Assembly: GCA_965230925.1 (NCBI GenBank)
Contig: OZ246403.1
Location: forward strand, 68,360 to 132,359
Source of the DNA: an uncultured Candidatus Saccharibacteria bacterium
GTDB taxonomy: Bacteria > Patescibacteriota > Minisyncoccia > Phycocordibacterales > JACOZG01
Reading direction: 5' to 3'
DNA length: 64,000 nucleotides
Below, one piece after another: positions 1-64,000 of this stretch (its first letter is position 1; each line of letters begins with the position of its first letter). A program made the position numbers and the translations under genes. Below the pieces are notes generated by a model. The model was not told the DNA's origin. It saw nothing but the letters and a program-made list of their open reading frames with translations, and searched no databases.

Positions 1-1
1 C

Positions 2-460
2 ACGGGCAACTTTGACCACTTGAACGTTGGCGGCGTAGCGGTGATTCCTGGCGAACAACCACCCGGTCACCCTGGACCGACTGTACCCACAGCCTCTCTC
101 GTTGTTGAAGAGGGAAAGTACGCTGACGGCGATACGGTTAATGCCACCTTCACTCTGACCGCGCCCGCGAGTTCAAGTCGAGACTGGTTGATATCTTGTC
201 CATTCTTGAACCGGAACGTTTTCGAGCTTGACGATGGGGAAGAGGATGAACAGTCTCATGACGTGATGTTGGCAGCCGGGCAGACTCAGGAAAGTTTCGA
301 GTTCGAGTTTGAACTCGACCTCGCAAATGAAATCCTGGCGGGTGAAGTGGACCTGCAGTGTCGGGCATTCCAGCTCGATGATGAAGGTCACCCGATCAAC
401 GCGACAAATTGCACCGTCCAGTGCCCAAGCGCCGTTGCTTGGTTCGAGATCGAACCATAG
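2..460 (+). CDS. C-terminal part of an acidic hypothetical protein; the frame is open to the window start, so it is partial. It lies in a GC-rich segment.
   Basis: ORF track 20..460 in a frame that stays open upstream. An intrinsic terminator follows at 494-531. GC is higher than the window average. Confidence 0.3.
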   Translation, partial: TGNFDHLNVGGVAVIPGEQPPGHPGPTVPTASLVVEEGKYADGDTVNATFTLTAPASSSRDWLISCPFLNRNVFELDDGEEDEQSHDVMLAAGQTQESFEFEFELDLANEILAGEVDLQCRAFQLDDEGHPINATNCTVQCPSAVAWFEIEP

Positions 461-493
461 AACTGGCCAAAAGCACCTTAGTTTGGAAAATAA

Positions 494-531
494 AGACCCC
501 GTTGCTCAAAAGGCGACGGGGCTCTTCTTTT
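494..531 (+). terminator. Rho-independent terminator
   Basis: Stem 496-507 paired with 512-523 (ccccgt..gc / gc..acgggg), followed by a T-run at 524-530. Confidence 0.6.
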
Positions 532-542
532 ACCTGTCAGAC

Positions 543-571
543 TTGACAGGATTTACAGGGTATGCTAATAA
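543..571 (+). promoter_or_regulatory. Sigma70-like promoter: TTGACA, 17-nt spacer, TAATAA
   Basis: ttgaca at 543-548, a 17-nt spacer, and taataa at 566-571, upstream of the CDS at 652. Confidence 0.5.
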
Positions 572-651
572 TAGGGGCAGACGGAAAAGGTGCGCAGTTC
601 AAATGTTGAATTTGTGGCTTATTTCCGAAGGTTTCCTGAGTGGGAGAATCT

Positions 652-1300
652 TATGATTCGCACGGTATGTACATTGTTTTCGGTACTATTTCTTGGTTCA
701 ATGACGTTCTGGAGTGGAGGCTGCGGCGCAGTCGCAGAAGCGAGCGGAGACCAACAAGCGTTGGTTGAGAACACCGGCCAAGAGCAGGACTCGCCGCCGA
801 GTGACGAGCAAGGCCTTACCACCGAAAGTTCCGCCAAGGGCGGCTACGGGGAAGAGGAAGAGTTCGAGACCTCGGTCAACGATCTTGTTGCCGTCGATAA
901 TGAGAACGACGGTGATGGCAACGAGATTGCACAGCGCTGGGTTTACGCCCTACCGCTCGAGATCGATTATCGAACTAACGGCAACCTGCAGTGCGGATAC
1001 ACGTCGCAATACGTTCCGTACGAGGGGTTCGAAGTCTTTTCCCTGATCCTTGACGGCGGCGCATTTCCGGACGACACCGCAGACTATTGGGTTCGATGGA
1101 TTTTCCAAGACGGAAGCATTGAATCTGGTCGTTTGAGCGAAGTCCGCGCAATGCGAGTCAGCCTAGCCGAAGAAGGAATCATTCAGGTTTTCGTCAGCGA
1201 CGACATCAAGGCGAAGAGCGAAGACGAAATCGCTGAGTGGCAGCAACTAACCCTGGCCGAAATCTCGTATGAGAACTGGGGTTGGGGCGGCAAGGGCTGA
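652..1300 (+). CDS. Hypothetical secreted acidic protein with a signal peptide
   Basis: ORF 590..1300. An internal ATG at 652 has GGGAGA 8 nt upstream. The N-terminus is hydrophobic (MIRTVCTLFSVLFLGSMTFWSGGCG), and the region is GC-rich. Confidence 0.45.
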
Positions 1301-1347
1301 TATAACCAAGGTCCCCAATTCGTGAAATAGAACCAATTACACAAGAT

Positions 1348-1391
1348 GCCCCCGACTGGCGAAAGCTAGCTCGGGGGTATTGTAATTTTTG
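1348..1391 (+). terminator. Rho-independent terminator
   Basis: ccccga at 1350-1355 pairs with tcgggg at 1371-1376, followed by tattgtaattttt. Confidence 0.6.
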
Positions 1392-1415
1392 GGCTGATGT
1401 GGTAGTCATATCTAT

Positions 1416-2642
1416 ATGCAATCGAAATTAAGAGCGTTTACGTCTCTCGGCCTTATTTTTAGCCTAATTTTGGCGGTTTTTCCTTTTAATATTAACCTCG
1501 CTCGAGCGGAAGATTTAACGGTTAATGTTACTTCCCCGGATGACGGAGCAAGTTTTGACATCGGAGAATCAATCAATTTCTCCTCGAGCTTTGGTGGCGG
1601 GGTTGCCCCGTTTGGCTTCGTTTGGGATTTCGGCGATGACACCAGCGCTTTGAGTCAAAATTATAGTAAAACCTATTCGGAAGCTGGTTCTTATACGGCC
1701 ACGATTACTGTTACTGATGCTTTAGAGAACCAAGCCACTGCTTCGGTTGATGTTACGATTAATGGCGCTGAAGAGGAGGATAATGAGGAAGAAGATAATG
1801 GAACTTTTGAAGTTAGCATTACTGCTCCAGCTAATAACTCCGAGCACAATGTTGGCAGTGCTATCAATTTTAACGCCAGCTTTACTGGTGGTGTTGCGCC
1901 CTTCGGTTTCGTGTGGAATTTTGGGGACAGTACAAGTGGGCTGAGTCAGAGTTACAGTAAAACTTATAATACGGCCGGTACTTACCCCGTAACAATTACA
2001 GTGACGGATGCTTTGGAACACCAGACAACTGATACCGTGAATGTGGTTATTGTGAACCAAAACGGTGGTGGTAATGGCAATACGCCGACCGTAGATATTA
2101 AAATTAATGGTCAAGATTCTTCGGTAATGATTGAGGAAGGAAACACCGCCACGGCCACTTGGACTTCAAGCAATGCCGATAATTGCAGTGCGACCGGCAA
2201 CTGGAGTGGTTCACGCCCCCTTTCTGGCAGCGAGACTATTCCGAACTACTTAACTCCTGGTGAATACCTTTACACCATGACTTGTTTCAATAGTCAGGGT
2301 AATACCCAAGATATGGTTACTTTGGTTGTGACTGGTGGTAACAATGGTGGTGGCAATGGGGGTAATGGAGGCAATAACGACGCTCTTACGATCAGCAATA
2401 TCCAAGTTTCTGATGTGACCTCTACTAGTGCGGTAATTAGCTGGACCACTAACTTGCCTTCTACGAGTCGTGTGATCTATGACACTACTTCTCACTCAAG
2501 CATTGGCGATGCACCAAATTACGGCTACGCCAACTCTACTGGTACTCAAGACACCAGCCCCAAGGTGACTTCACACCAAGTAACCGTTTCTGGTCTCTCA
2601 CCTTCTACCACCTACTACTTCCGCGTTATTTCTGAGAAATAA
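1416..2642 (+). CDS. Secreted surface protein with two PKD-like domains, an Ig-like region and a C-terminal fibronectin-III-like domain
   Basis: Signal peptide present. A PKD-like motif (FGFVWDFGDDTS...YSKTY..AG.Y..TITVTD) occurs twice. A GGNGG linker precedes an FN3-like C-terminus (VISWTT...TTYYFRVIS). Confidence 0.7.
   Translation: MQSKLRAFTSLGLIFSLILAVFPFNINLARAEDLTVNVTSPDDGASFDIGESINFSSSFGGGVAPFGFVWDFGDDTSALSQNYSKTYSEAGSYTATITVTDALENQATASVDVTINGAEEEDNEEEDNGTFEVSITAPANNSEHNVGSAINFNASFTGGVAPFGFVWNFGDSTSGLSQSYSKTYNTAGTYPVTITVTDALEHQTTDTVNVVIVNQNGGGNGNTPTVDIKINGQDSSVMIEEGNTATATWTSSNADNCSATGNWSGSRPLSGSETIPNYLTPGEYLYTMTCFNSQGNTQDMVTLVVTGGNNGGGNGGNGGNNDALTISNIQVSDVTSTSAVISWTTNLPSTSRVIYDTTSHSSIGDAPNYGYANSTGTQDTSPKVTSHQVTVSGLSPSTTYYFRVISEK
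1535..2060 (+). repeat. Internal tandem duplication, roughly 220 bp x 2, encoding the two PKD-like domains
   Basis: Near-identical peptide blocks (VAPFGFVWDFGD / VAPFGFVWNFGD; ITVTDALENQ / ITVTDALEHQ) are spaced about 300 bp apart. Confidence 0.6.
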
Positions 2643-2741
2643 GCTATAATTCTTCGGTGGACACCGCCAAAGAATTCATTCTGATCCTCCTCATTTTTAC
2701 CATTATGGCGCTCTTGGTGGTGGCGCAAGTATTTTTCTAAC

Positions 2742-3656
2742 GTGCTTTCTGTGCAAAACAATGTGTCGATCGGGAACCTGACCACCTTTGGTGTGGGCGG
2801 CATTGCTCGGCGTTATGTGGCTGTTAATCAGGCTGATGATCTCGTTGAGGCTGTAAAATTGGCGAAGGAAAAAAGGTGGAAATATTTTGTTCTCGCTGGC
2901 GGGAGTAATGTGGTTTTTCCGGAGAAATATAGCGGTTTCGTGATCCACTATCGCTCGGATAAGCCGGAGATTAATGGTCTCACTGTTCAAGCGGGAACCA
3001 GTTTGATGGATTTTATTGATTACACGATCGAGCGCGGTTTTGTTGGGCTGGAAACACTGTCGGGAATTCCAGGCACCGTGGGCGGGGCGATTGTGGGCAA
3101 TGCGGGTGCGTATGGTCAAACAATTTCTGATAATTTGGTTAGGGTAAAAATTTTTAATGGGAAAAAAGTGGTTTGGCTGACCAGGCAAGAATGTAAATTT
3201 ACTTACCGCGAAAGTATTTTTAAGAAAAAAGGGAAACAAGATTGGCTGGTGCTTGAAGCCGAGTTTGATCTGAAACTGGGTAATAAGGCCGAGCTCAAAA
3301 GGAGGTCTCAAGAAATTATTGCCGTGCGCAATGAGCGTTATATACCAGGTCTCAAGTGCCCAGGGAGCTTTTTCAAAAATGTTCCAGCAGATAAGGTGTC
3401 AAAGAAAGTTCTTAAGCTTATTAATCCGGAAAAAATTAAGGGGGGCAAAATCCCAACTGGCTATCTTCTTGAAGAAATTGGCGCCAAAGGCCTTAAATTT
3501 GGCAATCTCGAGATCGCCGCTTTCCACGGCAACCTCATTATCAATAACGGCGGTGCCACAATGAAAGAAGTCAAAAAACTTTCCAACTTCCTCAAAACCC
3601 GCGTCCTCAAAAAGTTTGGTATTAAGCTCGAAGAAGAGGTGCGGTATGTGGGTTGA
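2742..3656 (+). CDS. murB: UDP-N-acetylenolpyruvoylglucosamine reductase MurB
   Basis: N-terminal FAD-binding MurB pattern (FGVGGIARRYVAVN...VLAGGSNVVF), 304 aa. Confidence 0.85.
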   Translation: MLSVQNNVSIGNLTTFGVGGIARRYVAVNQADDLVEAVKLAKEKRWKYFVLAGGSNVVFPEKYSGFVIHYRSDKPEINGLTVQAGTSLMDFIDYTIERGFVGLETLSGIPGTVGGAIVGNAGAYGQTISDNLVRVKIFNGKKVVWLTRQECKFTYRESIFKKKGKQDWLVLEAEFDLKLGNKAELKRRSQEIIAVRNERYIPGLKCPGSFFKNVPADKVSKKVLKLINPEKIKGGKIPTGYLLEEIGAKGLKFGNLEIAAFHGNLIINNGGATMKEVKKLSNFLKTRVLKKFGIKLEEEVRYVG

Positions 3657-3752
3657 TTTTTTCTTAAGTTTCTGTTAGTTTTTGACTTTAGGCCGTCGTT
3701 AAACGGCAACACGTAGTACATTTGTGCGCAGCACAGGAAAGGCTGGTGGTCT

Positions 3753-4466
3753 TTGACAACATCAGATAGGTATGTACTCCTAAAAATAGGGGCAGAAGGT
3801 CTAATGAGAGGCAACAACCCACTTGGTAATTTGTCTACCATTGGGCCCCTGCTAGCTGACATACTGGAAACTAAGCGGGATTTGAAATTAATCATTGTCC
3901 CAGGCGGTGGAAATATCGCCCGAGGTGAGCAGTTCGTGGGCGAATCTCACCGGAGACGTTATGCCGCCGATTATATCGGAATGATGGCTACGAACGTGAA
4001 TGCTATGGCGCTCGTTGAAGCAGGCGCGCTTCGTTCAGAACATCTCGGGTGGGCCTTTCTGACCTCCTTTGCTCCGCCTTACCCCGAAGCCCTATATCAC
4101 GTTGCCAAGGCCCGGGATCTCCTGTCCAGGAATAGGGTTTTGGTTCTTGGCGGCGGAACGGGCAATGTTGGTGTGACAACAGATACGGCGGCCGTGATGA
4201 GGGCAAGAGAGCTTGGTGCGGACCTTGTTGTTAAGGCAACGCCGGGAGTTGATGGGGTACTGAGTCAAGGTGAACCCAAAATACTTATCTCACGGATGAG
4301 TTATTCCCGTTTTCTCTCGGAGGGTTTCGATAAAATCTTGGATCGAGAGGCGGTGGTTGCCGCCCAGCGTGCTAAATTGCCGGTCAGAGTTTTTCGAAGC
4401 TCGGAGGAGAATCTGCGCGCAGTATTGAGCAATGACCAATCTCTTGGTACCCTTATCACCGATTGA
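3753..4466 (+). CDS. pyrH: UMP kinase-like amino-acid-kinase family protein
   Basis: Motifs VPGGGNIARG, GMMATNVNAMAL, LGGGTGNVGVTTDTAA and ATPGVDGV match the UMP kinase pattern. Confidence 0.65.
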   Translation: MTTSDRYVLLKIGAEGLMRGNNPLGNLSTIGPLLADILETKRDLKLIIVPGGGNIARGEQFVGESHRRRYAADYIGMMATNVNAMALVEAGALRSEHLGWAFLTSFAPPYPEALYHVAKARDLLSRNRVLVLGGGTGNVGVTTDTAAVMRARELGADLVVKATPGVDGVLSQGEPKILISRMSYSRFLSEGFDKILDREAVVAAQRAKLPVRVFRSSEENLRAVLSNDQSLGTLITD

Positions 4467-4558
4467 GTAGGTGGGGGTTTCTGTGTTTTGTGAAAGGCTC
4501 GGACATACGTTCCGGGCCTTTTTCTTTGTCCTTCAAAATGATAGGCTAAAAACACTTT

Positions 4559-5920
4559 ATGGAATGGAAACCGACGATTGGGCTCGAGATTCATGCGGAA
4601 CTTTCGACCAAAACGAAGATGTTTTGCCGGTGCAAGAATGAATCGGACCTGCCCGACACATCGGCGGGTGAAAAGCGGCCAAATGTAAATATTTGCCCGG
4701 TGTGCATGGCGCATCCGGGAACTTTGCCGGTGATTAATAAGGAGGCGGTGCGGCAAGTGTTGCGCGTGGGGCTCTCGCTTGACGGCGAGCTTGCTGATTT
4801 TACCGAGTTTGATCGTAAAAATTATTTTTACCCCGATATTCCGAAGGGTTATCAGATCACACAATATAAATTCCCACTTGTCTCGGGTGGTGTGCTCCGC
4901 GATGTGCGAATTCGTCGCGTACATCTTGAAGAAGATACGGCCAAGTCTCTCCACGATCCTAAATCGAATGCGAGTTTGGTTGATTTTAACCGCGCCGGTG
5001 TGCCGCTGATGGAACTCGTGACCGAACCAGATATTACGAGCGCTAAGCAGGCTGGGGATTTTGCTCGCGAATTGCAACTTCTTCTCTGGTACCTTGGTGC
5101 TTCAGAGGCCAATATGGAGAAAGGGGAAATGCGCGTGGAGGCCAATATCTCGCTCAATATGGGGACGAAAGTGGAGGTGAAAAACCTGAATTCATTCCGG
5201 AGCGTGGAAGGGGCAATTGATTATGAGCTCAAACGGCAACAAGAAGCCCTAGAGAAAGGCGAAAAGATTGTACAAGAAACACGCGGTTGGGATGAGGCGA
5301 AGCAAATTACTTTTTCTCAACGCGAGAAGGAGTCGGCGCATGATTATCGCTATTTCCCTGATCCTGATTTGCCGAAGTTGAAGATTGGCGAGATCGCCGA
5401 GTTTAAAAACCTGGAGAAAACTTTGCCAGAATTACCGTGGCAGAAGCGTGAGCGACTAGTGAAGCTCGGGATTAAAGTCGAAGATGCCGAGCAATATATT
5501 GCTGACTTTAAATTGGCAGAATTTTTTGATCTCGTAGAAAAAGAGTTGAAGGAACCGGCGCTCGTGAAAACTGCCTCTAATTTTATTGCCAATGACGTGG
5601 CGGGGAAAAGAAAGAAGGAACCCAGTTGGTTGCCAGACATTAAAATTTTTATCGAAGTGGTAAAAAAATATAGTGCCGGTGAATTACCTTCGCCACAAGC
5701 CAAGAGTTCAATCACAAGCGGGGTGATGACTGAAGTTGCCAGCGCTGATTCCTTAAATGAACTGGTAGAAAAAATTATTGCTGAAAATGCAAAAGTAGTT
5801 GGGGAGTATAAGGCGGGCAAAGCAGCGTCACTACAGTACTTAATCGGCCAAGGGATGAAGCTCTCGCGCGGAACCAGTAATCCACAGATTCTCGAAAAAC
5901 TCTTGCGCGCCAAATTGTAG
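4559..5920 (+). CDS. gatB: Asp/Glu-tRNA(Asn/Gln) amidotransferase subunit B
   Basis: WKPTIGLEIHAELSTKTKMFC and the GatB core; C-terminal GatB/YqeY-like tail. Confidence 0.9.
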   Translation: MEWKPTIGLEIHAELSTKTKMFCRCKNESDLPDTSAGEKRPNVNICPVCMAHPGTLPVINKEAVRQVLRVGLSLDGELADFTEFDRKNYFYPDIPKGYQITQYKFPLVSGGVLRDVRIRRVHLEEDTAKSLHDPKSNASLVDFNRAGVPLMELVTEPDITSAKQAGDFARELQLLLWYLGASEANMEKGEMRVEANISLNMGTKVEVKNLNSFRSVEGAIDYELKRQQEALEKGEKIVQETRGWDEAKQITFSQREKESAHDYRYFPDPDLPKLKIGEIAEFKNLEKTLPELPWQKRERLVKLGIKVEDAEQYIADFKLAEFFDLVEKELKEPALVKTASNFIANDVAGKRKKEPSWLPDIKIFIEVVKKYSAGELPSPQAKSSITSGVMTEVASADSLNELVEKIIAENAKVVGEYKAGKAASLQYLIGQGMKLSRGTSNPQILEKLLRAKL

Positions 5921-6021
5921 TTTGCTAAGATGTCTCCCAGACCCCGTTACTTGTTCTGGTTAGGGCCGGAACAAAAACAAAGTAATGGGCCAGCAGTCGT
6001 TCTTCTCATGGAGGTTCCAGG

Positions 6022-6441
6022 ATGAAGAAAGTGGTCGTTGCATCCCTATTCGCAATGATTGCGATGTGGTATGCAGGAGGAGAGTCTCGGGCGAACCCGA
6101 ACTCTTGTTGCCAGTGTCATCAGGCCATGGAGGCCCCCGTTGCTTTGCAACCGGTACCAATAACTGCATACGAGCAGTTGACGGTTCTGGTCGTGAACAA
6201 TGGGAACGGAAGTGGAGAAAAAGTCATCTTGCCCAACGATGCGTCGAACGATTTCGGCGCAACCGACAGGCAAGTTGCCCTACCGCCCCTTTCCGCCGCC
6301 AATGGTAATAATGACACTGGAAACTGGTTACTCGCTATTACGTCACGCCACTGCGTCGTGACCAGCGAGATCCGAGAGGGGGTGTTTCGCCTAATTTGGC
6401 GAGCACTCATCGTTTTGCCGCAGCAACGCGGCGATCCGTAG
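6022..6441 (+). CDS. Hypothetical exported protein with a CCQCH (CXXCH-like) motif, in a GC-rich segment
   Basis: RBS GGAGG upstream, a signal-peptide-like N-terminus, and a CXXCH-type motif (SCCQCHQ). The antisense ORF 6120..6461 is the alternative reading, so strand assignment is uncertain. Confidence 0.35.
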   Translation: MKKVVVASLFAMIAMWYAGGESRANPNSCCQCHQAMEAPVALQPVPITAYEQLTVLVVNNGNGSGEKVILPNDASNDFGATDRQVALPPLSAANGNNDTGNWLLAITSRHCVVTSEIREGVFRLIWRALIVLPQQRGDP

Positions 6442-6488
6442 ATAACTGTCTTCCTGAACACAACAACCTTTCCGTGGAATTCCTAAAC

Positions 6489-6530
6489 AGCGGCCGAACG
6501 TCATGCGCGTTCGGCCGCTATCCTTTTATC
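6489..6530 (+). terminator. Rho-independent terminator
   Basis: A 12-bp perfect stem (agcggccgaacg / cgttcggccgct) with a 7-nt loop, followed by ccttttat. Confidence 0.65.
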
Positions 6531-6630
6531 CACAAATTGGTTGACTATAAATAATTCAGAGCTAAAATAAGGTCTGCATTAGTAAGCGCCATTGAGGCGC
6601 TAGGTGGTCAGATGATCACCAGACCAAATG

Positions 6631-6712
6631 GAAACTCCGCACCCCGGCTTCTCCCACCGTCTTTTAATGACCACGAGAACTCGACGTGCGGAGTTCTTTG
6701 TTTTTATTTTTC
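6631..6712 (+). promoter_or_regulatory. Long hairpin plus T-tract, 25 nt upstream of gap; either a terminator or attenuator-like element or a small-RNA 3' end
   Basis: aactccgcac at 6633-6642 pairs with gtgcggagtt at 6686-6695 around a 43-nt loop, followed by ctttgtttttattttt. Confidence 0.4.
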
Positions 6713-6736
6713 CTTTACCTTGTTAGAATATAGACA

Positions 6737-7756
6737 ATGAAAACTAAAGTTGGGATCAATGGCTTGGGGCGGATTGGTCGAGCGTTTCTTAAAATTGCGG
6801 TGAAGCGAGAGGAACTCGAGGTGGTAGCGGTGAATGATTTGGGCGACTTAGAAAATCTGGCCTATCTTATTAAGTACGATAGCGCGTATGGAAAGTTTGA
6901 TGGAGAAGTGCTTACTCGAAACGGCAAGCTGGTGGTGAACGGCAAAGAAATTACTTTTTGCCAAAAAAAAGAACCAAAAGAGCTTCCTTGGGGTCAGCTT
7001 GGGGTGGATGTTGTTGTCGAATCAACAGGCTTCTTCGAAACTTATGAGAAAGCGAGGGGTCACATTGATGCCGGAGCGCACAAGGTGGTGATCTCCGCGC
7101 CAGTGAAGGGTGACCCAGTGCCAGGTATCTCGGGCGCGACCGTTTTGATGGGGATTAATGAAGACAAGCTCGCAACCTGCCAAATTACCTCGAACGCTTC
7201 TTGCACTACGAACTCGGCGAGTCCGGTGATTCAGATTCTCCACGACGCGATTGGGATCGAGAAGGCCGTGCTCTCGACGGTGCACGCTTACACCGCAACG
7301 CAAAAAATTGTGGATACACCGGATGCTAAAGATTGGCGGAGAGGGCGAGCGGCCGCGGCTAACATTGTGCCAAGTACCACCGGCGCGGCAATTGCGGTCA
7401 CGGAGGCGATTCCGGCCTTAAAGGGTCTCTTCGACGGTATTGCTTTACGAGTGCCGGTGATTGCTGGTTCGGTGGCCGACATTACCTTTATTGCGCGCCG
7501 ACGAACCAGTGTGGAAGAAGTAAATAATATTCTCAAAAAAGCGGCGAGTGAGCCACGGTGGAAAAATATTTTTACCGCGAGCGAAGAACAGCTTGTCTCG
7601 TCAGACATTGTCGGCAACCCCTACGCCTCCATCGCCGACCTCGGCTTTACCAAGGTTGTTGGTGGTAATCTGGTTAAAGTTCTCGCCTGGTACGATAATG
7701 AAATGGGGTATACGCACGCCTTGGTGGAGCATGTGATTAAGGCGGGACGGAGTTAA
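6737..7756 (+). CDS. gap: Glyceraldehyde-3-phosphate dehydrogenase
   Basis: NGLGRIGR Rossmann motif and the SNASCTTNS active-site motif, 339 aa. Confidence 0.95.
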   Translation: MKTKVGINGLGRIGRAFLKIAVKREELEVVAVNDLGDLENLAYLIKYDSAYGKFDGEVLTRNGKLVVNGKEITFCQKKEPKELPWGQLGVDVVVESTGFFETYEKARGHIDAGAHKVVISAPVKGDPVPGISGATVLMGINEDKLATCQITSNASCTTNSASPVIQILHDAIGIEKAVLSTVHAYTATQKIVDTPDAKDWRRGRAAAANIVPSTTGAAIAVTEAIPALKGLFDGIALRVPVIAGSVADITFIARRRTSVEEVNNILKKAASEPRWKNIFTASEEQLVSSDIVGNPYASIADLGFTKVVGGNLVKVLAWYDNEMGYTHALVEHVIKAGRS

Positions 7757-7757
7757 T

Positions 7758-8228
7758 ATGAAAATCTATCTTGGTACCGATCATGCCGGTTTTGAACTTA
7801 AAGAAAAGTTAAAAGTGTGGCTGAAGGAGGAAGGTCATCAGGTTTTGGATGAAGGTGCTTTTGAGCTCGATCCTGAAGATGATTATCCAGATTTTATAAA
7901 AATTGTGGCGAAGCAAGTGGCGAGCGATGCGGGTAGCTTCGGAATTATCTTGGGGGGTTCGGGTCAAGGTGAGGCCATGGCGGCCAATAGGCATGCTGGC
8001 GTACGGGCAACTGTTTACTATGGGAATAAACCGGAGATTCTCAAACTCTCACGTCAGCATAATAATGCTAATATTCTTTCGCTTGGGGCGCGTTTTATCA
8101 CCGAGAGTGAGGCCAAGGAAGCGGTAGAAACCTGGCTCGAGACTGATTTTGTTGGCGAGGAGCGGCACGCGCGTCGCATTGCGAAATTAGATGAACAAGA
8201 ATCCGGTCAAGTGGCTCACGATTTTTAA
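7758..8228 (+). CDS. rpiB: Ribose-5-phosphate isomerase B
   Basis: RpiB/LacAB pattern (IYLGTDHAGFELK...GIILGGSGQGEAMAANR). Confidence 0.9.
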   Translation: MKIYLGTDHAGFELKEKLKVWLKEEGHQVLDEGAFELDPEDDYPDFIKIVAKQVASDAGSFGIILGGSGQGEAMAANRHAGVRATVYYGNKPEILKLSRQHNNANILSLGARFITESEAKEAVETWLETDFVGEERHARRIAKLDEQESGQVAHDF

Positions 8229-8237
8229 ACTTTAAAC

Positions 8238-8903
8238 ATGGCAGAAATTATCCCGTCAATTATTGGCAAGAATTTTACTGAAGTAGCGTCGAAGATGGCG
8301 CAAATTAATGATTTGGTTAAGTGGATTCATTTTGATGTGGTAGACGGCAAGTTTGCGAAGCCGGCTAGTTGGCCTGCCCGCCATAGCTACGCTTCAGGCG
8401 TTGCAGGCGGGGCAATAGACGACATAGCTACGATTGGTAGCAAAGTTAAGATCGAAGCGCACCTCATGATCGAAGCGCCGGAAGAGGTGTTGCCCTTGTG
8501 GCTCGAGGTCGCCGACCGCGTGATTGTGCATTACGAGGCGACTCATAACTTAACCGAGATTCTCGATGTTATTGGTCTGCGCGTTAACGAAGCCGGTGTG
8601 GCGCTCCTGATGAGCACCGATCTCGATGTTCTCACGCCGCATATTGAGAAAATTGATGTGGTCCAACTCATGACCATCGACGAAATTGGCGAGTATGGTC
8701 ATTCATTTAGTTCTCGTGCCCTGGAGAGAATCCGCGCCTTGCGATCAAAATTTCCCAACGTAAAAATCTCTGTTGACGGTGGTATTAATATAGAAACGGG
8801 TAAGCAGGCGATCGAAGCGGGAGCAGACCAACTCGTTGTCGGTTCAGCGATTTGGGAAGCATCCGATCTGGCGAAGGTGATTGAGGAGTTTAAGAAGTTG
8901 TAA
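8238..8903 (+). CDS. rpe: Ribulose-phosphate 3-epimerase
   Basis: HFDVVDG, HLM, DGGIN and AGAD..VVGSAI motifs, with an insertion in loop 1. Confidence 0.8.
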   Translation: MAEIIPSIIGKNFTEVASKMAQINDLVKWIHFDVVDGKFAKPASWPARHSYASGVAGGAIDDIATIGSKVKIEAHLMIEAPEEVLPLWLEVADRVIVHYEATHNLTEILDVIGLRVNEAGVALLMSTDLDVLTPHIEKIDVVQLMTIDEIGEYGHSFSSRALERIRALRSKFPNVKISVDGGINIETGKQAIEAGADQLVVGSAIWEASDLAKVIEEFKKL

Positions 8904-8909
8904 GCAAAA

Positions 8910-8938
8910 TTGACTTTTTGACTCGGGCGTGATAGTTA
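8910..8938 (+). promoter_or_regulatory. Sigma70-like promoter: TTGACT, 17-nt spacer, TAGTTA
   Basis: ttgact at 8910-8915, a 17-nt spacer, and tagtta at 8933-8938. The RBS AAAGGAGGTGA precedes the ATG at 8994. Confidence 0.45.
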
Positions 8939-8993
8939 GAAGGTTGGTAAATTGTTCTCCAAAACGGCTTCAGACCACGAAAGGAGGTGATCG

Positions 8994-9470
8994 ATGAGTT
9001 GGAATACACGGCTTGTTTCTGATCAAGTGCTTATTGTCCCAGAAACTGATGGGACCAAGACTATCTTGGATGCGCGAGATGTTTTTCTGGCAGGGATTAG
9101 CTCTAATTTTCAGGAATGGGGTTGCTGCATCACAGGAACGCCAACACCACAGGTTCCAGCGGAAGCTCGTTTCTTAGTCGAAAGTGCAACATTTGAAGAA
9201 ATCTTCGACATAGAACTTGCTGGCCGGTTCTGGACTTCCACTGACCAAATCACGAAGTTTGTGACCTGCAACCGAAATTGGATGTGGGATGATCGGGGTG
9301 GTGACAAAGTATTTCCTCTCATAATTTGGGGGAAAAAGTTTATTGCCAGCGCTTACTATCGGGCTGACGGTCGGCTTGGAGCCCACCTCCTCGATTTTGT
9401 TAACGAGCGTGTTTGGCATTCCAGGCAACGCCGTCGGTTCATTGTTCCACAACCGGCTGTCGTTCAGTAG
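8994..9470 (+). CDS. Hypothetical protein with no recognisable domain
   Basis: Strong RBS and its own promoter. It sits between rpe and tkt. Confidence 0.5.
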   Translation: MSWNTRLVSDQVLIVPETDGTKTILDARDVFLAGISSNFQEWGCCITGTPTPQVPAEARFLVESATFEEIFDIELAGRFWTSTDQITKFVTCNRNWMWDDRGGDKVFPLIIWGKKFIASAYYRADGRLGAHLLDFVNERVWHSRQRRRFIVPQPAVVQ

Positions 9471-9496
9471 CCTAATCCCAAGTGTTTGCTTTTATA

Positions 9497-9537
9497 ATCC
9501 CCTGGATCAACAGATCTAGGGGATTTTCATTTTTTGA
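9497..9537 (+). terminator. Rho-independent terminator
   Basis: atcccct at 9497-9503 pairs with aggggat at 9518-9524, followed by tttcatttttt. Confidence 0.6.
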
Positions 9538-9551
9538 TCATGATATAATAA

Positions 9552-10433
9552 ATGCACTTCATCATGCCCCATCTTCACGACGAGAAAATTAAGTTTTTGG
9601 AACAAAAGGCGAATGATATTCGTCGCTCGATCATTGAGATGCTGGTGGCTGCAGGTTCTGGTCACACGGCGGGGCCCTTGGGTATGGCCGATATTTTCAC
9701 CGCGCTCTATTTTCATCTTTTAAATCACGATCCTAAGCGACCAAATTGGGACGATCGCGACAGAGTGATTCTCTCTAATGGTCACATTTGCCCCGTGCTC
9801 TACGCCACGATGGCGCATGCCGGGTACTTCCCTGTGGAAGAACTCAAGACATTGCGCCGCTTCGGTTCTCGGCTCCAGGGTCATCCTCATCGTGAGTGGT
9901 TGCCCGCGCTTGAGACCAGTTCTGGTCCGCTTGGTTCTGGCCTTTCGCAAGCGGTGGGCATGGCGCTCGCTGAGCGTATCGATCGCGGCCGCGCTTCAGA
10001 TAAATTTTTCTATTGTCTCATGAGCGACGGCGAGTTCGATGCTGGGAATACTTGGGAGGGGATCTTGCTCGCGGGTAAAGAATCACTACACAATCTCATT
10101 GCGATCGTTGATCGCAATAATATTCAGATCGACGGCTTTACCGAGGACATCATGCCGCTTGAGCCGTTTAAGGCCAAGCTCGAGGCCTTCAACTGGCAGG
10201 TGCTCGAGATCGATGGTCACAACTTCGAGCAAATTAGTGATGCTGTCGGCCGAGCGAAGGCAGTGTTTAATAATCCCTCGATCATCATCGCTAACACCAT
10301 TCCCGGCAAAGGTGTGGCTGAATTTGAGCGCAAAGTTGAGTGGCACGGCAAACCACCAAATAAAGACGAAGCCAAAAACGCTTTGCATGAACTAAGGACG
10401 CTTTGGGGAAAGGTAAAGAGTGAGCATGAGTAA
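9552..10433 (+). CDS. tkt: Transketolase, N-terminal subunit (split transketolase)
   Basis: TPP-binding N-terminal motifs (GSGHTAGPLGMADI...SNGHICPVLYA), 293 aa with no C-terminal half. Confidence 0.9.
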   Translation: MHFIMPHLHDEKIKFLEQKANDIRRSIIEMLVAAGSGHTAGPLGMADIFTALYFHLLNHDPKRPNWDDRDRVILSNGHICPVLYATMAHAGYFPVEELKTLRRFGSRLQGHPHREWLPALETSSGPLGSGLSQAVGMALAERIDRGRASDKFFYCLMSDGEFDAGNTWEGILLAGKESLHNLIAIVDRNNIQIDGFTEDIMPLEPFKAKLEAFNWQVLEIDGHNFEQISDAVGRAKAVFNNPSIIIANTIPGKGVAEFERKVEWHGKPPNKDEAKNALHELRTLWGKVKSEHE

Positions 10434-10677
10434 AAACCACATAATTATTAGTTGTATCTATTTAGCTGTCCTGTTAATGTTTTTCCTTCGCTCCACTCTT
10501 GAAAAAGCTGTCCCAGTTTCTATAATATTTTTGATCTTTTCTTTGGTTCTCATACTCAAAAAACGATTTCCTTATACAGCTTTTTCCTTAATAGTTTTTA
10601 TAATCTCTGTTTTACACGTAATTTTGTTCCCGCTACTTGCGGTGCTTATCATTTTTTCTGGTGGACCTGCGTTATAA
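10420..10677 (+). CDS. Small three-TM membrane protein, paralog 1 of 5
   Basis: 85 aa, three hydrophobic helices, and a KKRFPY loop between TM2 and TM3. AT-rich codons. It overlaps the tkt N-subunit stop by 14 nt. Confidence 0.5.
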   Translation: MSMSKNHIIISCIYLAVLLMFFLRSTLEKAVPVSIIFLIFSLVLILKKRFPYTAFSLIVFIISVLHVILFPLLAVLIIFSGGPAL

Positions 10678-10722
10678 TTGTACTTATAGTGATTAACTCA
10701 AACCAACAAGTGGCCACAATCG

Positions 10723-11064
10723 GTGCGGTTTATAAAAATCTACATGAGTAGCTCTAAACTAAAAAAGTTTTTTCACTTTACTAACACCAGAATGTCTTTG
10801 GCTATCTTGATTTTTGTTATCGGACTCATTTTGTTGTTAGGTTTATTGCCGCAAGCACTAAACGATCACGGCGGAGCAACAACCTCTTTGGGAGGCTTGT
10901 TTCTGGCTATTATTTTCTGGCCAGGAGCCGTTTTTATGAGTCTTGGTCAGGTTTTGTCCTTAGGTTTTATCTTTGCCCCTATAGCTTTTGTAGCCAGCGT
11001 TCTGTATTTTTACGCGTTGTCTTGTGTTTTCTGTAATCTTGTTTCTTATATAAAAAATAAATAA
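10723..11064 (+). CDS. Small three-TM membrane protein, paralog 2 of 5 (start uncertain; internal ATGs at 10744 and 10789)
   Basis: 113-aa ORF with three hydrophobic segments, in an AT-rich region. Confidence 0.45.
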   Translation: MRFIKIYMSSSKLKKFFHFTNTRMSLAILIFVIGLILLLGLLPQALNDHGGATTSLGGLFLAIIFWPGAVFMSLGQVLSLGFIFAPIAFVASVLYFYALSCVFCNLVSYIKNK

Positions 11065-11066
11065 TC

Positions 11067-11354
11067 ATGAGTAAGTTTCTTAAATTCGTCGAACTGTTAT
11101 CGGTTTCTTATTTTGCAATCTCAGCCCCAATACTCTTTTTGAGCTTGCGGCCAACGTTTTTCGATATTCTTTTTCCTAAGGTGATGTTGATTGGTGGTCC
11201 AATAAGTTTAATGATGACCCCCCCATTGATAATTTATTTTCAAAAACCACCCAAAATAAGGTGGCCCGCCGGATTTTCTCTAGCAACCGCTTCTATTATT
11301 AGTCTTTGCTTCTTGTTTTTCTTGGCGCTCCTTTGGTCGGTAGATTTAATTTAA
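11067..11354 (+). CDS. Small three-TM membrane protein, paralog 3 of 5
   Basis: 95 aa, MSKFLKF N-terminus, QKPPKIRWP loop between TM2 and TM3. Confidence 0.5.
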   Translation: MSKFLKFVELLSVSYFAISAPILFLSLRPTFFDILFPKVMLIGGPISLMMTPPLIIYFQKPPKIRWPAGFSLATASIISLCFLFFLALLWSVDLI

Positions 11355-11406
11355 AAAGTTAATCTCAGTCAGTAGTTTCAACTTCGTGATATCATTTTAA
11401 ACGAGC

Positions 11407-11697
11407 ATGAGTAAACTTAAGAAAATAAATTGGTGGATTAGTTTAGGTTTTCTTGTCGTGCTTGTTTCTTCGTTTCTGATTCCATATATTTTTCCTCTCG
11501 ATCTTTTGCCTTATCTGCTTGGCGTACTCCCATTCATTTGGATTCTATCTATTATTGATTTAATAAAACCACCAAGGTCTAAACTAGTAATTTTGGTAAT
11601 GATTTTAGCTGTAGTATTTTACCTTGTTCACGATACTCTATTTCATTGCGGCCTGTCCTGGGGAAAATTATTCGAAGAGGGTAAAATCTGCATTTAG
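11407..11697 (+). CDS. Small three-TM membrane protein, paralog 4 of 5
   Basis: 96 aa, MSKLKKI N-terminus, IKPPRSK loop between TM2 and TM3. Confidence 0.5.
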   Translation: MSKLKKINWWISLGFLVVLVSSFLIPYIFPLDLLPYLLGVLPFIWILSIIDLIKPPRSKLVILVMILAVVFYLVHDTLFHCGLSWGKLFEEGKICI

Positions 11698-11750
11698 AAG
11701 TTAACCCCAGGCGGTGAATTTTATTTTTTTGGTTGTGTTAAAATTTATAC

Positions 11751-12023
11751 ATGGTATTTATCGCGGTTTTATATTTGATTGGCTCTCTCGTAACCATCTT
11801 TAATTTTATTTCCGTACCACTTTTGGACCTTTCCTTTCCTAATGTAGTGGTAGCGCTAGTGGTTGGTTCGATTACTTTTACTGCTTCACCACTATTGCTC
11901 ATTGGAAGTCTAATCTCAATTTTCTACCTCAAGAAGAGGTCGCCATTATTTTTTGTTGTTATGGCAGTATCGCTTGTGATGTCGCTATTTTACATTTATT
12001 CTTTTTTGCGTCCGACATATTAA
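11751..12023 (+). CDS. Small three-TM membrane protein, paralog 5 of 5
   Basis: 90 aa, LKKRSP loop between TM2 and TM3. It ends 1 nt before the tkt C-subunit start. Confidence 0.5.
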   Translation: MVFIAVLYLIGSLVTIFNFISVPLLDLSFPNVVVALVVGSITFTASPLLLIGSLISIFYLKKRSPLFFVVMAVSLVMSLFYIYSFLRPTY

Positions 12024-12024
12024 A

Positions 12025-13011
12025 ATGCTCAACCCCAACCAACATTTAAATCCCAGACTTTTTGATCTGAATGTCGAGCAGGTGCCGATTCGGAAGGGTT
12101 TTGGCGAGGGATTACTCGCGGCGGCGGAGAAGGATGAACGGATTGTGGGCTTGTGCGCGGATCTTACGGAAAGTACGCAGATGCATTTGTTTCGGAATAA
12201 ATTCCCGAATCGCTTTGTGGAGATTGGTGTCGCGGAGCAAAATTTGGCCACTGTTGCCTCGGGCATGGCGGCGATGGGCAAGATCCCATTCTTGAGTTCT
12301 TACGCCATGTTTAGCCCGGGTCGGAATTGGGAGCAGATTCGCACGACGATTTGCTATAACGACCAAGATGTGAAGATTGTGGGCTCGCATGCTGGTGTTT
12401 CTGTTGGTCCCGATGGCGGTACGCACCAAGCGATTGAGGACATTGCGATTATGCGCGTGATCCCACGGATGACGGTGGTAGTGCCATGCGATACGATTGA
12501 GGCCAAGAAGGCGACCCTCGCGATTGCGGCTAAGCGCGGTGCCACTTACTTGCGCTTGGCGCGAGAGAAAACGCCAGTAATTACCACCGAAGATACACCC
12601 TTCGAGCTCGGTAAAGCCAATGTGCTCATGGACCCCGAAGACGCTCAAGTGGCGATCTTCGCTTGTGGTCAACCGGTTTACAATGCTCTTGTGGCGGCGA
12701 AAAAGTTAGATAAAGAGGGAATTAAAGTCGCGGTAATTAATTTACATACGATTAAACCACTTGATACGAAAACGATTTTACACTTTGCCAAAAAGGCGGG
12801 GAAAATTCTTACCGTCGAAGAACATCAGAAGCATAGCGGCATGGGCAGTGCCATCGCCGAATTTTTGGTAGAAAATTACCCAATCCCGATGGCCATCCTC
12901 GGCGTCAATGACGAATTCGGCCAAAGCGGCACTCCCGAGCAACTCGTGGAGCACTATGGTCTCGGTGTTGACTCAATTGTGGAGAAGACGAAGAGTTTAA
13001 CTAAGAATTAA
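12025..13011 (+). CDS. tkt: Transketolase, C-terminal subunit (pyrimidine-binding plus C-terminal domains)
   Basis: FGEGLLAAAEKDERIVGLCADL and EIGVAEQNLATVASGMA motifs, 328 aa. Confidence 0.9.
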   Translation: MLNPNQHLNPRLFDLNVEQVPIRKGFGEGLLAAAEKDERIVGLCADLTESTQMHLFRNKFPNRFVEIGVAEQNLATVASGMAAMGKIPFLSSYAMFSPGRNWEQIRTTICYNDQDVKIVGSHAGVSVGPDGGTHQAIEDIAIMRVIPRMTVVVPCDTIEAKKATLAIAAKRGATYLRLAREKTPVITTEDTPFELGKANVLMDPEDAQVAIFACGQPVYNALVAAKKLDKEGIKVAVINLHTIKPLDTKTILHFAKKAGKILTVEEHQKHSGMGSAIAEFLVENYPIPMAILGVNDEFGQSGTPEQLVEHYGLGVDSIVEKTKSLTKN

Positions 13012-14542
13012 TATCTGAAAGGTAGTCAGTGGGTAAGCCAACCGGAGGAAGTTGTTGGGAGAATTCTTTAGCTGATTCGATCCAATCTTCACCACCTGAA
13101 GCGGGGTAAATGATTGTTTTGTTGCCCAACAGTTGCTGGGTATTGTTGTCGCCCACCCAACGGGGGAAATAACTTTCCAGTTGTTGTAGGGCTTCGCTAG
13201 TAGAATAGGCTCTAAGACAACCAGCATAAGCACCATCTGGCTCTGGTGCGTCCCAACCGCAAGTTTCTGGGTCTGGTGCCGGGCCCCAGTCATGCATGAC
13301 CCACAAGTCTTCTACCACATTGTCTAAGCCAACGAAATCAACGGTTAAATTTCTGGCATTCTCGTCTAAGTCATTCCACCAATAGCGGGCGGCGGTACCA
13401 AGAATAAATTTAGAGTTAGGAACATTGTTTTTTACCACTTCCACCAGGGCGCGAGTCCAAGCAATGCGGTCTCGGCCGTCATTAGGCGCATAGTCGGGCA
13501 AAATCTCGGGCAACCACCACCAGAATTCAATATCTTGATTATTGGCCGCGGCGGCAAGAGGTTGGAGAGCAAGAGCAAGCGCCTGGTAATCAATGGGATA
13601 ATAGTCGAAGTTGTAGCCAGTGAGGTTGGTTTCATTTTCTAATACGATCTGTTTATTGCCCGTGTCTTCAGCAATGGCAATAGCGGCAGAAGCAATCGTT
13701 TGCCAAGCTGCGGCATTGGCAAAATCATAGAGAGGTGTACCACCAGTAGCTGGAGATATGGGCAAAGGCATGGCGGAAAGAGTTTTGATCCCGCCAATAA
13801 TTTCTAAACCAGGTGGTTTGCGATCATTTACTTCATTGTAAAAGTTGGTGTAGGCATATTCGTGGCGGGTGGTAAAAATTGTTCGATGAGACACTTTGGC
13901 GATATCGGGCAAGGCTTCCATGGCAAAGTCGAGCACATCCATCTCGGCGGTGGCCCCATCTTCTTCAGTATAAAATTCGGACGCTGGCCAGTCGGGCACA
14001 TTCACTTCCTTCCAAAAAATAAGTTCCGGCAAAACCTTAAGCGTAATAGTTCCGCGGTCAGTATTACCATCGCTATCGGTCACACGGAAGGTAAAGCTGT
14101 CGGTGCCCTTGAACCCCGCCTCCGGCGTATACGGTACGCGCGCTTCACGACCAAGTGACTGAATTACTCCCAAATGTCCATGACTTGGTTGCGTGCTGAT
14201 GGCAAAGGTCAAGTTGGGGTCGTCATCGTCATTGGCCTTCATGGTGAAAAGTAGGGTTTTCTCTTTTTGGGCTAAATAGCTGGAGTTCCTAGCTCTTGGC
14301 TTGAAGTCGGGCTCGGGAATTTCTGAAAGTGGGGGATTTTGATTTCCTGAATCACCGGAAGCAGAAAGTCTTTGTTCAATAGTCACCGTCGGTTCGACTT
14401 CGTCTACCAGCAAGAGCTTTGCCCCGCCCGAACGCGAGAGTTGATCGGAGAAAAAGAGCTGTTGCCCGACTACATAAAAGAAACCGAACGTTAGGACGAC
14501 GAGAAGCGACGCCAACAAGGTGGCTTTATCTTTCATTGACAC
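13001..14542 (-). CDS. Membrane-anchored exported protein with an Ig-like (cadherin/He_PIG-like) domain and a large uncharacterised C-terminal domain
   Basis: N-terminal TM segment (LLASLLVVLTFGFFYVV), an Ig-like block (FTFRVTDSDGNTDRGTITLKV), 513 aa. Confidence 0.6.
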   Translation of the reverse strand: MSMKDKATLLASLLVVLTFGFFYVVGQQLFFSDQLSRSGGAKLLLVDEVEPTVTIEQRLSASGDSGNQNPPLSEIPEPDFKPRARNSSYLAQKEKTLLFTMKANDDDDPNLTFAISTQPSHGHLGVIQSLGREARVPYTPEAGFKGTDSFTFRVTDSDGNTDRGTITLKVLPELIFWKEVNVPDWPASEFYTEEDGATAEMDVLDFAMEALPDIAKVSHRTIFTTRHEYAYTNFYNEVNDRKPPGLEIIGGIKTLSAMPLPISPATGGTPLYDFANAAAWQTIASAAIAIAEDTGNKQIVLENETNLTGYNFDYYPIDYQALALALQPLAAAANNQDIEFWWWLPEILPDYAPNDGRDRIAWTRALVEVVKNNVPNSKFILGTAARYWWNDLDENARNLTVDFVGLDNVVEDLWVMHDWGPAPDPETCGWDAPEPDGAYAGCLRAYSTSEALQQLESYFPRWVGDNNTQQLLGNKTIIYPASGGEDWIESAKEFSQQLPPVGLPTDYLSDINS

Positions 14543-14596
14543 GGTAAATTATAACGCATAAATAATTTTTATTAGTCTAACTGGGGAAAAGTGTGA

Positions 14597-15844
14597 TTGT
14601 TTAAAAGTGATCGTGCTATAATTTCCTCCGTGCGACGGCCCCGGATACTTATGTTCGGTTGGGAGTTTCCGCCACACAACAGTGGTGGACTGGGCACGGC
14701 CTGCTTCGGCCTGACGAGAGCACTTGCGAGTGTTGGAGCCGAGGTGATTTTTGTCTTGCCTAAACACATGCCAGTAGAGGCGGATTTTTTGCGTTTTCGC
14801 TTTGCCGGCATTGAGAATGTTAAGTTCCGACGGGTACCGGGTTTGCTCTATCCGTATGTCACAAGCGAGAAATATGCCGAGATGCGTAATGGAATCAATT
14901 CTAATCTTTATGGTTGGAGCTTGCTCGAAGAAGTTCAGCTCTATGCCGAGCGCGCGGCGGCCATTGCGGCCGAAGAAGACTTCGATATTATCCACGCGCA
15001 CGATTGGCTCGCCTATCCAGCCGGGCTCGCGGCTAAGGCGGTGAGTGGGAAGCCGCTCGTGGTGCACGTTCACGCCACCGAGTTTGATCGGACTGGCGGG
15101 ACTGGGGTGAATGAACAAGTGTACGCTATTGAAAAAGCGGGGATGGAACAGGCCGAGCAGGTGGTGACCGTGAGTGGTTGGACCAAAAATATTGTGGAGA
15201 AAAATTATGCGATTCCGAGTGAGAAAATTAAGGTGGTGCACAATGGCGTGGATATCGAAAACTTGGCGAGTCGGAAGCCGTTGCCACTCGCGGCCCTCAA
15301 ACAAGCCGGAAACAAAATGGTGCTCTTTGTTGGCCGGATTACTTTGCAAAAAGGTCCGGATTATTTTATCCAACTCGCTAAGCGGGTGCTGGAACTTGAG
15401 CCAAAAACTTATTTTGTGGTTGCTGGTTCGGGCGACATGGAAGCGCAAACTATTCGCCAAGCGGCGGCGCTTGGTATCGCCGATCGCGTGATCTTCGCTG
15501 GTTTCTTGCGCGGCGCCGAGCTCGATGCCATGTATCGCGCCGCTGATATTTATATTTTACCTTCTGTCTCCGAGCCGTTTGGCATTACACCGCTTGAGTC
15601 ACTGGCCGCTGGTACGCCGGTGCTCGTTTCTAAACAATCCGGCGTGGCCGAAGTGGTGAAGCACGCACTCAAAGTTGATTTCTGGGATGTGGAAGAAATG
15701 ACTAATCAAGTTGTTACTGCGCTCCGCCACCCGCCGCTCCAGCAAACTCTCGCCAATTACGGCAATCAAGAAGTCCAAAAAGTCACTTGGATGGAAGCAG
15801 CGAAGAAGTGTATAGACCTCTATCGGAATTTTATTCCAGTTTGA
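14597..15844 (+). CDS. GT-B glycosyltransferase, glycogen/alpha-glucan synthase-like
   Basis: N-terminus RILMFGWEFPPHNSGGLGTA resembles the (K)TGGL motif of glucan synthases. A C-terminal GT1/GT4-like fold is present. GH57 and GH15 genes follow. Start codon is uncertain (TTG at 14597 or ATG at 14651). Confidence 0.7.
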   Translation: MFKSDRAIISSVRRPRILMFGWEFPPHNSGGLGTACFGLTRALASVGAEVIFVLPKHMPVEADFLRFRFAGIENVKFRRVPGLLYPYVTSEKYAEMRNGINSNLYGWSLLEEVQLYAERAAAIAAEEDFDIIHAHDWLAYPAGLAAKAVSGKPLVVHVHATEFDRTGGTGVNEQVYAIEKAGMEQAEQVVTVSGWTKNIVEKNYAIPSEKIKVVHNGVDIENLASRKPLPLAALKQAGNKMVLFVGRITLQKGPDYFIQLAKRVLELEPKTYFVVAGSGDMEAQTIRQAAALGIADRVIFAGFLRGAELDAMYRAADIYILPSVSEPFGITPLESLAAGTPVLVSKQSGVAEVVKHALKVDFWDVEEMTNQVVTALRHPPLQQTLANYGNQEVQKVTWMEAAKKCIDLYRNFIPV

Positions 15845-15930
15845 CGGGGTTTATTAGCTGGTTACAATAAGCCCGGACCTAGTTGTTTGGGGGCCCCATA
15901 ACGGGTCAGTTTCAACAGTGGAGGACGTTT

Positions 15931-16320
15931 ATGGTGCTTAGGATTTGGGCAAGGATGCGTTGGCGCGCGTTGCGTCGAGCACGAGACCTGATTGGTAAGG
16001 AGCCAGAAGTAGATAGAAACACGCTGATTTGGCGAAACAAGAAAGGGCTGATGGTTAGCTATCAGAGAGATGGCTACCTGAGTATCGCGTGGGGGCAGGC
16101 CACCAAGCAGTTCTATATCCCAATCAAGGGGCGTCGACTCCAGTTTGATGAAGGTAGGCTGTCGATTTCGCAAGGGGAAGGTGGTTTGAACATCTACTCG
16201 GTGCCAGATTCGGCAAAAGACAAACTCGAAAACCTGTTGTCGGCAATTCAAAAGAAAGTCGACAAAAAGCTCCGTAAGAAAAAGAAACGAATCAAGACCA
16301 AGAAGCGTCGAGTGGCCTAA
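15931..16320 (+). CDS. Hypothetical protein with a PH-like core and a Lys-rich C-terminus
   Basis: GGAGG RBS 7 nt upstream of the ATG at 15931. C-terminal KKLRKKKKRIKTKKRR. Confidence 0.4.
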   Translation: MVLRIWARMRWRALRRARDLIGKEPEVDRNTLIWRNKKGLMVSYQRDGYLSIAWGQATKQFYIPIKGRRLQFDEGRLSISQGEGGLNIYSVPDSAKDKLENLLSAIQKKVDKKLRKKKKRIKTKKRRVA

Positions 16321-16349
16321 AAAGCTGCTGTATCCAAGGTGTGAGTTCC

Positions 16350-16377
16350 GGGTCCTGCGCCGCAGGACCCTTTTTGT
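16350..16377 (+). terminator. Rho-independent terminator
   Basis: gggtcctg / caggaccc stem followed by ttttt. Confidence 0.75.
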
Positions 16378-16465
16378 GTCTACTTAAAATAGAGGTTGCA
16401 CAGTTTCTTAATTTGTGGTAGTTAATAGGTGACGTATTGGATCATTGAAAACTGAAGGTTAGGTC

Positions 16466-16843
16466 TTGTTGAAAGGGATGGCGATGAAAAATAAAGGTTT
16501 AGTTGTCTTCACTGCGGGATGTGCGATTTGTTCCGCGTTTTTTGGAGGAATGTATTGGGAACAACGGACTCAGTTTGCCAAGAAATATGGTGAGACTGAA
16601 GTTTGTCAAAAACAAATCACTGCGTCTTCGAGCCCCAAAGACGTGGAAGCACTCCTTGTCCAAATTGCAGACATTCTTAAAGAGAACGACAACCGTGATC
16701 TGCTTGCGACAGCAGGGGTTCTTTATGCCCTGTCTGGTTGTTTGAATGTCGGTCAGGAGCGTGCGATTGAGATGTTAAGGGTCCTTGTACCCTTCATCGA
16801 AGGGGAAACCATTGCTCTAAAGTTTCCAATATCTCAAACGTGA
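16466..16843 (+). CDS. Hypothetical lipoprotein
   Basis: Hydrophobic N-terminus with a lipobox-like FTAGC. 125 aa. Start may be the ATG at 16478. Confidence 0.45.
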   Translation: MLKGMAMKNKGLVVFTAGCAICSAFFGGMYWEQRTQFAKKYGETEVCQKQITASSSPKDVEALLVQIADILKENDNRDLLATAGVLYALSGCLNVGQERAIEMLRVLVPFIEGETIALKFPISQT

Positions 16844-16865
16844 CTCACGAGCACTGCTGTTTGTG

Positions 16866-16899
16866 ACCCACTCTCGGTTCGAGGGTGGGTTTCTTTTTG
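16866..16899 (+). terminator. Rho-independent terminator
   Basis: 11-bp stem (acccactctcg / cgagggtgggt) followed by ttcttttt. Confidence 0.75.
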
Positions 16900-16927
16900 T
16901 CTGGAAAAGTCGCTATACTGGAGCCAA

Positions 16928-18187
16928 ATGCCAGCCGTTTGCATGTATTTTCAGGTTCATCAGCCCTTGCGGGTGAAGAAGTATCGAGTCTTTGATATTG
17001 GCACAGACGGTGACTATTTCAACGATAATTCCGAGACAAATTTAAATAATAAGCGGATTGTGCACAAAGTGGCCGAGAAGTGTTATGTCCCGGCGAGCAA
17101 AGTGATTCTTGATTTACTGAAACGTCACCCGGAGTTCCACGCTAACTTCTCGATTTCTGGCGTCGCCCTCGAGCAACTTGAGGCTTGGTCGCCCGAGACG
17201 ATTGATCTCTTTAAAAAATTGGTAGACACCGGCCGTGTCGAGATTCTCGGCGAGACGTATCATCATTCACTCTCCTTCTTCTATTCACCCACTGAATTTG
17301 AACATCAGGTTAAGATGCACGCAGCGAAGGTGAAGAAACTTTTTGGCGTTAAACCAAAGATTTTCCGCAATACCGAGCTCTCATATCGTAACGACCTCGG
17401 CACTTGGGCCGAGCAAGCGGGTTACGATGGTGTTCTTACTGAAGGTTGGGATCATTGGTTGGGTTGGAAAAGTCCGAACTTCTTATATCGCCCGCCCGGG
17501 ACGAAGAAAATTAAGCTGTTTTTAAAAAATTATAAACTCTCCGACGACATGGCCTTCCGCTTCGGCGAGCGTTCTTGGCGCGAGTGGCCTCTTACGGCCG
17601 AGAAGTTTGCTCACTGGGTCTCGGCGCATAATGGCGCGGGTGAGATTATCAATCTTTTTATGGACTACGAAACTTTTGGTGAGCATCAATGGGCCGATAG
17701 TGGTATTTTCGATTTTCTCTCCGCTTTGCCAGGCGAGGTCTATAAACATCCCGACAATCGCTTCCTCACCTTGAGCGAAGCGGCGAAGGAGTTTGAGGCG
17801 CGCGATGAGCTTGATTTGCCGAGCATCGTGACTTGGGCCGACACCGAGCGCGATCTCTCGGCCTGGACGGGGAATGATATGCAAAATTATGCGCTCAAGA
17901 CAATTTATGATCTCGAGCCCGTGGTTCTCGAAACCGAAAATAAAAACCTGATCGAGAGCTGGCGTCGACTCCAAACCTCCGATCACTTCTACTATATGTG
18001 CACCAAGTGGTTCGCCGACGGCGATGTCCATGCCTACTTCAACCCCTACGCCTCACCCTACGAAGCATTTATTGCTTATATCAACGCGGTGACCGACCTC
18101 AAGTGGAGATTAGAACAGATGCCACGTGAGCAAATCACAGTTCGCCCTTCGCGAGATAAGAAGCGGGTGGTAAAATTAAAGGTATGA
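16928..18187 (+). CDS. Glycoside hydrolase family 57 protein (alpha-amylase or branching-enzyme-like)
   Basis: N-terminal MYFQVHQPLR GH57 signature. 419 aa. Confidence 0.8.
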   Translation: MPAVCMYFQVHQPLRVKKYRVFDIGTDGDYFNDNSETNLNNKRIVHKVAEKCYVPASKVILDLLKRHPEFHANFSISGVALEQLEAWSPETIDLFKKLVDTGRVEILGETYHHSLSFFYSPTEFEHQVKMHAAKVKKLFGVKPKIFRNTELSYRNDLGTWAEQAGYDGVLTEGWDHWLGWKSPNFLYRPPGTKKIKLFLKNYKLSDDMAFRFGERSWREWPLTAEKFAHWVSAHNGAGEIINLFMDYETFGEHQWADSGIFDFLSALPGEVYKHPDNRFLTLSEAAKEFEARDELDLPSIVTWADTERDLSAWTGNDMQNYALKTIYDLEPVVLETENKNLIESWRRLQTSDHFYYMCTKWFADGDVHAYFNPYASPYEAFIAYINAVTDLKWRLEQMPREQITVRPSRDKKRVVKLKV

Positions 18188-18513
18188 TAAAAAAGGAAAC
18201 AAAATCTCCGAAAAAGGTTTCGTCACCGAAAACGGTGAAGGTGAAACCGTCTTTGGTTGTGGCTAACGGTGCACAGGCCTTCTGGGTTCACAATGGGCCG
18301 ATTCTGAAAACTTTGGTCGACCTGAAAAACTTTTTAACCACAGCGACGCTCGACCAGTTTTTCCATCACACCAAGCGCGGTGGTAATGATTTCGCCAAGT
18401 GGGTCAAGGCTGTTTTGCGAGACGAGAAATGTGCGAGTGAACTAGAAAAGGCCGACACACCAAAGAAAGCGCTAGCTGTAATAACGAAGGCAATTAAAGG
18501 CTATAGGCTCTAA
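18184..18513 (+). CDS. Hypothetical protein with a Lys-rich N-terminus
   Basis: Overlaps the GH57 stop (ATGA). 109 aa. Confidence 0.4.
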   Translation: MIKKETKSPKKVSSPKTVKVKPSLVVANGAQAFWVHNGPILKTLVDLKNFLTTATLDQFFHHTKRGGNDFAKWVKAVLRDEKCASELEKADTPKKALAVITKAIKGYRL

Positions 18514-18519
18514 TTTCTA

Positions 18520-20493
18520 ATGGCCAAAGCCCTGACGATCGGGAACGGTACTATCCTCGTAAACCTCGACGAGCGGGGCCAGGTTCGTGACTTTTATTTT
18601 CCTCATGTAGGGCTGGAAAATCAAGTTGGAGGTTACTTTGCTCACCGCGTTGGGGTTTGGATCAACGGTGATTTCTCTTGGACGGCTGACGCTGATTGGA
18701 AAATGGAAGTGCACGGTGAGACTGATTATTTGGCCGGCAAAACGGTGGCGGAAAATCATCGGCTTAAGGTGCGCCTCGTTTTCCAAGATTTGGTCTACAA
18801 TGAAAAAAATATTTTTGTCCGAAAAGTTCTAGTTTCTAATTTAGCCAAAGAGAAACGAGAAATCCGCCTCTTTTTCCATCAACAATTCCAACCTTATGAA
18901 TCATATGCCGCCCACACCGCCTATTTTGATCCATTTTCGAAAACCCTAATCCACTATCGCAATCGCCGTGTTTTCCTGGCCAATGCCGAGCTCCACGGCA
19001 AACCTTTTGATCAATTTAGCACCGGCTTGAGTGGTCGTGAGGGGCGAGAAGGCACTTATCGCGACGCAGAAGACGGTGTTTTGAGTGGAAACCCTATTGA
19101 ACACGGACCAGTGGACTCGGTTTTGCGTCTTAGTGCCGAGTATGCGGCAGGGGAAGACAAGCTTGCCTATTACTGGCTCGCGGCCGGGAAAAATGTGGCG
19201 GAAGTGACGGCGCTCAATACTTACGTGATCGAGAATGGACCAGGGCACTTGTTCCAAACCACTCGTGACTTCTGGCGCGCTTGGGTATATCGGCAAAATT
19301 TTACCTTCGAGGGATTGCCGACCGAAGTGGTAAATCTTTTTAATCGATCACTCTTCATGATCCGCGCTCACGTTGACGCTGGTGGCGCCATTATTGCCTC
19401 GGCAGATTCCAACACCTTACAAAACGGCAAAGATACTTACTGCTACACCTGGATGCGCGACTCGAGCTTCGCCGCCTTGGCGCTCACCGGAGCAGGGAGT
19501 CACTCCGTCGCCAAACAATTTTTCACTTTTGCCAACGAGATTATTACGCCTGAAGGCTACTTTCTCCACAAGTACAGCGCGGATGGCTCACTCGGCAGTT
19601 CCTGGCATCCCTGGCTTAAGAACGGCGAGGCTCAACTGCCAATTCAAGAAGATTCAACGGCCCTGGTCATTTTCGCCCTTTGGCAATTTTATGATAAGTC
19701 AAAAGATCTGGAGTTTATTGAATCGATTTATAATTCGCTAATCAAAAAAGCCGCGGACTTTCTGGTGACTTACCGCGACGAACAAACCGGCTTGCCCAAA
19801 CCAAGCTATGATCTCTGGGAAGAAAAGTGGGGTACCTCAACCTTCACCGCCGCGGCCGTGTATGGTGGTCTTATGGCCGCGGCCAACTTTGCCAAAGTGC
19901 TAGGCAAGCTCAAAAGCGGAAATATTTATCATAAAGCTGCCCTTGAAGTCCGTGAAGGAATTCTAAAGTATTTATACGACGAGAAAACTGGTTACTTCCA
20001 CAAACTAATGCGTTTTAATGGTAAAGAATTATTACTTGATACCACGGTAGATATCTCGAGCGTGTATGGGATTTACCAATTCGGCGTCTTACCACCCAAT
20101 GATCAAAGAGTGATTCGCGCCCTAGGCGTGGCCGTGAAAAAGCTCGACACTAAGAATGGTCTGGCGCGCTATGACGGCGATAGTTATTGTCGCACCAATG
20201 ATAATTTGCCGGGTAATCCCTGGATTATCACTACCATGTGGCTCGCTGAACATCAGGTGGCCCTCGCCAGCTCGCAGAAAGAGTTAGAACCGGTGAAAAA
20301 GTGGCTTAGCTGGGCCGCCAAACACTCTTTCGCTTCCGGTATTCTCCCCGAGCAAATTAATCCTGACACTAGTGAACCAATATCTGTTGCGCCTCTAGTC
20401 TGGAGTCATGCGGAATTTGTCCGCGTCATCATTGCCTATCTCGACAAACTCGAGGAACTTGGGATTTGCAAAGCCTGTAACCCCGTGTATTAA
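18520..20493 (+). CDS. Glycoside hydrolase family 15 protein (glucoamylase/glucodextranase-like)
   Basis: IGNGTILVNLDERGQVRDFYFPHVG N-domain and a YDLWEE catalytic motif in the (alpha/alpha)6 domain. 657 aa. Confidence 0.8.
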   Translation: MAKALTIGNGTILVNLDERGQVRDFYFPHVGLENQVGGYFAHRVGVWINGDFSWTADADWKMEVHGETDYLAGKTVAENHRLKVRLVFQDLVYNEKNIFVRKVLVSNLAKEKREIRLFFHQQFQPYESYAAHTAYFDPFSKTLIHYRNRRVFLANAELHGKPFDQFSTGLSGREGREGTYRDAEDGVLSGNPIEHGPVDSVLRLSAEYAAGEDKLAYYWLAAGKNVAEVTALNTYVIENGPGHLFQTTRDFWRAWVYRQNFTFEGLPTEVVNLFNRSLFMIRAHVDAGGAIIASADSNTLQNGKDTYCYTWMRDSSFAALALTGAGSHSVAKQFFTFANEIITPEGYFLHKYSADGSLGSSWHPWLKNGEAQLPIQEDSTALVIFALWQFYDKSKDLEFIESIYNSLIKKAADFLVTYRDEQTGLPKPSYDLWEEKWGTSTFTAAAVYGGLMAAANFAKVLGKLKSGNIYHKAALEVREGILKYLYDEKTGYFHKLMRFNGKELLLDTTVDISSVYGIYQFGVLPPNDQRVIRALGVAVKKLDTKNGLARYDGDSYCRTNDNLPGNPWIITTMWLAEHQVALASSQKELEPVKKWLSWAAKHSFASGILPEQINPDTSEPISVAPLVWSHAEFVRVIIAYLDKLEELGICKACNPVY

Positions 20494-20499
20494 TAGGCC

Positions 20500-21636
20500 G
20501 TGCTAAATTTTAAAATTGAGAAAAAAGGCCTGCCTGCCGGTAGGCAGGGCCAGGGCCTTGCGCGTGCCGGCATAATCGAAACACCACACGGGGTAATAGA
20601 AACTCCAGCTTTTATTCCCGTCGCGACCAAGGCGACAGTGAAGTCGCTCACGCCCGAGATGGTTAATAATCTCGGCGCCCAAGCCGTGCTTGCGAACACT
20701 TATCATCTCTATTTAGAACCAGGCGATGAGCTGGTGAAGAAAGCTGGCGGCTTGGGAAAATTTATGAATTGGCAAAAACCGACCTTCACCGACTCGGGCG
20801 GCTTCCAGGTGTTCTCACTTGGGGCGAAGACCAATAAATTTGGCGAGATTAAGAGTGAAGATCGGGCACCACTCGCTAAAATTGATGATGACGGCGTGAC
20901 TTTCCGCTCACACTTGGATGGCAGTGAACATCGCTTTACGCCCGAGAAGTCGATTGAGATTCAATACAATATTGGGGCGGATATTATTTTTGCCTTCGAT
21001 GAATGTCCTCCTGGAGATTCTGATCATGTGTATCAAACTAAGGCGATGGAGAGAACGCATGCTTGGGCCAAACGATCACTCGTGAGGCACCAAGAACTTG
21101 GTGGGGAGCAAGCTTTGTTGGGAATTGTCCAAGGTGGACGCTTCGATGACCTCCGCGAAGAGAGTGCCAAGGTGATTGGTAAAATGGCTTTCGACGGTTT
21201 TGGCATCGGCGGCACCTTCGATAAACGCGACATCGAGCTAACGATTGCGAAAGTAAATCAAATTTTGCCAGAAGATAAACCGAGACACTTGCTCGGTATT
21301 GGCGAGCCAGAAGACTTTATCGCTGGCGCACTCGCTGGTTGCGACACCTTCGACTGCGTTCTTTCCACCCGCTTAGCGCGCCACGGCACTTTGCAAACTG
21401 CGTCTGGAAAACTTAATTTATTAAATGCCCAATATCGTGAAGATTTTTCACCCATCGAACACGGCTGTGCTTGTTACACTTGCCAACACCACACTCGCGC
21501 CTACTTAGCGCACCTTTTCCGGGCTCAAGAAATTTTGGCCGCCACCCTCGCTTCTATCCACAATCTCTATTTCTCAGTGAGTTTTGTAAAAAAGTTAAGG
21601 GAAAAGATATTAACAGGAAAACAGTTGACAGGATAG
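20500..21636 (+). CDS. tgt: Queuine tRNA-ribosyltransferase
   Basis: TPAFIPVATKATVK..DSGGFQVFSL, and C-terminal zinc site CACYTCQHHTRAYLAHL. Confidence 0.9.
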   Translation: MLNFKIEKKGLPAGRQGQGLARAGIIETPHGVIETPAFIPVATKATVKSLTPEMVNNLGAQAVLANTYHLYLEPGDELVKKAGGLGKFMNWQKPTFTDSGGFQVFSLGAKTNKFGEIKSEDRAPLAKIDDDGVTFRSHLDGSEHRFTPEKSIEIQYNIGADIIFAFDECPPGDSDHVYQTKAMERTHAWAKRSLVRHQELGGEQALLGIVQGGRFDDLREESAKVIGKMAFDGFGIGGTFDKRDIELTIAKVNQILPEDKPRHLLGIGEPEDFIAGALAGCDTFDCVLSTRLARHGTLQTASGKLNLLNAQYREDFSPIEHGCACYTCQHHTRAYLAHLFRAQEILAATLASIHNLYFSVSFVKKLREKILTGKQLTG

Positions 21637-21841
21637 TCTTGCTTGGTAGTATTAAATGGTCCAAGACAACTCCACGCCAGGAAGCGTCTCGGGACAAGTT
21701 CGGGAAGCCTGTCCGGTAGTTATCTCCGAAAACCAAACTCGCAACCACCTATAACGTCATGAAGTTTCTCAACGGCACACTGCCGGACAGGCAACCCATT
21801 TGATCTTTGGCTAGACCGTCCCTTGTGGACCACACTCTAAA

Positions 21842-21881
21842 AGACCCCACCTGTCTTCCAGGCTTCGGGGTCTAATTTTTT
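21842..21881 (+). terminator. Hairpin plus T-run that abuts the rsmE start codon
   Basis: agacccc at 21842-21848 pairs with ggggtct at 21867-21873, followed by aatttttt, then the ATG at 21882. Confidence 0.5.
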
Positions 21882-22568
21882 ATGAAAACCCATCGCTTTA
21901 TTGGCGACTTTAATTTTAAATCAACAGAAATTACTCTCACTGACGGTGAGCTTTTTAATCAACTCAAAAATGTATTACGTCTCACACCGGGAGAGAAAAT
22001 CTTGATTGGTAACGGCCAAGGCGAAGAAGCTGAAGCAGAAATTGAAGTTCTGGAGAAAGAGAAACTGGTTTTAAAAATTAACCAAGTCAAGCCAATCAAT
22101 ACCGAACCAGCGCGGAAGGTTAAACTCTATTGCGCTATCCTTAAAAAAGAGAACTTCGAGCTCGCGGTGCAGAAGGCGACCGAGATCGGCGTTAGTGAGA
22201 TTACGCCGGTAATTACCGAACGAACCGTAAAAACTGGTTTGAACTTTGAACGTTTGCAGAAAATTATTAAGGAAGCTGCGGAACAGGCCGGTCGGGGAAT
22301 CTTACCAATCTTAAAAGAAACACTAGATTTCGAAAAAGCTTTGCAAACAGAAACTAGTCCAAAAATCCTCTTTCATCCTTCTGACCATCAGATGGCCCCA
22401 GTTTCTGGTGACCAAATTGCCGTTTTCATTGGCCCCGAGGGCGGTTTTACGGAAAATGAAGTTGCTTTTGCCAAAGAACACGGCGCCCAAATCGCCACCT
22501 TCGGCCCCCTCATCTTCCGCGCCGAAACAGCAGCGATTATTGCGAGTTATCTGGCGGCAAGAGTTTAG
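21882..22568 (+). CDS. rsmE: 16S rRNA (uracil1498-N3)-methyltransferase RsmE-like
   Basis: MKTHRFIGDF start and a C-terminal SPOUT motif (FIGPEGGFTENE...AETAAI). Confidence 0.8.
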   Translation: MKTHRFIGDFNFKSTEITLTDGELFNQLKNVLRLTPGEKILIGNGQGEEAEAEIEVLEKEKLVLKINQVKPINTEPARKVKLYCAILKKENFELAVQKATEIGVSEITPVITERTVKTGLNFERLQKIIKEAAEQAGRGILPILKETLDFEKALQTETSPKILFHPSDHQMAPVSGDQIAVFIGPEGGFTENEVAFAKEHGAQIATFGPLIFRAETAAIIASYLAARV

Positions 22569-22824
22569 ATATCCACAGCCCTCTTGACTCGTTTCCACGA
22601 AGGAATATCCTTTTAAGTGGCAATAGCACATAAGATATTCGGAACCACGGCGTCACAGCTGGGGTGGGGCGAGTTACCGACGAACAGCGGGCAGCGGCGC
22701 ATAAGGGGCGTAGCAACTCGCCTCACCCCCGGATTGGTTTCTGGATATTTTTTAATACGAGGACCTGGTCATCTTTGACCCGGTCCTTCTTCTTTTATTT
22801 AGCAAAATGTAGTACTTTTAGCGG

Positions 22825-24855
22825 GTGCCAAACTTTAAATTAAAATCGGAGTTTAAGCCGGCGGGGGATCAGCCGCAGGCGATTGAGAAATTGGTGAGTG
22901 GGCTCAAGAAGGGACTGCGTCATCAAACTTTGCTTGGCGTGACGGGGTCGGGAAAAACTTTTACGGCAGCCAATGTGATTGCTGCGATAGATAAACCAAC
23001 CCTGGTGATTGCCCACAATAAGACGCTGGCCGCCCAGCTCGCGCAGGAGTATCGTGACTTTTTCCCTGACGCCGCGGTGCATTACTTCGTTTCTTATTAC
23101 GACTTCTATCAACCGGAGGCCTATTTGCCGACCACCGACACCTACATCGAGAAAGACGCGAGTATTAATGAAGAAATTGATCGCCTACGTCACGCTTCGA
23201 CCCAAGCTTTACTGACGAGAAAAGATGTAATTATCGTTGCTTCGGTCTCGTGTATCTACGGCCTCGGCAGTCCCGCCGAATATCAAGAAGAGAATTTACG
23301 TTTGCGCCGCGGTGATAAATTAAGTCGCACCGACCTGCTCAAGAAATTGGTGAAAATTCATTATGAGCGGACCACGGCGGATCTTGCGCCGGGCACCTTC
23401 CGCGCGCTGGGCAACAGAGTGGAAGTTATGCCGCCGGGCGAAGAAATGGTTTATCTATTTACTTTTAGCCCGAGCGAAATCGAAGAAATTACGAAGTTAG
23501 ATCCAATAACGCGTGAACTTAAGGGCGATGTGATCGAGACTTGGCTCTTCCCTGCTAAGCACTTTATCACCAGTGTCGCGGCGCGGAATCGAGCGATTAA
23601 GGCGATTAAAGAAGAGTTGGCCGAACGCCTAAAATATTTCGAAGATAATAAAATGCCGCTTGAAGCCGAGCGAATCAAGCGTCGCACCAATTACGATCTC
23701 GCGATGATTAAAGAAATTGGTTATTGCTCGGGGATTGAGAATTACTCGCGTCACTTGGCGGGGCGTGAGGCGGGCTCGGCACCAGACACTTTGATCTCTT
23801 ACTTTCCCAAGGATTTCCTGACCATTATTGACGAGTCACATGTGACGATTCCGCAAATTGGCGGCATGTACGCCGGTGATCAGAGTCGCAAACAAACTTT
23901 GATCGAATACGGTTTTCGTCTACCAAGCGCGCGAGACAACAGACCGCTGAAGTTCGATGAATTTGAGAAGCGTGTGGGGCAAACTATTTATACTTCGGCG
24001 ACGCCAAGTAATTATGAACGAGAAAACTCACAGCAAACTGTTGAGCAAATTATCCGACCAACTGGCCTGGTGGATCCTGAGCTCTCGATTCGACCAGTGA
24101 CGGCTAAGAGTAATTACCCCGGCCAAGTTCAGAACTTTATTGCTGAAGCGATTGCGACAATTAAGAAAGGTGACCGCGTGATTGCGACCACCTTGACCAA
24201 GAAGATGGCGGAGGATCTCGCGACCTATCTCAAAGAAAAGGGGATTAAAGCGGAATATTTGCATAGCGAAATTAAGACATTGGAGCGGATTAAGATTCTC
24301 ACCGCCTTCCGCCAAGGCGCGGCCAAGGGTGGATTTGATTGTATTGTTGGCGTGAACTTGCTCCGCGAAGGTCTCGACTTACCCGAAGTGTCATTGATCG
24401 GAATTTTGGACGCCGACAAAGAAGGCTTCTTGCGCTCGGAGGTGTCGCTTATTCAAACCATTGGTCGCGCGGCGCGCAATGCCGAAGGTCGGGTAATTCT
24501 CTACGCTGACTCGGTGACCGGCTCCATGGACGCGGCGATCAGAGAGACAAATCGTCGGCGAGAAATTCAGCTCGCGTACAATAAAAAACACGGGATTACA
24601 CCAAAAACGATTATCAAAAATATTAAAGATATTACGGCCACCCTCGAGAGCGAGCGCAGTAAAGCAGTGAAAAACTTGGCGGCGCTGGATCGCCAAATGT
24701 ACGGCAAAAATCTAAAGAAAGCGATCAAAGAGAAAGAAAAACAAATGGCCGCCGCCGTCCGTGACCTCGACTTCGAAACCGCGGCGCTGATTCGAGATGA
24801 AATTAAAGAACTTCTGGGTGAGAAATCAGTTAATAAAAACAAAAAAGACCGGTGA
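22825..24855 (+). CDS. uvrB: Excinuclease ABC subunit B
   Basis: GDQPQAI..LLGVTGSGKTFT, helicase motifs, and a C-terminal UVR domain. Confidence 0.95.
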   Translation: MPNFKLKSEFKPAGDQPQAIEKLVSGLKKGLRHQTLLGVTGSGKTFTAANVIAAIDKPTLVIAHNKTLAAQLAQEYRDFFPDAAVHYFVSYYDFYQPEAYLPTTDTYIEKDASINEEIDRLRHASTQALLTRKDVIIVASVSCIYGLGSPAEYQEENLRLRRGDKLSRTDLLKKLVKIHYERTTADLAPGTFRALGNRVEVMPPGEEMVYLFTFSPSEIEEITKLDPITRELKGDVIETWLFPAKHFITSVAARNRAIKAIKEELAERLKYFEDNKMPLEAERIKRRTNYDLAMIKEIGYCSGIENYSRHLAGREAGSAPDTLISYFPKDFLTIIDESHVTIPQIGGMYAGDQSRKQTLIEYGFRLPSARDNRPLKFDEFEKRVGQTIYTSATPSNYERENSQQTVEQIIRPTGLVDPELSIRPVTAKSNYPGQVQNFIAEAIATIKKGDRVIATTLTKKMAEDLATYLKEKGIKAEYLHSEIKTLERIKILTAFRQGAAKGGFDCIVGVNLLREGLDLPEVSLIGILDADKEGFLRSEVSLIQTIGRAARNAEGRVILYADSVTGSMDAAIRETNRRREIQLAYNKKHGITPKTIIKNIKDITATLESERSKAVKNLAALDRQMYGKNLKKAIKEKEKQMAAAVRDLDFETAALIRDEIKELLGEKSVNKNKKDR

Positions 24856-24895
24856 GTGCGCGAGGCACTCACCGGCTGGAGGCTTGGTTTTGCTC

Positions 24896-25249
24896 TTATT
24901 TATCCGTTAGGATTACGTGCGCTTTGTAAGTCACCGTTCTCGTCCCGTCGGGTGATTTTTTGCTCTCGGTGTAGAGAAGAACGGTGTCATGATTCTTTAG
25001 ACCATATTCTTCTCCAAACTGAGCGAGCACTTGTTTTCCTGCAGGAGGATCCAAAAGGGCAACTTGGGCCTCGCAGATCCTTTTCCCGCTCCAACCAGAA
25101 CATGACGGTTCTTCAATCAAACGCGCTCTTTCCCCGCCGAACAAGGGTTCCCTGATAAACTCATCTACCCCAATCCGCGCAAGGTGGAATGCCACGGCCA
25201 AAAACATGACGATCAGCATTCCCACAATAACTTTAAGACTACGAGGCAC
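24896..25249 (-). CDS. Hypothetical membrane-anchored protein
   Basis: N-terminal TM segment (VIVGMLIVMFLAVAF). 117 aa. Confidence 0.4.
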   Translation of the reverse strand: MPRSLKVIVGMLIVMFLAVAFHLARIGVDEFIREPLFGGERARLIEEPSCSGWSGKRICEAQVALLDPPAGKQVLAQFGEEYGLKNHDTVLLYTESKKSPDGTRTVTYKAHVILTDK

Positions 25250-25421
25250 GACTCACCTCCCTTTCTTTATGTGAAGAACGCCTCCAAATATAAAAGTAGC
25301 GCCGCTAACTTTGGTTGTCAATGAAAACACTCGCCGCAAGGGACGAGTGTTTCGAACGATCGCAAGAAGGCCATATCTTTAATTTGTCAACCGTCCAAAA
25401 TTCTGTTAGAATTGCCCGACT

Positions 25422-28028
25422 ATGGATCGATCTGGCGCTGACAAAATTATAATTAAAGGGGCTAAAACTCATAACCTCAAGAATATCTCGCTCGAATTGC
25501 CGCGGGGGAAAATGATTGTGTTTACGGGACTCTCGGGTTCGGGCAAGAGCTCGCTCGCCTTTGACACGATTTTTGCCGAGGGTCAGCGACGTTATGTCGA
25601 ATCACTCTCGGCGTATGCGCGGCAGTTTTTGCGCCAAATGCAGAAGCCGGACGTGGAAGAAATTTCTGGTCTCTCGCCCGCGATCTCGATTGATCAAAAG
25701 TCGCGCTCCAATAATCCACGTTCGACGGTGGCAACGATTACCGAGATTTATGATTACTTGCGTGTGCTGTACGCGCGCGTGGGCAAGCCGCATTGTCTTG
25801 AGTGCAACCGGCCAATCGAGAAAATGTCGCACGGCGAAATTATTACACTGATTAATAAACGAGTTAGCGAAGTTAAAGTAAAAAACAGTAAGGTGATGAT
25901 TCTCGCGCCGCTCGTTCGTGGCCGGAAAGGGGAATATTATCAGCTCTTGTACGATCTTCTGGAGAAAGGTTATCGGGAAGTTTTTGTAGACGGTGAACGG
26001 AAAAAGTTGCGCGAGCAAATTGTACTCGAGAAGCAGAAGAAACACAGCATCGATGTTCTCGTGGATGAAATTGAAATTGGCGCTTTGGTGCCGAAGCTGG
26101 AGACCAAGAAAGGAACGATTTTAAGCAAAAGCGTGCTCGCTGCAATGACGCAATCGGCCCGGGAACGGCTGAGTGAGGCCGTGGAGAGGGCGCTAAACGA
26201 GAGCGATGGCCTGGTGCGCATTGTCCTTGCTGATGAGCCGCTCGGTGATGCGCAGATCGTGTCTTCCAAATTTTCTTGTCCGTACGATGGTTTTTCTTAC
26301 CCGGAAATTGAGCCGAGATTATTTTCTTTTAACTCACCTTATGGCGCTTGCCCGGCTTGCCATGGTTTGGGCACCAAGCACTTTTTCGGTAGTGATAATT
26401 GTGAGACTTGCCATGGCGCGCGCTTGCGACCCGAGGCGCTAGGAGTAAAAATTGGCGGTAAAAATATTACCGAACTCACGTCGAGCTCGATTGCTATTGC
26501 CGACAACTTCTTCGATAGCGTGAAGTTCTCGCCGAAAGAGAAACAAATCGCCGCCGCGGTGTTTAAAGAAATTACTGATCGTCTCAAGTTCTTGCTCAAT
26601 GTGGGTCTCGACTATCTCACGCTCGATCGCCGTGCCCACACGCTCTCGGGTGGTGAGTCGCAACGCATTCGCCTGGCGTCGCAACTCGGCTCCAAGCTCG
26701 TCGGCGCGCTCTATGTGCTCGATGAACCGACGATTGGTCTGCACTCCTTCGACAATGATCGATTGATTAAAACCCTCGAAGAATTGCGTGATCTTGGCAA
26801 TACAATTATTGTGGTGGAGCACGATGAGGACACGATTTTTGCTTCTGATTATCTCGTCGATATTGGTCCCGGTGCTGGTGTGCACGGTGGACACGTGGTG
26901 GTGACGGGCGAGACGGATAAACTGATTACTGGAAAAACACCGAAAGAGGGCGAGTCTCTCACACTTGATTATTTGCGCGGTGATAAAAAGATTCCGGTGC
27001 CGGATGATCGGCGAGAAAGTGAAAAAGGTTCGCTGAAAATCCGTGGGGGCAATATTTTCAATATCAAAAACTTAAACCTTGATGTACCGCTCGGGCGTTT
27101 GGTGGCTGTGACGGGCGTGTCTGGCTCGGGCAAGAGTACTTTTGTGTACGAAATTATTTATAAAAACTTGCAGGCGCGCTTCGATCGCAAATATCGCTCG
27201 GCGAAAATTTATAATTGCAAAGAATTCACCGGCACGGAGTATATTCATCGCGAAGTGCTCATTGATCAATCGGCAATTGGTCGCACTCCGCGCTCTAACC
27301 CGGCCACGTATACCGGCGCTTTTTCTCATATTCGCGACCTCTTTGCCGCTACGGAGATGGCGAGAACGCGCGGGTGGAAGTCAGGGCGATTTTCCTTCAA
27401 CGTCGCGGGTGGACGCTGCGAAGCTTGCCAAGGCAATGGTATGGTGGGCGTGGAAATGCAATTTCTCCCGACCGTTTTCGTAGAGTGCGAAGTATGTCGT
27501 GGCAAGCGTTTTACCAAAGAGACGCTCGAGGTGAAATATAAGAAGAAAAATATTAATGAAGTCTTGCATCTCACGGTAGAAGAAGCCCTAAACTTTTTCG
27601 GCGATATTCCGGCGATTGCGGATCGTTTGCGAACCCTGAACGAAGTGGGCTTAGGCTATCTCGAGCTTGGTCAAAGCGCCACAACGCTCTCGGGCGGTGA
27701 GGCGCAGAGAGTGAAGATTTCATCGGAACTTTATCGGCCGTTTACCGAGCGGACGATGTATATTCTTGATGAACCCACAGTTGGTCTCCATTTCGAAGAC
27801 GTCAATAATCTCATTCAAATTTTGCAAAAATTAGTTCAGAAGGGGAATTCGGTCTTGGTAATTGAGCACAACTTAGAGCTTATTAAATGCGCCGATTATC
27901 TCATCGATATGGGACCCGAAGGCGGCACCGGCGGCGGGCAAATTGTAGCGACTGGTACGCCAGAGCAAGTGGCTAAGCACCCCAAATCTCACACGGCCAA
28001 GTATCTTAAAAAGATTTTAGAGAAATAA
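25422..28028 (+). CDS. uvrA: Excinuclease ABC subunit A (compact, 868 aa)
   Basis: Two ABC ATPase modules ([14 protein letters not shown]...; [11 protein letters not shown]) and zinc-finger Cys clusters. Confidence 0.95.
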
Positions 28029-28101
28029 AAGCGCCCCGCCCAACCTGGTGGCTGGAACGGGGGCTTGTGGAAACGCGCGATTGGGCGATCGCAGGAGCAG
28101 A

Positions 28102-28434
28102 TTAGGCAGCTATCTCATCAGTTTTACTTTCTTGCGAGGTGGCGATTATTAACGCTCTTTCGAGTTCATCACGACGTTGTTCGGCCCTAGTTCTTAGTGT
28201 GTGAATTGCTCGAATTGTCGTGATCTGATTGGGCCGCGGTCGTCCCATCAATTCGCACAGCCAGCGAAAGCATTCGTAACCGACGTCGGTTAGAACTCTC
28301 TCTGGTATGAAACCTTTTGGACGACCCATCTCAAAAACAAAAAGTTGCCCCGACTTCTCCAAGCCGTGAAGATTACTGACCGCTTGCTTAAGTTGGCCAA
28401 TCTTCACCTGCTGTTCACAAACAAGGTTCATCAT
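28102..28434 (-). CDS. Hypothetical protein of about 110 aa
   Basis: Internal start MMNLV with AGGGAG 9 nt upstream. The longer 179-aa ORF reading has a low-complexity N-terminus and would span a GC hairpin. Confidence 0.4.
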   Translation of the reverse strand: MMNLVCEQQVKIGQLKQAVSNLHGLEKSGQLFVFEMGRPKGFIPERVLTDVGYECFRWLCELMGRPRPNQITTIRAIHTLRTRAEQRRDELERALIIATSQESKTDEIAA

Positions 28435-28439
28435 CAAAA

Positions 28440-28970
28440 AAACTCCCTCTCTCACTACGGAATCTCCTCCCTGGGGTACAACACCCGGCAAACCATTACC
28501 GGGAAAATTTGATCTGCGGCCAGCATAACACCTCTTATCCTTAGTTGTCAAATAGGAAAGGCCTCGTACGAAACGAGGCCTTATTGGACCGGTCCGCGCG
28601 ATGGACGATCCCCAGAAGGTTATCGTGATAAGAGAGAACACCGGTAAGAAACAGCGTGCTTAAGCAACCTGTTTAGTTGGAACGGGGTAGCTCGCGCACC
28701 GAGCTCTTTGTATCCAGTTGTGTGGATGAGACTCGACACCACCGAAACTGCTGTTGAAGTCAACTCTGTCTTGCGATGCCTCCTGGCTTTCCTTCTCGCC
28801 AAGCGCTCACCCCCGACGAAGACTTCGTCGGCCCCCCTCAGTTCTCTAACCCTCTGGGCGCTTTGATAAACCCTGGTTTCCTCCCTGTTCATTGCGATCC
28901 TCCCTGTTTGTGCTATTTGCCAGCAAATCGTTGCCAGCGTCCGGCGAATACTATAGACTAGGGACAAGGT
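28440..28970. other. Roughly 530-bp GC-rich noncoding interval with several stable hairpins; possible ncRNA or leader region
   Basis: No credible ORF. Hairpin at 28561-28584 (gcctcgt acgaaa acgaggc), palindrome ccgacgaagacttcgtcgg at 28813-28831, and a C/T-rich tract at 28868-28900. Confidence 0.3.
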
Positions 28971-28971
28971 T

Positions 28972-30192
28972 ATGTCAAGCAAGGTAAAAGGTGTGGAAAA
29001 GTTAGTCGACCGGCCTGGCGTGTACTTCTTTAAGCGTGGGCGGGAGATTCTGTATATTGGCAAGGCGACCTCACTCCGCGATCGGGTGCGGAGCTATTTT
29101 AATAAAGAAATTGGCGAGACGCGTGGGCCCAAGATTGAACAAATGTTGGCCCTTGCCACGCGCGTAGAGCATCAGGTAACCGACTCCGTGCTCGAGGCGC
29201 TGATTCTCGAAAGCAATTTAATTAAAAAGCATCAGCCGATTTACAATAGTCGCGAGAAGGACGACAAAACTTTTTATTATGTGGTGCTAACCAAGGAAGC
29301 TTGGCCGCGCGTGCTCCTCGAGCGAGGAAGTGATTTGGCCGCCGACAAAACACTTGATGGTGAAATTTTTGGTCCCTATCCCCACGGCAATGAACTCAAA
29401 GAAGCACTCCAGATTATCCGAAGAATTTTCCCTTTCCGAGACAAGTGCTTGCCCCGAGCGGAGTCGAGGGGTCGACCGTGCTTCAACCGGCAAATTGGTT
29501 TATGTCCCGGTGTTTGCTCGGGAGAAATTAGTCAGTCTGATTACGCCAAAATTATTCGCCACTTAAGGCTGTTTTTCCAAGGAAAAAAGAAATCGCTTCT
29601 CGCTCTTCTCAAGCGCGAAATGAAAGTCGCGGCGCGGGAACAAAACTTCGAGCAAGCGGCGAGAATGAGGAATCAAATTTTCGCCCTCGAGCATATTCAG
29701 GATGTCTCGCTGATTAAACGAAAAAATGTTGAACATTCAATGTCCAACATTAGAGTTGAGGCTTACGACGTGGCTCACTTGAGCGGTAAAAATACGGTGG
29801 GCGTGATGACCGTGGTCGTGGGTAGCGAGCTCGACAAGGCAAGTTATCGGAAGTTTAAACTCCGCGGGGTAACGGCCGAGAAGGCTGATGACACCGCAAA
29901 CTTGCGCGAAGTTCTCGAGCGCCGCTTTACTCACACAGAATGGCCGAAGCCAGATCTGGTAATTGTCGACGGTGGTCAGGCACAGATTAATGTTGCTACC
30001 CAAATTCTCACCCAACACGAACTCAAAATTCCAGTCATTGGCGTAGTGAAGGATGATAAACATAAGGCCGGCCACTTGCTCGGCCGCGCTGACCTGATCC
30101 GTGATTATCATCGCGAAATTATTCTCGCCAATGCCGAAGCCCACCGTTTCGCCATTACCTACCATCGCAAGTTGCAAAGGCGGATGATATAA
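28972..30192 (+). CDS. uvrC: Excinuclease ABC subunit C, short form (GIY-YIG plus UvrBC plus endonuclease-V-like domains; C-terminal (HhH)2 absent)
   Basis: GIY-YIG (GVYFFKRGREILYIGKA), UVR motif (QNFEQAARMRNQIFALEHI), and RNase-H-like domain. Ends at 406 aa. Confidence 0.85.
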   Translation: MSSKVKGVEKLVDRPGVYFFKRGREILYIGKATSLRDRVRSYFNKEIGETRGPKIEQMLALATRVEHQVTDSVLEALILESNLIKKHQPIYNSREKDDKTFYYVVLTKEAWPRVLLERGSDLAADKTLDGEIFGPYPHGNELKEALQIIRRIFPFRDKCLPRAESRGRPCFNRQIGLCPGVCSGEISQSDYAKIIRHLRLFFQGKKKSLLALLKREMKVAAREQNFEQAARMRNQIFALEHIQDVSLIKRKNVEHSMSNIRVEAYDVAHLSGKNTVGVMTVVVGSELDKASYRKFKLRGVTAEKADDTANLREVLERRFTHTEWPKPDLVIVDGGQAQINVATQILTQHELKIPVIGVVKDDKHKAGHLLGRADLIRDYHREIILANAEAHRFAITYHRKLQRRMI

Positions 30193-30201
30193 TTCTCGGT
30201 A

Positions 30202-31653
30202 ATGTTTGAGGCGGGGAAAGAGAAACTCGAAGCCAATGCGTGGCTAATCACCGCGCGTTGGTATTACACGATCGGCATTTTTCTTTTCTTCCTTATTTCC
30301 TTAGTGAGCCGCTCGCGGATGATCGACTTCCCACTCAAGATTACCGTTGAACTTTTTTTCCTCGGACTTCTATTCAACCTCTTCTTCTGGCTCGCGCATC
30401 GAGAAGTTAAGAAACGGGAAAGTTATGAAGACTTGCGCAATCTCTCGCTCGCTCAACTCGGAGTTGAGGTCTTGTTCTTCCTCGTTATTACCCACATCAC
30501 CGGCGGAGTAGAAGGAGTGGCTCCCGCACTTTTCTTTATCCCAATTGTGGCCTCGGTTACCCTCTTTGATCCTCGAGGACCAATTCTCACCGCCCTCGCT
30601 TCAACCCTACTCCTTAATGGTCTCGTGGTGCTCGAATATGGTGGCCTCTTAGAGCAAGCGGGAAAATATTTTGGTCTCCATTTTCTCACCTTCAATGATT
30701 GGTCGGGGGCCTGGGTCCGCGCCGCGCTTATCAGTTTAACCTACCTCATCGTTGGCCTCTTTGCAGGTTATACGGCCAGACTCATTAAGCGTCGCAGTGA
30801 TCTCTTGGCCGAGAAGCTGGTGGAAGAAAAGAATAAAATTAAAGACATTGAGCGGCTCAACCAGGAACTCACCGATTATGCAAAAGAACTTTTCGATAAA
30901 GACTTCGAACTCACTTTGGCCAATAAGCGTCTCCAAATGCTTGAGCAAGCGAAGTCAAAATTCGTTTCTGTTACTACCCACCAGCTACGCACACCGCTTG
31001 CCGCCATTAAGTGGACTTTCCACATGGTCTTGCAAGAAGGATTGGGAAAAATTAATCCGGAACAAAAAGAGTTTCTCCAAAAAGGCTTCGACAGCACCCA
31101 ACGAATTATTTCTATCGTTAATGATCTGCTCAATATCGATTATATTGAAGCCAATAAGCTGGATTATCACTTCATTCCAATTAAACTGGACGAACTAATT
31201 GAGGGTTTAATCTTCGAATTCACCAACCACGCCGAGAGTAAGAAAATTAAACTCAATTTCCTTAAACCCAACAAAATACCGCCAGAGGTAAATGCCGATC
31301 CAATTAAGATCAGCATGGTGCTCGAGAACTTGGTAGACAATGCCATTAAATATACTTCGCCCGGTGGCTCGGTAAGCGTTGAACTCAATGATGACAAGCT
31401 CAATAGCGCCGAGGCTACCCTTGAAGTAAAGGTGATCGATAGCGGTATCGGTATACCGCCCACCGAACAAGAGAAGATCTTCCATCGCTTCTTCCGCGCC
31501 TCCAATGCCGTGAAGCAGAGTCCAGATGGCTCGGGATTGGGTCTTTTTATCTCTCGTGATATTATACAGAAGCATGGCGGTCAGATGTGGTTTGAGTCTA
31601 AAGAAGGGAAGGGGACACATTTCCACTTCACCTTGCCTATTCACCGCAAATAA
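30202..31653 (+). CDS. Sensor histidine kinase with a multi-TM sensor domain, HisKA and HATPase_c
   Basis: H-box SVTTHQLRTPLAAI, and N/G boxes NLVDNAIKYT, DSGIGIP, GSGLGLFISR. Confidence 0.85.
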   Translation: MFEAGKEKLEANAWLITARWYYTIGIFLFFLISLVSRSRMIDFPLKITVELFFLGLLFNLFFWLAHREVKKRESYEDLRNLSLAQLGVEVLFFLVITHITGGVEGVAPALFFIPIVASVTLFDPRGPILTALASTLLLNGLVVLEYGGLLEQAGKYFGLHFLTFNDWSGAWVRAALISLTYLIVGLFAGYTARLIKRRSDLLAEKLVEEKNKIKDIERLNQELTDYAKELFDKDFELTLANKRLQMLEQAKSKFVSVTTHQLRTPLAAIKWTFHMVLQEGLGKINPEQKEFLQKGFDSTQRIISIVNDLLNIDYIEANKLDYHFIPIKLDELIEGLIFEFTNHAESKKIKLNFLKPNKIPPEVNADPIKISMVLENLVDNAIKYTSPGGSVSVELNDDKLNSAEATLEVKVIDSGIGIPPTEQEKIFHRFFRASNAVKQSPDGSGLGLFISRDIIQKHGGQMWFESKEGKGTHFHFTLPIHRK

Positions 31654-31680
31654 AATAAGCTATCATTAAACAAACAAACC

Positions 31681-32061
31681 ATGGCAGAAGCAAAAAACAA
31701 AAATGTAATGATTGTGGAAGACGACGAGTTCTTGCGCTCGCTCACAGCTAAGCGCTTGGAGAAAGAGGGCTTCACGGTTACGGTGGCGGTAGACGGCGAG
31801 AACGCTATTGGCACTCTCGCTAACGTGAAGCCAGATATTGTCCTTCTCGACCTGCTTCTCCCCGGTGTGGACGGCTTCGAAGTTTTGAAAAAAATTAAAA
31901 CGACCGATAATCTTAAGTCAACGCCAGTCATTATTTTCTCTAATCTTGGTCAGAAAGAAGATATCGAGAAAGCAAAGTCCATTGGTGCCGACGACTTCCT
32001 CATTAAGGCGAACTTTACGCTCGATGATGTGGTCGCCAAGATCCATAGTTTGGTAAAATAA
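31681..32061 (+). CDS. Stand-alone response regulator receiver (CheY-like)
   Basis: VMIVEDDEF...DIVLLDLLLPGVDGFEV..., 126 aa, no output domain. Confidence 0.85.
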   Translation: MAEAKNKNVMIVEDDEFLRSLTAKRLEKEGFTVTVAVDGENAIGTLANVKPDIVLLDLLLPGVDGFEVLKKIKTTDNLKSTPVIIFSNLGQKEDIEKAKSIGADDFLIKANFTLDDVVAKIHSLVK

Positions 32062-32066
32062 ACTGA

Positions 32067-33041
32067 ATGCCAAGCAAAATTCGGGTTGGGGTCATCCGCG
32101 GTGGTCCGAGCCATGAGTACGATGTCTCTCTCGAGACAGGGAAAAGTGTGCTCGCGCATCTCCCCGAGAAGTATGAGAAGAAAGATATTCTAATTACGCG
32201 CGGAGGCGTGTGGCACTTGCAAGGCTTGCCCGTTACACCAGAAAGACTGACGCAAAATGTGGACGTGATCTTCAACGCCCTCCACGGCGAATATGGTGAA
32301 GACGGCAAAGTGCAGAAGGTAATGGATGATCTGGGATTGCGCTACACTGGCTCGGGACACTTACCTTCGGCCCTCGGTATGGCCAAACACCTCGCTAAAG
32401 ATGTGTATCGCCAAGCGGGGATTAAAACGCCGCCGGGCATGGTGTTCCGTCGCGGTCAGGCGGAGCCACATGAGATGGCGAAGGAAGTCTTCACCAAAAT
32501 TTCTCCCTTCTGGATTGTGAAGCCAGCCGACCGTGGTTCTTCCGTTGGTCTACTCGTCGCCAAGACCTTACCGGAGCTGGCCGAAGCTATTAATACTTGC
32601 TTCCAATATTCATCGCTTGTTCTCGTAGAGCGCTTTATCCAAGGAGAAGAAGCGACCTGTGGCGTCGTAGACAACTTGCGCGGTGAAGAAATTTATCCGC
32701 TTTTCCCCATTGAGATCCGTAAACCTGGCAAGAAAGAAGTGTGGACCTATGATGATAAATACAGCGGCGCAACACAAGAAATTTGCCCGGGCAACTTCTC
32801 GGATGAGGTAAAACAAGAAATTCAAAACCTCGCGGCTAAGGCACATCAAGCACTTGGCCTGCGACACTATTCACGTTCTGACTTTATTATTGCGCCCAAT
32901 GGCCATATTTACCTTCTAGAGACCAATAGTTTGCCGGGCCTGACCAGTGAATCACTTTTGCCTAAAGCCCTCGCCGCCCACGGTATCTCCTACCCACAAT
33001 TCTTAGATCATGTTCTCACCCTTGCGCTAGAGGGAAAATAA
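32067..33041 (+). CDS. ddl: D-alanine--D-alanine ligase
   Basis: IRVGVIRGGPSHEYDVSL...ALHGEYGEDGKVQ plus an ATP-grasp C-terminus. Confidence 0.9.
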   Translation: MPSKIRVGVIRGGPSHEYDVSLETGKSVLAHLPEKYEKKDILITRGGVWHLQGLPVTPERLTQNVDVIFNALHGEYGEDGKVQKVMDDLGLRYTGSGHLPSALGMAKHLAKDVYRQAGIKTPPGMVFRRGQAEPHEMAKEVFTKISPFWIVKPADRGSSVGLLVAKTLPELAEAINTCFQYSSLVLVERFIQGEEATCGVVDNLRGEEIYPLFPIEIRKPGKKEVWTYDDKYSGATQEICPGNFSDEVKQEIQNLAAKAHQALGLRHYSRSDFIIAPNGHIYLLETNSLPGLTSESLLPKALAAHGISYPQFLDHVLTLALEGK

Positions 33042-33058
33042 TTTAAGCTTAAAGTCTT

Positions 33059-33131
33059 GGGCCCGTAGTTCATCTGGTAGAACGCCTCATTTGCAATGAG
33101 GAGGTAAGCGGTTCGAGTCCGCTCGGGTCCA
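33059..33131 (+). tRNA. tRNA-Ala (anticodon TGC)
   Basis: Manual cloverleaf: acceptor GGGCCCG/CGGGTCC with G3:U70, anticodon loop TTTGCAA, T-arm AGCGG-TTCGAGT-CCGCT. 73 nt, no encoded CCA. Confidence 0.8.
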
Positions 33132-33267
33132 CAATTCCTTATTTGCCAGGTTTTGGTTGGTGGGATATTCTGGGTCATGCTTCATAATCGTCAGATAAAG
33201 ACTTGGTCTAGTTTTGTTTGGAACACCTCTCCCGACCGGTAGGGTAAGGGTTGCTTTTTGTCTCTAG

Positions 33268-33296
33268 CCCCCGCCCTATCGGGCGGTTTTTGTTTG
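33268..33296 (+). terminator. Rho-independent terminator
   Basis: ccgccc tatc gggcgg followed by tttttgtttg. Confidence 0.75.
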
Positions 33297-33322
33297 TCTT
33301 TTAAAAGTTAGAACAAAAAATC

Positions 33323-34030
33323 ATGATTACTCAACCAATCAAAACCCGTGTCTTCCAGGAAGGCGAAAGCTTGCTTTCATTTATCAAGAAATATCTCAAA
33401 AAGATCCCTGAGAAATCTGTTCTCGTCGTGACTTCTAAAATTGTTGCTCTGGCAGAGAGGCGAACAGCCATTGCCGAAAATGTTCAGAGCAAAGAAAAAC
33501 TCATTCGAGCCGAGAGTGAACTCGTAATACCCACCAAATATGCCTGGCTTACCATCAAGGATGGAATGGTTATGGCTTCCGCCGGCATTGATGAATCAAA
33601 TGCGAATGGTAAATTTATTCTTTTGCCAAAAGACAGCTTCAAAACCGCCCGCCTTCTGCGCCACAAATTGCGGGGGCATTACCGGCTCAAGCATCTTGGT
33701 GTTCTCATTACCGATAGTCGGACCTTGCCGCTCCGCGCTGGCGTGGCGGGTGTGGCCACGGGGTATGCCGGCTTCCGAGGTATTAAGGATTATCGGGGCT
33801 TGCCCGACATCTTTGGGAGAAAATTTAAATTCTCTCGCACCGATGTGGCCGACAGTCTCGCTACCGCCGCCGTCTTCGTGATGGGAGAGGGAAATGAACA
33901 ACAACCTTTGGCGATTATTAAGAAAGCTCCGGTTGAATTTTGCGACAAAGTTCATCGTCAAGAATTACACATCGATATTCAAGAAGACATGTACGGACCA
34001 CTCTTTGCCAAGTTACCCAAACCTTGCTAA
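33323..34030 (+). CDS. CofE-like (F420-0:gamma-glutamyl ligase family) protein
   Basis: VLVVTSKIVALAERR and downstream GVATGYAGF blocks resemble the CofE fold. 235 aa. Confidence 0.5.
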   Translation: MITQPIKTRVFQEGESLLSFIKKYLKKIPEKSVLVVTSKIVALAERRTAIAENVQSKEKLIRAESELVIPTKYAWLTIKDGMVMASAGIDESNANGKFILLPKDSFKTARLLRHKLRGHYRLKHLGVLITDSRTLPLRAGVAGVATGYAGFRGIKDYRGLPDIFGRKFKFSRTDVADSLATAAVFVMGEGNEQQPLAIIKKAPVEFCDKVHRQELHIDIQEDMYGPLFAKLPKPC

Positions 34031-34125
34031 CCTTTTACTGAACCGTGAGCGGGCACTGCACAGGGTGTGCGGAGGCAAAAGCTCACAATTTGTTCTCCTT
34101 ATTATATTTCGTGGAGGTTGGTATA

Positions 34126-34290
34126 GTGAACACGAAGCAAGGGACTCAGGAAAAAACCCAGGAAACGAGCGTGGCCGATCGAGTGCGGACGAGAATAGCC
34201 GCGCAAGGACGACAATCTGGACAGGACACTGACGCCGCACCAAGGCTACCCGAAAAAAATCACGAGGACAGCAAAAACTCAATCACCTAA
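34126..34290 (+). CDS. Putative small hydrophilic protein of 54 aa
   Basis: GGAGG 8 nt upstream of the GTG at 34126. Terminator directly downstream. GC-rich segment. Confidence 0.3.
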   Translation: MNTKQGTQEKTQETSVADRVRTRIAAQGRQSGQDTDAAPRLPEKNHEDSKNSIT

Positions 34291-34313
34291 AACACAGAAC
34301 CACTTAGGACCCC

Positions 34314-34368
34314 GGGCCGGCTACGTTGCTATGAACAACGAGCCGGCCCAAATTTTTTGACTTTTTTC
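34314..34368 (+). terminator. Rho-independent terminator
   Basis: 9-bp stem (gggccggct / agccggccc), followed by aaattttttgacttttttc. Confidence 0.7.
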
Positions 34369-34527
34369 TTTATCCACAGTTTTGCTTTTCAACTCTTGAC
34401 GATGAAAACGAGGGGAGTAAACTGAAAGCTGGCAAGATTCATTGTTCTTTGTTGAATAGTTCCTGGGGCACGGTTGCCGAGGAAAATTTCAGAGAACATG
34501 AGTCACACTGAAAAAGGAGTCATTCGT

Positions 34528-34704
34528 ATGTTGTTTACCATTCGTAACCACATGGCCGCACATGACCGTCGACAACGTGCTTTGGCTGGTCATCTTTCGG
34601 CGAATTTCAACGTGATGAACATGATCGACGACCCTGCTGCCACCACCGCCAACAGGAAGAACACCGCCGCTCCACCTGCGACGACGACCGTTCTCCGTGT
34701 TTAG
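34528..34704 (+). CDS. Putative small protein of 58 aa
   Basis: AAAGGAG 9 nt upstream of the ATG at 34528. GC-rich segment. Confidence 0.3.
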   Translation: MLFTIRNHMAAHDRRQRALAGHLSANFNVMNMIDDPAATTANRKNTAAPPATTTVLRV

Positions 34705-34881
34705 CGCGACGAGCAGCTGACCCGGATTTAGGAACTTTCACTCCACTGCGCTGGAGTGCCCGGGACCGAAAGGTCCCAAAAACAAGAAGCCCTGTAGCCT
34801 GCATGCCAAGTAGGAGCGGGGCTTTTTCATTTTTAAATTCCATTTTCAAACGTAATTTGCTAGGATTGAGGGCGCAAATAG

Positions 34882-34955
34882 GCACCCTTAGCTCAGCTGG
34901 TTAGAGCGTACGATTCACATTCGTAAGGCCCCAGGTTCGATTCCTGGAGGGTGCA
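34882..34955 (+). tRNA. tRNA-Val (anticodon CAC)
   Basis: Acceptor GCACCCT/AGGGTGC, anticodon loop TTCACAT, T-arm CCAGG-TTCGATT-CCTGG. 74 nt. Confidence 0.8.
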
Positions 34956-34979
34956 CCCGCTTCGAGGAGCGAGGCGAGC

Positions 34980-35054
34980 CGGGGTGTGGTGTAACGGTAA
35001 CATGTCCGTCTCGGGGACGGATGACTCCGGGTTCAAATCCCGGCACCCCGACCA
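34980..35054 (+). tRNA. tRNA-Pro (anticodon CGG), with encoded CCA
   Basis: Acceptor CGGGGTG/CACCCCG, anticodon loop CTCGGGG, T-arm CCGGG-TTCAAAT-CCCGG, 3' ACCA. Confidence 0.8.
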
Positions 35055-35120
35055 AGAGTTATGATATGATGGAGGTGTTCCCAAGGTCGCTTTATTAGCG
35101 TAATACCTGAAGGAAATATT

Positions 35121-35204
35121 ATGGATACTAAATGTGAGAGTTGCGGCCACATGCACAACGCTGGTGAGAAGTGCACAGAAAGTGGTTGCAGTTGCGAAGG
35201 TTAA
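35121..35204 (+). CDS. Putative 27-aa Cys-rich mini-protein (MDTKCESCGHMHNAGEKCTESGCSCEG)
   Basis: GAAGGAAAT RBS-like sequence 4 nt upstream. CxxC...C....GC.C pattern. Confidence 0.25.
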   Translation: MDTKCESCGHMHNAGEKCTESGCSCEG

Positions 35205-35277
35205 GCTAAGTTTGCCTCATTAGAATAGAGGCCAAAATTCGCTCTGGTTTACTTCCCGAGCGGATTTTGTTTTTTTG

Positions 35278-35323
35278 TGGACCCAGCGAGAATCGGACTC
35301 GCGCCTCGGCAATGCGAATGCCG
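35278..35323 (-). other. tRNA 3'-half-like fragment (anticodon arm with CGC loop, T-arm, 3' acceptor strand) with no 5' half
   Basis: Minus-strand CGGCA-TTCGCAT-TGCCG AGGC GCGAG-TCCGATT-CTCGC TGGGTCC A. No matching GGACCCA 5' acceptor strand or D-arm upstream. Confidence 0.4.
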
Positions 35324-35377
35324 CGTAACCCGCCCGCAACGCCTGAGCGCGTAGCGATGGCGGGCGGGTACCACCTG

Positions 35378-35450
35378 TGGACCGTGCCGGAATTGCACCG
35401 GCGACCTCTCGAATGCGAATCGAGTGTTCTACTAACTGAACTAACGGCCC
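35378..35450 (-). tRNA. tRNA-Ala (anticodon CGC)
   Basis: Minus strand: acceptor GGGCCGT/ACGGTCC with G3:U70, anticodon loop TTCGCAT, T-arm GCCGG-TGCAATT-CCGGC. 73 nt. Confidence 0.8.
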
Positions 35451-35505
35451 TCAATGGTTCTACACAATAGCAAAAGGTACTTGAAAAGGGAACTTGCTAT
35501 AATGG

Positions 35506-36804
35506 TTGGTGATGAAGTGGGTAAACAACGCTGAACAAATTATTGGTAATAAATTGCGTCGTGACGCTCTTGAAATTTTAGAATCTGGCCTAACTGCCAT
35601 TGAGACCAAACACGTAGTGCGGGAAGCCCTTGATTGGAAAAATGAAACCAGAACTCTTTGCGTGCGCGGCCTTGATATTTGTTTTGCTGACTATGAGAGA
35701 ATTTATTTTATCGCAATTGGCAAATGCGCTGTAGCCGCGGCCGAAGTGGCGGAAGAAATTTTTGGCCACGAACTTACTGGCGGCTTTGTCCTTGATGTGC
35801 AGTCTGGTATTTTTTCCAAATTAGTCTCTAGGGTCGGCACTCATCCTCTGCCTTCCAATGATAATGTGTCAGCCACCGAAGATATTGTTTTGCTTCTCGA
35901 CCAAGCCACCGAGCGTGATTTGGTCTTGGTGGTAATTTCTGGCGGCGGTTCCGCTTTGCTCTGTAGTCCCAATGAGATGGGTTGTGACACTTTGGCCAAG
36001 ATTGTGGCTGAACTAATTGCAGGCGGAGCTGATATCAACGAGCTTAATACCGTGCGAAAGCATTTGTCTAAGGTGCAGGGTGGTCAATTGGCAAAAATTG
36101 CTTATCCAGCAACGGTTATTGGTCTAATTTTTTCTGATGTAATTGGTGACGATGTTTCCATGATTGCTTCCGGCCCACTAACCAAAGACACAACAACCAA
36201 AGAGGAAGCTGAACAAATTCTCGCTAAGTACCAAATTGTAACTAAGTGCGCCTTGCCAAGTTGTGAAGTCTTAGAGACACCGAAGGACGATAAATATTTT
36301 TCACGAGTTAAGACCGTGCTCGTGGTCAACAATTTGCGCGCGCTTACAGCCATGGCCAAGAAGGCAGAAGAATTGGGCTATCAGGCGAAAATTGAAACCA
36401 CCACTCTCGCTGGTGAGGCGGCTGAGGTGGGTAAAAGTTTGGCCACGCGACCACTTGAGCCCAAAACCGCATTACTTTTTGGCGGCGAAACCACGGTAAT
36501 TTCTAAAAATAGTTCGGGGCAAGGTGGCCGCAATCAAGAATTGGCCCTCGCGGCGCTTACTAAACTCGGCGATAATCGTCTCGTTCTCGCTTGTGCTTCT
36601 GATGGTTGGGATAATGGACCAGCCGCCGGCGCCATTGCTGATCAAGAGACCATTCTTTCGGTTGAGCAAGGTGGTCTCCAGCCGGAAGTGGCGCTCGGTG
36701 GTCACGATTCCTTCACTTTCTGGTCCAAGACTGATAGTCAGATTATCACCGGCAAAACTGGAGCCAATGTTTCCGATTTAATGTTAATTTTAAAAGATTT
36801 ATAA
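35506..36804 (+). CDS. Glycerate kinase (MOFRL family)
   Basis: VISGGGSALL...LNTVRKHLSKVQGGQLAK and the MOFRL C-terminal domain. 432 aa. Confidence 0.7.
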   Translation: MVMKWVNNAEQIIGNKLRRDALEILESGLTAIETKHVVREALDWKNETRTLCVRGLDICFADYERIYFIAIGKCAVAAAEVAEEIFGHELTGGFVLDVQSGIFSKLVSRVGTHPLPSNDNVSATEDIVLLLDQATERDLVLVVISGGGSALLCSPNEMGCDTLAKIVAELIAGGADINELNTVRKHLSKVQGGQLAKIAYPATVIGLIFSDVIGDDVSMIASGPLTKDTTTKEEAEQILAKYQIVTKCALPSCEVLETPKDDKYFSRVKTVLVVNNLRALTAMAKKAEELGYQAKIETTTLAGEAAEVGKSLATRPLEPKTALLFGGETTVISKNSSGQGGRNQELALAALTKLGDNRLVLACASDGWDNGPAAGAIADQETILSVEQGGLQPEVALGGHDSFTFWSKTDSQIITGKTGANVSDLMLILKDL

Positions 36805-36811
36805 TTATTTT

Positions 36812-39226
36812 ATGAATAAAAATGAAGCATTGGTCTTGTGGTTTGACCAAGTTTCCAATGACGACGTGGCTCTCGTGGGTGGAAAGAACGCTTCGCTCGG
36901 CGAGATGTATGCCACCTTACGTCCGCAGGGTATTCGTATTCCCAATGGTTTCATTATCACCGCCAAAGGTTATCGCCACTTCATTGAGAAAACTGGTTTG
37001 AGTAAAACCATTGAGCATGAATTGTCCGGTCTCGACACAAACAACATGAAAGATTTACAAGCTCGTGGGGCAGAAATCAGACGCTCTTTTCTCGCTGTCC
37101 CTTTTCCCGAGGATTTGGCGGCAGAAGTGAAGCGGGCTTACGCTGATTTGTCTCACGCTTACAATGTATCCGAGGTGGATACGGCGGTGCGCTCTAGCGC
37201 CACGGCCGAAGACTTACCAGGAGCTTCTTTTGCTGGTGAACACGAAACATTCTTAAATGTCCGAGGAGAAAATCACGTCCTTCACGCCATCCAAGCTGCT
37301 TTCGCCTCTCTTTTTACCGACCGCGCTATTTCTTACCGAGTAGATAAGGGTTTCGATCATCAGGCGATTTCTCTCTCGGTTGGGGTGCAAAAAATGGTGC
37401 GGTCTGATCTCGGCGCTTCTGGGGTAATTTTTACCCTCGATACTGAAACGGGTTTCCGCGACGTAGTTACCATCACCAGTTCTTGGGGGCTCGGTGAGAT
37501 GGTGGTGCAAGGGAAGGTCACACCGGATGAATTCTTGGTTCATAAGCCAACTCTCCGCGCTGGCTTCGCCTCAATTATCCGGAAAAATCTCGGACCGAAA
37601 ACGATTAAAATGATTTATCACGGCTCGGGTAATAAGCCGGTGAAGGAAGTGACGACAACGAGTGAAGAACGAGAAAAGTTCTCGCTCACCGATAGCGAAG
37701 TGCTGGAGCTTGCTCGCTGGGCGCTCGCGATTGAAGAACATTATTCCACGCGCGCTGGTCACCCGATGCCGATGGATCTCGAGTGGGCCAAGGATGGTGA
37801 ACGCAATGAGCTCTACATTGTGCAGGCCCGGCCAGAAACGGTGCAAGCCGAGAAAAAAGGTTTTGTCCGAGAGGAATTTAAACTTCAAGGAACAGGCAAA
37901 ATTATTACCGAGGGCATTTCGGTCGGAGCTAAGGTGGCAAACGGCAAGGTGAGAATTATTTTGTCGCCCAAGAAACTTCATGAATTCCAAGACGGCGAAA
38001 TTCTCTTTACCGAGATTACTGACCCAGATTGGGAACCGATTATGAAAAAGGCGGCGGCGATTGTGACCGAGAAGGGTGGCCGGACTTCCCACGCGGCCAT
38101 TGTCTCGCGCGAGCTTGGGATTCCGGCGATTGTGGGCGCCAAGGGAGTGCTCGCAAAAGTAAAAACAGGTGAATTGGTTACTGTGGATACTTCCTCCGGC
38201 GATGTGGGAAGAATTTATGAGGGAGCCATTCCTTTCGAAAAGAAAAACATCAACTTGGCCGAGGTGCCAACCACGCGCACCAAAATTACCGTTAATGTGG
38301 GCGCACCAGATGGTGCCTTCATGCACGCTCAATTACCTCATCGCGGCGTGGGGCTAGCGAGAGAAGAATTTATTATCGCCTCACACATTAGGGTTCATCC
38401 TCTCGCTTTGCTCAACTTCGATCAGTTGCCGAGCAAAGAACTGAAACACAAGATTGAAAAAATCACCTTAGGTTACGCCTCGAAAAAAGATTTTTATATT
38501 CGCAAACTAGCCGAAGGCATCGCTCAAATTGCCGCCGCCTTCGCGCCCCATCAAGTGATTGTTCGCTTTTCTGATTTCAAGACTAATGAGTATCGCGCCC
38601 TCTTGGGTGGCGAACTCTATGAGCCAGAAGAAGAAAACCCCATGCTCGGTTGGCGCGGCGCTTCGCGTTATGCCCATCCTGACTTCAAACCCGCTTTTGC
38701 TCTGGAGTGCGCGGCAGTGAAGGTGGTGCGAGAAGAATTTGGGCTAAAAAATCTCCAAACAATGGTACCTTTCTGTCGCACACCGGAAGAAGGAAAAAAG
38801 GTGATTGAGGTGATGCGCGAGTTTGGCTTGGAGCAAAGCGGGGGAGAAAATGGTCTAAAAATTTATGTGATGTGCGAAATTCCGTCCAATGTTATCTTGG
38901 CCGATCAATTCCTCGATATTTTCGACGGCTTCTCAATTGGTTCCAATGATTTAACTCAACTCACCATGGGCCTCGACCGCGACTCTGGACTAGTGGCCAA
39001 AATTACCAATGAAAATAACCCAGCGGTGCGTAAATTGGTAGAAGACGCGATTACGGCCTGCAAGCGTCGAGGCAAATATATTGGCATTTGTGGTCAAGCG
39101 CCGAGCGATTACCCCGACTTTTTGCGTTTCCTCGTGCGGGCGGGGATAGATTCTATTTCCCTCAACCCCGACTCGGTGGTGCCAATGACCTTCGAGGTGG
39201 CGGAGGAAGAGAAAAGCTTGTTTTAA
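36812..39226 (+). CDS. ppsA: Phosphoenolpyruvate synthase / pyruvate, water dikinase
   Basis: ATP-grasp N-terminus (GGKNASLGEM), phosphohistidine domain (GGRTSHAAIVSRELGIPAIVG), and PEP-utilising C-terminus. Confidence 0.9.
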   Translation: MNKNEALVLWFDQVSNDDVALVGGKNASLGEMYATLRPQGIRIPNGFIITAKGYRHFIEKTGLSKTIEHELSGLDTNNMKDLQARGAEIRRSFLAVPFPEDLAAEVKRAYADLSHAYNVSEVDTAVRSSATAEDLPGASFAGEHETFLNVRGENHVLHAIQAAFASLFTDRAISYRVDKGFDHQAISLSVGVQKMVRSDLGASGVIFTLDTETGFRDVVTITSSWGLGEMVVQGKVTPDEFLVHKPTLRAGFASIIRKNLGPKTIKMIYHGSGNKPVKEVTTTSEEREKFSLTDSEVLELARWALAIEEHYSTRAGHPMPMDLEWAKDGERNELYIVQARPETVQAEKKGFVREEFKLQGTGKIITEGISVGAKVANGKVRIILSPKKLHEFQDGEILFTEITDPDWEPIMKKAAAIVTEKGGRTSHAAIVSRELGIPAIVGAKGVLAKVKTGELVTVDTSSGDVGRIYEGAIPFEKKNINLAEVPTTRTKITVNVGAPDGAFMHAQLPHRGVGLAREEFIIASHIRVHPLALLNFDQLPSKELKHKIEKITLGYASKKDFYIRKLAEGIAQIAAAFAPHQVIVRFSDFKTNEYRALLGGELYEPEEENPMLGWRGASRYAHPDFKPAFALECAAVKVVREEFGLKNLQTMVPFCRTPEEGKKVIEVMREFGLEQSGGENGLKIYVMCEIPSNVILADQFLDIFDGFSIGSNDLTQLTMGLDRDSGLVAKITNENNPAVRKLVEDAITACKRRGKYIGICGQAPSDYPDFLRFLVRAGIDSISLNPDSVVPMTFEVAEEEKSLF

Positions 39227-39229
39227 ATT

Positions 39230-40399
39230 ATGGCGAAAATTACCAAACTGGAAGCTAGAGAAATTCTTGACTCGCGCGGTAAACCAACCCTAGAAATCAA
39301 GCTCAGCTCTGGCGACTTGTTTGGTGTGGCACAAGTGCCGTCAGGGAAATCGACCGGTCGGCACGAGGCGGTAGAGTTGCGTGATGCATCAGGAAGAATT
39401 GAGCCAGCTTTGCGGGTAATTGAAGAGACCGTCAAACCAGTTTTGCTCGGGCAAGAAGTGCACCAGGGTCTAGACCAAACCCTGCTCGAACTCGACGGAA
39501 CCGAAAATAAATCGAAGCTGGGTGGCAATACGATAATTGGCCTCTCCATGGCCACAGCTAGGCTCGCAGCGCGGGTGGAAAAAGTAGAACTTTGGGAATA
39601 TTTGGCCGATTTAGCTAGCACTAAACCACACAAGCCAAAATTATTTATGAATCTGATTAACGGAGGCGTGCATGCCGACTTTAGACTGCCATTCCAAGAA
39701 TATATGGTGGTGGTAGAGAGTTATGCGCAAGGGAAAAATTTGTTCGAGAAATTAAAGCAAGAAATTGCTACTCAATACGGTGAGGTGCCCTACGGTGACG
39801 AGGGTGGTCTCTCGCCCGAGCTAACTAAATTAGAGGAGCCGTTCGAAATTTTAACAAGATTAATTACCGGGGAACCAAACGTTAGCCTTGCTATTGACGC
39901 CGCCGCCTCGGAACTCTGGCAAAACGAAATTTATACGCTGAAGAATCAAGAATTCACGGCCGCCGAATTAACCGATTTTTATCTTGAATTAACAAAAAAG
40001 TATCCGCTCCAAAGTATTGAGGACCCCTTTGCCGAAGATGAAATCGAGAGTTTCCAGAACCTGACTCGCCAGGTGAGTGAAGAAATTCTTGTGGTTGGCG
40101 ATGATTTAACAGTCACTAATCCCAAGCGCTTGAAAACCATGATTGAGCAAAAAGCGGCCAACGCCCTCATTATTAAACCCAATCAAATTGGGACAATCAG
40201 CGAAACTTTAGAAACAATTAAATTGGCCCATGAAGCCGGTTGGCAAACTATTGTCTCGCACCGTTCTGGTGATACGCTCGATGATTTCATTGCCGATCTT
40301 GCTTATGCCATTGGCGCTTATGGTCTCAAGGCCGGCTCACCCGAACCCCCCGAACGCCGCGCTAAATACGAAAGGTTAGAAAAGATTGCGGGAGAATAA
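39230..40399 (+). CDS. eno: Enolase (compact, 389 aa)
   Basis: IKLEAREILDSRGKPT, SHRSGDT..DFIADL and KAGSP..ERRAKY motifs. Confidence 0.9.
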   Translation: MAKITKLEAREILDSRGKPTLEIKLSSGDLFGVAQVPSGKSTGRHEAVELRDASGRIEPALRVIEETVKPVLLGQEVHQGLDQTLLELDGTENKSKLGGNTIIGLSMATARLAARVEKVELWEYLADLASTKPHKPKLFMNLINGGVHADFRLPFQEYMVVVESYAQGKNLFEKLKQEIATQYGEVPYGDEGGLSPELTKLEEPFEILTRLITGEPNVSLAIDAAASELWQNEIYTLKNQEFTAAELTDFYLELTKKYPLQSIEDPFAEDEIESFQNLTRQVSEEILVVGDDLTVTNPKRLKTMIEQKAANALIIKPNQIGTISETLETIKLAHEAGWQTIVSHRSGDTLDDFIADLAYAIGAYGLKAGSPEPPERRAKYERLEKIAGE

Positions 40400-40408
40400 C
40401 CAAAAACT

Positions 40409-40482
40409 TGGTGGACCTACGGGGAGTCGAACCCCGACCTGTTCCATGCCATGGAACCGTTCTACCGCTATACTATAGGCCC
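40409..40482 (-). tRNA. tRNA-Ala (anticodon GGC), with encoded CCA
   Basis: Minus strand: acceptor GGGCCTA/TAGGTCC with G3:U70, anticodon loop ATGGCAT, T-arm CGGGG-TTCGACT-CCCCG. The D-stem has one mismatch. Confidence 0.7.
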
Positions 40483-40631
40483 TTGGAGTTAAATTATCCT
40501 TAATTTTAAGAAAGACGCAACCGAGGAAATGAGTCTCTGGACTTATTTACACAATAATGGTAGTTTAAGTGTCGAGGTTTTGGGAATTGATAGATATTTG
40601 ACAACCGAAAACGGAAAGGAGAGAGAACTCA

Positions 40632-40972
40632 TGGCGACAAACAGAATGGAAAGGGTCCTGAAAAAGGAACTCCGCAATAGAGATTTGCGTCTCGTATGGA
40701 GTCCTAAGCCGGGACACATGAAAAGGGATGAGTTGGTGGTTTTCGGGGCAGAGCAAAAGGTTGGCTGTAAGGCCAAGAAACAACTCAGCATGGCTTCACC
40801 CATGCCTGTGGTCAATGAGTACCATGAAGCTTTTCTTCGGTCGCTCGAGCTGGCTGGTGTTCCGAGAAATTGTCTTCACTCTACCTACGTCCATGTTGGC
40901 CGGGGAAAGATCTGGCCAACCTTTATCGCTCGGATTACTCAGGAGAGTTTCCGGGTGATCAAGGAAAGGTAA
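40632..40972 (+). CDS. Hypothetical protein of 113 aa
   Basis: GGAGAG RBS upstream of the ATG at 40632, inside the longer ORF 40529..40972. Confidence 0.4.
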
Positions 40973-40989
40973 CTCCGTTGTTTTTTTCA

Positions 40990-41028
40990 GGGTCCGCTGT
41001 CTTCACGATGGCGGACCCGTTTTCTTTC
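40990..41028 (+). terminator. Rho-independent terminator
   Basis: gggtccgc / gcggaccc stem followed by gttttctttc. Confidence 0.75.
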
Positions 41029-41043
41029 TGATATATTAGCGCG

Positions 41044-41259
41044 ATGTTTAAAGAATTTTTGATGAAGAAGATGCTCAAGCGCCAGGGCGTGCCGGAGGAT
41101 CAAGTGGAGAAAGTGCTCGCGATTATGGAAAAAAATCCAGACTTGTTTAAGCAAATCGCCGCCGAAATTCAGGCGAAGATGCAAAGCGGCATGGACCAAC
41201 AAGCCGCCGCGATGCAAGTAATGCAAGCGCATCAAGAAGAATTGAAGAAAATTTTGTAG
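41044..41259 (+). CDS. Small helical hypothetical protein of 71 aa
   Basis: Immediately precedes ychF (stop TAG then ATG). Confidence 0.4.
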   Translation: MFKEFLMKKMLKRQGVPEDQVEKVLAIMEKNPDLFKQIAAEIQAKMQSGMDQQAAAMQVMQAHQEELKKIL

Positions 41260-42240
41260 ATGTCTCTCTCAATTGGAATTGTGGGTCTGCCAAATGTCGG
41301 GAAGTCGACATTGTTCAATGCGCTGACGGGGAAGGGGGTGCCGGCGGAGAATTATCCGTTTTGTACTATTGATCCATCGGTCGGGATTGTGGGTGTGCCC
41401 GACGATCGCTTGGCGAAATTGACCGAGTTTAGTAAATCGGCAAAGACGATTCCGGCGGCGATTGAGTTCGTCGACATTGCCGGGTTGGTGAAAGGTGCCT
41501 CGAAGGGTGAAGGCTTGGGGAATCAATTTCTCTCGCATATCCGCGAGGTGGATGCCATTCTCCACATGGTGCGAGTGTTTGCCGACGACAAAGTGACGCA
41601 TGTGAACAATAAAGTTGATCCTTCGGGTGATATCGAGACAATTGGTCTTGAACTTATCTTGGCCGATCTCGCGACGGTAGAGAAGCGGCGAAGTAATTTG
41701 CAAAAAGAAGTGAAGCGGGGAGATAAAATGTCAATAATGGAAGATGGGGTGCTCGCGCGAGCAGAAGCTTTATTGAAGAATAGTGAGCCCGTGTCGCGAC
41801 TAACTTTCGCGAGTAAAGATGAGGAAAAAATTTTAAAAGGGATGCACCTCTTGAGTGCGAAGCCGATGCTCTATGTACTCAACACCTCAAGCGCCACAGA
41901 AAATGCGGTGGCAGAGATTAAAGAAAAGTTGAAAGGAGAAATTTTTGTCGAGATTGATCCGGTCTTCGGCACCGGCCTCGATGATCTCATTAAAGCGAGT
42001 TATAAATTACTCGGTCTCGCGACCTACTTTACGACTGGAGAAGATGAGACACGGGCATGGACTTTCAAAATCGGCTCTACGGCGCCAGAAGCGGCGGCGG
42101 CGATTCACACCGACTTCCGCGAGAAGTTTATTAAAGCTGATGTCATCAATTGGCAAGATCTCCTCGCCGGTAAACATTGGCACCTCGAAGGCAAAGAATA
42201 TCTCGTCAAAGACGGGGATGTAATTGAGTTTAGGATATGA
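41260..42240 (+). CDS. ychF: Ribosome-binding ATPase YchF (compact)
   Basis: G1 GLPNVGKSTLFNALT, G3 DIAGLV, and C-terminal TGS domain. 326 aa. Confidence 0.9.
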   Translation: MSLSIGIVGLPNVGKSTLFNALTGKGVPAENYPFCTIDPSVGIVGVPDDRLAKLTEFSKSAKTIPAAIEFVDIAGLVKGASKGEGLGNQFLSHIREVDAILHMVRVFADDKVTHVNNKVDPSGDIETIGLELILADLATVEKRRSNLQKEVKRGDKMSIMEDGVLARAEALLKNSEPVSRLTFASKDEEKILKGMHLLSAKPMLYVLNTSSATENAVAEIKEKLKGEIFVEIDPVFGTGLDDLIKASYKLLGLATYFTTGEDETRAWTFKIGSTAPEAAAAIHTDFREKFIKADVINWQDLLAGKHWHLEGKEYLVKDGDVIEFRI

Positions 42241-42261
42241 AAAAACAAAAAAAATAATCGG

Positions 42262-42286
42262 GAGACACGAGGTCTCCCGATCAAAA
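42262..42286 (-). terminator. Hairpin plus A/T-runs, usable as a terminator for the minus-strand gene 42304..42717
   Basis: tcgggagac acgag gtctcccga flanked by long A-runs on + (T-runs on -). Confidence 0.55.
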
Positions 42287-42303
42287 GAAGGCTTGTTGGT
42301 AAC

Positions 42304-42717
42304 CTAAGTTTTCATCTTTAGGCCTCCCCATTTAATCTCTTTCCTCCGGTAGATAGTTTCTGGTGACAAAGCAAAGAGTTGGGTTACAACCCAAGACTGG
42401 GTTTGCTCGTTCTTGAGGAACAATTCCCCCAAGAGGGCCTGGATATTGGTCTCCAGAAGCGGCGCTTTTACTGCCGCGTTTTGCAAGCCGGTGACGCCAA
42501 CAATGAAATTCAACCCGGCAAGGTACTTACCCGAGGAGGGAAAAATTCCCCTGGTTTCAATTTCAATGTCGTGGACGTTTAGTTCTTCCCCGTTGATGCC
42601 GTTTGAGTGCGCCTCCGGAAACATCCCAAACAAGAGCCTCTGTAAACGGAACTGGAATTCAGCGTTGGTTCCAACATTGGCCAACTCAGAAACGTAATTC
42701 AAACGCAAAGTAATCAT
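42304..42717 (-). CDS. Hypothetical protein of 137 aa
   Basis: Strong promoter in repeat copy 1 and an RBS AGGAAAGGCGGGAG. Confidence 0.5.
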   Translation of the reverse strand: MITLRLNYVSELANVGTNAEFQFRLQRLLFGMFPEAHSNGINGEELNVHDIEIETRGIFPSSGKYLAGLNFIVGVTGLQNAAVKAPLLETNIQALLGELFLKNEQTQSWVVTQLFALSPETIYRRKEIKWGGLKMKT

Positions 42718-42756
42718 AACTCCCGCCTTTCCTAAACATTTTGATCGTCACCATGA

Positions 42757-42800
42757 CGACCTCTGCCGGAGAATTATACAGATTTATGACTTCTTGTCAA
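42757..42800 (-). promoter_or_regulatory. Consensus sigma70 promoter on the minus strand (TTGACA, 16-nt spacer, TATAAT), inside a 44-bp repeat (copy 1)
   Basis: Plus-strand tgtcaa at 42795-42800 and attata at 42773-42778. The segment cgacctctgccggagaattatacagatttatgacttcttgtcaa recurs at 43359-43402 with 2 mismatches. Confidence 0.65.
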
Positions 42801-42812
42801 CCTAGATATGAA

Positions 42813-42846
42813 AAACCGGCCGAGAGTTTCGGCCGGTTTTTGGGAA
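42813..42846 (-). terminator. Bidirectional hairpin terminator
   Basis: aaaaaccggccga gagt ttcggccggttttt. Confidence 0.65.
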
Positions 42847-42877
42847 CTTGTGGGAGGGTGAAGAACAGGAAGGTGTC

Positions 42878-43330
42878 TCACTCGGCGAACAAGCTGAGGC
42901 ACTTTCCACGGGGTAGCGAGGCGCTGGCCTGCCAACCACCAATGTTGAGTCTGAAAAAAACAGGATCTCCTACGTCCCCGTCGATCGTCAGTTCCGCCTT
43001 CTCCACCAGAACAAAAGACAGGGCCTGCTTTAATCGAGACACTGGATCAAACCCGGTACCGCCCAGATCGTTTACTGAACGGAGAAAGAGGTTTAGATCG
43101 ACGGTTACATCTCTTGGTACGATAGCGAGCTCGAGCTGTCTATCGAAGAGAATTGTGGGATATGGTTCGTCCCCGAATGGGTCCTGCTCATCATCAAAAA
43201 TTAATTCGACTCTCCATTGTCCCCGCACATAATCGGGAAAAATTGAGCAGAAGAGATCTTTCACCAACGTAACCCCAGACGGTTTGATTGTCTTTATCCT
43301 TCCCCAGCCATTAGTGTCCTCAATGTGCAT
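42878..43330 (-). CDS. Hypothetical protein of 150 aa
   Basis: RBS AAGGAGGTG. Promoter in repeat copy 2. Confidence 0.5.
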   Translation of the reverse strand: MHIEDTNGWGRIKTIKPSGVTLVKDLFCSIFPDYVRGQWRVELIFDDEQDPFGDEPYPTILFDRQLELAIVPRDVTVDLNLFLRSVNDLGGTGFDPVSRLKQALSFVLVEKAELTIDGDVGDPVFFRLNIGGWQASASLPRGKCLSLFAE

Positions 43331-43358
43331 GTCGCACCTCCTTTTTTCAATTTCGAGT

Positions 43359-43402
43359 CGCTACAACAGCGACCTCTGCCCGAGAATTATACAGATTTAT
43401 GA
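43359..43402 (-). promoter_or_regulatory. Consensus sigma70 promoter on the minus strand (TTGACA, 16-nt spacer, TATAAT), repeat copy 2
   Basis: Plus-strand tgtcaa at 43397-43402 and attata at 43375-43380, with the same surrounding 44-bp sequence as copy 1. Confidence 0.65.
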
Positions 43403-43459
43403 GTTCTTGTCAAGCAAATGATTTTTTCTTAGGTTCTGCTAAACTTCTGTAAATTAGAC

Positions 43460-46117
43460 ATGAAAGGCAAGAAAAAAACCTATTTACTCGTTGAGTTCCC
43501 GTATCCATCCGGCGATGGTTTGCACGTGGGTCATGTGCGTAGTTACACGGCGATGGATATTGTGGCGCGGAAGCGGCGAATGCAGGGCGAAGAAGTAATG
43601 TACCCAATGGGTTGGGACGCTTTTGGTTTGCCCGCCGAGAATTACGCAATCAAAACTGGCATTAACCCCGCCATCACGACAAAGAAAAATATCGACACTT
43701 TCCGCCGACAGCTTAAGGCTTTGGGAATTTCTTTTGACTGGAAACGGGAGGTGAATACGACCGATCCGAATTATTACAAATGGACGCAGTGGTTATTCTT
43801 ACAATTCTTTAAACAAGGTTTGGCGTATAAATCGAAGTCAGAAATTAATTGGTGTCCAAAAGATAAAATTGGTCTCGCGAATGAGGAGGCGATTGGTGGC
43901 GTGTGTGAGCGTTGTGGGACGAAAACCGAGAAGCGCGAGAAAGAACAATGGATGCTCGCGATTACGAAGTACGCTGATCGACTTGATAAAGATCTTGATC
44001 TCGTGGATTACCCCGAGCCGGTGAAGTTGCAACAGCGCAACTGGATCGGGAAAAGTGAGGGGTGGGAAATTGATTTCGATAATATTAAAGTTTTTACCAC
44101 CCGGCCGGACACCATCTTCGGTGCGAGTTTTGTGGCTATTGCGCCGGAGTTAGCGAAAAAGTTAACGGGCAAAGATTTTGGTATTAGGGTTGATAATGAT
44201 CGGGAAAATAAGGAGAAAGTGGGTGCTGATACTGGTTTGCGGGTAAAGAATCCGGCCAGTGGCGAAGAATTGCCAGTGTGGGTCGTGAATTACGTCTCGG
44301 CCGACTACGGCACCGGCGCCATCATGGGCGTGCCTGCTCACGACGAACGTGATTTTGAATTTGCCAAGAAATACAACTTGCCAATTAAAGCCGTGGTAAT
44401 GCCAAGCCTAACTGATTACTCTAATCCACCGCGGGAAGGGAAAGAAAACACTTTCCGCAATATGGTGCTCGGTATTCTGCACAATCCAAAAACAAAAAAA
44501 TATCTGGTTCTGAAGTGGAAGAAACAGCCGTGGATCGGTTTTGTTACCGGAGGAGTTGAAGAAGGAGAAAATCATGCTGAAGCGATGAAACGTGAAATCG
44601 CTGAAGAGACTGGTTATACCAACACCAAATTGGTGAGAAGCTTAGGAATGACTGAGGCGTACTTTTTTGCCGCGCACAAAGATGTGAATCGTCGAACTCA
44701 TGGTGAACACTTCTTGTTTGAACTACTTGATGAAACCAGAAATGAAGTGAGCAAAGAAGAGCAAGAATTGTATGATTTTGAATGGCTTTCTTTCGACGAG
44801 CTCAAAGCGACGCGATTGCAACACACTGAGTCGCCAATGCTCTTAGACCGAATCGCCACGGGAAAAGATTTTTTCACCGGCTCGGGCCGAGTTTTCAACT
44901 CGGGAGAGTTCTCTGATCTCATGAGCGACGAGGCGAAAGAGGAAATCGCCAAAGAAGTAGGCGGGAAAAAGGTGACGACATATAAACTCCGCGATTGGGT
45001 GTTTAGCCGGCAGCGGTACTGGGGTGAGCCAATTCCAATGATTTATTGCAATGATTGCGGGTGGCAGCCGGTCCCGGAGAAAGATTTACCGGTCAAATTG
45101 CCGAAGATGGATAAATATCAGCCAACGGATAATGGCGAATCGCCACTCGCGAATATTAAAAAGTTCGTGGAAACAAAGTGTCCAAAGTGTAAGAGCAAAG
45201 CGCGCCGAGAAACAGACACAATGCCCAACTGGGCTGGATCTTCTTGGTATTACCTCCGGTACACTGATCCCAAAAACAAAAAAGAATTTGCGAGCAAGAA
45301 AAATCTTGAACATTGGCTGCCAGTAGACTGGTACAACGGCGGCATGGAGCATACCACACTTCACCTGCTCTATTCCCGTTTCTGGCACAAATTCCTGTTT
45401 GATCAAAAGCTTGTGCCGGGCAAAGAACCGTATGCCAAACGCACATCGCATGGTCTCATTCTCGCTTCTGATGGCGAAAAGATGAGTAAATCGCGGGGGA
45501 ATGTAATTAATCCCGATGAAATTGTGAAAATGTATGGCGCCGACGCCCTGCGGCTCTACGAAATGTTTATGGGCCCCTTCGAGCAGGCGGTCTCATGGCA
45601 GACTGAGAGTATTATTGGCGTGAAGCGCTTCTTGGAGCGAGTGGAAAAAGCGGGGAGGAAGGTGAGTAAAAAAGCTTCTGATCACCAGCTTGATATTTTA
45701 ATCAACAAAACTGTTCAGAAAGTGAGCGATGACATAGAAGCGATGCGCTTCAACACCGCCGTGAGCGCGCTGATGATTGCACTCAATGAACTGGAGAAGG
45801 CAGAGAAAATCCCAGCTAAAGTGTGGGAGACTTTCTTAACCCTACTTTCGCCCTTTGCGCCACATATCGCGACCAAACTAAAAGCAGGTAAAAAGTGGCC
45901 AATCTATGACCCGAAATTGGTGGGCGAAGAAAAAAAGAAGCTTTCTGTCCAAATTAATGGCAAGGCTCGGGGAATTCTCGAAGTCTCTGGGGCTGAAACT
46001 GAGGCGGAAATTCTTCAACTCGCTGAACAAGAAGCCAATCTCGCCAAGTGGTTCTCTGGCAAACCTCTCAAAAAAGTTGTCTACCAACCAGGAAGGTTTA
46101 TCAACCTCATTGTTTGA
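43460..46117 (+). CDS. leuS: Leucyl-tRNA synthetase carrying a Nudix-box-containing insertion (~150 aa)
   Basis: HIGH-type motif HVGHV, TTRPDT and GTGAIMGVPAHD editing-domain motifs, KMSKS. A 150-aa insert with a perfect Nudix box (GGVEEGENHAEAMKREIAEETGY) lies between the editing domain and the GRVFNSGEF block. Confidence 0.9.
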   Translation: MKGKKKTYLLVEFPYPSGDGLHVGHVRSYTAMDIVARKRRMQGEEVMYPMGWDAFGLPAENYAIKTGINPAITTKKNIDTFRRQLKALGISFDWKREVNTTDPNYYKWTQWLFLQFFKQGLAYKSKSEINWCPKDKIGLANEEAIGGVCERCGTKTEKREKEQWMLAITKYADRLDKDLDLVDYPEPVKLQQRNWIGKSEGWEIDFDNIKVFTTRPDTIFGASFVAIAPELAKKLTGKDFGIRVDNDRENKEKVGADTGLRVKNPASGEELPVWVVNYVSADYGTGAIMGVPAHDERDFEFAKKYNLPIKAVVMPSLTDYSNPPREGKENTFRNMVLGILHNPKTKKYLVLKWKKQPWIGFVTGGVEEGENHAEAMKREIAEETGYTNTKLVRSLGMTEAYFFAAHKDVNRRTHGEHFLFELLDETRNEVSKEEQELYDFEWLSFDELKATRLQHTESPMLLDRIATGKDFFTGSGRVFNSGEFSDLMSDEAKEEIAKEVGGKKVTTYKLRDWVFSRQRYWGEPIPMIYCNDCGWQPVPEKDLPVKLPKMDKYQPTDNGESPLANIKKFVETKCPKCKSKARRETDTMPNWAGSSWYYLRYTDPKNKKEFASKKNLEHWLPVDWYNGGMEHTTLHLLYSRFWHKFLFDQKLVPGKEPYAKRTSHGLILASDGEKMSKSRGNVINPDEIVKMYGADALRLYEMFMGPFEQAVSWQTESIIGVKRFLERVEKAGRKVSKKASDHQLDILINKTVQKVSDDIEAMRFNTAVSALMIALNELEKAEKIPAKVWETFLTLLSPFAPHIATKLKAGKKWPIYDPKLVGEEKKKLSVQINGKARGILEVSGAETEAEILQLAEQEANLAKWFSGKPLKKVVYQPGRFINLIV
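44410..44880 (+). other. Nudix-box-containing insertion (~150 aa) within leuS
   Basis: GX5EX7REUXEEXGU satisfied at nt 44549-44617. Canonical LeuRS has only about 25 aa at this position. Confidence 0.65.
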
Positions 46118-46170
46118 CACAGTTGACTAAAAATAGATAGGATGATAGAAATAAGGTAATTATTAAAAAT

Positions 46171-47199
46171 ATGGCCAAAATGAGCCCAAATTTTAAGCCC
46201 AAGGAGGTGGTCAAAGGCCTCTTAATTAGTCTCCCAGAACGCTCACAAGACGTGATCCGGAAGCGCTATGGTTTGGACGCTGAGGAAGGTATGACGCTCG
46301 AAGCAATCGGGCAGATTTACGGTATTACTCGTGAGCGCGTACGCCAGATTGAGGAAGCCACGCTCAAGATGATCAAGAAGTCTGAGCACTTTGCCCGTCT
46401 TGCGGCTGAACTTGAGGAACTTAAGTCGGCGCTTGAGGATTACGGTGGTATTGCCCATGAAGGTGAATTCCTCCGCCATCTCCACGACCATCCTACGACC
46501 CAAAACCAAGTGAACTTCCTCTTGGTACTTGGTGACGACTTCGTTCGCCTTAAGGAAGACGACGATTTCCATCATCGCTGGACGGTCAATAAAGGATTGG
46601 CCGACCGCGTGCATGTGGCGCTTAATAAACTCGCCAAAGAACTCGGCGAAGACGATTTGCTTTCCGAAAAAGATATTGTTTCTAAGCTCTTGGCCAAACT
46701 TGATGGCGACACCAAGGATGATCTCTTCCGTGAACGTGGTCGCCGCTGGCTCGCTATTTCTAAGAAAATTGGCGCTAACCCTGTAGGTGAATGGGGCCTC
46801 GCTGTTTCCCCTAATGTCCGCCTCCGCGGTATCCGTGATTACGCCTTCCTCGTACTCCGACGCCATGGCTCGCCGCTCCACTTTACCGAAGTGGCCAAGG
46901 CTATTGAATCTTCTTTCAAACACCGCGCCAATGCCGCCACTTGCCACAACGAACTCATTAAAGATGACCGTTTTGTTCTCGTGGGTCGCGGTCTCTACGC
47001 ACTTACTGAGTGGGGTTACACCCGCGGTGTCGTTCGTGACGTTATTCGCGCCCTCATTGAGAAGCATGGCCCAATGACCGAGAAAGAAATTATTGACCGC
47101 GTGATGAAGGAGCGCTATGTGAAGGAAAACACCATTCTCGTTAATCTCCGCAATAGCAAAAACTTTAAGAAAAACAGTTCCGGCAAATACACAGTCTAA
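46171..47199 (+). CDS. Putative DNA-binding protein with an N-terminal sigma70-region-4-like HTH and a C-terminal HARE-HTH-like winged helix
   Basis: Residues about 17-66, LPERSQDVIRKRYGLD...MTLEAIGQIYGITRERVRQIEEATLKMIKK, match the sigma-70 r4 signature. The C-terminus FTEVAKAIE...DDRFVLVGRGLYALTEWGY resembles HARE-HTH. Confidence 0.5.
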   Translation: MAKMSPNFKPKEVVKGLLISLPERSQDVIRKRYGLDAEEGMTLEAIGQIYGITRERVRQIEEATLKMIKKSEHFARLAAELEELKSALEDYGGIAHEGEFLRHLHDHPTTQNQVNFLLVLGDDFVRLKEDDDFHHRWTVNKGLADRVHVALNKLAKELGEDDLLSEKDIVSKLLAKLDGDTKDDLFRERGRRWLAISKKIGANPVGEWGLAVSPNVRLRGIRDYAFLVLRRHGSPLHFTEVAKAIESSFKHRANAATCHNELIKDDRFVLVGRGLYALTEWGYTRGVVRDVIRALIEKHGPMTEKEIIDRVMKERYVKENTILVNLRNSKNFKKNSSGKYTV

Positions 47200-47238
47200 C
47201 TGGTAGCCCCCAAGCACCCCATCCGTTATAATGGAGGG

Positions 47239-48459
47239 GTGTTTTTGGTTCAAGTGTTGCAACTAACTCTCGAAACCCTCGTCAACGGATTTTTCCAGAC
47301 GAGTGTGATCTGGCTTCCGTTTGGTCTTGGCGGTATCACCTGGACTCTCTGGTACCGCTACAAGCAAGCGCAATACATTAATGCCACCGCTTGGGTATTG
47401 TTAGAAATTAAAATTCCGAAAATCATTGATAAATCACCGCAAGCGATGGAGATGGTGATGGGAATTTTTCATCAGACTTGGCAGGGGAATTGGCTGAATC
47501 GCTTCACCCAAGGTATTGTCCGCGGCTGGTTCTCTTTAGAACTGGTGTCGTTTGGTGGTGAACTTCATTTTTATATCCGAGCACCAAAATTCTTCCGTAG
47601 CATTGTGGAAGCGCAAATTTATTCGCAATATCCTGAGGTTGAGATTTACCAAGCAGATGATTACGTAACCAAGGTAGACCTAAACTCGCCAGGAAGCGCT
47701 CTCGATATTTGGGGTGGGGAGTGGCAGTTGAGCAAAGATGATCCTTATCCGATAAAAACCTATCTCGATTACAAGCTCGATGAGAATCCCGATGAGGAAT
47801 TCAAAATTGATCCGATTACGCCTCTGATTGAGTTCTTTGGTTCCATTAAGCCCACCGAGCAACTCTGGATGCAGGTCTTGATCCAAGCTACCAAGGATCG
47901 CTATCCGGATCCAAAAACCTGGTTTGGCAAAAGAGATTGGAAGGCAGAAGGAAAAGACTTGATTGAGAAGCTGATGAAGCGTGATAAGCAACCTAAACCC
48001 GATGAACCGCTGCGCTTAGAAATTCTCTCACCGGGCGAGCGCGAGGCCGTGGCCGCCGTGGAGCGCAGTATCTCCAAGCTCGGCTTCGACTGCGGTATGC
48101 GCACCATTTATCTTGGACCTAAAGACAAATTTGATCCCGTGAAGCCGGTGGGTCTCCGCGGATGTATGCGCCAATTTAGCTCGCAGCACTTAAATGGTTT
48201 CAAGGTGAAAAAAGACACGACCGTGGACTTCCCGTGGCAAGACTTCCGTGGCATCCGGGTAGCGTATAAGAAGAAAAAAATGTTTAAAGCCTATGCCTTG
48301 CGCGGTTGGTTCTACGAGCCCTTCAAGCGCAAACCTTTCGTGCTGAACACTGAGGAGCTTGCTACCATTTACCACTTCCCTGGCGCGGTGGCGCGCACGC
48401 CGACCCTCGAGAAAATCGAGTCGAAGAAGGGCGAGGCGCCAATCAATTTACCTTTATAA
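47239..48459 (+). CDS. Hypothetical membrane-anchored protein of 406 aa (start uncertain)
   Basis: N-terminal hydrophobic segment (VIWLPFGLGGITWTLWY). No recognised domain. Confidence 0.45.
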   Translation: MFLVQVLQLTLETLVNGFFQTSVIWLPFGLGGITWTLWYRYKQAQYINATAWVLLEIKIPKIIDKSPQAMEMVMGIFHQTWQGNWLNRFTQGIVRGWFSLELVSFGGELHFYIRAPKFFRSIVEAQIYSQYPEVEIYQADDYVTKVDLNSPGSALDIWGGEWQLSKDDPYPIKTYLDYKLDENPDEEFKIDPITPLIEFFGSIKPTEQLWMQVLIQATKDRYPDPKTWFGKRDWKAEGKDLIEKLMKRDKQPKPDEPLRLEILSPGEREAVAAVERSISKLGFDCGMRTIYLGPKDKFDPVKPVGLRGCMRQFSSQHLNGFKVKKDTTVDFPWQDFRGIRVAYKKKKMFKAYALRGWFYEPFKRKPFVLNTEELATIYHFPGAVARTPTLEKIESKKGEAPINLPL

Positions 48460-48462
48460 ATC

Positions 48463-49416
48463 ATGAAGAAAAAAAGAAAGATTATTCTTATCTCACTAGC
48501 GATTGTGGTCTTTATTATCGGCTGGACTGCGATTTTACTTGTCTTGCCACCGAGCGACTTCCCACTTGAAAAAACAGTAAAGATTGAAGCTGGTCTTAAC
48601 CTGGATGAGATTGCGACCAAACTTACCAGCGAGCGATTGATAAGGAGCGAACGGGTTTTTAAATTCCTGGTGTATCTTGGCGGTACGGCGCGAGTGATCC
48701 CGGCGGGGGATTATTTCTTCCCCAAAAAGGCCAGTGCTTTCAGCGTAGCTAAGCGCTTCGGCAATGGTATTTTTAATCTCAACCTCGCCAAGATTACAAT
48801 TCCGGAGGGTGCGACGGCTAAAGAAATTGGAGTGTTAATTAAACGCAAAATTAAAGAATTTGATATCGAGAACTTCAATTTACTCGCCACGCCACTTGAG
48901 GGCTACCTTTTCCCCGACACCTACTTCTTCTCACCCAAGATCACTCCCGCCGAAGCCGTGGAATATCTCCACAGTAATTTCAAAAATCAAACCGCGAGCG
49001 CCCTAGAAGCGGTTAAAAAATCAGGGAGAACTCTCGAAGAAATTATTACCATGGCCGCGCTTCTTGAGGAAGAAGCCAAAACCACCGACTCGCGGCGCAT
49101 TATTTCAGGGATTCTCTGGAAGCGGATCGATGATGATATGTTGCTCCAAGTAGACGCTGTTTTCCCTTACATTATTAATAAAAACACTTTTGAGGTCACG
49201 CGGAAAGATCTCCAAACAGACTCGCCGTACAATACGTATAAATATAAAGGCCTTCCGGCTGGGCCAATTACCAACCCTGGTCTCGACGCCATTCTGGCGG
49301 CCGCTGAGCCCCTAGAATCGCCCTATTGGTTCTATCTTTCTGACCATTCTGGTAGGATGCACTACGCTATTGATTACGATCAACACAAAAAAAATAAAGC
49401 CCAATATCTGAACTAG
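48463..49416 (+). CDS. mltG: Endolytic murein transglycosylase MltG/YceG family
   Basis: N-terminal TM segment, YceG-like motifs (YFFSP; GLPAGPITNPGLDAILAA). Confidence 0.75.
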   Translation: MKKKRKIILISLAIVVFIIGWTAILLVLPPSDFPLEKTVKIEAGLNLDEIATKLTSERLIRSERVFKFLVYLGGTARVIPAGDYFFPKKASAFSVAKRFGNGIFNLNLAKITIPEGATAKEIGVLIKRKIKEFDIENFNLLATPLEGYLFPDTYFFSPKITPAEAVEYLHSNFKNQTASALEAVKKSGRTLEEIITMAALLEEEAKTTDSRRIISGILWKRIDDDMLLQVDAVFPYIINKNTFEVTRKDLQTDSPYNTYKYKGLPAGPITNPGLDAILAAAEPLESPYWFYLSDHSGRMHYAIDYDQHKKNKAQYLN

Positions 49417-49971
49417 ATGAAAAAACACGACCTTGCCTTCATCGACCTGGAAACCACCGGGTTCAACCCTGACCAACACGAGATCATTGAGCTCGGCTGT
49501 CTCATTGCGCGACAAGTGCCACAAAACAACGGCCGCGGGCCCAAGGTTGAGCTTGTCGATGAGTTTGAATTCAAAATTAAACCAACACACATTGAGACCG
49601 CTGACCCCGGCGCCTTTGCGAAAAATGGCTACAATGATGCTGATTGGCTCTTCGCCATTGATCTCAAGAGTGCACTCGAACAAGTATCTAAGAAAGCGGA
49701 GGGTGCCTCCATGGTGGGGCATAACGTGACCTTCGACTGGAACTTCCTCAACAAGGCATTTAATACGACTGGCGTGGCAAATAAAATGCATTATCATCGC
49801 ATCGACACCATGTCGATGGCCTTCGCCAAACTTTATCACAATGAACGGGCGCAATACTTCAGTCTCCAGGCGCTCTGCGAACTCTTCGATATCAAAAATG
49901 ATCGCGCCCACACCGCGCTCTCCGATATCCGCGCCACCTTCGAGCTCTACAAAAAGTTGTTAGAGATTTGA
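49417..49971 (+). CDS. DEDDh 3'-5' exonuclease (DnaQ/epsilon-like)
   Basis: Exo I (FIDLETTG), Exo II (VGHNVTFDWNFL) and Exo III (HTALSDIRAT) motifs. Confidence 0.85.
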   Translation: MKKHDLAFIDLETTGFNPDQHEIIELGCLIARQVPQNNGRGPKVELVDEFEFKIKPTHIETADPGAFAKNGYNDADWLFAIDLKSALEQVSKKAEGASMVGHNVTFDWNFLNKAFNTTGVANKMHYHRIDTMSMAFAKLYHNERAQYFSLQALCELFDIKNDRAHTALSDIRATFELYKKLLEI

Positions 49972-50055
49972 CAAAATTATAGATAAAATGTAGTATCTCC
50001 ACTGGATTGTACTCGGAGCGTAAACCGATACACCTTGAAATTAAGGAGATTAGCC

Positions 50056-50286
50056 ATGGCAAACCACAAGGCCTTGAGTTTAGACCTGCAACAAAAGGTC
50101 CAACTACTCCCAAAAGACTGTCTCGAAGCCCTAAGGCTCTTCACTACAATGATTGAGGGTCAGTTGCTACCGGAAGACGGCAAGGTGTTTACTCAACACC
50201 TCGCCCAATGCAAGAGGGGCTGCCACCGAACGTTCAGGATAATCAACGGTCACATCAACCTGGTTATTAAGGGGAATGAATCATGA
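50056..50286 (+). CDS. Hypothetical protein of 76 aa
   Basis: AAGGAG 7 nt upstream of the ATG at 50056. Confidence 0.35.
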   Translation: MANHKALSLDLQQKVQLLPKDCLEALRLFTTMIEGQLLPEDGKVFTQHLAQCKRGCHRTFRIINGHINLVIKGNES

Positions 50287-50690
50287 AAAAGTTGAATCCG
50301 GTCCAACTGTTTGTTTTGATCCTTATCCTTACATTTGATCTAGTCCTGGTCAGTGGCTGCAGTCACAAGAAGTCTCCATGGAAAGAACACGAGTTATTTC
50401 CACCCACCCCGACGGTGATTGAACCGGGATCAGGAAAGTGGCTCGGACCACCGGAAGAAAAATCGTTTCGGTTCTTGAACTACAAGGACTTTGACGGTGT
50501 GATGATGGCTTGCTTTAGCGCGCCGGGCAGTATCACCTTCCACCAAGGGGTTCTAAGTAGCAACTCTTCTCTGGGCGCCCACAATATCTGCCTCAGTCGA
50601 GAAGCTCTTGTAAAACGCTTGAAGGACAGGGACGAAGGAGATCTTCATCGCGGTGAAACCCTACGCGCCCTATGGAGCTGGCCGAAATGA
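50283..50690 (+). CDS. Hypothetical lipoprotein
   Basis: Signal peptide with lipobox LVSGC. Overlaps the upstream stop (ATGA). Confidence 0.5.
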   Translation: MKKLNPVQLFVLILILTFDLVLVSGCSHKKSPWKEHELFPPTPTVIEPGSGKWLGPPEEKSFRFLNYKDFDGVMMACFSAPGSITFHQGVLSSNSSLGAHNICLSREALVKRLKDRDEGDLHRGETLRALWSWPK

Positions 50691-50718
50691 CTTCCGCGCC
50701 GACAAACGCAATATCGAA

Positions 50719-50757
50719 ACGCACGACTTTAACCGGTCGTGCGTCTTCTTTTTTTAT
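50719..50757 (+). terminator. Rho-independent terminator
   Basis: 9-bp stem (acgcacgac / gtcgtgcgt) followed by cttcttttttttatt. Confidence 0.7.
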
Positions 50758-51524
50758 TCTAACCACAAGAGGCCAAACATCAGAAGGATACCGAGAACGA
50801 GAGCGAGAAATTGGGCGAGTGAGCGGCGAGGGTCAGTAGTTTTATGAAGCTCAGGAACAAGATCAGAGCCAGCAATGTAGAGAAAGCCGCCAGCAGTGAA
50901 GGCGAGGAGAACGGGGATTAGACCTTCAATTTTTGAACTTAGGAGCAAGGCAAGAATTGTGCCAATAATGGCAAGAGCGGCCGAGAGTAAGTTAAAAAGC
51001 AAAGCCTTTTTCTTAGTAAATCCAGCGTGCAAGAGAATGCCGAAGTCGCCGATTTCTTGCGGGATCTCATGGAGAATCACGGCAAGAGTGGTGGCAAAAC
51101 CGAGCGCCGGCGAAGCAAGAAAACTAATCCCAATAATCACCCCGTCGATGAAATTATGGAGCCCATCAGAAATTAAATTAAGATGACCCACCGGATGCAC
51201 CTGCGCGTGATGATCACTCTCTTCGACTGAAACATCAATCGCGTGATGATGGTGCCAATGAAGAAATTTCTCGAGAATAAAGAAAACCAAAATCCCAGCG
51301 AGGATAGCAACAGAAAGGGTAGTGGGATTCATTGCCTCTTCGAAGATCTCCGGCAAGAGGTGTAGAGCGACGTCGCCAAAAAGCGCTCCAGCTGCCAGAG
51401 CCACCAAGAGAAAAACTGCCTTTTTCAGCCGTTCGGCATTGATGGCGAGGGTGAAGGCTCCAACGAGCGAAGCGAGGCTAACCGCAACCACGCTCGCAAT
51501 AGCATAGAGATAAATAGTAATCAT
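50754..51524 (-). CDS. ZIP family metal (zinc) transporter
   Basis: HEIPQEIGDFGILLHAG and His-rich loops. 256 aa. Confidence 0.9.
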   Translation of the reverse strand: MITIYLYAIASVVAVSLASLVGAFTLAINAERLKKAVFLLVALAAGALFGDVALHLLPEIFEEAMNPTTLSVAILAGILVFFILEKFLHWHHHHAIDVSVEESDHHAQVHPVGHLNLISDGLHNFIDGVIIGISFLASPALGFATTLAVILHEIPQEIGDFGILLHAGFTKKKALLFNLLSAALAIIGTILALLLSSKIEGLIPVLLAFTAGGFLYIAGSDLVPELHKTTDPRRSLAQFLALVLGILLMFGLLWLE

Positions 51525-51602
51525 AAATTAATTTGTATACCTAAAATGTGGCTCAACCACAACGTTAAAAACTACTTACAGCCTATCACATCCTCATAAC
51601 GC

Positions 51603-51630
51603 TTGACAAGTTTTACACTTCGTGTAGAGT
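51603..51630 (+). promoter_or_regulatory. Sigma70-like promoter (TTGACA, 16-nt spacer, TAGAGT) reading into a GC-rich locus with no ORF
   Basis: ttgaca at 51603-51608 and tagagt at 51625-51630. Confidence 0.45.
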
Positions 51631-51639
51631 ATTGGGCGT

Positions 51640-52180
51640 GGAAGCTGGTTCGTTAGGGATTAGAACAAAGATTCTATTCCCGCCAGCAGGGTCCACTTAG
51701 TACATTTTATTCAGGAGAAACAGTCATGGACAGATCACCCAGCAGGACGCGTGGGCGTCCGGAAACCACCCAATTTTCTCGCTTTAGCAAGAAGAATGTC
51801 CAGATCCGCAGCACGCACAAGTTCTCGCGATTCACTCGCGACTGATCGACGCGCGACGGCGCACACATAGCCGCCCATCTCAATAGGGCATGGAAAACGA
51901 GATCGGCGGCAAAAGCGGCGAAGAGGGAAGAAGCAGGTGCTAGGGGAAAAGAAGCTGAGCGAGATGGCGCAGGCCGTCGCTGTAGCAACTGGTCGCCGCG
52001 ACAGAGACGACGACCAGAACCCAAGAAAGGAGTAATGACTCATGACGAGGTCAGGAAGACCGCCTCCGAAATAAATTCGCTGCTCGAGCCAAAAAAGGTC
52101 CCCTCCTTTTACGCGCAGCGATCGAACCAAGGCCGGTAGAAGTACACGCAAACACGTACTTTCACCGGCCTTTCATTTTA
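51640..52180 (+). ncRNA. Candidate noncoding or small-peptide transcript: GC-rich, bounded by a promoter and a hairpin/T-tract, with no ORF of 60 aa or more on + and only implausible ones on -
   Basis: Only tiny ORFs, for example a 39-aa ORF at 51726-51845 with an AGGAGA RBS. Hairpin ggccggt...accggcc at 52130-52166 followed by tttcattttat. Confidence 0.3.
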
Positions 52181-52207
52181 TCTAAATCTTGTGCTAAGTT
52201 AATTTTA

Positions 52208-53311
52208 ATGATGAAAAACAAAGGCTTGTCTCGCCAAAGTGGAACGAAGGCGGAGCGGGTGGTAGTGGCCATGTCGGGCGGGGTGGATAGCTCGGTGGCG
52301 GCAGTGCTCTTAAAAAAAGAGGGCTATGAGGTCGTGGGTGCGTTTATAAAAGTATGGGAGGCTCCTAAAGAATGGGCTGGAGTTACCGGTGTGTGTAATT
52401 GGCGCGAAGAACGGCGTTGGGCTATGCGCGCGGCAGCCAAACTCGAGATTCCGCTCATCACATTCGATCTGAGTGAAGAATATAAAAAGGGGGTGGTGGA
52501 TTATATGGTAAGCGAATATCGCGCCGGTCGGACGCCGAACCCGGACGTAATGTGTAATAAAGAAATTAAGTTCGGGGCCTTCTGGCGTGCAGCGGAGAAA
52601 AAACTGAAAGCAGATTTTATTGCGACCGGACACTATGCAATTACTAAAGACGGCAAACTCCACAAAGCGAAAGATAAAACTAAAGAGCAGAGTTACTTCT
52701 TGTGGGCAATCGAACCAGAACTGCTCCCGAAAATCATGTTCCCGATTGGTAATTTGAAGAAAACAGAGGTGAGAAAACTCGCGAAGAAATTTGATTTACC
52801 CAATGACGTGAAGCCAGACAGTCAAGGCCTCTGTTTCATTGGTAAAGTTGATTTTAAAGACTTTTTGAAAAATTTTATTACAGAAAAACCAGGAAAAGCG
52901 CTCAATGATAAAGGAGAAACGATTGGCGAGCACCCGGGGGCACTCTTCTTTACCCTCGGCGAGCGCCATGGCTTCACGATCACGAAACAATCGCCGAGTG
53001 AGGCGCGTCACTATGTGATTGCAAAGGATTTGGCAAAAAACACTATTACTGTTTCTAACAAAAAGCAGGCTAAGTCGCATGACTTGAAAACACTTACGCT
53101 TATCCACACCAACTGGCTAATTACTCCAAAACCAAACAAGATTTATAAAGCCCAAATTCGCTATCATGGCACTGAATATCCTTGCCAATTAGAACAAAAT
53201 GGTGATGTCTGGCAAGCAATTTTTACCAAATCGCCGGACTTCGCTACGCCAGGCCAATCGCTTGTTCTCTATGACAAAAAAGTTTGCCTGGGTGGCGGCG
53301 TGATTGCGTAA
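52208..53311 (+). CDS. mnmA: tRNA-specific 2-thiouridylase MnmA
   Basis: PP-loop SGGVDSS and GRTPNPDVMCNKEIKFGAF. Confidence 0.9.
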   Translation: MMKNKGLSRQSGTKAERVVVAMSGGVDSSVAAVLLKKEGYEVVGAFIKVWEAPKEWAGVTGVCNWREERRWAMRAAAKLEIPLITFDLSEEYKKGVVDYMVSEYRAGRTPNPDVMCNKEIKFGAFWRAAEKKLKADFIATGHYAITKDGKLHKAKDKTKEQSYFLWAIEPELLPKIMFPIGNLKKTEVRKLAKKFDLPNDVKPDSQGLCFIGKVDFKDFLKNFITEKPGKALNDKGETIGEHPGALFFTLGERHGFTITKQSPSEARHYVIAKDLAKNTITVSNKKQAKSHDLKTLTLIHTNWLITPKPNKIYKAQIRYHGTEYPCQLEQNGDVWQAIFTKSPDFATPGQSLVLYDKKVCLGGGVIA

Positions 53312-53374
53312 ATCTAAATAAAACACTAAACTAAGCCTCAGCTAGGGGTCTTTCCAGAAAGGAGTGTGGAGGCT

Positions 53375-53791
53375 ATGAGAGCAAAGGGGCGCGTCGTCCT
53401 TTTCGTCCTGGATCAAGAATCTGAAAACAAACTAGTTGTTGAACAAACTCTTCCTAAGATTGAAGCTGACGGCTTCACTTGCCAAATGCACGGGTTTAAT
53501 ACGCTGAGCGCGGTGACTGATCAAGACTTGGCGACACTTGTCGTGGTTCTCTCTAACCCAGAAACCACAATTGGGACAGAATTATCCACCCTCATTACAA
53601 AACAACACGAGTTAGGGGTACCAATTATTTTGTGGAAGCGTCATCCTGGGTGCTTAGATCAACTACCAGCACCAGTAAAACTACTCTTGCGTCCGCAAAA
53701 ACCGGGTGATTCTGGTGGCCCTGGATGTTCTTCTGTTGGTGGAGAAATTCTTGCAATTGCTTACCCAGAGCGGGTTGCGCCAAGAGCATAA
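53375..53791 (+). CDS. Hypothetical protein (start ATG 53375 preferred over 53366)
   Basis: RBS AGGAGTGTGGAGG. 138 aa. Confidence 0.4.
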   Translation: MRAKGRVVLFVLDQESENKLVVEQTLPKIEADGFTCQMHGFNTLSAVTDQDLATLVVVLSNPETTIGTELSTLITKQHELGVPIILWKRHPGCLDQLPAPVKLLLRPQKPGDSGGPGCSSVGGEILAIAYPERVAPRA

Positions 53792-53831
53792 AACATCCGT
53801 CAGTTCCTCACCCCAGGAGAAAGGGGTAAAC

Positions 53832-53869
53832 GCCTCCACGGCTACGGTCGTGGAGGCAACATTTTTTTT
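53832..53869 (+). terminator. Rho-independent terminator
   Basis: gcctccacg / cgtggaggc stem followed by attttttttg. Confidence 0.8.
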
Positions 53870-53880
53870 GGCCTAAAATC

Positions 53881-55548
53881 ATGGTAGAATCGCCAAATAT
53901 GAGTTCGGCCGAGATTCGCGAACAATTTCTTAAATTCTTCGAAGCGCGCGGGCACAAAATTGTTCCCTCGTCTTCCTTAGTGCCCGAGAATGATCCGTCG
54001 GTGCTCCTAACTTCAGCCGGAATGCAACAGTTTAAGCCCTATTTCACCGGCGCGGCTAATGCCGAACAAGATTTCGGTTCCAAAAACACTTGTTCGGTCC
54101 AAAAATGTTTTCGGACTTCAGATATTGAAGAAGTGGGGGATGAGCGTCACTTAACTTTCTTCGAGATGCTCGGGAATTTTTCTTTCGGCGGCTATTTTAA
54201 AGAAGGCGCAATCCAACTCGCGCATGAATTTATTACAAAGGAGCTTAATTTGCCAATTTCTTACGTCACAATTTTTAAAGGGTCGAACGAAGTGCCAAAG
54301 GATGAGGAGTCCCGCGCAATTTGGCAAAAGCTCGGCGTGCAAGATGTCCGCGAAGAAGGAATGGAAGATGTTTTCTGGGGTCCAACGGGAACTGAAGGCC
54401 CCTGTGGACCAACAACGGAAATTTATTGTAAGAACGCGGCTGGGCAAGATATTGAAGTCTGGAATCTAGTTTTTAATCAATTTTATTATCCCGGGACGCG
54501 AGAAGAACTACTGGCTGGTGCGCCGGGTAAAAACTTGCGCCCACTTGAAACCCCCGGTGTAGACACCGGCATGGGACTTGAGCGCTTGGTGATGATTGCC
54601 CAAAAAACACCCACAATCTTTGAAACTGATTTGTTCAAACCATTAATCGAAATTACGGACAAAAACTTATCAGAAACCAAAAAGAGAATACTTGCTGATC
54701 ACGCGCGCGCTATTAGCCACCTCATCACCGATGGAGTGCGCCCAAACAACAAAGGTGCGGGCTATATTTTGCGACGACTAATTCGGCGAATGATTAGTTT
54801 CGGTCAAAGCACTAATTTACAAAACTTACTTGCCCTAGTAACAGAAAACCCGGTGGTAATTGATGAGTTTAATAAAGAGAAAGAAACTTTTACCAAAGCG
54901 ATGGAAAGCGGCAAGCGAGAACTTGAAAAAATAAGTGACCTTGGCGCCGCCCAAGCCTTCCAACTCTACGAAACATACGGCTTACCCTTCGAATTAATTC
55001 AAGAAAAGTCCCCGTCATTGAAAAAAGCTGATTTTGAGGCGGAATTTAAGAAACATCAGGAGGTGTCGCGTGCGGGATTAGAGAAGAAGTTTGCTGGTGG
55101 CTTGGCTGATCATGAACCGGCCACGATTAAACTCCACACTGCGCACCATTTACTCTTAGCCGCACTAAAACAGGTGCTCGGGCCAGAAGTGAAGCAAAAG
55201 GGGAGTAATATTACCCAAGAACGCTTGCGGCTTGATTTCTCTTGGCCAGAAAAGATGACGGATGAACAGAAAAAACAAGTGGAAGAAATCGTGAACGAAA
55301 AAATTAAAGCAGCTTTGCCCGTGGAAAGGCGAGAAATGCCGAAAGTTGAAGCCGAAAAACTAGGCGCCGAGATGGAATTTGGCGCAAAGTATGGCGAAAC
55401 AGTTTCTGTTTATCTAATAGGAGATTTTAGTAAGGAATTCTGCGGCGGGCCTCATGTCTCTAACACTAGCGAACTTGGCACTTTCAAAATTCTGAAAGAA
55501 GAAGCCGTGGCAGCCGGCGTGCGGCGCATAAAAGCAGTTGTGATATAA
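53881..55548 (+). CDS. alaS: Alanyl-tRNA synthetase, short form (catalytic plus editing domains; C-Ala domain absent)
   Basis: N-terminal class II AlaRS motifs and an editing-domain HxxxH (HTAHHLLLAAL). Only 555 aa. Confidence 0.9.
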   Translation: MVESPNMSSAEIREQFLKFFEARGHKIVPSSSLVPENDPSVLLTSAGMQQFKPYFTGAANAEQDFGSKNTCSVQKCFRTSDIEEVGDERHLTFFEMLGNFSFGGYFKEGAIQLAHEFITKELNLPISYVTIFKGSNEVPKDEESRAIWQKLGVQDVREEGMEDVFWGPTGTEGPCGPTTEIYCKNAAGQDIEVWNLVFNQFYYPGTREELLAGAPGKNLRPLETPGVDTGMGLERLVMIAQKTPTIFETDLFKPLIEITDKNLSETKKRILADHARAISHLITDGVRPNNKGAGYILRRLIRRMISFGQSTNLQNLLALVTENPVVIDEFNKEKETFTKAMESGKRELEKISDLGAAQAFQLYETYGLPFELIQEKSPSLKKADFEAEFKKHQEVSRAGLEKKFAGGLADHEPATIKLHTAHHLLLAALKQVLGPEVKQKGSNITQERLRLDFSWPEKMTDEQKKQVEEIVNEKIKAALPVERREMPKVEAEKLGAEMEFGAKYGETVSVYLIGDFSKEFCGGPHVSNTSELGTFKILKEEAVAAGVRRIKAVVI

Positions 55549-55556
55549 TTTCGGGC

Positions 55557-56693
55557 ATGAAAAGTTCGCCTGTGGCGATTCTCGACATTGGGAGTGACCG
55601 CGTGCTCGGCGGCGTACTCACGCGAGGAACAAAAGAAGACAAAAAGCCTTTTCTCAATTATCTCTTTACAACGAAAAAGGAATTACCGTATCAAGAAAAT
55701 CTCGACCCGGCGCGACTCTTAAACGAAAGCTTAACCGCCGCCAAACAGGTTATCGAGGAACTAGCTGCGAGCAAGACAAAACCCGAGCAAACATATTGTT
55801 TTCTTTCTTCACCCTTCTATGCCTCGCAAACCCGGATCGCTAAACTGCAAAAAGACGCGGCGTTTAATGTAACAAGTAAACTCCTCGGGGATCTCGTTAG
55901 AACGGAAGCTGAAAAATTTAAACAAACTGGAGCCCGGCTTCTAGACCAGAAGGTTATGCAGACGAAGTTAAATCGTTATGTGACGACCAAACCAGAGCGC
56001 AAAAAGGCAAAAGAGCTTGAATTAGACCTCTTTTTCAGCCAAGGCGAAGACACGATTATTAAACAATTGGAAGAAATGATTCGTGGGCGATTGCATCACC
56101 GACGGCCGGAGTTCCATGCTGGCACATTGACCTTCTTTTCTGCTATTCGCGACCTTAAACCTGAGCGACCGAGCGCTCTAATTCTCCACGTAAGCGGCGA
56201 GATCACTGAGCTCTCACTCTTTAGCGATCGAGTGCTGGCCGAAACCGTGTCTTACCCCATTGGCTATAATTTTCTGATTCGAGAACTTACCACCCGTCTT
56301 GGTTCACCAGCGGCCGAAGTTCTGTCTCGACTCAAACTCCACCTCGCTGGCGATGCAAAAGAAACCGAAAATGAAAAAATGACCGAGATGGTGGGGGAAT
56401 TTGGCGTCCGCTTCCTCACCGCGGTAAAGGAAATGCTTCGCACCCTAGGAGAAAATCACTTTTTACCCGGCGAAATTTTCTTAATTCTCGATAATCGTTT
56501 CGTGCCAATATTTGAACAGTGGCTCAAAGGGGCTGATCTCGCCGCTACCGGTATTATGCGTAAGAACCTTGCCATAACCATTTTAGAAAATAATCTCTGG
56601 GCTGACTGGCAACCGTCAGACGTAAATGCCGTTATCCCCGACGTTGCCCTTATCTTGGATGGAATATTTTATGCTAAAATAGCTGACAACTAA
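55557..56693 (+). CDS. Actin-like ATPase fold protein (FtsA/PilM-like)
   Basis: VAILDIGSDRV phosphate-1-like and ILHVSGEITELSLF phosphate-2-like motifs. Confidence 0.45.
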   Translation: MKSSPVAILDIGSDRVLGGVLTRGTKEDKKPFLNYLFTTKKELPYQENLDPARLLNESLTAAKQVIEELAASKTKPEQTYCFLSSPFYASQTRIAKLQKDAAFNVTSKLLGDLVRTEAEKFKQTGARLLDQKVMQTKLNRYVTTKPERKKAKELELDLFFSQGEDTIIKQLEEMIRGRLHHRRPEFHAGTLTFFSAIRDLKPERPSALILHVSGEITELSLFSDRVLAETVSYPIGYNFLIRELTTRLGSPAAEVLSRLKLHLAGDAKETENEKMTEMVGEFGVRFLTAVKEMLRTLGENHFLPGEIFLILDNRFVPIFEQWLKGADLAATGIMRKNLAITILENNLWADWQPSDVNAVIPDVALILDGIFYAKIADN

Positions 56694-56696
56694 GCA

Positions 56697-58019
56697 ATGC
56701 GAGAAGTCATTCAAGATATTAAAAAACCAAAGCGCAGTTTGCGTGAGGTGTTGCCAAGAAGTCCAGTGCCCACCATCAAGCGGGTAAGCCAAAGCGTGAG
56801 TGATGAGGTAGAGCCCGAGCCAGAATTCACTTCACCGCCACCACGCCCTCGGACGGGCCGGCGGGGCGGCAAGTTCTTTGGTTTTGTTATTGTCATTATC
56901 CTCCTCGCCGTTCTCGCGATCGGGGCTTCTGCTTTCTTAAACCAGGCTACGGTTAAATTAAGTCCGAAAGAAACCAATGTCTCCCTGAACGAAGAGACAA
57001 CGATTACAGCAATAAAGAAGCCCGAGAATGACACAGATCTAACCTTCGCTATCATGACCCTCGAGATGAGCGAGGGTCGACTCCTGCCAGCCAAAGGCAA
57101 GGAGCAAGTATCACAAAAAGCTTCTGGAACCATCACTATTTATAATGACTACAGCACCAAAAGCCAAAGTTTAGTGAAAGATACTCGTTTTGAAGCAAAA
57201 AACGGGAAAATTTACCGCATTTCTCAAGCCGTAACTGTGCCGGGGCAAAAAAAGCAGGGAGCCGAAACCGTTCCAGGCTCAGTAGAAGCGACAATACAAG
57301 CTGATGAACCAGGAGCTGATTACAACAGCGATTTAACAGAGTTTACTATCCCGGGATTCCGCGGCGATCCTCGATATACCAAGTTTTCGGCAAAGTCCAA
57401 AACGACCCTTAGTGGGGGTCTAGTAGGCGAAGTAAGCTTGGTTGAGCCAGCAGATAAAGCTAGGGTTAAGGCCGAATTAGAAGATCTTTTGACCAAAAGG
57501 CTTCTTGAAGAAGCCAAGACCAAGGTGCCAGCTGATTTCATTTTCTATAATGAAAGCCCAATCATCACCTTTACTGAAATTAACCCTCAACCAGGAAGCG
57601 TAAGCGCGGCTGGTGAGGTGGAATTTAAAGAAGGCGGTAAATTAACCGTGCCGATCTTTCATCGCCAAAAATTAAGTCAACACGTAGCCAAGAGCAAGCT
57701 CGGTGAGTCTGTGGGAGAAGAAAAAGTGATCATAAATAATCTAGAGCAACTCACTTTCAAGGTAAAAGGGCAAACGCCAACCACCTGGGAGCAAGTGGAA
57801 GAATTGGAGTTTACCTTAAACGGCGAGGCGAAAATTAGTTGGCTCATTGATCAAGAAGAATTGAAAAATAGTCTCACCGGACTCTCAAAAGATGGCTATC
57901 AATCGGTCTTCTCGCAGTACCCAGCCATCAAGCGTGCAGAGGTAATATTCCGCCCACCGTGGATTCGAGAATTCCCTACAACCGTTGATAAAATTAAGAT
58001 CGAAATCGATCGTTCTTGA
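56697..58019 (+). CDS. Hypothetical single-pass membrane protein with a large extracytoplasmic domain
   Basis: Basic N-terminus, then TM segment ([21 protein letters not shown]), then about 370 aa. Confidence 0.45.
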
Positions 58020-58062
58020 CCGACTAATTAATAATCTGCTAGTATTACCAAGCCCACAAGGA

Positions 58063-58278
58063 ATGTCGGAAGATAGTCAGTCAAATTTGGAGACCGGAGT
58101 AGTGGTGGAGGCTTTGCCCAACACCCTGTTTAAGGTCAAACTCGATAACGGCAATGAGATATTGGCCTTCTTATCGGGGAAAATGCGGCTTTATCGCATC
58201 CGGGTACTAGTGGGCGATCGGGTTGATGTCTTCCTTGACCAATACGGTGGGAAGGGTAGAATCCAAAAACGCCTATAA
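58063..58278 (+). CDS. infA: Translation initiation factor IF-1
   Basis: S1-like fold ([43 protein letters not shown]). Confidence 0.8.
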
Positions 58279-58395
58279 ATGCAAGTTCGATCAGCCATTG
58301 TAAAAAGATGCGCAAGCTGCCGCCTGGTTCGCCGGCGGGGCCATTTGTATATTATTTGCAAAAACAAGAAGAAACATAAGCAAAAACAAGCCTAA
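58279..58395 (+). CDS. rpmJ: 50S ribosomal protein L36
   Basis: MQVRSAIVKRCASCRLVRRRGHLYIICKNKKKHKQKQA. Too short for the ORF track; starts directly after the infA stop. Confidence 0.8.
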   Translation: MQVRSAIVKRCASCRLVRRRGHLYIICKNKKKHKQKQA

Positions 58396-58398
58396 AAC

Positions 58399-58779
58399 AT
58401 GCGTCTAGCCGGTATCACCTTACCCGATAATAAGCGGATAGAGATCGCTCTCACAGCGATTTATGGTATTGGCCGCAATTTAGCCCAAACCTTGCTGGAT
58501 GAGGCTAAGGTGGAATACGGTAAAAAGACCAAGGAAGTGAGCGCGGACGAGGAAGCCAGAATCCGGAAAATCGTTGAATCTCTGCGGGTTGAAGGAGTTC
58601 TCAAGCGTGAGGTCGCTGGTAATATTAAACGCTTGATTGACGCTAAAAGTTACCGGGGTTCCCGTCATGCCCGCCACCTTCCTTCTCGTGGCCAGAGAAC
58701 TAAGACCAATTCTCGAACCCGCCGCGGCAACATGAGAAAGACCATGGGTTCAGGTCGCAAGAAGGTAGAAAAGAAATAA
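58399..58779 (+). CDS. rpsM: 30S ribosomal protein S13
   Basis: MRLAGITLPDNKRIEIALTAIYGIG. Confidence 0.9.
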   Translation: MRLAGITLPDNKRIEIALTAIYGIGRNLAQTLLDEAKVEYGKKTKEVSADEEARIRKIVESLRVEGVLKREVAGNIKRLIDAKSYRGSRHARHLPSRGQRTKTNSRTRRGNMRKTMGSGRKKVEKK

Positions 58780-58787
58780 TTTTAATC

Positions 58788-59216
58788 ATGGGAAAGAAAC
58801 GCGTAGTAAAACAAGGGGGAACAGAAGACGGGGCACAAGCTCGTTCCGCGGCCAAGGCGCCAAAGCGGAAACTGTCTGAGGGTGTTCTCCATATTCAATC
58901 AACCTACAACAACACACGACTTCTTCTTACCGATAAGGAAGGGAACGCTTTGGCTTGGAGTTCAAGCGGTTCACTTGGCTTTAAGGGGGCCAAGAAGGGC
59001 ACCACCTTCGCCGCCGGTAAGGTGGGGGAGCTTATTGCTGACAAGGCCATGGCGATGGGAATTAAAGATGTAAGCGTGGTAATCCGCGGCGTGGGTTCGG
59101 GCCGCGAATCATCCTTGCGCGCCTTCTCGGCCAAAGGGCTCGGCTTTACCAGCATTGAGGACTCTACGCCGGTACCCTTTAACGGCCCCAAGCCTCGTAA
59201 GCCTCGACGGGTGTAA
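58788..59216 (+). CDS. rpsK: 30S ribosomal protein S11
   Basis: S11 core (TYNNTRLLLTD..GNALAWSSSGSLGFKG). Confidence 0.9.
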   Translation: MGKKRVVKQGGTEDGAQARSAAKAPKRKLSEGVLHIQSTYNNTRLLLTDKEGNALAWSSSGSLGFKGAKKGTTFAAGKVGELIADKAMAMGIKDVSVVIRGVGSGRESSLRAFSAKGLGFTSIEDSTPVPFNGPKPRKPRRV

Positions 59217-59238
59217 TTAATTTCCTTCATTTTTTATT

Positions 59239-59850
59239 ATGAAAATTGGTCCAAAATATAAAATCGCTCGTCGCCTCGGAGATCGCGTTTTCCCCAAGAC
59301 GCAGAACCCGCGCTTTAGCCTCACCAAAGAGGGAGGGCGGGGCAGTGGCGGTCGACCAAAACCACTTTCCGACTTCGGTCGACAATTGATTGAGAAGCAA
59401 AAAGCGCGCTACACTTATGTGGTTACTGAAAAACAGTTTGGCAATTATGTGAAGCGCGCTCGCCAAACCGGCGGTACCGACAAGGTTGGCACGCTTTACC
59501 GCGCACTGGAATCTCGGCTCGATAATGTGATCTTCCGCCTCGGACTCGCGAACTCCCGCCTCTTTGGTCGCCAGTTGGTCTCGCATGGCCATATTTTGGT
59601 GAATGGAAAGAAGGTCACCATTCCGTCATACGAAGTGAAGGCGGGTGACCGGATCAGTATTCGGCCAGGTAGCGCGGCGAAAGGACCGTTTAAAAATTGG
59701 GAGGAAAAAAAGGAGAATTATCAGACCCCAGAATGGCTCGTTTTAGAGGAGGGGAAGGCCAGTTGGCAGGTAAAACACTTGCCGCTCGGTAATGATCAGG
59801 AGTTGACCCTGAATTTCGGCGCCATTTTGGAATTTTATAGTCGAGGTTAA
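59239..59850 (+). CDS. rpsD: 30S ribosomal protein S4
   Basis: S4 N-terminus and an S4 RNA-binding domain. Confidence 0.9.
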   Translation: MKIGPKYKIARRLGDRVFPKTQNPRFSLTKEGGRGSGGRPKPLSDFGRQLIEKQKARYTYVVTEKQFGNYVKRARQTGGTDKVGTLYRALESRLDNVIFRLGLANSRLFGRQLVSHGHILVNGKKVTIPSYEVKAGDRISIRPGSAAKGPFKNWEEKKENYQTPEWLVLEEGKASWQVKHLPLGNDQELTLNFGAILEFYSRG

Positions 59851-59861
59851 TTAATAAAACC

Positions 59862-60851
59862 ATGAGTGATTTAAATATTATTTTGCCTTCGAAGCCACGC
59901 ATTATTTCGGAGTCAGACAAAGACAATAAGGGAATCTACGAGATTGAGGGTCTATCACCTGGGTACGGTCAAACCTTGGGTAACTCTTTGCGCCGGATTA
60001 TTCTCTCCTCAATGGCGGGTGTGGCCATCACTTCGGTTAAGATTGCTGGGGTTACTCATGAGTTCGCAACTATTCCTGGTCTAAAAGAGGACGGTATTGC
60101 TCTTATTTTGAATCTTAAGAAAATTCGCTTCCGATTGGCTGACGAGGGTCCTCACACGGTAACCCTCAAGGTGAAGGGTGCGAAGGAAATTAAAGCTGGT
60201 GATATCGAGTTGCCTGGTCAGGTGGAAGTAATGAACCCTGAGTCTTATGTCGGTAGCCTCAGTGGAAAAGATTCTAGCCTTGAGGTGGAAATGACACTTG
60301 AGAAGGGCATTGGCTACTTACCTAAAGAAGCAGTGAAGCATGACAAGGCGGCGGAAATTGGGGCAATTACCCTTGACGCTGCTTTTACCCCGATCCGCCG
60401 CGTGAGTTATGAGGTAGAAAATATGCGGGTGGGCGATCGCACCGACTACAATCGCTTGAGACTCACCATCGAGACCGACGGCATCATTAGCCCAAGAGAA
60501 TCACTGGACCATTCTATTAGGATTATGATCAACCAGCTCAAGGCGATTGTTGGCTTCAAAGAGGAAATGGTGGAGGAAACCACATCTACCTCGGAAACCA
60601 AGCGTGGTCGGAGCGAAGAATCTGGTGAAGAAGGTGAATCAACCGACGAAGAACTTTTGAAAACTCGCATTGAGCAGCTCGATCTCGGTGCCCGAACAGT
60701 GAAGGCGCTCGGCAATGCTGGTATTCGCACGCTTGGCGGCCTCGCGCGCAAGCGCCTGGCTGATCTCGAAGAGCTCGAGGGGCTCGGCGAGAAGTCGGTA
60801 GAAGAAATTAAGAAACTCCTAAAGAGTCACGATTTGAGCTTGAAGGATTAA
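59862..60851 (+). CDS. rpoA: DNA-directed RNA polymerase alpha subunit
   Basis: NTD GYGQTLGNSLRRIILSS, and CTD with a HhH-like fold. Confidence 0.9.
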   Translation: MSDLNIILPSKPRIISESDKDNKGIYEIEGLSPGYGQTLGNSLRRIILSSMAGVAITSVKIAGVTHEFATIPGLKEDGIALILNLKKIRFRLADEGPHTVTLKVKGAKEIKAGDIELPGQVEVMNPESYVGSLSGKDSSLEVEMTLEKGIGYLPKEAVKHDKAAEIGAITLDAAFTPIRRVSYEVENMRVGDRTDYNRLRLTIETDGIISPRESLDHSIRIMINQLKAIVGFKEEMVEETTSTSETKRGRSEESGEEGESTDEELLKTRIEQLDLGARTVKALGNAGIRTLGGLARKRLADLEELEGLGEKSVEEIKKLLKSHDLSLKD

Positions 60852-60861
60852 TTAACGGACC

Positions 60862-61212
60862 ATGCGGCACCACAACAAAATCAAAAAATTTGGCCGAGAG
60901 ACGAATGTTCGTCGTGCCCTCATGCGCTCCTTGGCTCGTAACCTTATCTTGAAAGGAAAAATTAAGACGACTCAGGCTAAGGCTAAAGCTCTCCGACCCT
61001 TCGTGGAGAAGCTAGTGACCAAAGCGCGCGGTGGCGACTTGGCCGCGAGACGCCTGGTGGCAAGCCGACTCGCTGGGGACAAGGAGACGAAAATTCTCTT
61101 CGCTACAATTGGTCCGCGCTATGTGAACCGACCAGGTGGCTATACCCGAATCACCAAGTTGCCGCCTCGGGCTGGTGACGCGAGCCCCATGTCCCTGATT
61201 GAATTTGTATAA
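60862..61212 (+). CDS. rplQ: 50S ribosomal protein L17
   Basis: MRHHNKIKKFGRETNVRRALMRSLA. Confidence 0.9.
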   Translation: MRHHNKIKKFGRETNVRRALMRSLARNLILKGKIKTTQAKAKALRPFVEKLVTKARGGDLAARRLVASRLAGDKETKILFATIGPRYVNRPGGYTRITKLPPRAGDASPMSLIEFV

Positions 61213-61215
61213 AAC

Positions 61216-61581
61216 ATGAAAACGATGCCAAAAAATCAAGAGCTCAATATTGACGCTAGTGGCCAAGCCATTGGTCGCGTGGCCACCCAAGCCGCCTTTC
61301 ATTTGCGCGGGAAAACCCTTCCCACTTTTACCCCCAATCAACTACCCGCGACCAAGGTAAACATCGTAAACGCTGCTAAAATTAAAATTACGACGAAGAA
61401 ATTAAAAGAAACCGAGTATCCAAATTATACCGGCTACCCAGGCGGACTTCATTACCACAGTCTCGAGACCGTGGCCAAGAAACACGGATACAGCGAGCTC
61501 TGCCGCCGAGCCATCTTGAGAATGTTGCCTCGGAATAAACTCCGACCGCAGATTATGAAAAATTTAACGATTAGTGAGTAA
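61216..61581 (+). CDS. rplM: 50S ribosomal protein L13
   Basis: IDASGQAIGRVATQAAFHLRGK. Confidence 0.85.
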   Translation: MKTMPKNQELNIDASGQAIGRVATQAAFHLRGKTLPTFTPNQLPATKVNIVNAAKIKITTKKLKETEYPNYTGYPGGLHYHSLETVAKKHGYSELCRRAILRMLPRNKLRPQIMKNLTISE

Positions 61582-61987
61582 TATGGCAACGCAAACCAAA
61601 AATTATTTCGAGGCGGTAGGCCGGCGCAAAGAGGCAATTGCCCGCGTGCGCTTAACCCCTCAAGCCAAACAGGAAATCACTGTAAACGGGAAGCCGGTGC
61701 AAACTTATTTTCCTACGGCTGATTGGCGAGAACAAATTACGAAGGGACTAAGAGATGGTGCAGTGGAGCAAAAGTTTGGGATCACTATTCAAGTGAAAGG
61801 TGGGGGAACTCACTCGCAAGCTGAAGCCAGTGCTCATGGCTTAGCCCGCGCCCTACTTTTGTTTAATCCTGAACTCCGGATTGCCTTAAAGAAAGAGGGT
61901 AATCTCCGCCGCGACCCACGAGCCAAAGAACGCCGCAAATTCGGTCTCAAAAAAGCCCGCAAAGCCCCACAGTGGTCAAAGCGTTAA
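61574..61987 (+). CDS. rpsI: 30S ribosomal protein S9
   Basis: C-terminus RRDPRAKERRKFGLKKARKAPQWSKR. Confidence 0.9.
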   Translation: MSNMATQTKNYFEAVGRRKEAIARVRLTPQAKQEITVNGKPVQTYFPTADWREQITKGLRDGAVEQKFGITIQVKGGGTHSQAEASAHGLARALLLFNPELRIALKKEGNLRRDPRAKERRKFGLKKARKAPQWSKR

Positions 61988-62010
61988 TTCTCCACTTTTA
62001 CTTACTCTCA

Positions 62011-62036
62011 AAAACGGCCCAACTGGGCCGTTTTTC
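62011..62036 (+). terminator. Rho-independent terminator
   Basis: cggccc aact gggccg followed by ttttt. Confidence 0.75.
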
Positions 62037-62067
62037 CGTCCTCACGCTTAACAACTTATAAAAATGC

Positions 62068-62095
62068 TTGACAGGAAAATTGATTCATGTATACT
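62068..62095 (+). promoter_or_regulatory. Near-consensus sigma70 promoter (TTGACA, 16-nt spacer, TATACT)
   Basis: ttgaca at 62068-62073 and tatact at 62090-62095. Confidence 0.55.
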
Positions 62096-62099
62096 ATCG

Positions 62100-62433
62100 G
62101 GCAGATGTTGACCACCACGCGATGGTCACGAACCAGCCGGTAAGCTTGATTAAATGGTTCACTTACTAGACTGATGAGAGTAGTGCACAGGTAACTGTGC
62201 CCTCGAACCTGATCCCGGGACTGCAGGGAGGGATGCTCGCCATGAGTCTAACTTGGCAAAATCCTCGAGACGGTCGAGGGCATGATGGAAGGATGCGGAA
62301 ACCACGGGGCGCCGCTAAGATCTCCACCATGACACAACGCACCAACCCTGAACCAAATAGTTCTTCGAACTAGATCAAGGGGTTTTGTAACCCACAACAC
62401 CGCTGGAGCAATTTTGCCCAGCGGTTTCTCTTT
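62100..62433 (+). ncRNA. Candidate noncoding RNA of about 330 nt, bounded by a promoter and a terminator; identity unresolved
   Basis: No ORF over 46 aa. Internal hairpins (gtgcacag gtaact gtgccc; ctcgagacggtcgagg). Terminator ccgctgg..ccagcgg followed by tttctcttt at 62400-62433. Confidence 0.4.
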
Positions 62434-62446
62434 GCTAAAAATTGAA

Positions 62447-62474
62447 TTGACTTTTTTTGAAATCGGTGTAAGAT
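62447..62474 (+). promoter_or_regulatory. Sigma70-like promoter for grpE (TTGACT, 16-nt spacer, TAAGAT)
   Basis: ttgact at 62447-62452 and taagat at 62469-62474, 10 nt before the ATG at 62485. Confidence 0.45.
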
Positions 62475-62484
62475 TGGCGGGCTT

Positions 62485-63036
62485 ATGGAGGAACATGATG
62501 AAGAAATTGTCCCCGAGGACGAGAATGAAATGGGCGAGGCCGCCATTAAGAAATTGCGTGAGCGGGTGAAGCGGGCGCTGGAGGAAAAGCAAGAATATCT
62601 CGATCTCTCGCAACGACTGAAGGCAGATTACTTAAATTTAAAGAAAGAAACGGAAAGAGAAAAAGGAGAGATCAAAAGTTGGGCGACGGCAAACGTCTTA
62701 CTTGAATTATTAGGAGTCGCCGACAGCTTCGAGATGGCGCTCGGCAATAAGGAATCGCTGAAGCAAGTTCCGGAGAATTGGTTGAAAGGTGTAGAATATA
62801 TTTATCAAAAATTACAAAGCGTTTTTAGAGATCACAAGCTGGAGGAGTTTAAACCAAAACCGGGCGATACTTTTAATCCCGAAACGGAGCAAGCGGTAGA
62901 ACAAGTGGCTACTGATGAGGAAGACAAAGATAATACAGTTACCACAGTGATTCAGGCGGGTTATAAATTGCATGGGAAGGTGGTCCGGCCGGCGCAGGTG
63001 AAGGTCGCGAGTTGGCAATTAGAAAAAAATAATTAA
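62485..63036 (+). CDS. grpE: Nucleotide exchange factor GrpE
   Basis: Coiled-coil N-terminus and the GrpE core (ANVLLELLGVADSFEMAL). Confidence 0.8.
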   Translation: MEEHDEEIVPEDENEMGEAAIKKLRERVKRALEEKQEYLDLSQRLKADYLNLKKETEREKGEIKSWATANVLLELLGVADSFEMALGNKESLKQVPENWLKGVEYIYQKLQSVFRDHKLEEFKPKPGDTFNPETEQAVEQVATDEEDKDNTVTTVIQAGYKLHGKVVRPAQVKVASWQLEKNN

Positions 63037-63045
63037 AATAAAACC

Positions 63046-64000
63046 ATGGGAAAAATTTTAGGGATTGATTTGGGTACGACCAATTCCGCCATGGCCTATG
63101 TGGAAGGCGGGAGTCCGAAGATTATTGAGAACGCTGAAGGCGCGCGCACGACGCCGTCTATTGTCGCGCTATCAAAGAGTGGCGAGCGCATTGTGGGACT
63201 CCTCGGCAAGCGCCAATCGGTAACGAATCCACAAAACACAATTTTTGAAGTGAAGCGCCTGATGGGTCATCGCTTCGACGACCCGAATATTCAGAAGGAT
63301 AAACAAACCTTTCCATTCCAAATCGAGAAAAGTGAGGATGGGGGAATTAAAATAAAGTTGGGGGACAAGACTTATCGGCCGGAAGAAGTGTCGGCCATGA
63401 TTTTGCAAAAGCTCAAACACGATGCAGAAGCTAAGCTCGGTGAGAAAATTGAGGAAGCGGTGATTACCGTGCCGGCCTACTTCGACGACTCGCAACGCAA
63501 AGCGACCCGCGACGCTGGTGAAATTGCTGGCTTTAAGGTGCGGCGAATAATTAATGAACCCACCGCCGCGGCTCTCGCTTACGGCTTTAATAAAAAGAAG
63601 GAGGAAAAAATTGTGGTCTACGACTTCGGCGGCGGAACCTTCGACGTCTCGGTCTTAGAAATTAGCGGCGGGAATGATGAGCAGAGCATTCAAGTCAAGT
63701 CGACCGACGGCGACTCACACATGGGCGGCGGTGACATTGACCAGAAGATGATCAAGTGGATTGGTGATGAATTTAAAAAAGAATCAGGCATTGATATTAC
63801 TCGCGATCCACTGGCCTTACAACGCCTGAAGGAAGCGGCGGAGAAAACGAAGCACGAGCTCTCAACAACCCTGGAATCAGAAATTAATATTCCGTTTATT
63901 ACTTCCGACGCTTCTGGCCCGCGCCATTTACTTCTCAAGATGACGCGCGGTCAGCTCGAGACTCTGGCGCGCGAATTTATTGATCGCTCGATTGAGATTA
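63046..64000 (+). CDS. dnaK: Chaperone DnaK (Hsp70), N-terminal part; runs off the window end
   Basis: [24 protein letters not shown], and nucleotide-binding domain motifs. Confidence 0.9.

Follow-up and report, generated by a model that had tools for sequence, protein, structure and literature searches.

The 64,000-nt stretch of DNA analysed here (the window), from an uncultured, ultra-small bacterium of the Patescibacteria, closes with the gene cluster rpoA-rplQ-rplM-rpsI, followed by grpE and dnaK. No other part of the window that lacks an open reading frame (ORF) of at least 70 aa is as long as the 497-nt gap between rpsI and grpE. Genomes of this group usually have grpE behind rpsI, and the gap is mostly shorter than 200 nt. 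Within it lies a unit of about 330 nt that runs from a promoter to a terminator and has a GC content of 52.7%, compared with 48.1% for the window. An earlier note had proposed it as a structured non-coding RNA. The features of the junction are the following:

61583 to 61987, + strand: rpsI (ribosomal protein S9), the ORF that closes the rpoA-rplQ-rplM-rpsI cluster
62010 to 62035, no strand assigned: intrinsic terminator of rpsI, a perfect 11-bp hairpin between A5 and T5
62068 to 62095, + strand: promoter of the unit, with −35 element TTGACA, a 16-nt spacer and −10 element TATACT (11 of 12 consensus positions)
62096 to 62104, + strand: conserved transcript start ATCGGGCAG, from the alignment with the allele of the related locus L134
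62105 to 62398, + strand: body of the unit, an orphan sequence that lacks a credible ORF and for which searches gave no DNA or protein relative
62233 to 62373, + strand: ORF with a ribosome-binding-like motif, read from the ATG at 62233 (46 aa) or at 62242 (43 aa)
62399 to 62433, + strand: intrinsic terminator of the unit, a hairpin at 62399-62425 followed by UUUCUCUUU
62447 to 62474, + strand: promoter of the grpE operon, TTGACT-16-TAAGAT (9 of 12 consensus positions)
62485 to 63036, + strand: grpE (Pfam PF01025), with dnaK next and dnaJ past the end of the window

In the identical contig L127, rpsI is a called gene with a match to Pfam PF00380 and its homologues were found, and downstream of grpE there were matches to PF00012 and PF00226 as well. 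The rpsI terminator hairpin has a folding energy of −17.5 kcal/mol (z = −6.0) and is kept in L130, L131 and L134-L137; it is symmetrical and hence could potentially be used in both directions.

The unit promoter was compared with all promoter-like sites on both strands of the 64-kb window. Only six sites matched the consensus at 11 or more of 12 positions, five of which were intergenic, and given this rarity the unit promoter is not background. Over 95 nt its region shares 85% identity with that of L134/L136; L130 and L131 also keep the −35 and −10 elements. Retention of the promoter at RpsI identities of 65-68% (L131, L134/L136) and a GrpE identity of 61% (L130) argues for selection on it, and its near-consensus form across these relatives argues that the sequence behind it is transcribed. 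From the distance to the −10 element, transcription is predicted to start at about 62100-62103. The similarity to the L134 allele stops exactly after position 62104.

At the other end of the unit, the terminator hairpin consists of an 8-bp stem, a bulge and three further pairs (−18.8 kcal/mol, z = −5.2) and is followed by the T-rich tract listed above; with an outer loop of more than 8 nt it escapes a terminator consensus scan. Downstream of this terminator grpE has its own promoter, which is nearly invariant in L081, L129, L130 and L134-L137. The three signals described in the earlier note, i.e. a near-consensus promoter right after the rpsI terminator, an intrinsic terminator at about 62400-62433 and a separate grpE promoter beyond it, are therefore all present at this junction.

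Two side observations concern promoters. The grpE promoter region, TTGACTTTTTT.AAAATCGGYGTAAGATTG (window 62447-62476, L081 2952-2981, L129 172-201, L130 1124-1153), is almost invariant although the GrpE proteins share only 61-72% identity; this conservation exceeds what a bare promoter needs and an operator may lie inside, with the CIRCE element being absent from the region. Another strong promoter at window positions 541-580, CTTGACAGGA-...-AATAAT then GGGGCAGA, resembles that of the unit, CTTGACAGGA-...-TATACT then ATCGGGCAGA, in its −35 context and first transcribed bases, and the likeness may reflect a promoter and initial-transcript architecture common in this genome or may be a coincidence.

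The statement that no ORF exceeds 46 aa holds for ATG starts but not once GTG and TTG starts are counted, which yields ORFs of 58 aa on the + strand (62197-62373) and of 59 and 48 aa on the − strand. An additional minus-strand ORF of 121 aa (62248-62613) runs antisense into grpE. When the ORFs were scored by codon log-odds trained on the long ORFs of the window, all ORFs of the unit fell within the range of spurious out-of-frame ORFs. Only the ORF of 43-46 aa has a ribosome-binding-like motif, GGGAGGG at 62226-62232, 9 nt upstream of the second ATG. A codon score as low as that of this ORF was seen in only 2-3% of genuine 46-codon windows, and on these sequence measures we judge it to be non-coding, a weak candidate for a gene at most. 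The six translated frames were concatenated and searched against 5.8 billion proteins, giving no relative at E≤0.01, and no Pfam domain was found in the six frames. An exhaustive search of the 58-aa ORF against 1.84 billion representative proteins gave four matches, all to long proteins and each in 5-7 stretches; these were dismissed as inflated by repeats, both of the two proteins inspected being tandem-repeat proteins. Public assemblies of this genome have no gene call in the unit. The unit has its own promoter and terminator, lacks credible coding capacity and stands apart from its neighbours, as expected of a stand-alone small RNA (sRNA) gene.

Four perfect Watson-Crick hairpins lie in the body:

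62109 to 62128, + strand: hairpin UGACCA-N8-UGGUCA, −7.0 kcal/mol
62185 to 62200, + strand: hairpin GCACAG-GUAA-CUGUGC with a GNRA-type loop, −10.3 kcal/mol, z = −3.3
62263 to 62279, + strand: hairpin CCUCGA-GACGG-UCGAGG, −9.6 kcal/mol, z = −2.7
62358 to 62372, + strand: hairpin UAGUUC-UUC-GAACUA, −3.8 kcal/mol

The number of such hairpins (at least 6 bp) in the 300-nt body was compared with 1000 dinucleotide shuffles, in which 0.48 ± 0.69 were expected (p ~ 0.001), and the several local hairpins reported for the segment are thus commoner than chance. The same density was reached at one further place in the window. This is the region at 150-550, which has 4-5 perfect hairpins of at least 6 bp per 300 nt, including TCGAGTTCGAGTTTGAACTCGA at 297-318, in or beside the overlapping ORFs at the start of the window and without an Rfam match.

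That the RNA is structured is suggested by the local hairpins but not by the overall fold of the + strand. Without the terminator, the body has an ordinary minimum free energy on the + strand (z = −1.28; 36 control windows from the same genome had a mean z of −0.29, a standard deviation of 1.05 and a minimum of −2.25), and the − strand folds better than the transcribed one (z = −2.75). With the terminator included, both strands are below the shuffles (z = −2.8 for the + strand and −3.6 for the − strand). The local hairpins are real, and these energies do not demonstrate a compact global fold. An RNA from the minus strand was considered and rejected, since no promoter-like site was found for it and no T-tract follows the 62399-62425 hairpin in that direction. 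Pairing of the unit with the translation-start regions of the genes in the window was also calculated using RNAduplex; the best energy was within the range of the shuffles, and the method is too permissive for this purpose.

With regard to known RNA families, Rfam 15 at the gathering score gave five tRNA matches and no others in the whole window, and ARAGORN found six tRNA genes. The window contains two adjacent tRNA-Ala(CGC) genes according to ARAGORN (35277-35350 and 35377-35450, − strand), of which only the second is listed at the Rfam gathering score. The Rfam comparison that the earlier note had named as a check was run at E≤10 with relaxed filters on both strands of 61950-62520 (571 nt) and gave no family for the unit; the output held only two terminator look-alikes, both on the rpsI hairpin, although a terminator-like match of as little as 16.7 bits was listed at this setting. 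The size of the unit had raised the possibility of a housekeeping RNA. The two bacterial RNase P models, RNaseP_bact_a and RNaseP_bact_b, were unmatched at the gathering score and also at E≤10 on both strands of 61950-62520. No tmRNA was found in the window by ARAGORN, nor any match to an Rfam tmRNA family at E≤10. Both bacterial SRP RNA models were unmatched at E≤10. A 6S RNA was rejected on the absence of an Rfam match, on length (about 330 nt versus about 180-200 nt) and on a predicted fold that is multi-branched rather than rod-like.

Inspection by eye gave the same outcome as the earlier note had reported, i.e. no RNase P P4 pairing and no tRNA-like ends of a tmRNA. In RNase P RNA, P4 is formed by CR-I (GGAAAGUCC-like) and CR-V (ACAGAA.CCGGCUUA-like), with the specificity domain between them. 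The nearest candidates in the unit, the CR-I-like GGAAACCACGGGG at 62296-62310 with the CR-V-like ACACAACGCACC at 62333-62350, lie some 25 nt from each other, lack complementarity and were rejected. A CCACCA at 62326 lacks a preceding T-arm, and no tRNA-like 3' end was seen in the unit. A hammerhead-like arrangement, CUGAUGAG at 62171 followed by a hairpin and CGAAC, failed the core rules, as C occupies position 15.1, a G would fall at position 17 and stem I cannot form; the Rfam hammerhead models had no match in the unit. A type I toxin-antitoxin system was likewise rejected, the ORFs of 43-59 aa being all non-hydrophobic and no minus-strand promoter being found. It is correct that no RNA of these kinds (RNase P RNA, tmRNA, 6S or SRP RNA) is found elsewhere in the 64-kb window at the Rfam gathering score, but the window makes up about 9% of the genome and this lack is therefore uninformative.

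No relative of the body was found in any of the collections searched. Homologues were absent from 80 genome loci and from 126 loci when nhmmer and blastn were used, and altogether from 143 related loci, from phage, plasmid and viral collections and from protein-space proxies. The phage and plasmid collections did not match the unit, nor did viral contigs in two exact-pattern scans, and blastn found no second copy of it in the window. Smith-Waterman comparison of the body with the sequences that occupy the same position in relatives, calibrated on shuffles, gave no signal, and tblastx and blastn against these sequences found shared flanks only. The public copies of the locus (L127 and L128) are 100% identical to it, and metagenome assemblies with this contig stem from runs SRR12822863 and SRR12816581. 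Sampling of the lineage is sparse: it is represented by a single genotype, with the same GrpE on five contigs of which the longest is 715,934 nt. The most similar other GrpE proteins have identities of 72, 68 and 61%, and the best RpsI relative has 68%.

The sequence between rpsI and grpE differs among related genomes. L134 and L136 share with the window the rpsI terminator, the unit promoter and ATCGGGCAG, behind which an unrelated sequence follows: a unit of 105 nt that has a terminator and a 13-codon ORF behind a strong ribosome-binding site, in a gap of 275 nt (L134 1602-1876). L081, L132 and L133 have a 109-nt gap without a unit, which is a two-deletion derivative of the L134 allele and has lost the promoter. 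In L135 and L137 an orphan gene of 204 aa occupies a gap of about 870 nt (L135 1372-2233). The 109-nt, 275-nt and ~870-nt alleles occur within one species, as the RpsI protein (P0121) is identical, and this species comes from the Hainich groundwater wells H43, H51 and H52 and from GCA_964361825.1. L130 retains the rpsI terminator and also the promoter, here driving a pair of orphan genes that encode 103 and 52 aa. Its close relative L131 has other sequence behind the promoter, with an ORF that is open at the contig end, and L129 has a different, unrelated non-coding stretch with a terminator. All the cargo genes of these relatives are orphans without a family match.

The sequences compared indicate that the rpsI-grpE site is a hypervariable slot between two core operons, with part of the expression signal lying in the conserved flank. 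Since presence and absence of the cargo are polymorphic within one species, the cargo is dispensable.

Other sequences were noticed at this junction in more distant genomes. Among Paceibacteria, L140 (3103-3708) has a gene for a DUF7282 protein (Pfam E = 2e-10) and L032 (4384-5180) has two small ORFs that are RelE/ParE-type toxin-antitoxin-like by eye only. Just 3' of rpsI, L022 (4470-4640) and L037 (4432-4590), also from other Paceibacteria, share a non-coding motif, CGCAAGACCTTTTGAGA-[variable hairpin]-TCYAAAAGGTGTAC..CTGTAAGG (nhmmer E = 7e-4), in which 3 of 23 predicted pairs are changed on both sides; it has no Rfam match at the gathering score and is unrelated in sequence to the unit of the window. 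L011 may have an analogous helix.

Since it is insulated from both rpsI and grpE and has no credible coding capacity, the unit is most simply read as an independent non-coding transcript. This part of the original proposal stands, while the housekeeping identity that was suggested along with it does not. We tentatively regard the unit as a lineage-specific, independently transcribed accessory non-coding RNA, to which, judging from sequence features, we assign a probability just below even. Transcription would start near 62100 from the strong sigma-70-type promoter, and the Rho-independent terminator some 330 nt further on would release an RNA with at least four short stem-loops. As cargo, this RNA would at present fill a hypervariable islet that lies between the rpoA...rpsI and grpE-dnaK-dnaJ operons. 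The rpsI terminator is inherited there together with the promoter and the initial transcribed bases, while the body is exchanged, shortened or lost among close relatives. We infer that the RNA is made and stable and acts in trans as a dispensable accessory RNA at the strain level, outside core physiology.

The main rival is that the body is a functionless remnant, i.e. decayed cargo such as an eroded small gene cassette that is perhaps still transcribed, which we consider unlikely but with a considerable share of the probability. The cargo differs in every relative and is wholly lost in L081, L132 and L133, where the promoter has decayed too, and what the relatives carry are orphan genes without a family match; the ordinary global fold of the + strand agrees with decay, and a GC content near that of coding DNA would suit a formerly coding sequence. 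Against this, protein similarity is undetectable in every frame, the enrichment of hairpins is unexpected for decayed coding DNA, and a near-consensus promoter and an intact terminator persist in a genome of about 0.7 Mb. Useless DNA is usually purged from genomes that small. That the transcript is instead the mRNA of an orphan small protein, with the ORF of 46 or 43 aa (62233 or 62242 to 62373) translated from GGGAGGG, has in our estimate a low probability. Cargo behind this promoter is normally protein-coding, its homologue preceding a ribosome-binding site and an ORF in three relatives (L130, L131 and L134), and the spacing of the Shine-Dalgarno-like motif to the second ATG would suit translation. 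However, by codon usage the ORF groups with spurious ones, its peptide would be hydrophilic and basic with low complexity, two very large protein searches gave no true homologue, public assemblies lack a gene call, and a 5' leader of about 140 nt is long for so small a gene.

Two further readings would tie the unit to its surroundings or to core functions. A role in heat shock or in regulation of grpE had been suggested from the gene context, and the unit could in principle be a cis-acting leader or attenuator of grpE-dnaK-dnaJ, with the 62399-62433 terminator being conditionally bypassed so that the strong promoter boosts the chaperones. The unit lies directly upstream of grpE in the same orientation, and two segments (62252-62262 and 62298-62310) are complementary to the 3' arm of the terminator, but such complementarities are roughly at chance level for 330 nt (four seen versus an estimated 1.5-2 expected). 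A riboswitch or attenuation leader was rejected on the position of the conserved grpE promoter, which lies between the terminator and the gene and is kept in relatives that have no unit; the closest relatives thus regulate the same operon without the unit sequence, and no riboswitch or leader family in Rfam matched. The suggested link to grpE is not upheld, and we hold the leader reading to be quite improbable.

Very improbable, and the least probable of all the readings, is a housekeeping RNA (RNase P RNA, tmRNA, 6S or SRP RNA) so diverged that the Rfam models miss it. The size is suitable, no such RNA was found elsewhere in the window (uninformative, as noted, for about 9% of a genome), and in bacteria of the Candidate Phyla Radiation (CPR) it is known that RNase P RNA can score below the default thresholds: in 10 of 35 circularised CPR genomes the RNase P RNA was found only with sub-threshold scores (PMC8172020). 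Those diverged RNAs, missed by default, were recovered at lowered thresholds and kept core features such as P4 (PMC8172020). The unit in contrast gave nothing at E≤10 with relaxed filters, is negative for tmRNA by ARAGORN, lacks by eye both the P4 pairing and a tRNA-like 3' end, and has a body that is absent from the relatives examined; its slot is empty or otherwise filled in the nearest relatives and is polymorphic within a species, and an essential RNA gene is not expected at a site that is polymorphic for presence and absence in a sister species.

The accessory non-coding RNA thus remains the reading we prefer. A more specific version of it, in which the junction is a promoter-anchored slot where unrelated small cargos are swapped and the cargo here is a new and functional RNA, about 330 nt long, with multiple hairpins and from no known family, has a low though appreciable probability; such an RNA may play a role, for example, in host or phage interaction. 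If real and functional, the unit would add a lineage-specific non-coding RNA to the ultra-small uncultured bacteria, whose regulatory RNAs are to our knowledge almost unknown. It stays a candidate that occurs in one genotype and is without homologue, and it has no bearing on long-standing questions. The promoter-anchored variable slot is more interesting than the unit itself. It indicates that a junction of core operons can serve as a variable slot in reduced genomes, one promoter being combined with different small cargos, and given that its contents differ among strains of one species, the site would be useful as a marker of strain-level accessory functions.

Compared with known systems, the unit resembles stand-alone bacterial sRNA genes in having its own sigma-70 promoter, a Rho-independent terminator, no ORF, stem-loops and insulation from its neighbours, and many such genes are strain- or species-specific. 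It differs from most base-pairing sRNAs in its length of about 330 nt, and belongs to no named family as it has no known homologue; we see in it a candidate for an ordinary kind of gene, an as yet unplaced stand-alone bacterial small RNA. With the diverged RNase P RNAs of CPR bacteria, which also fall below the default Rfam thresholds, it shares a similar length and the group of organisms (PMC8172020), but those RNAs are recoverable (PMC8172020) whereas the unit gives nothing at E≤10 and lacks the core motifs.

The slot can be compared with two further systems. As in integrons, where cassettes lie behind the Pc promoter, interchangeable cargo follows one conserved promoter, but the resemblance is one of layout only: there is no integrase, the cargo is single rather than an array, and each cargo has its own intrinsic terminator. 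No GTTRRRY core site was seen by eye at the slot junctions inspected. Variable islets between core operons, such as those holding accessory or toxin-antitoxin cassettes, are also similar to the rpsI-grpE site in that conserved flanks enclose differing content. The unit differs from the content of such islets in being non-coding, and neither a recombinase nor repeats or attachment sites were noticed at the slot. What sets the rpsI-grpE slot apart from the usual islets is that the promoter and the first transcribed bases lie in the conserved flank, with the consequence that different cargos share an inherited promoter.
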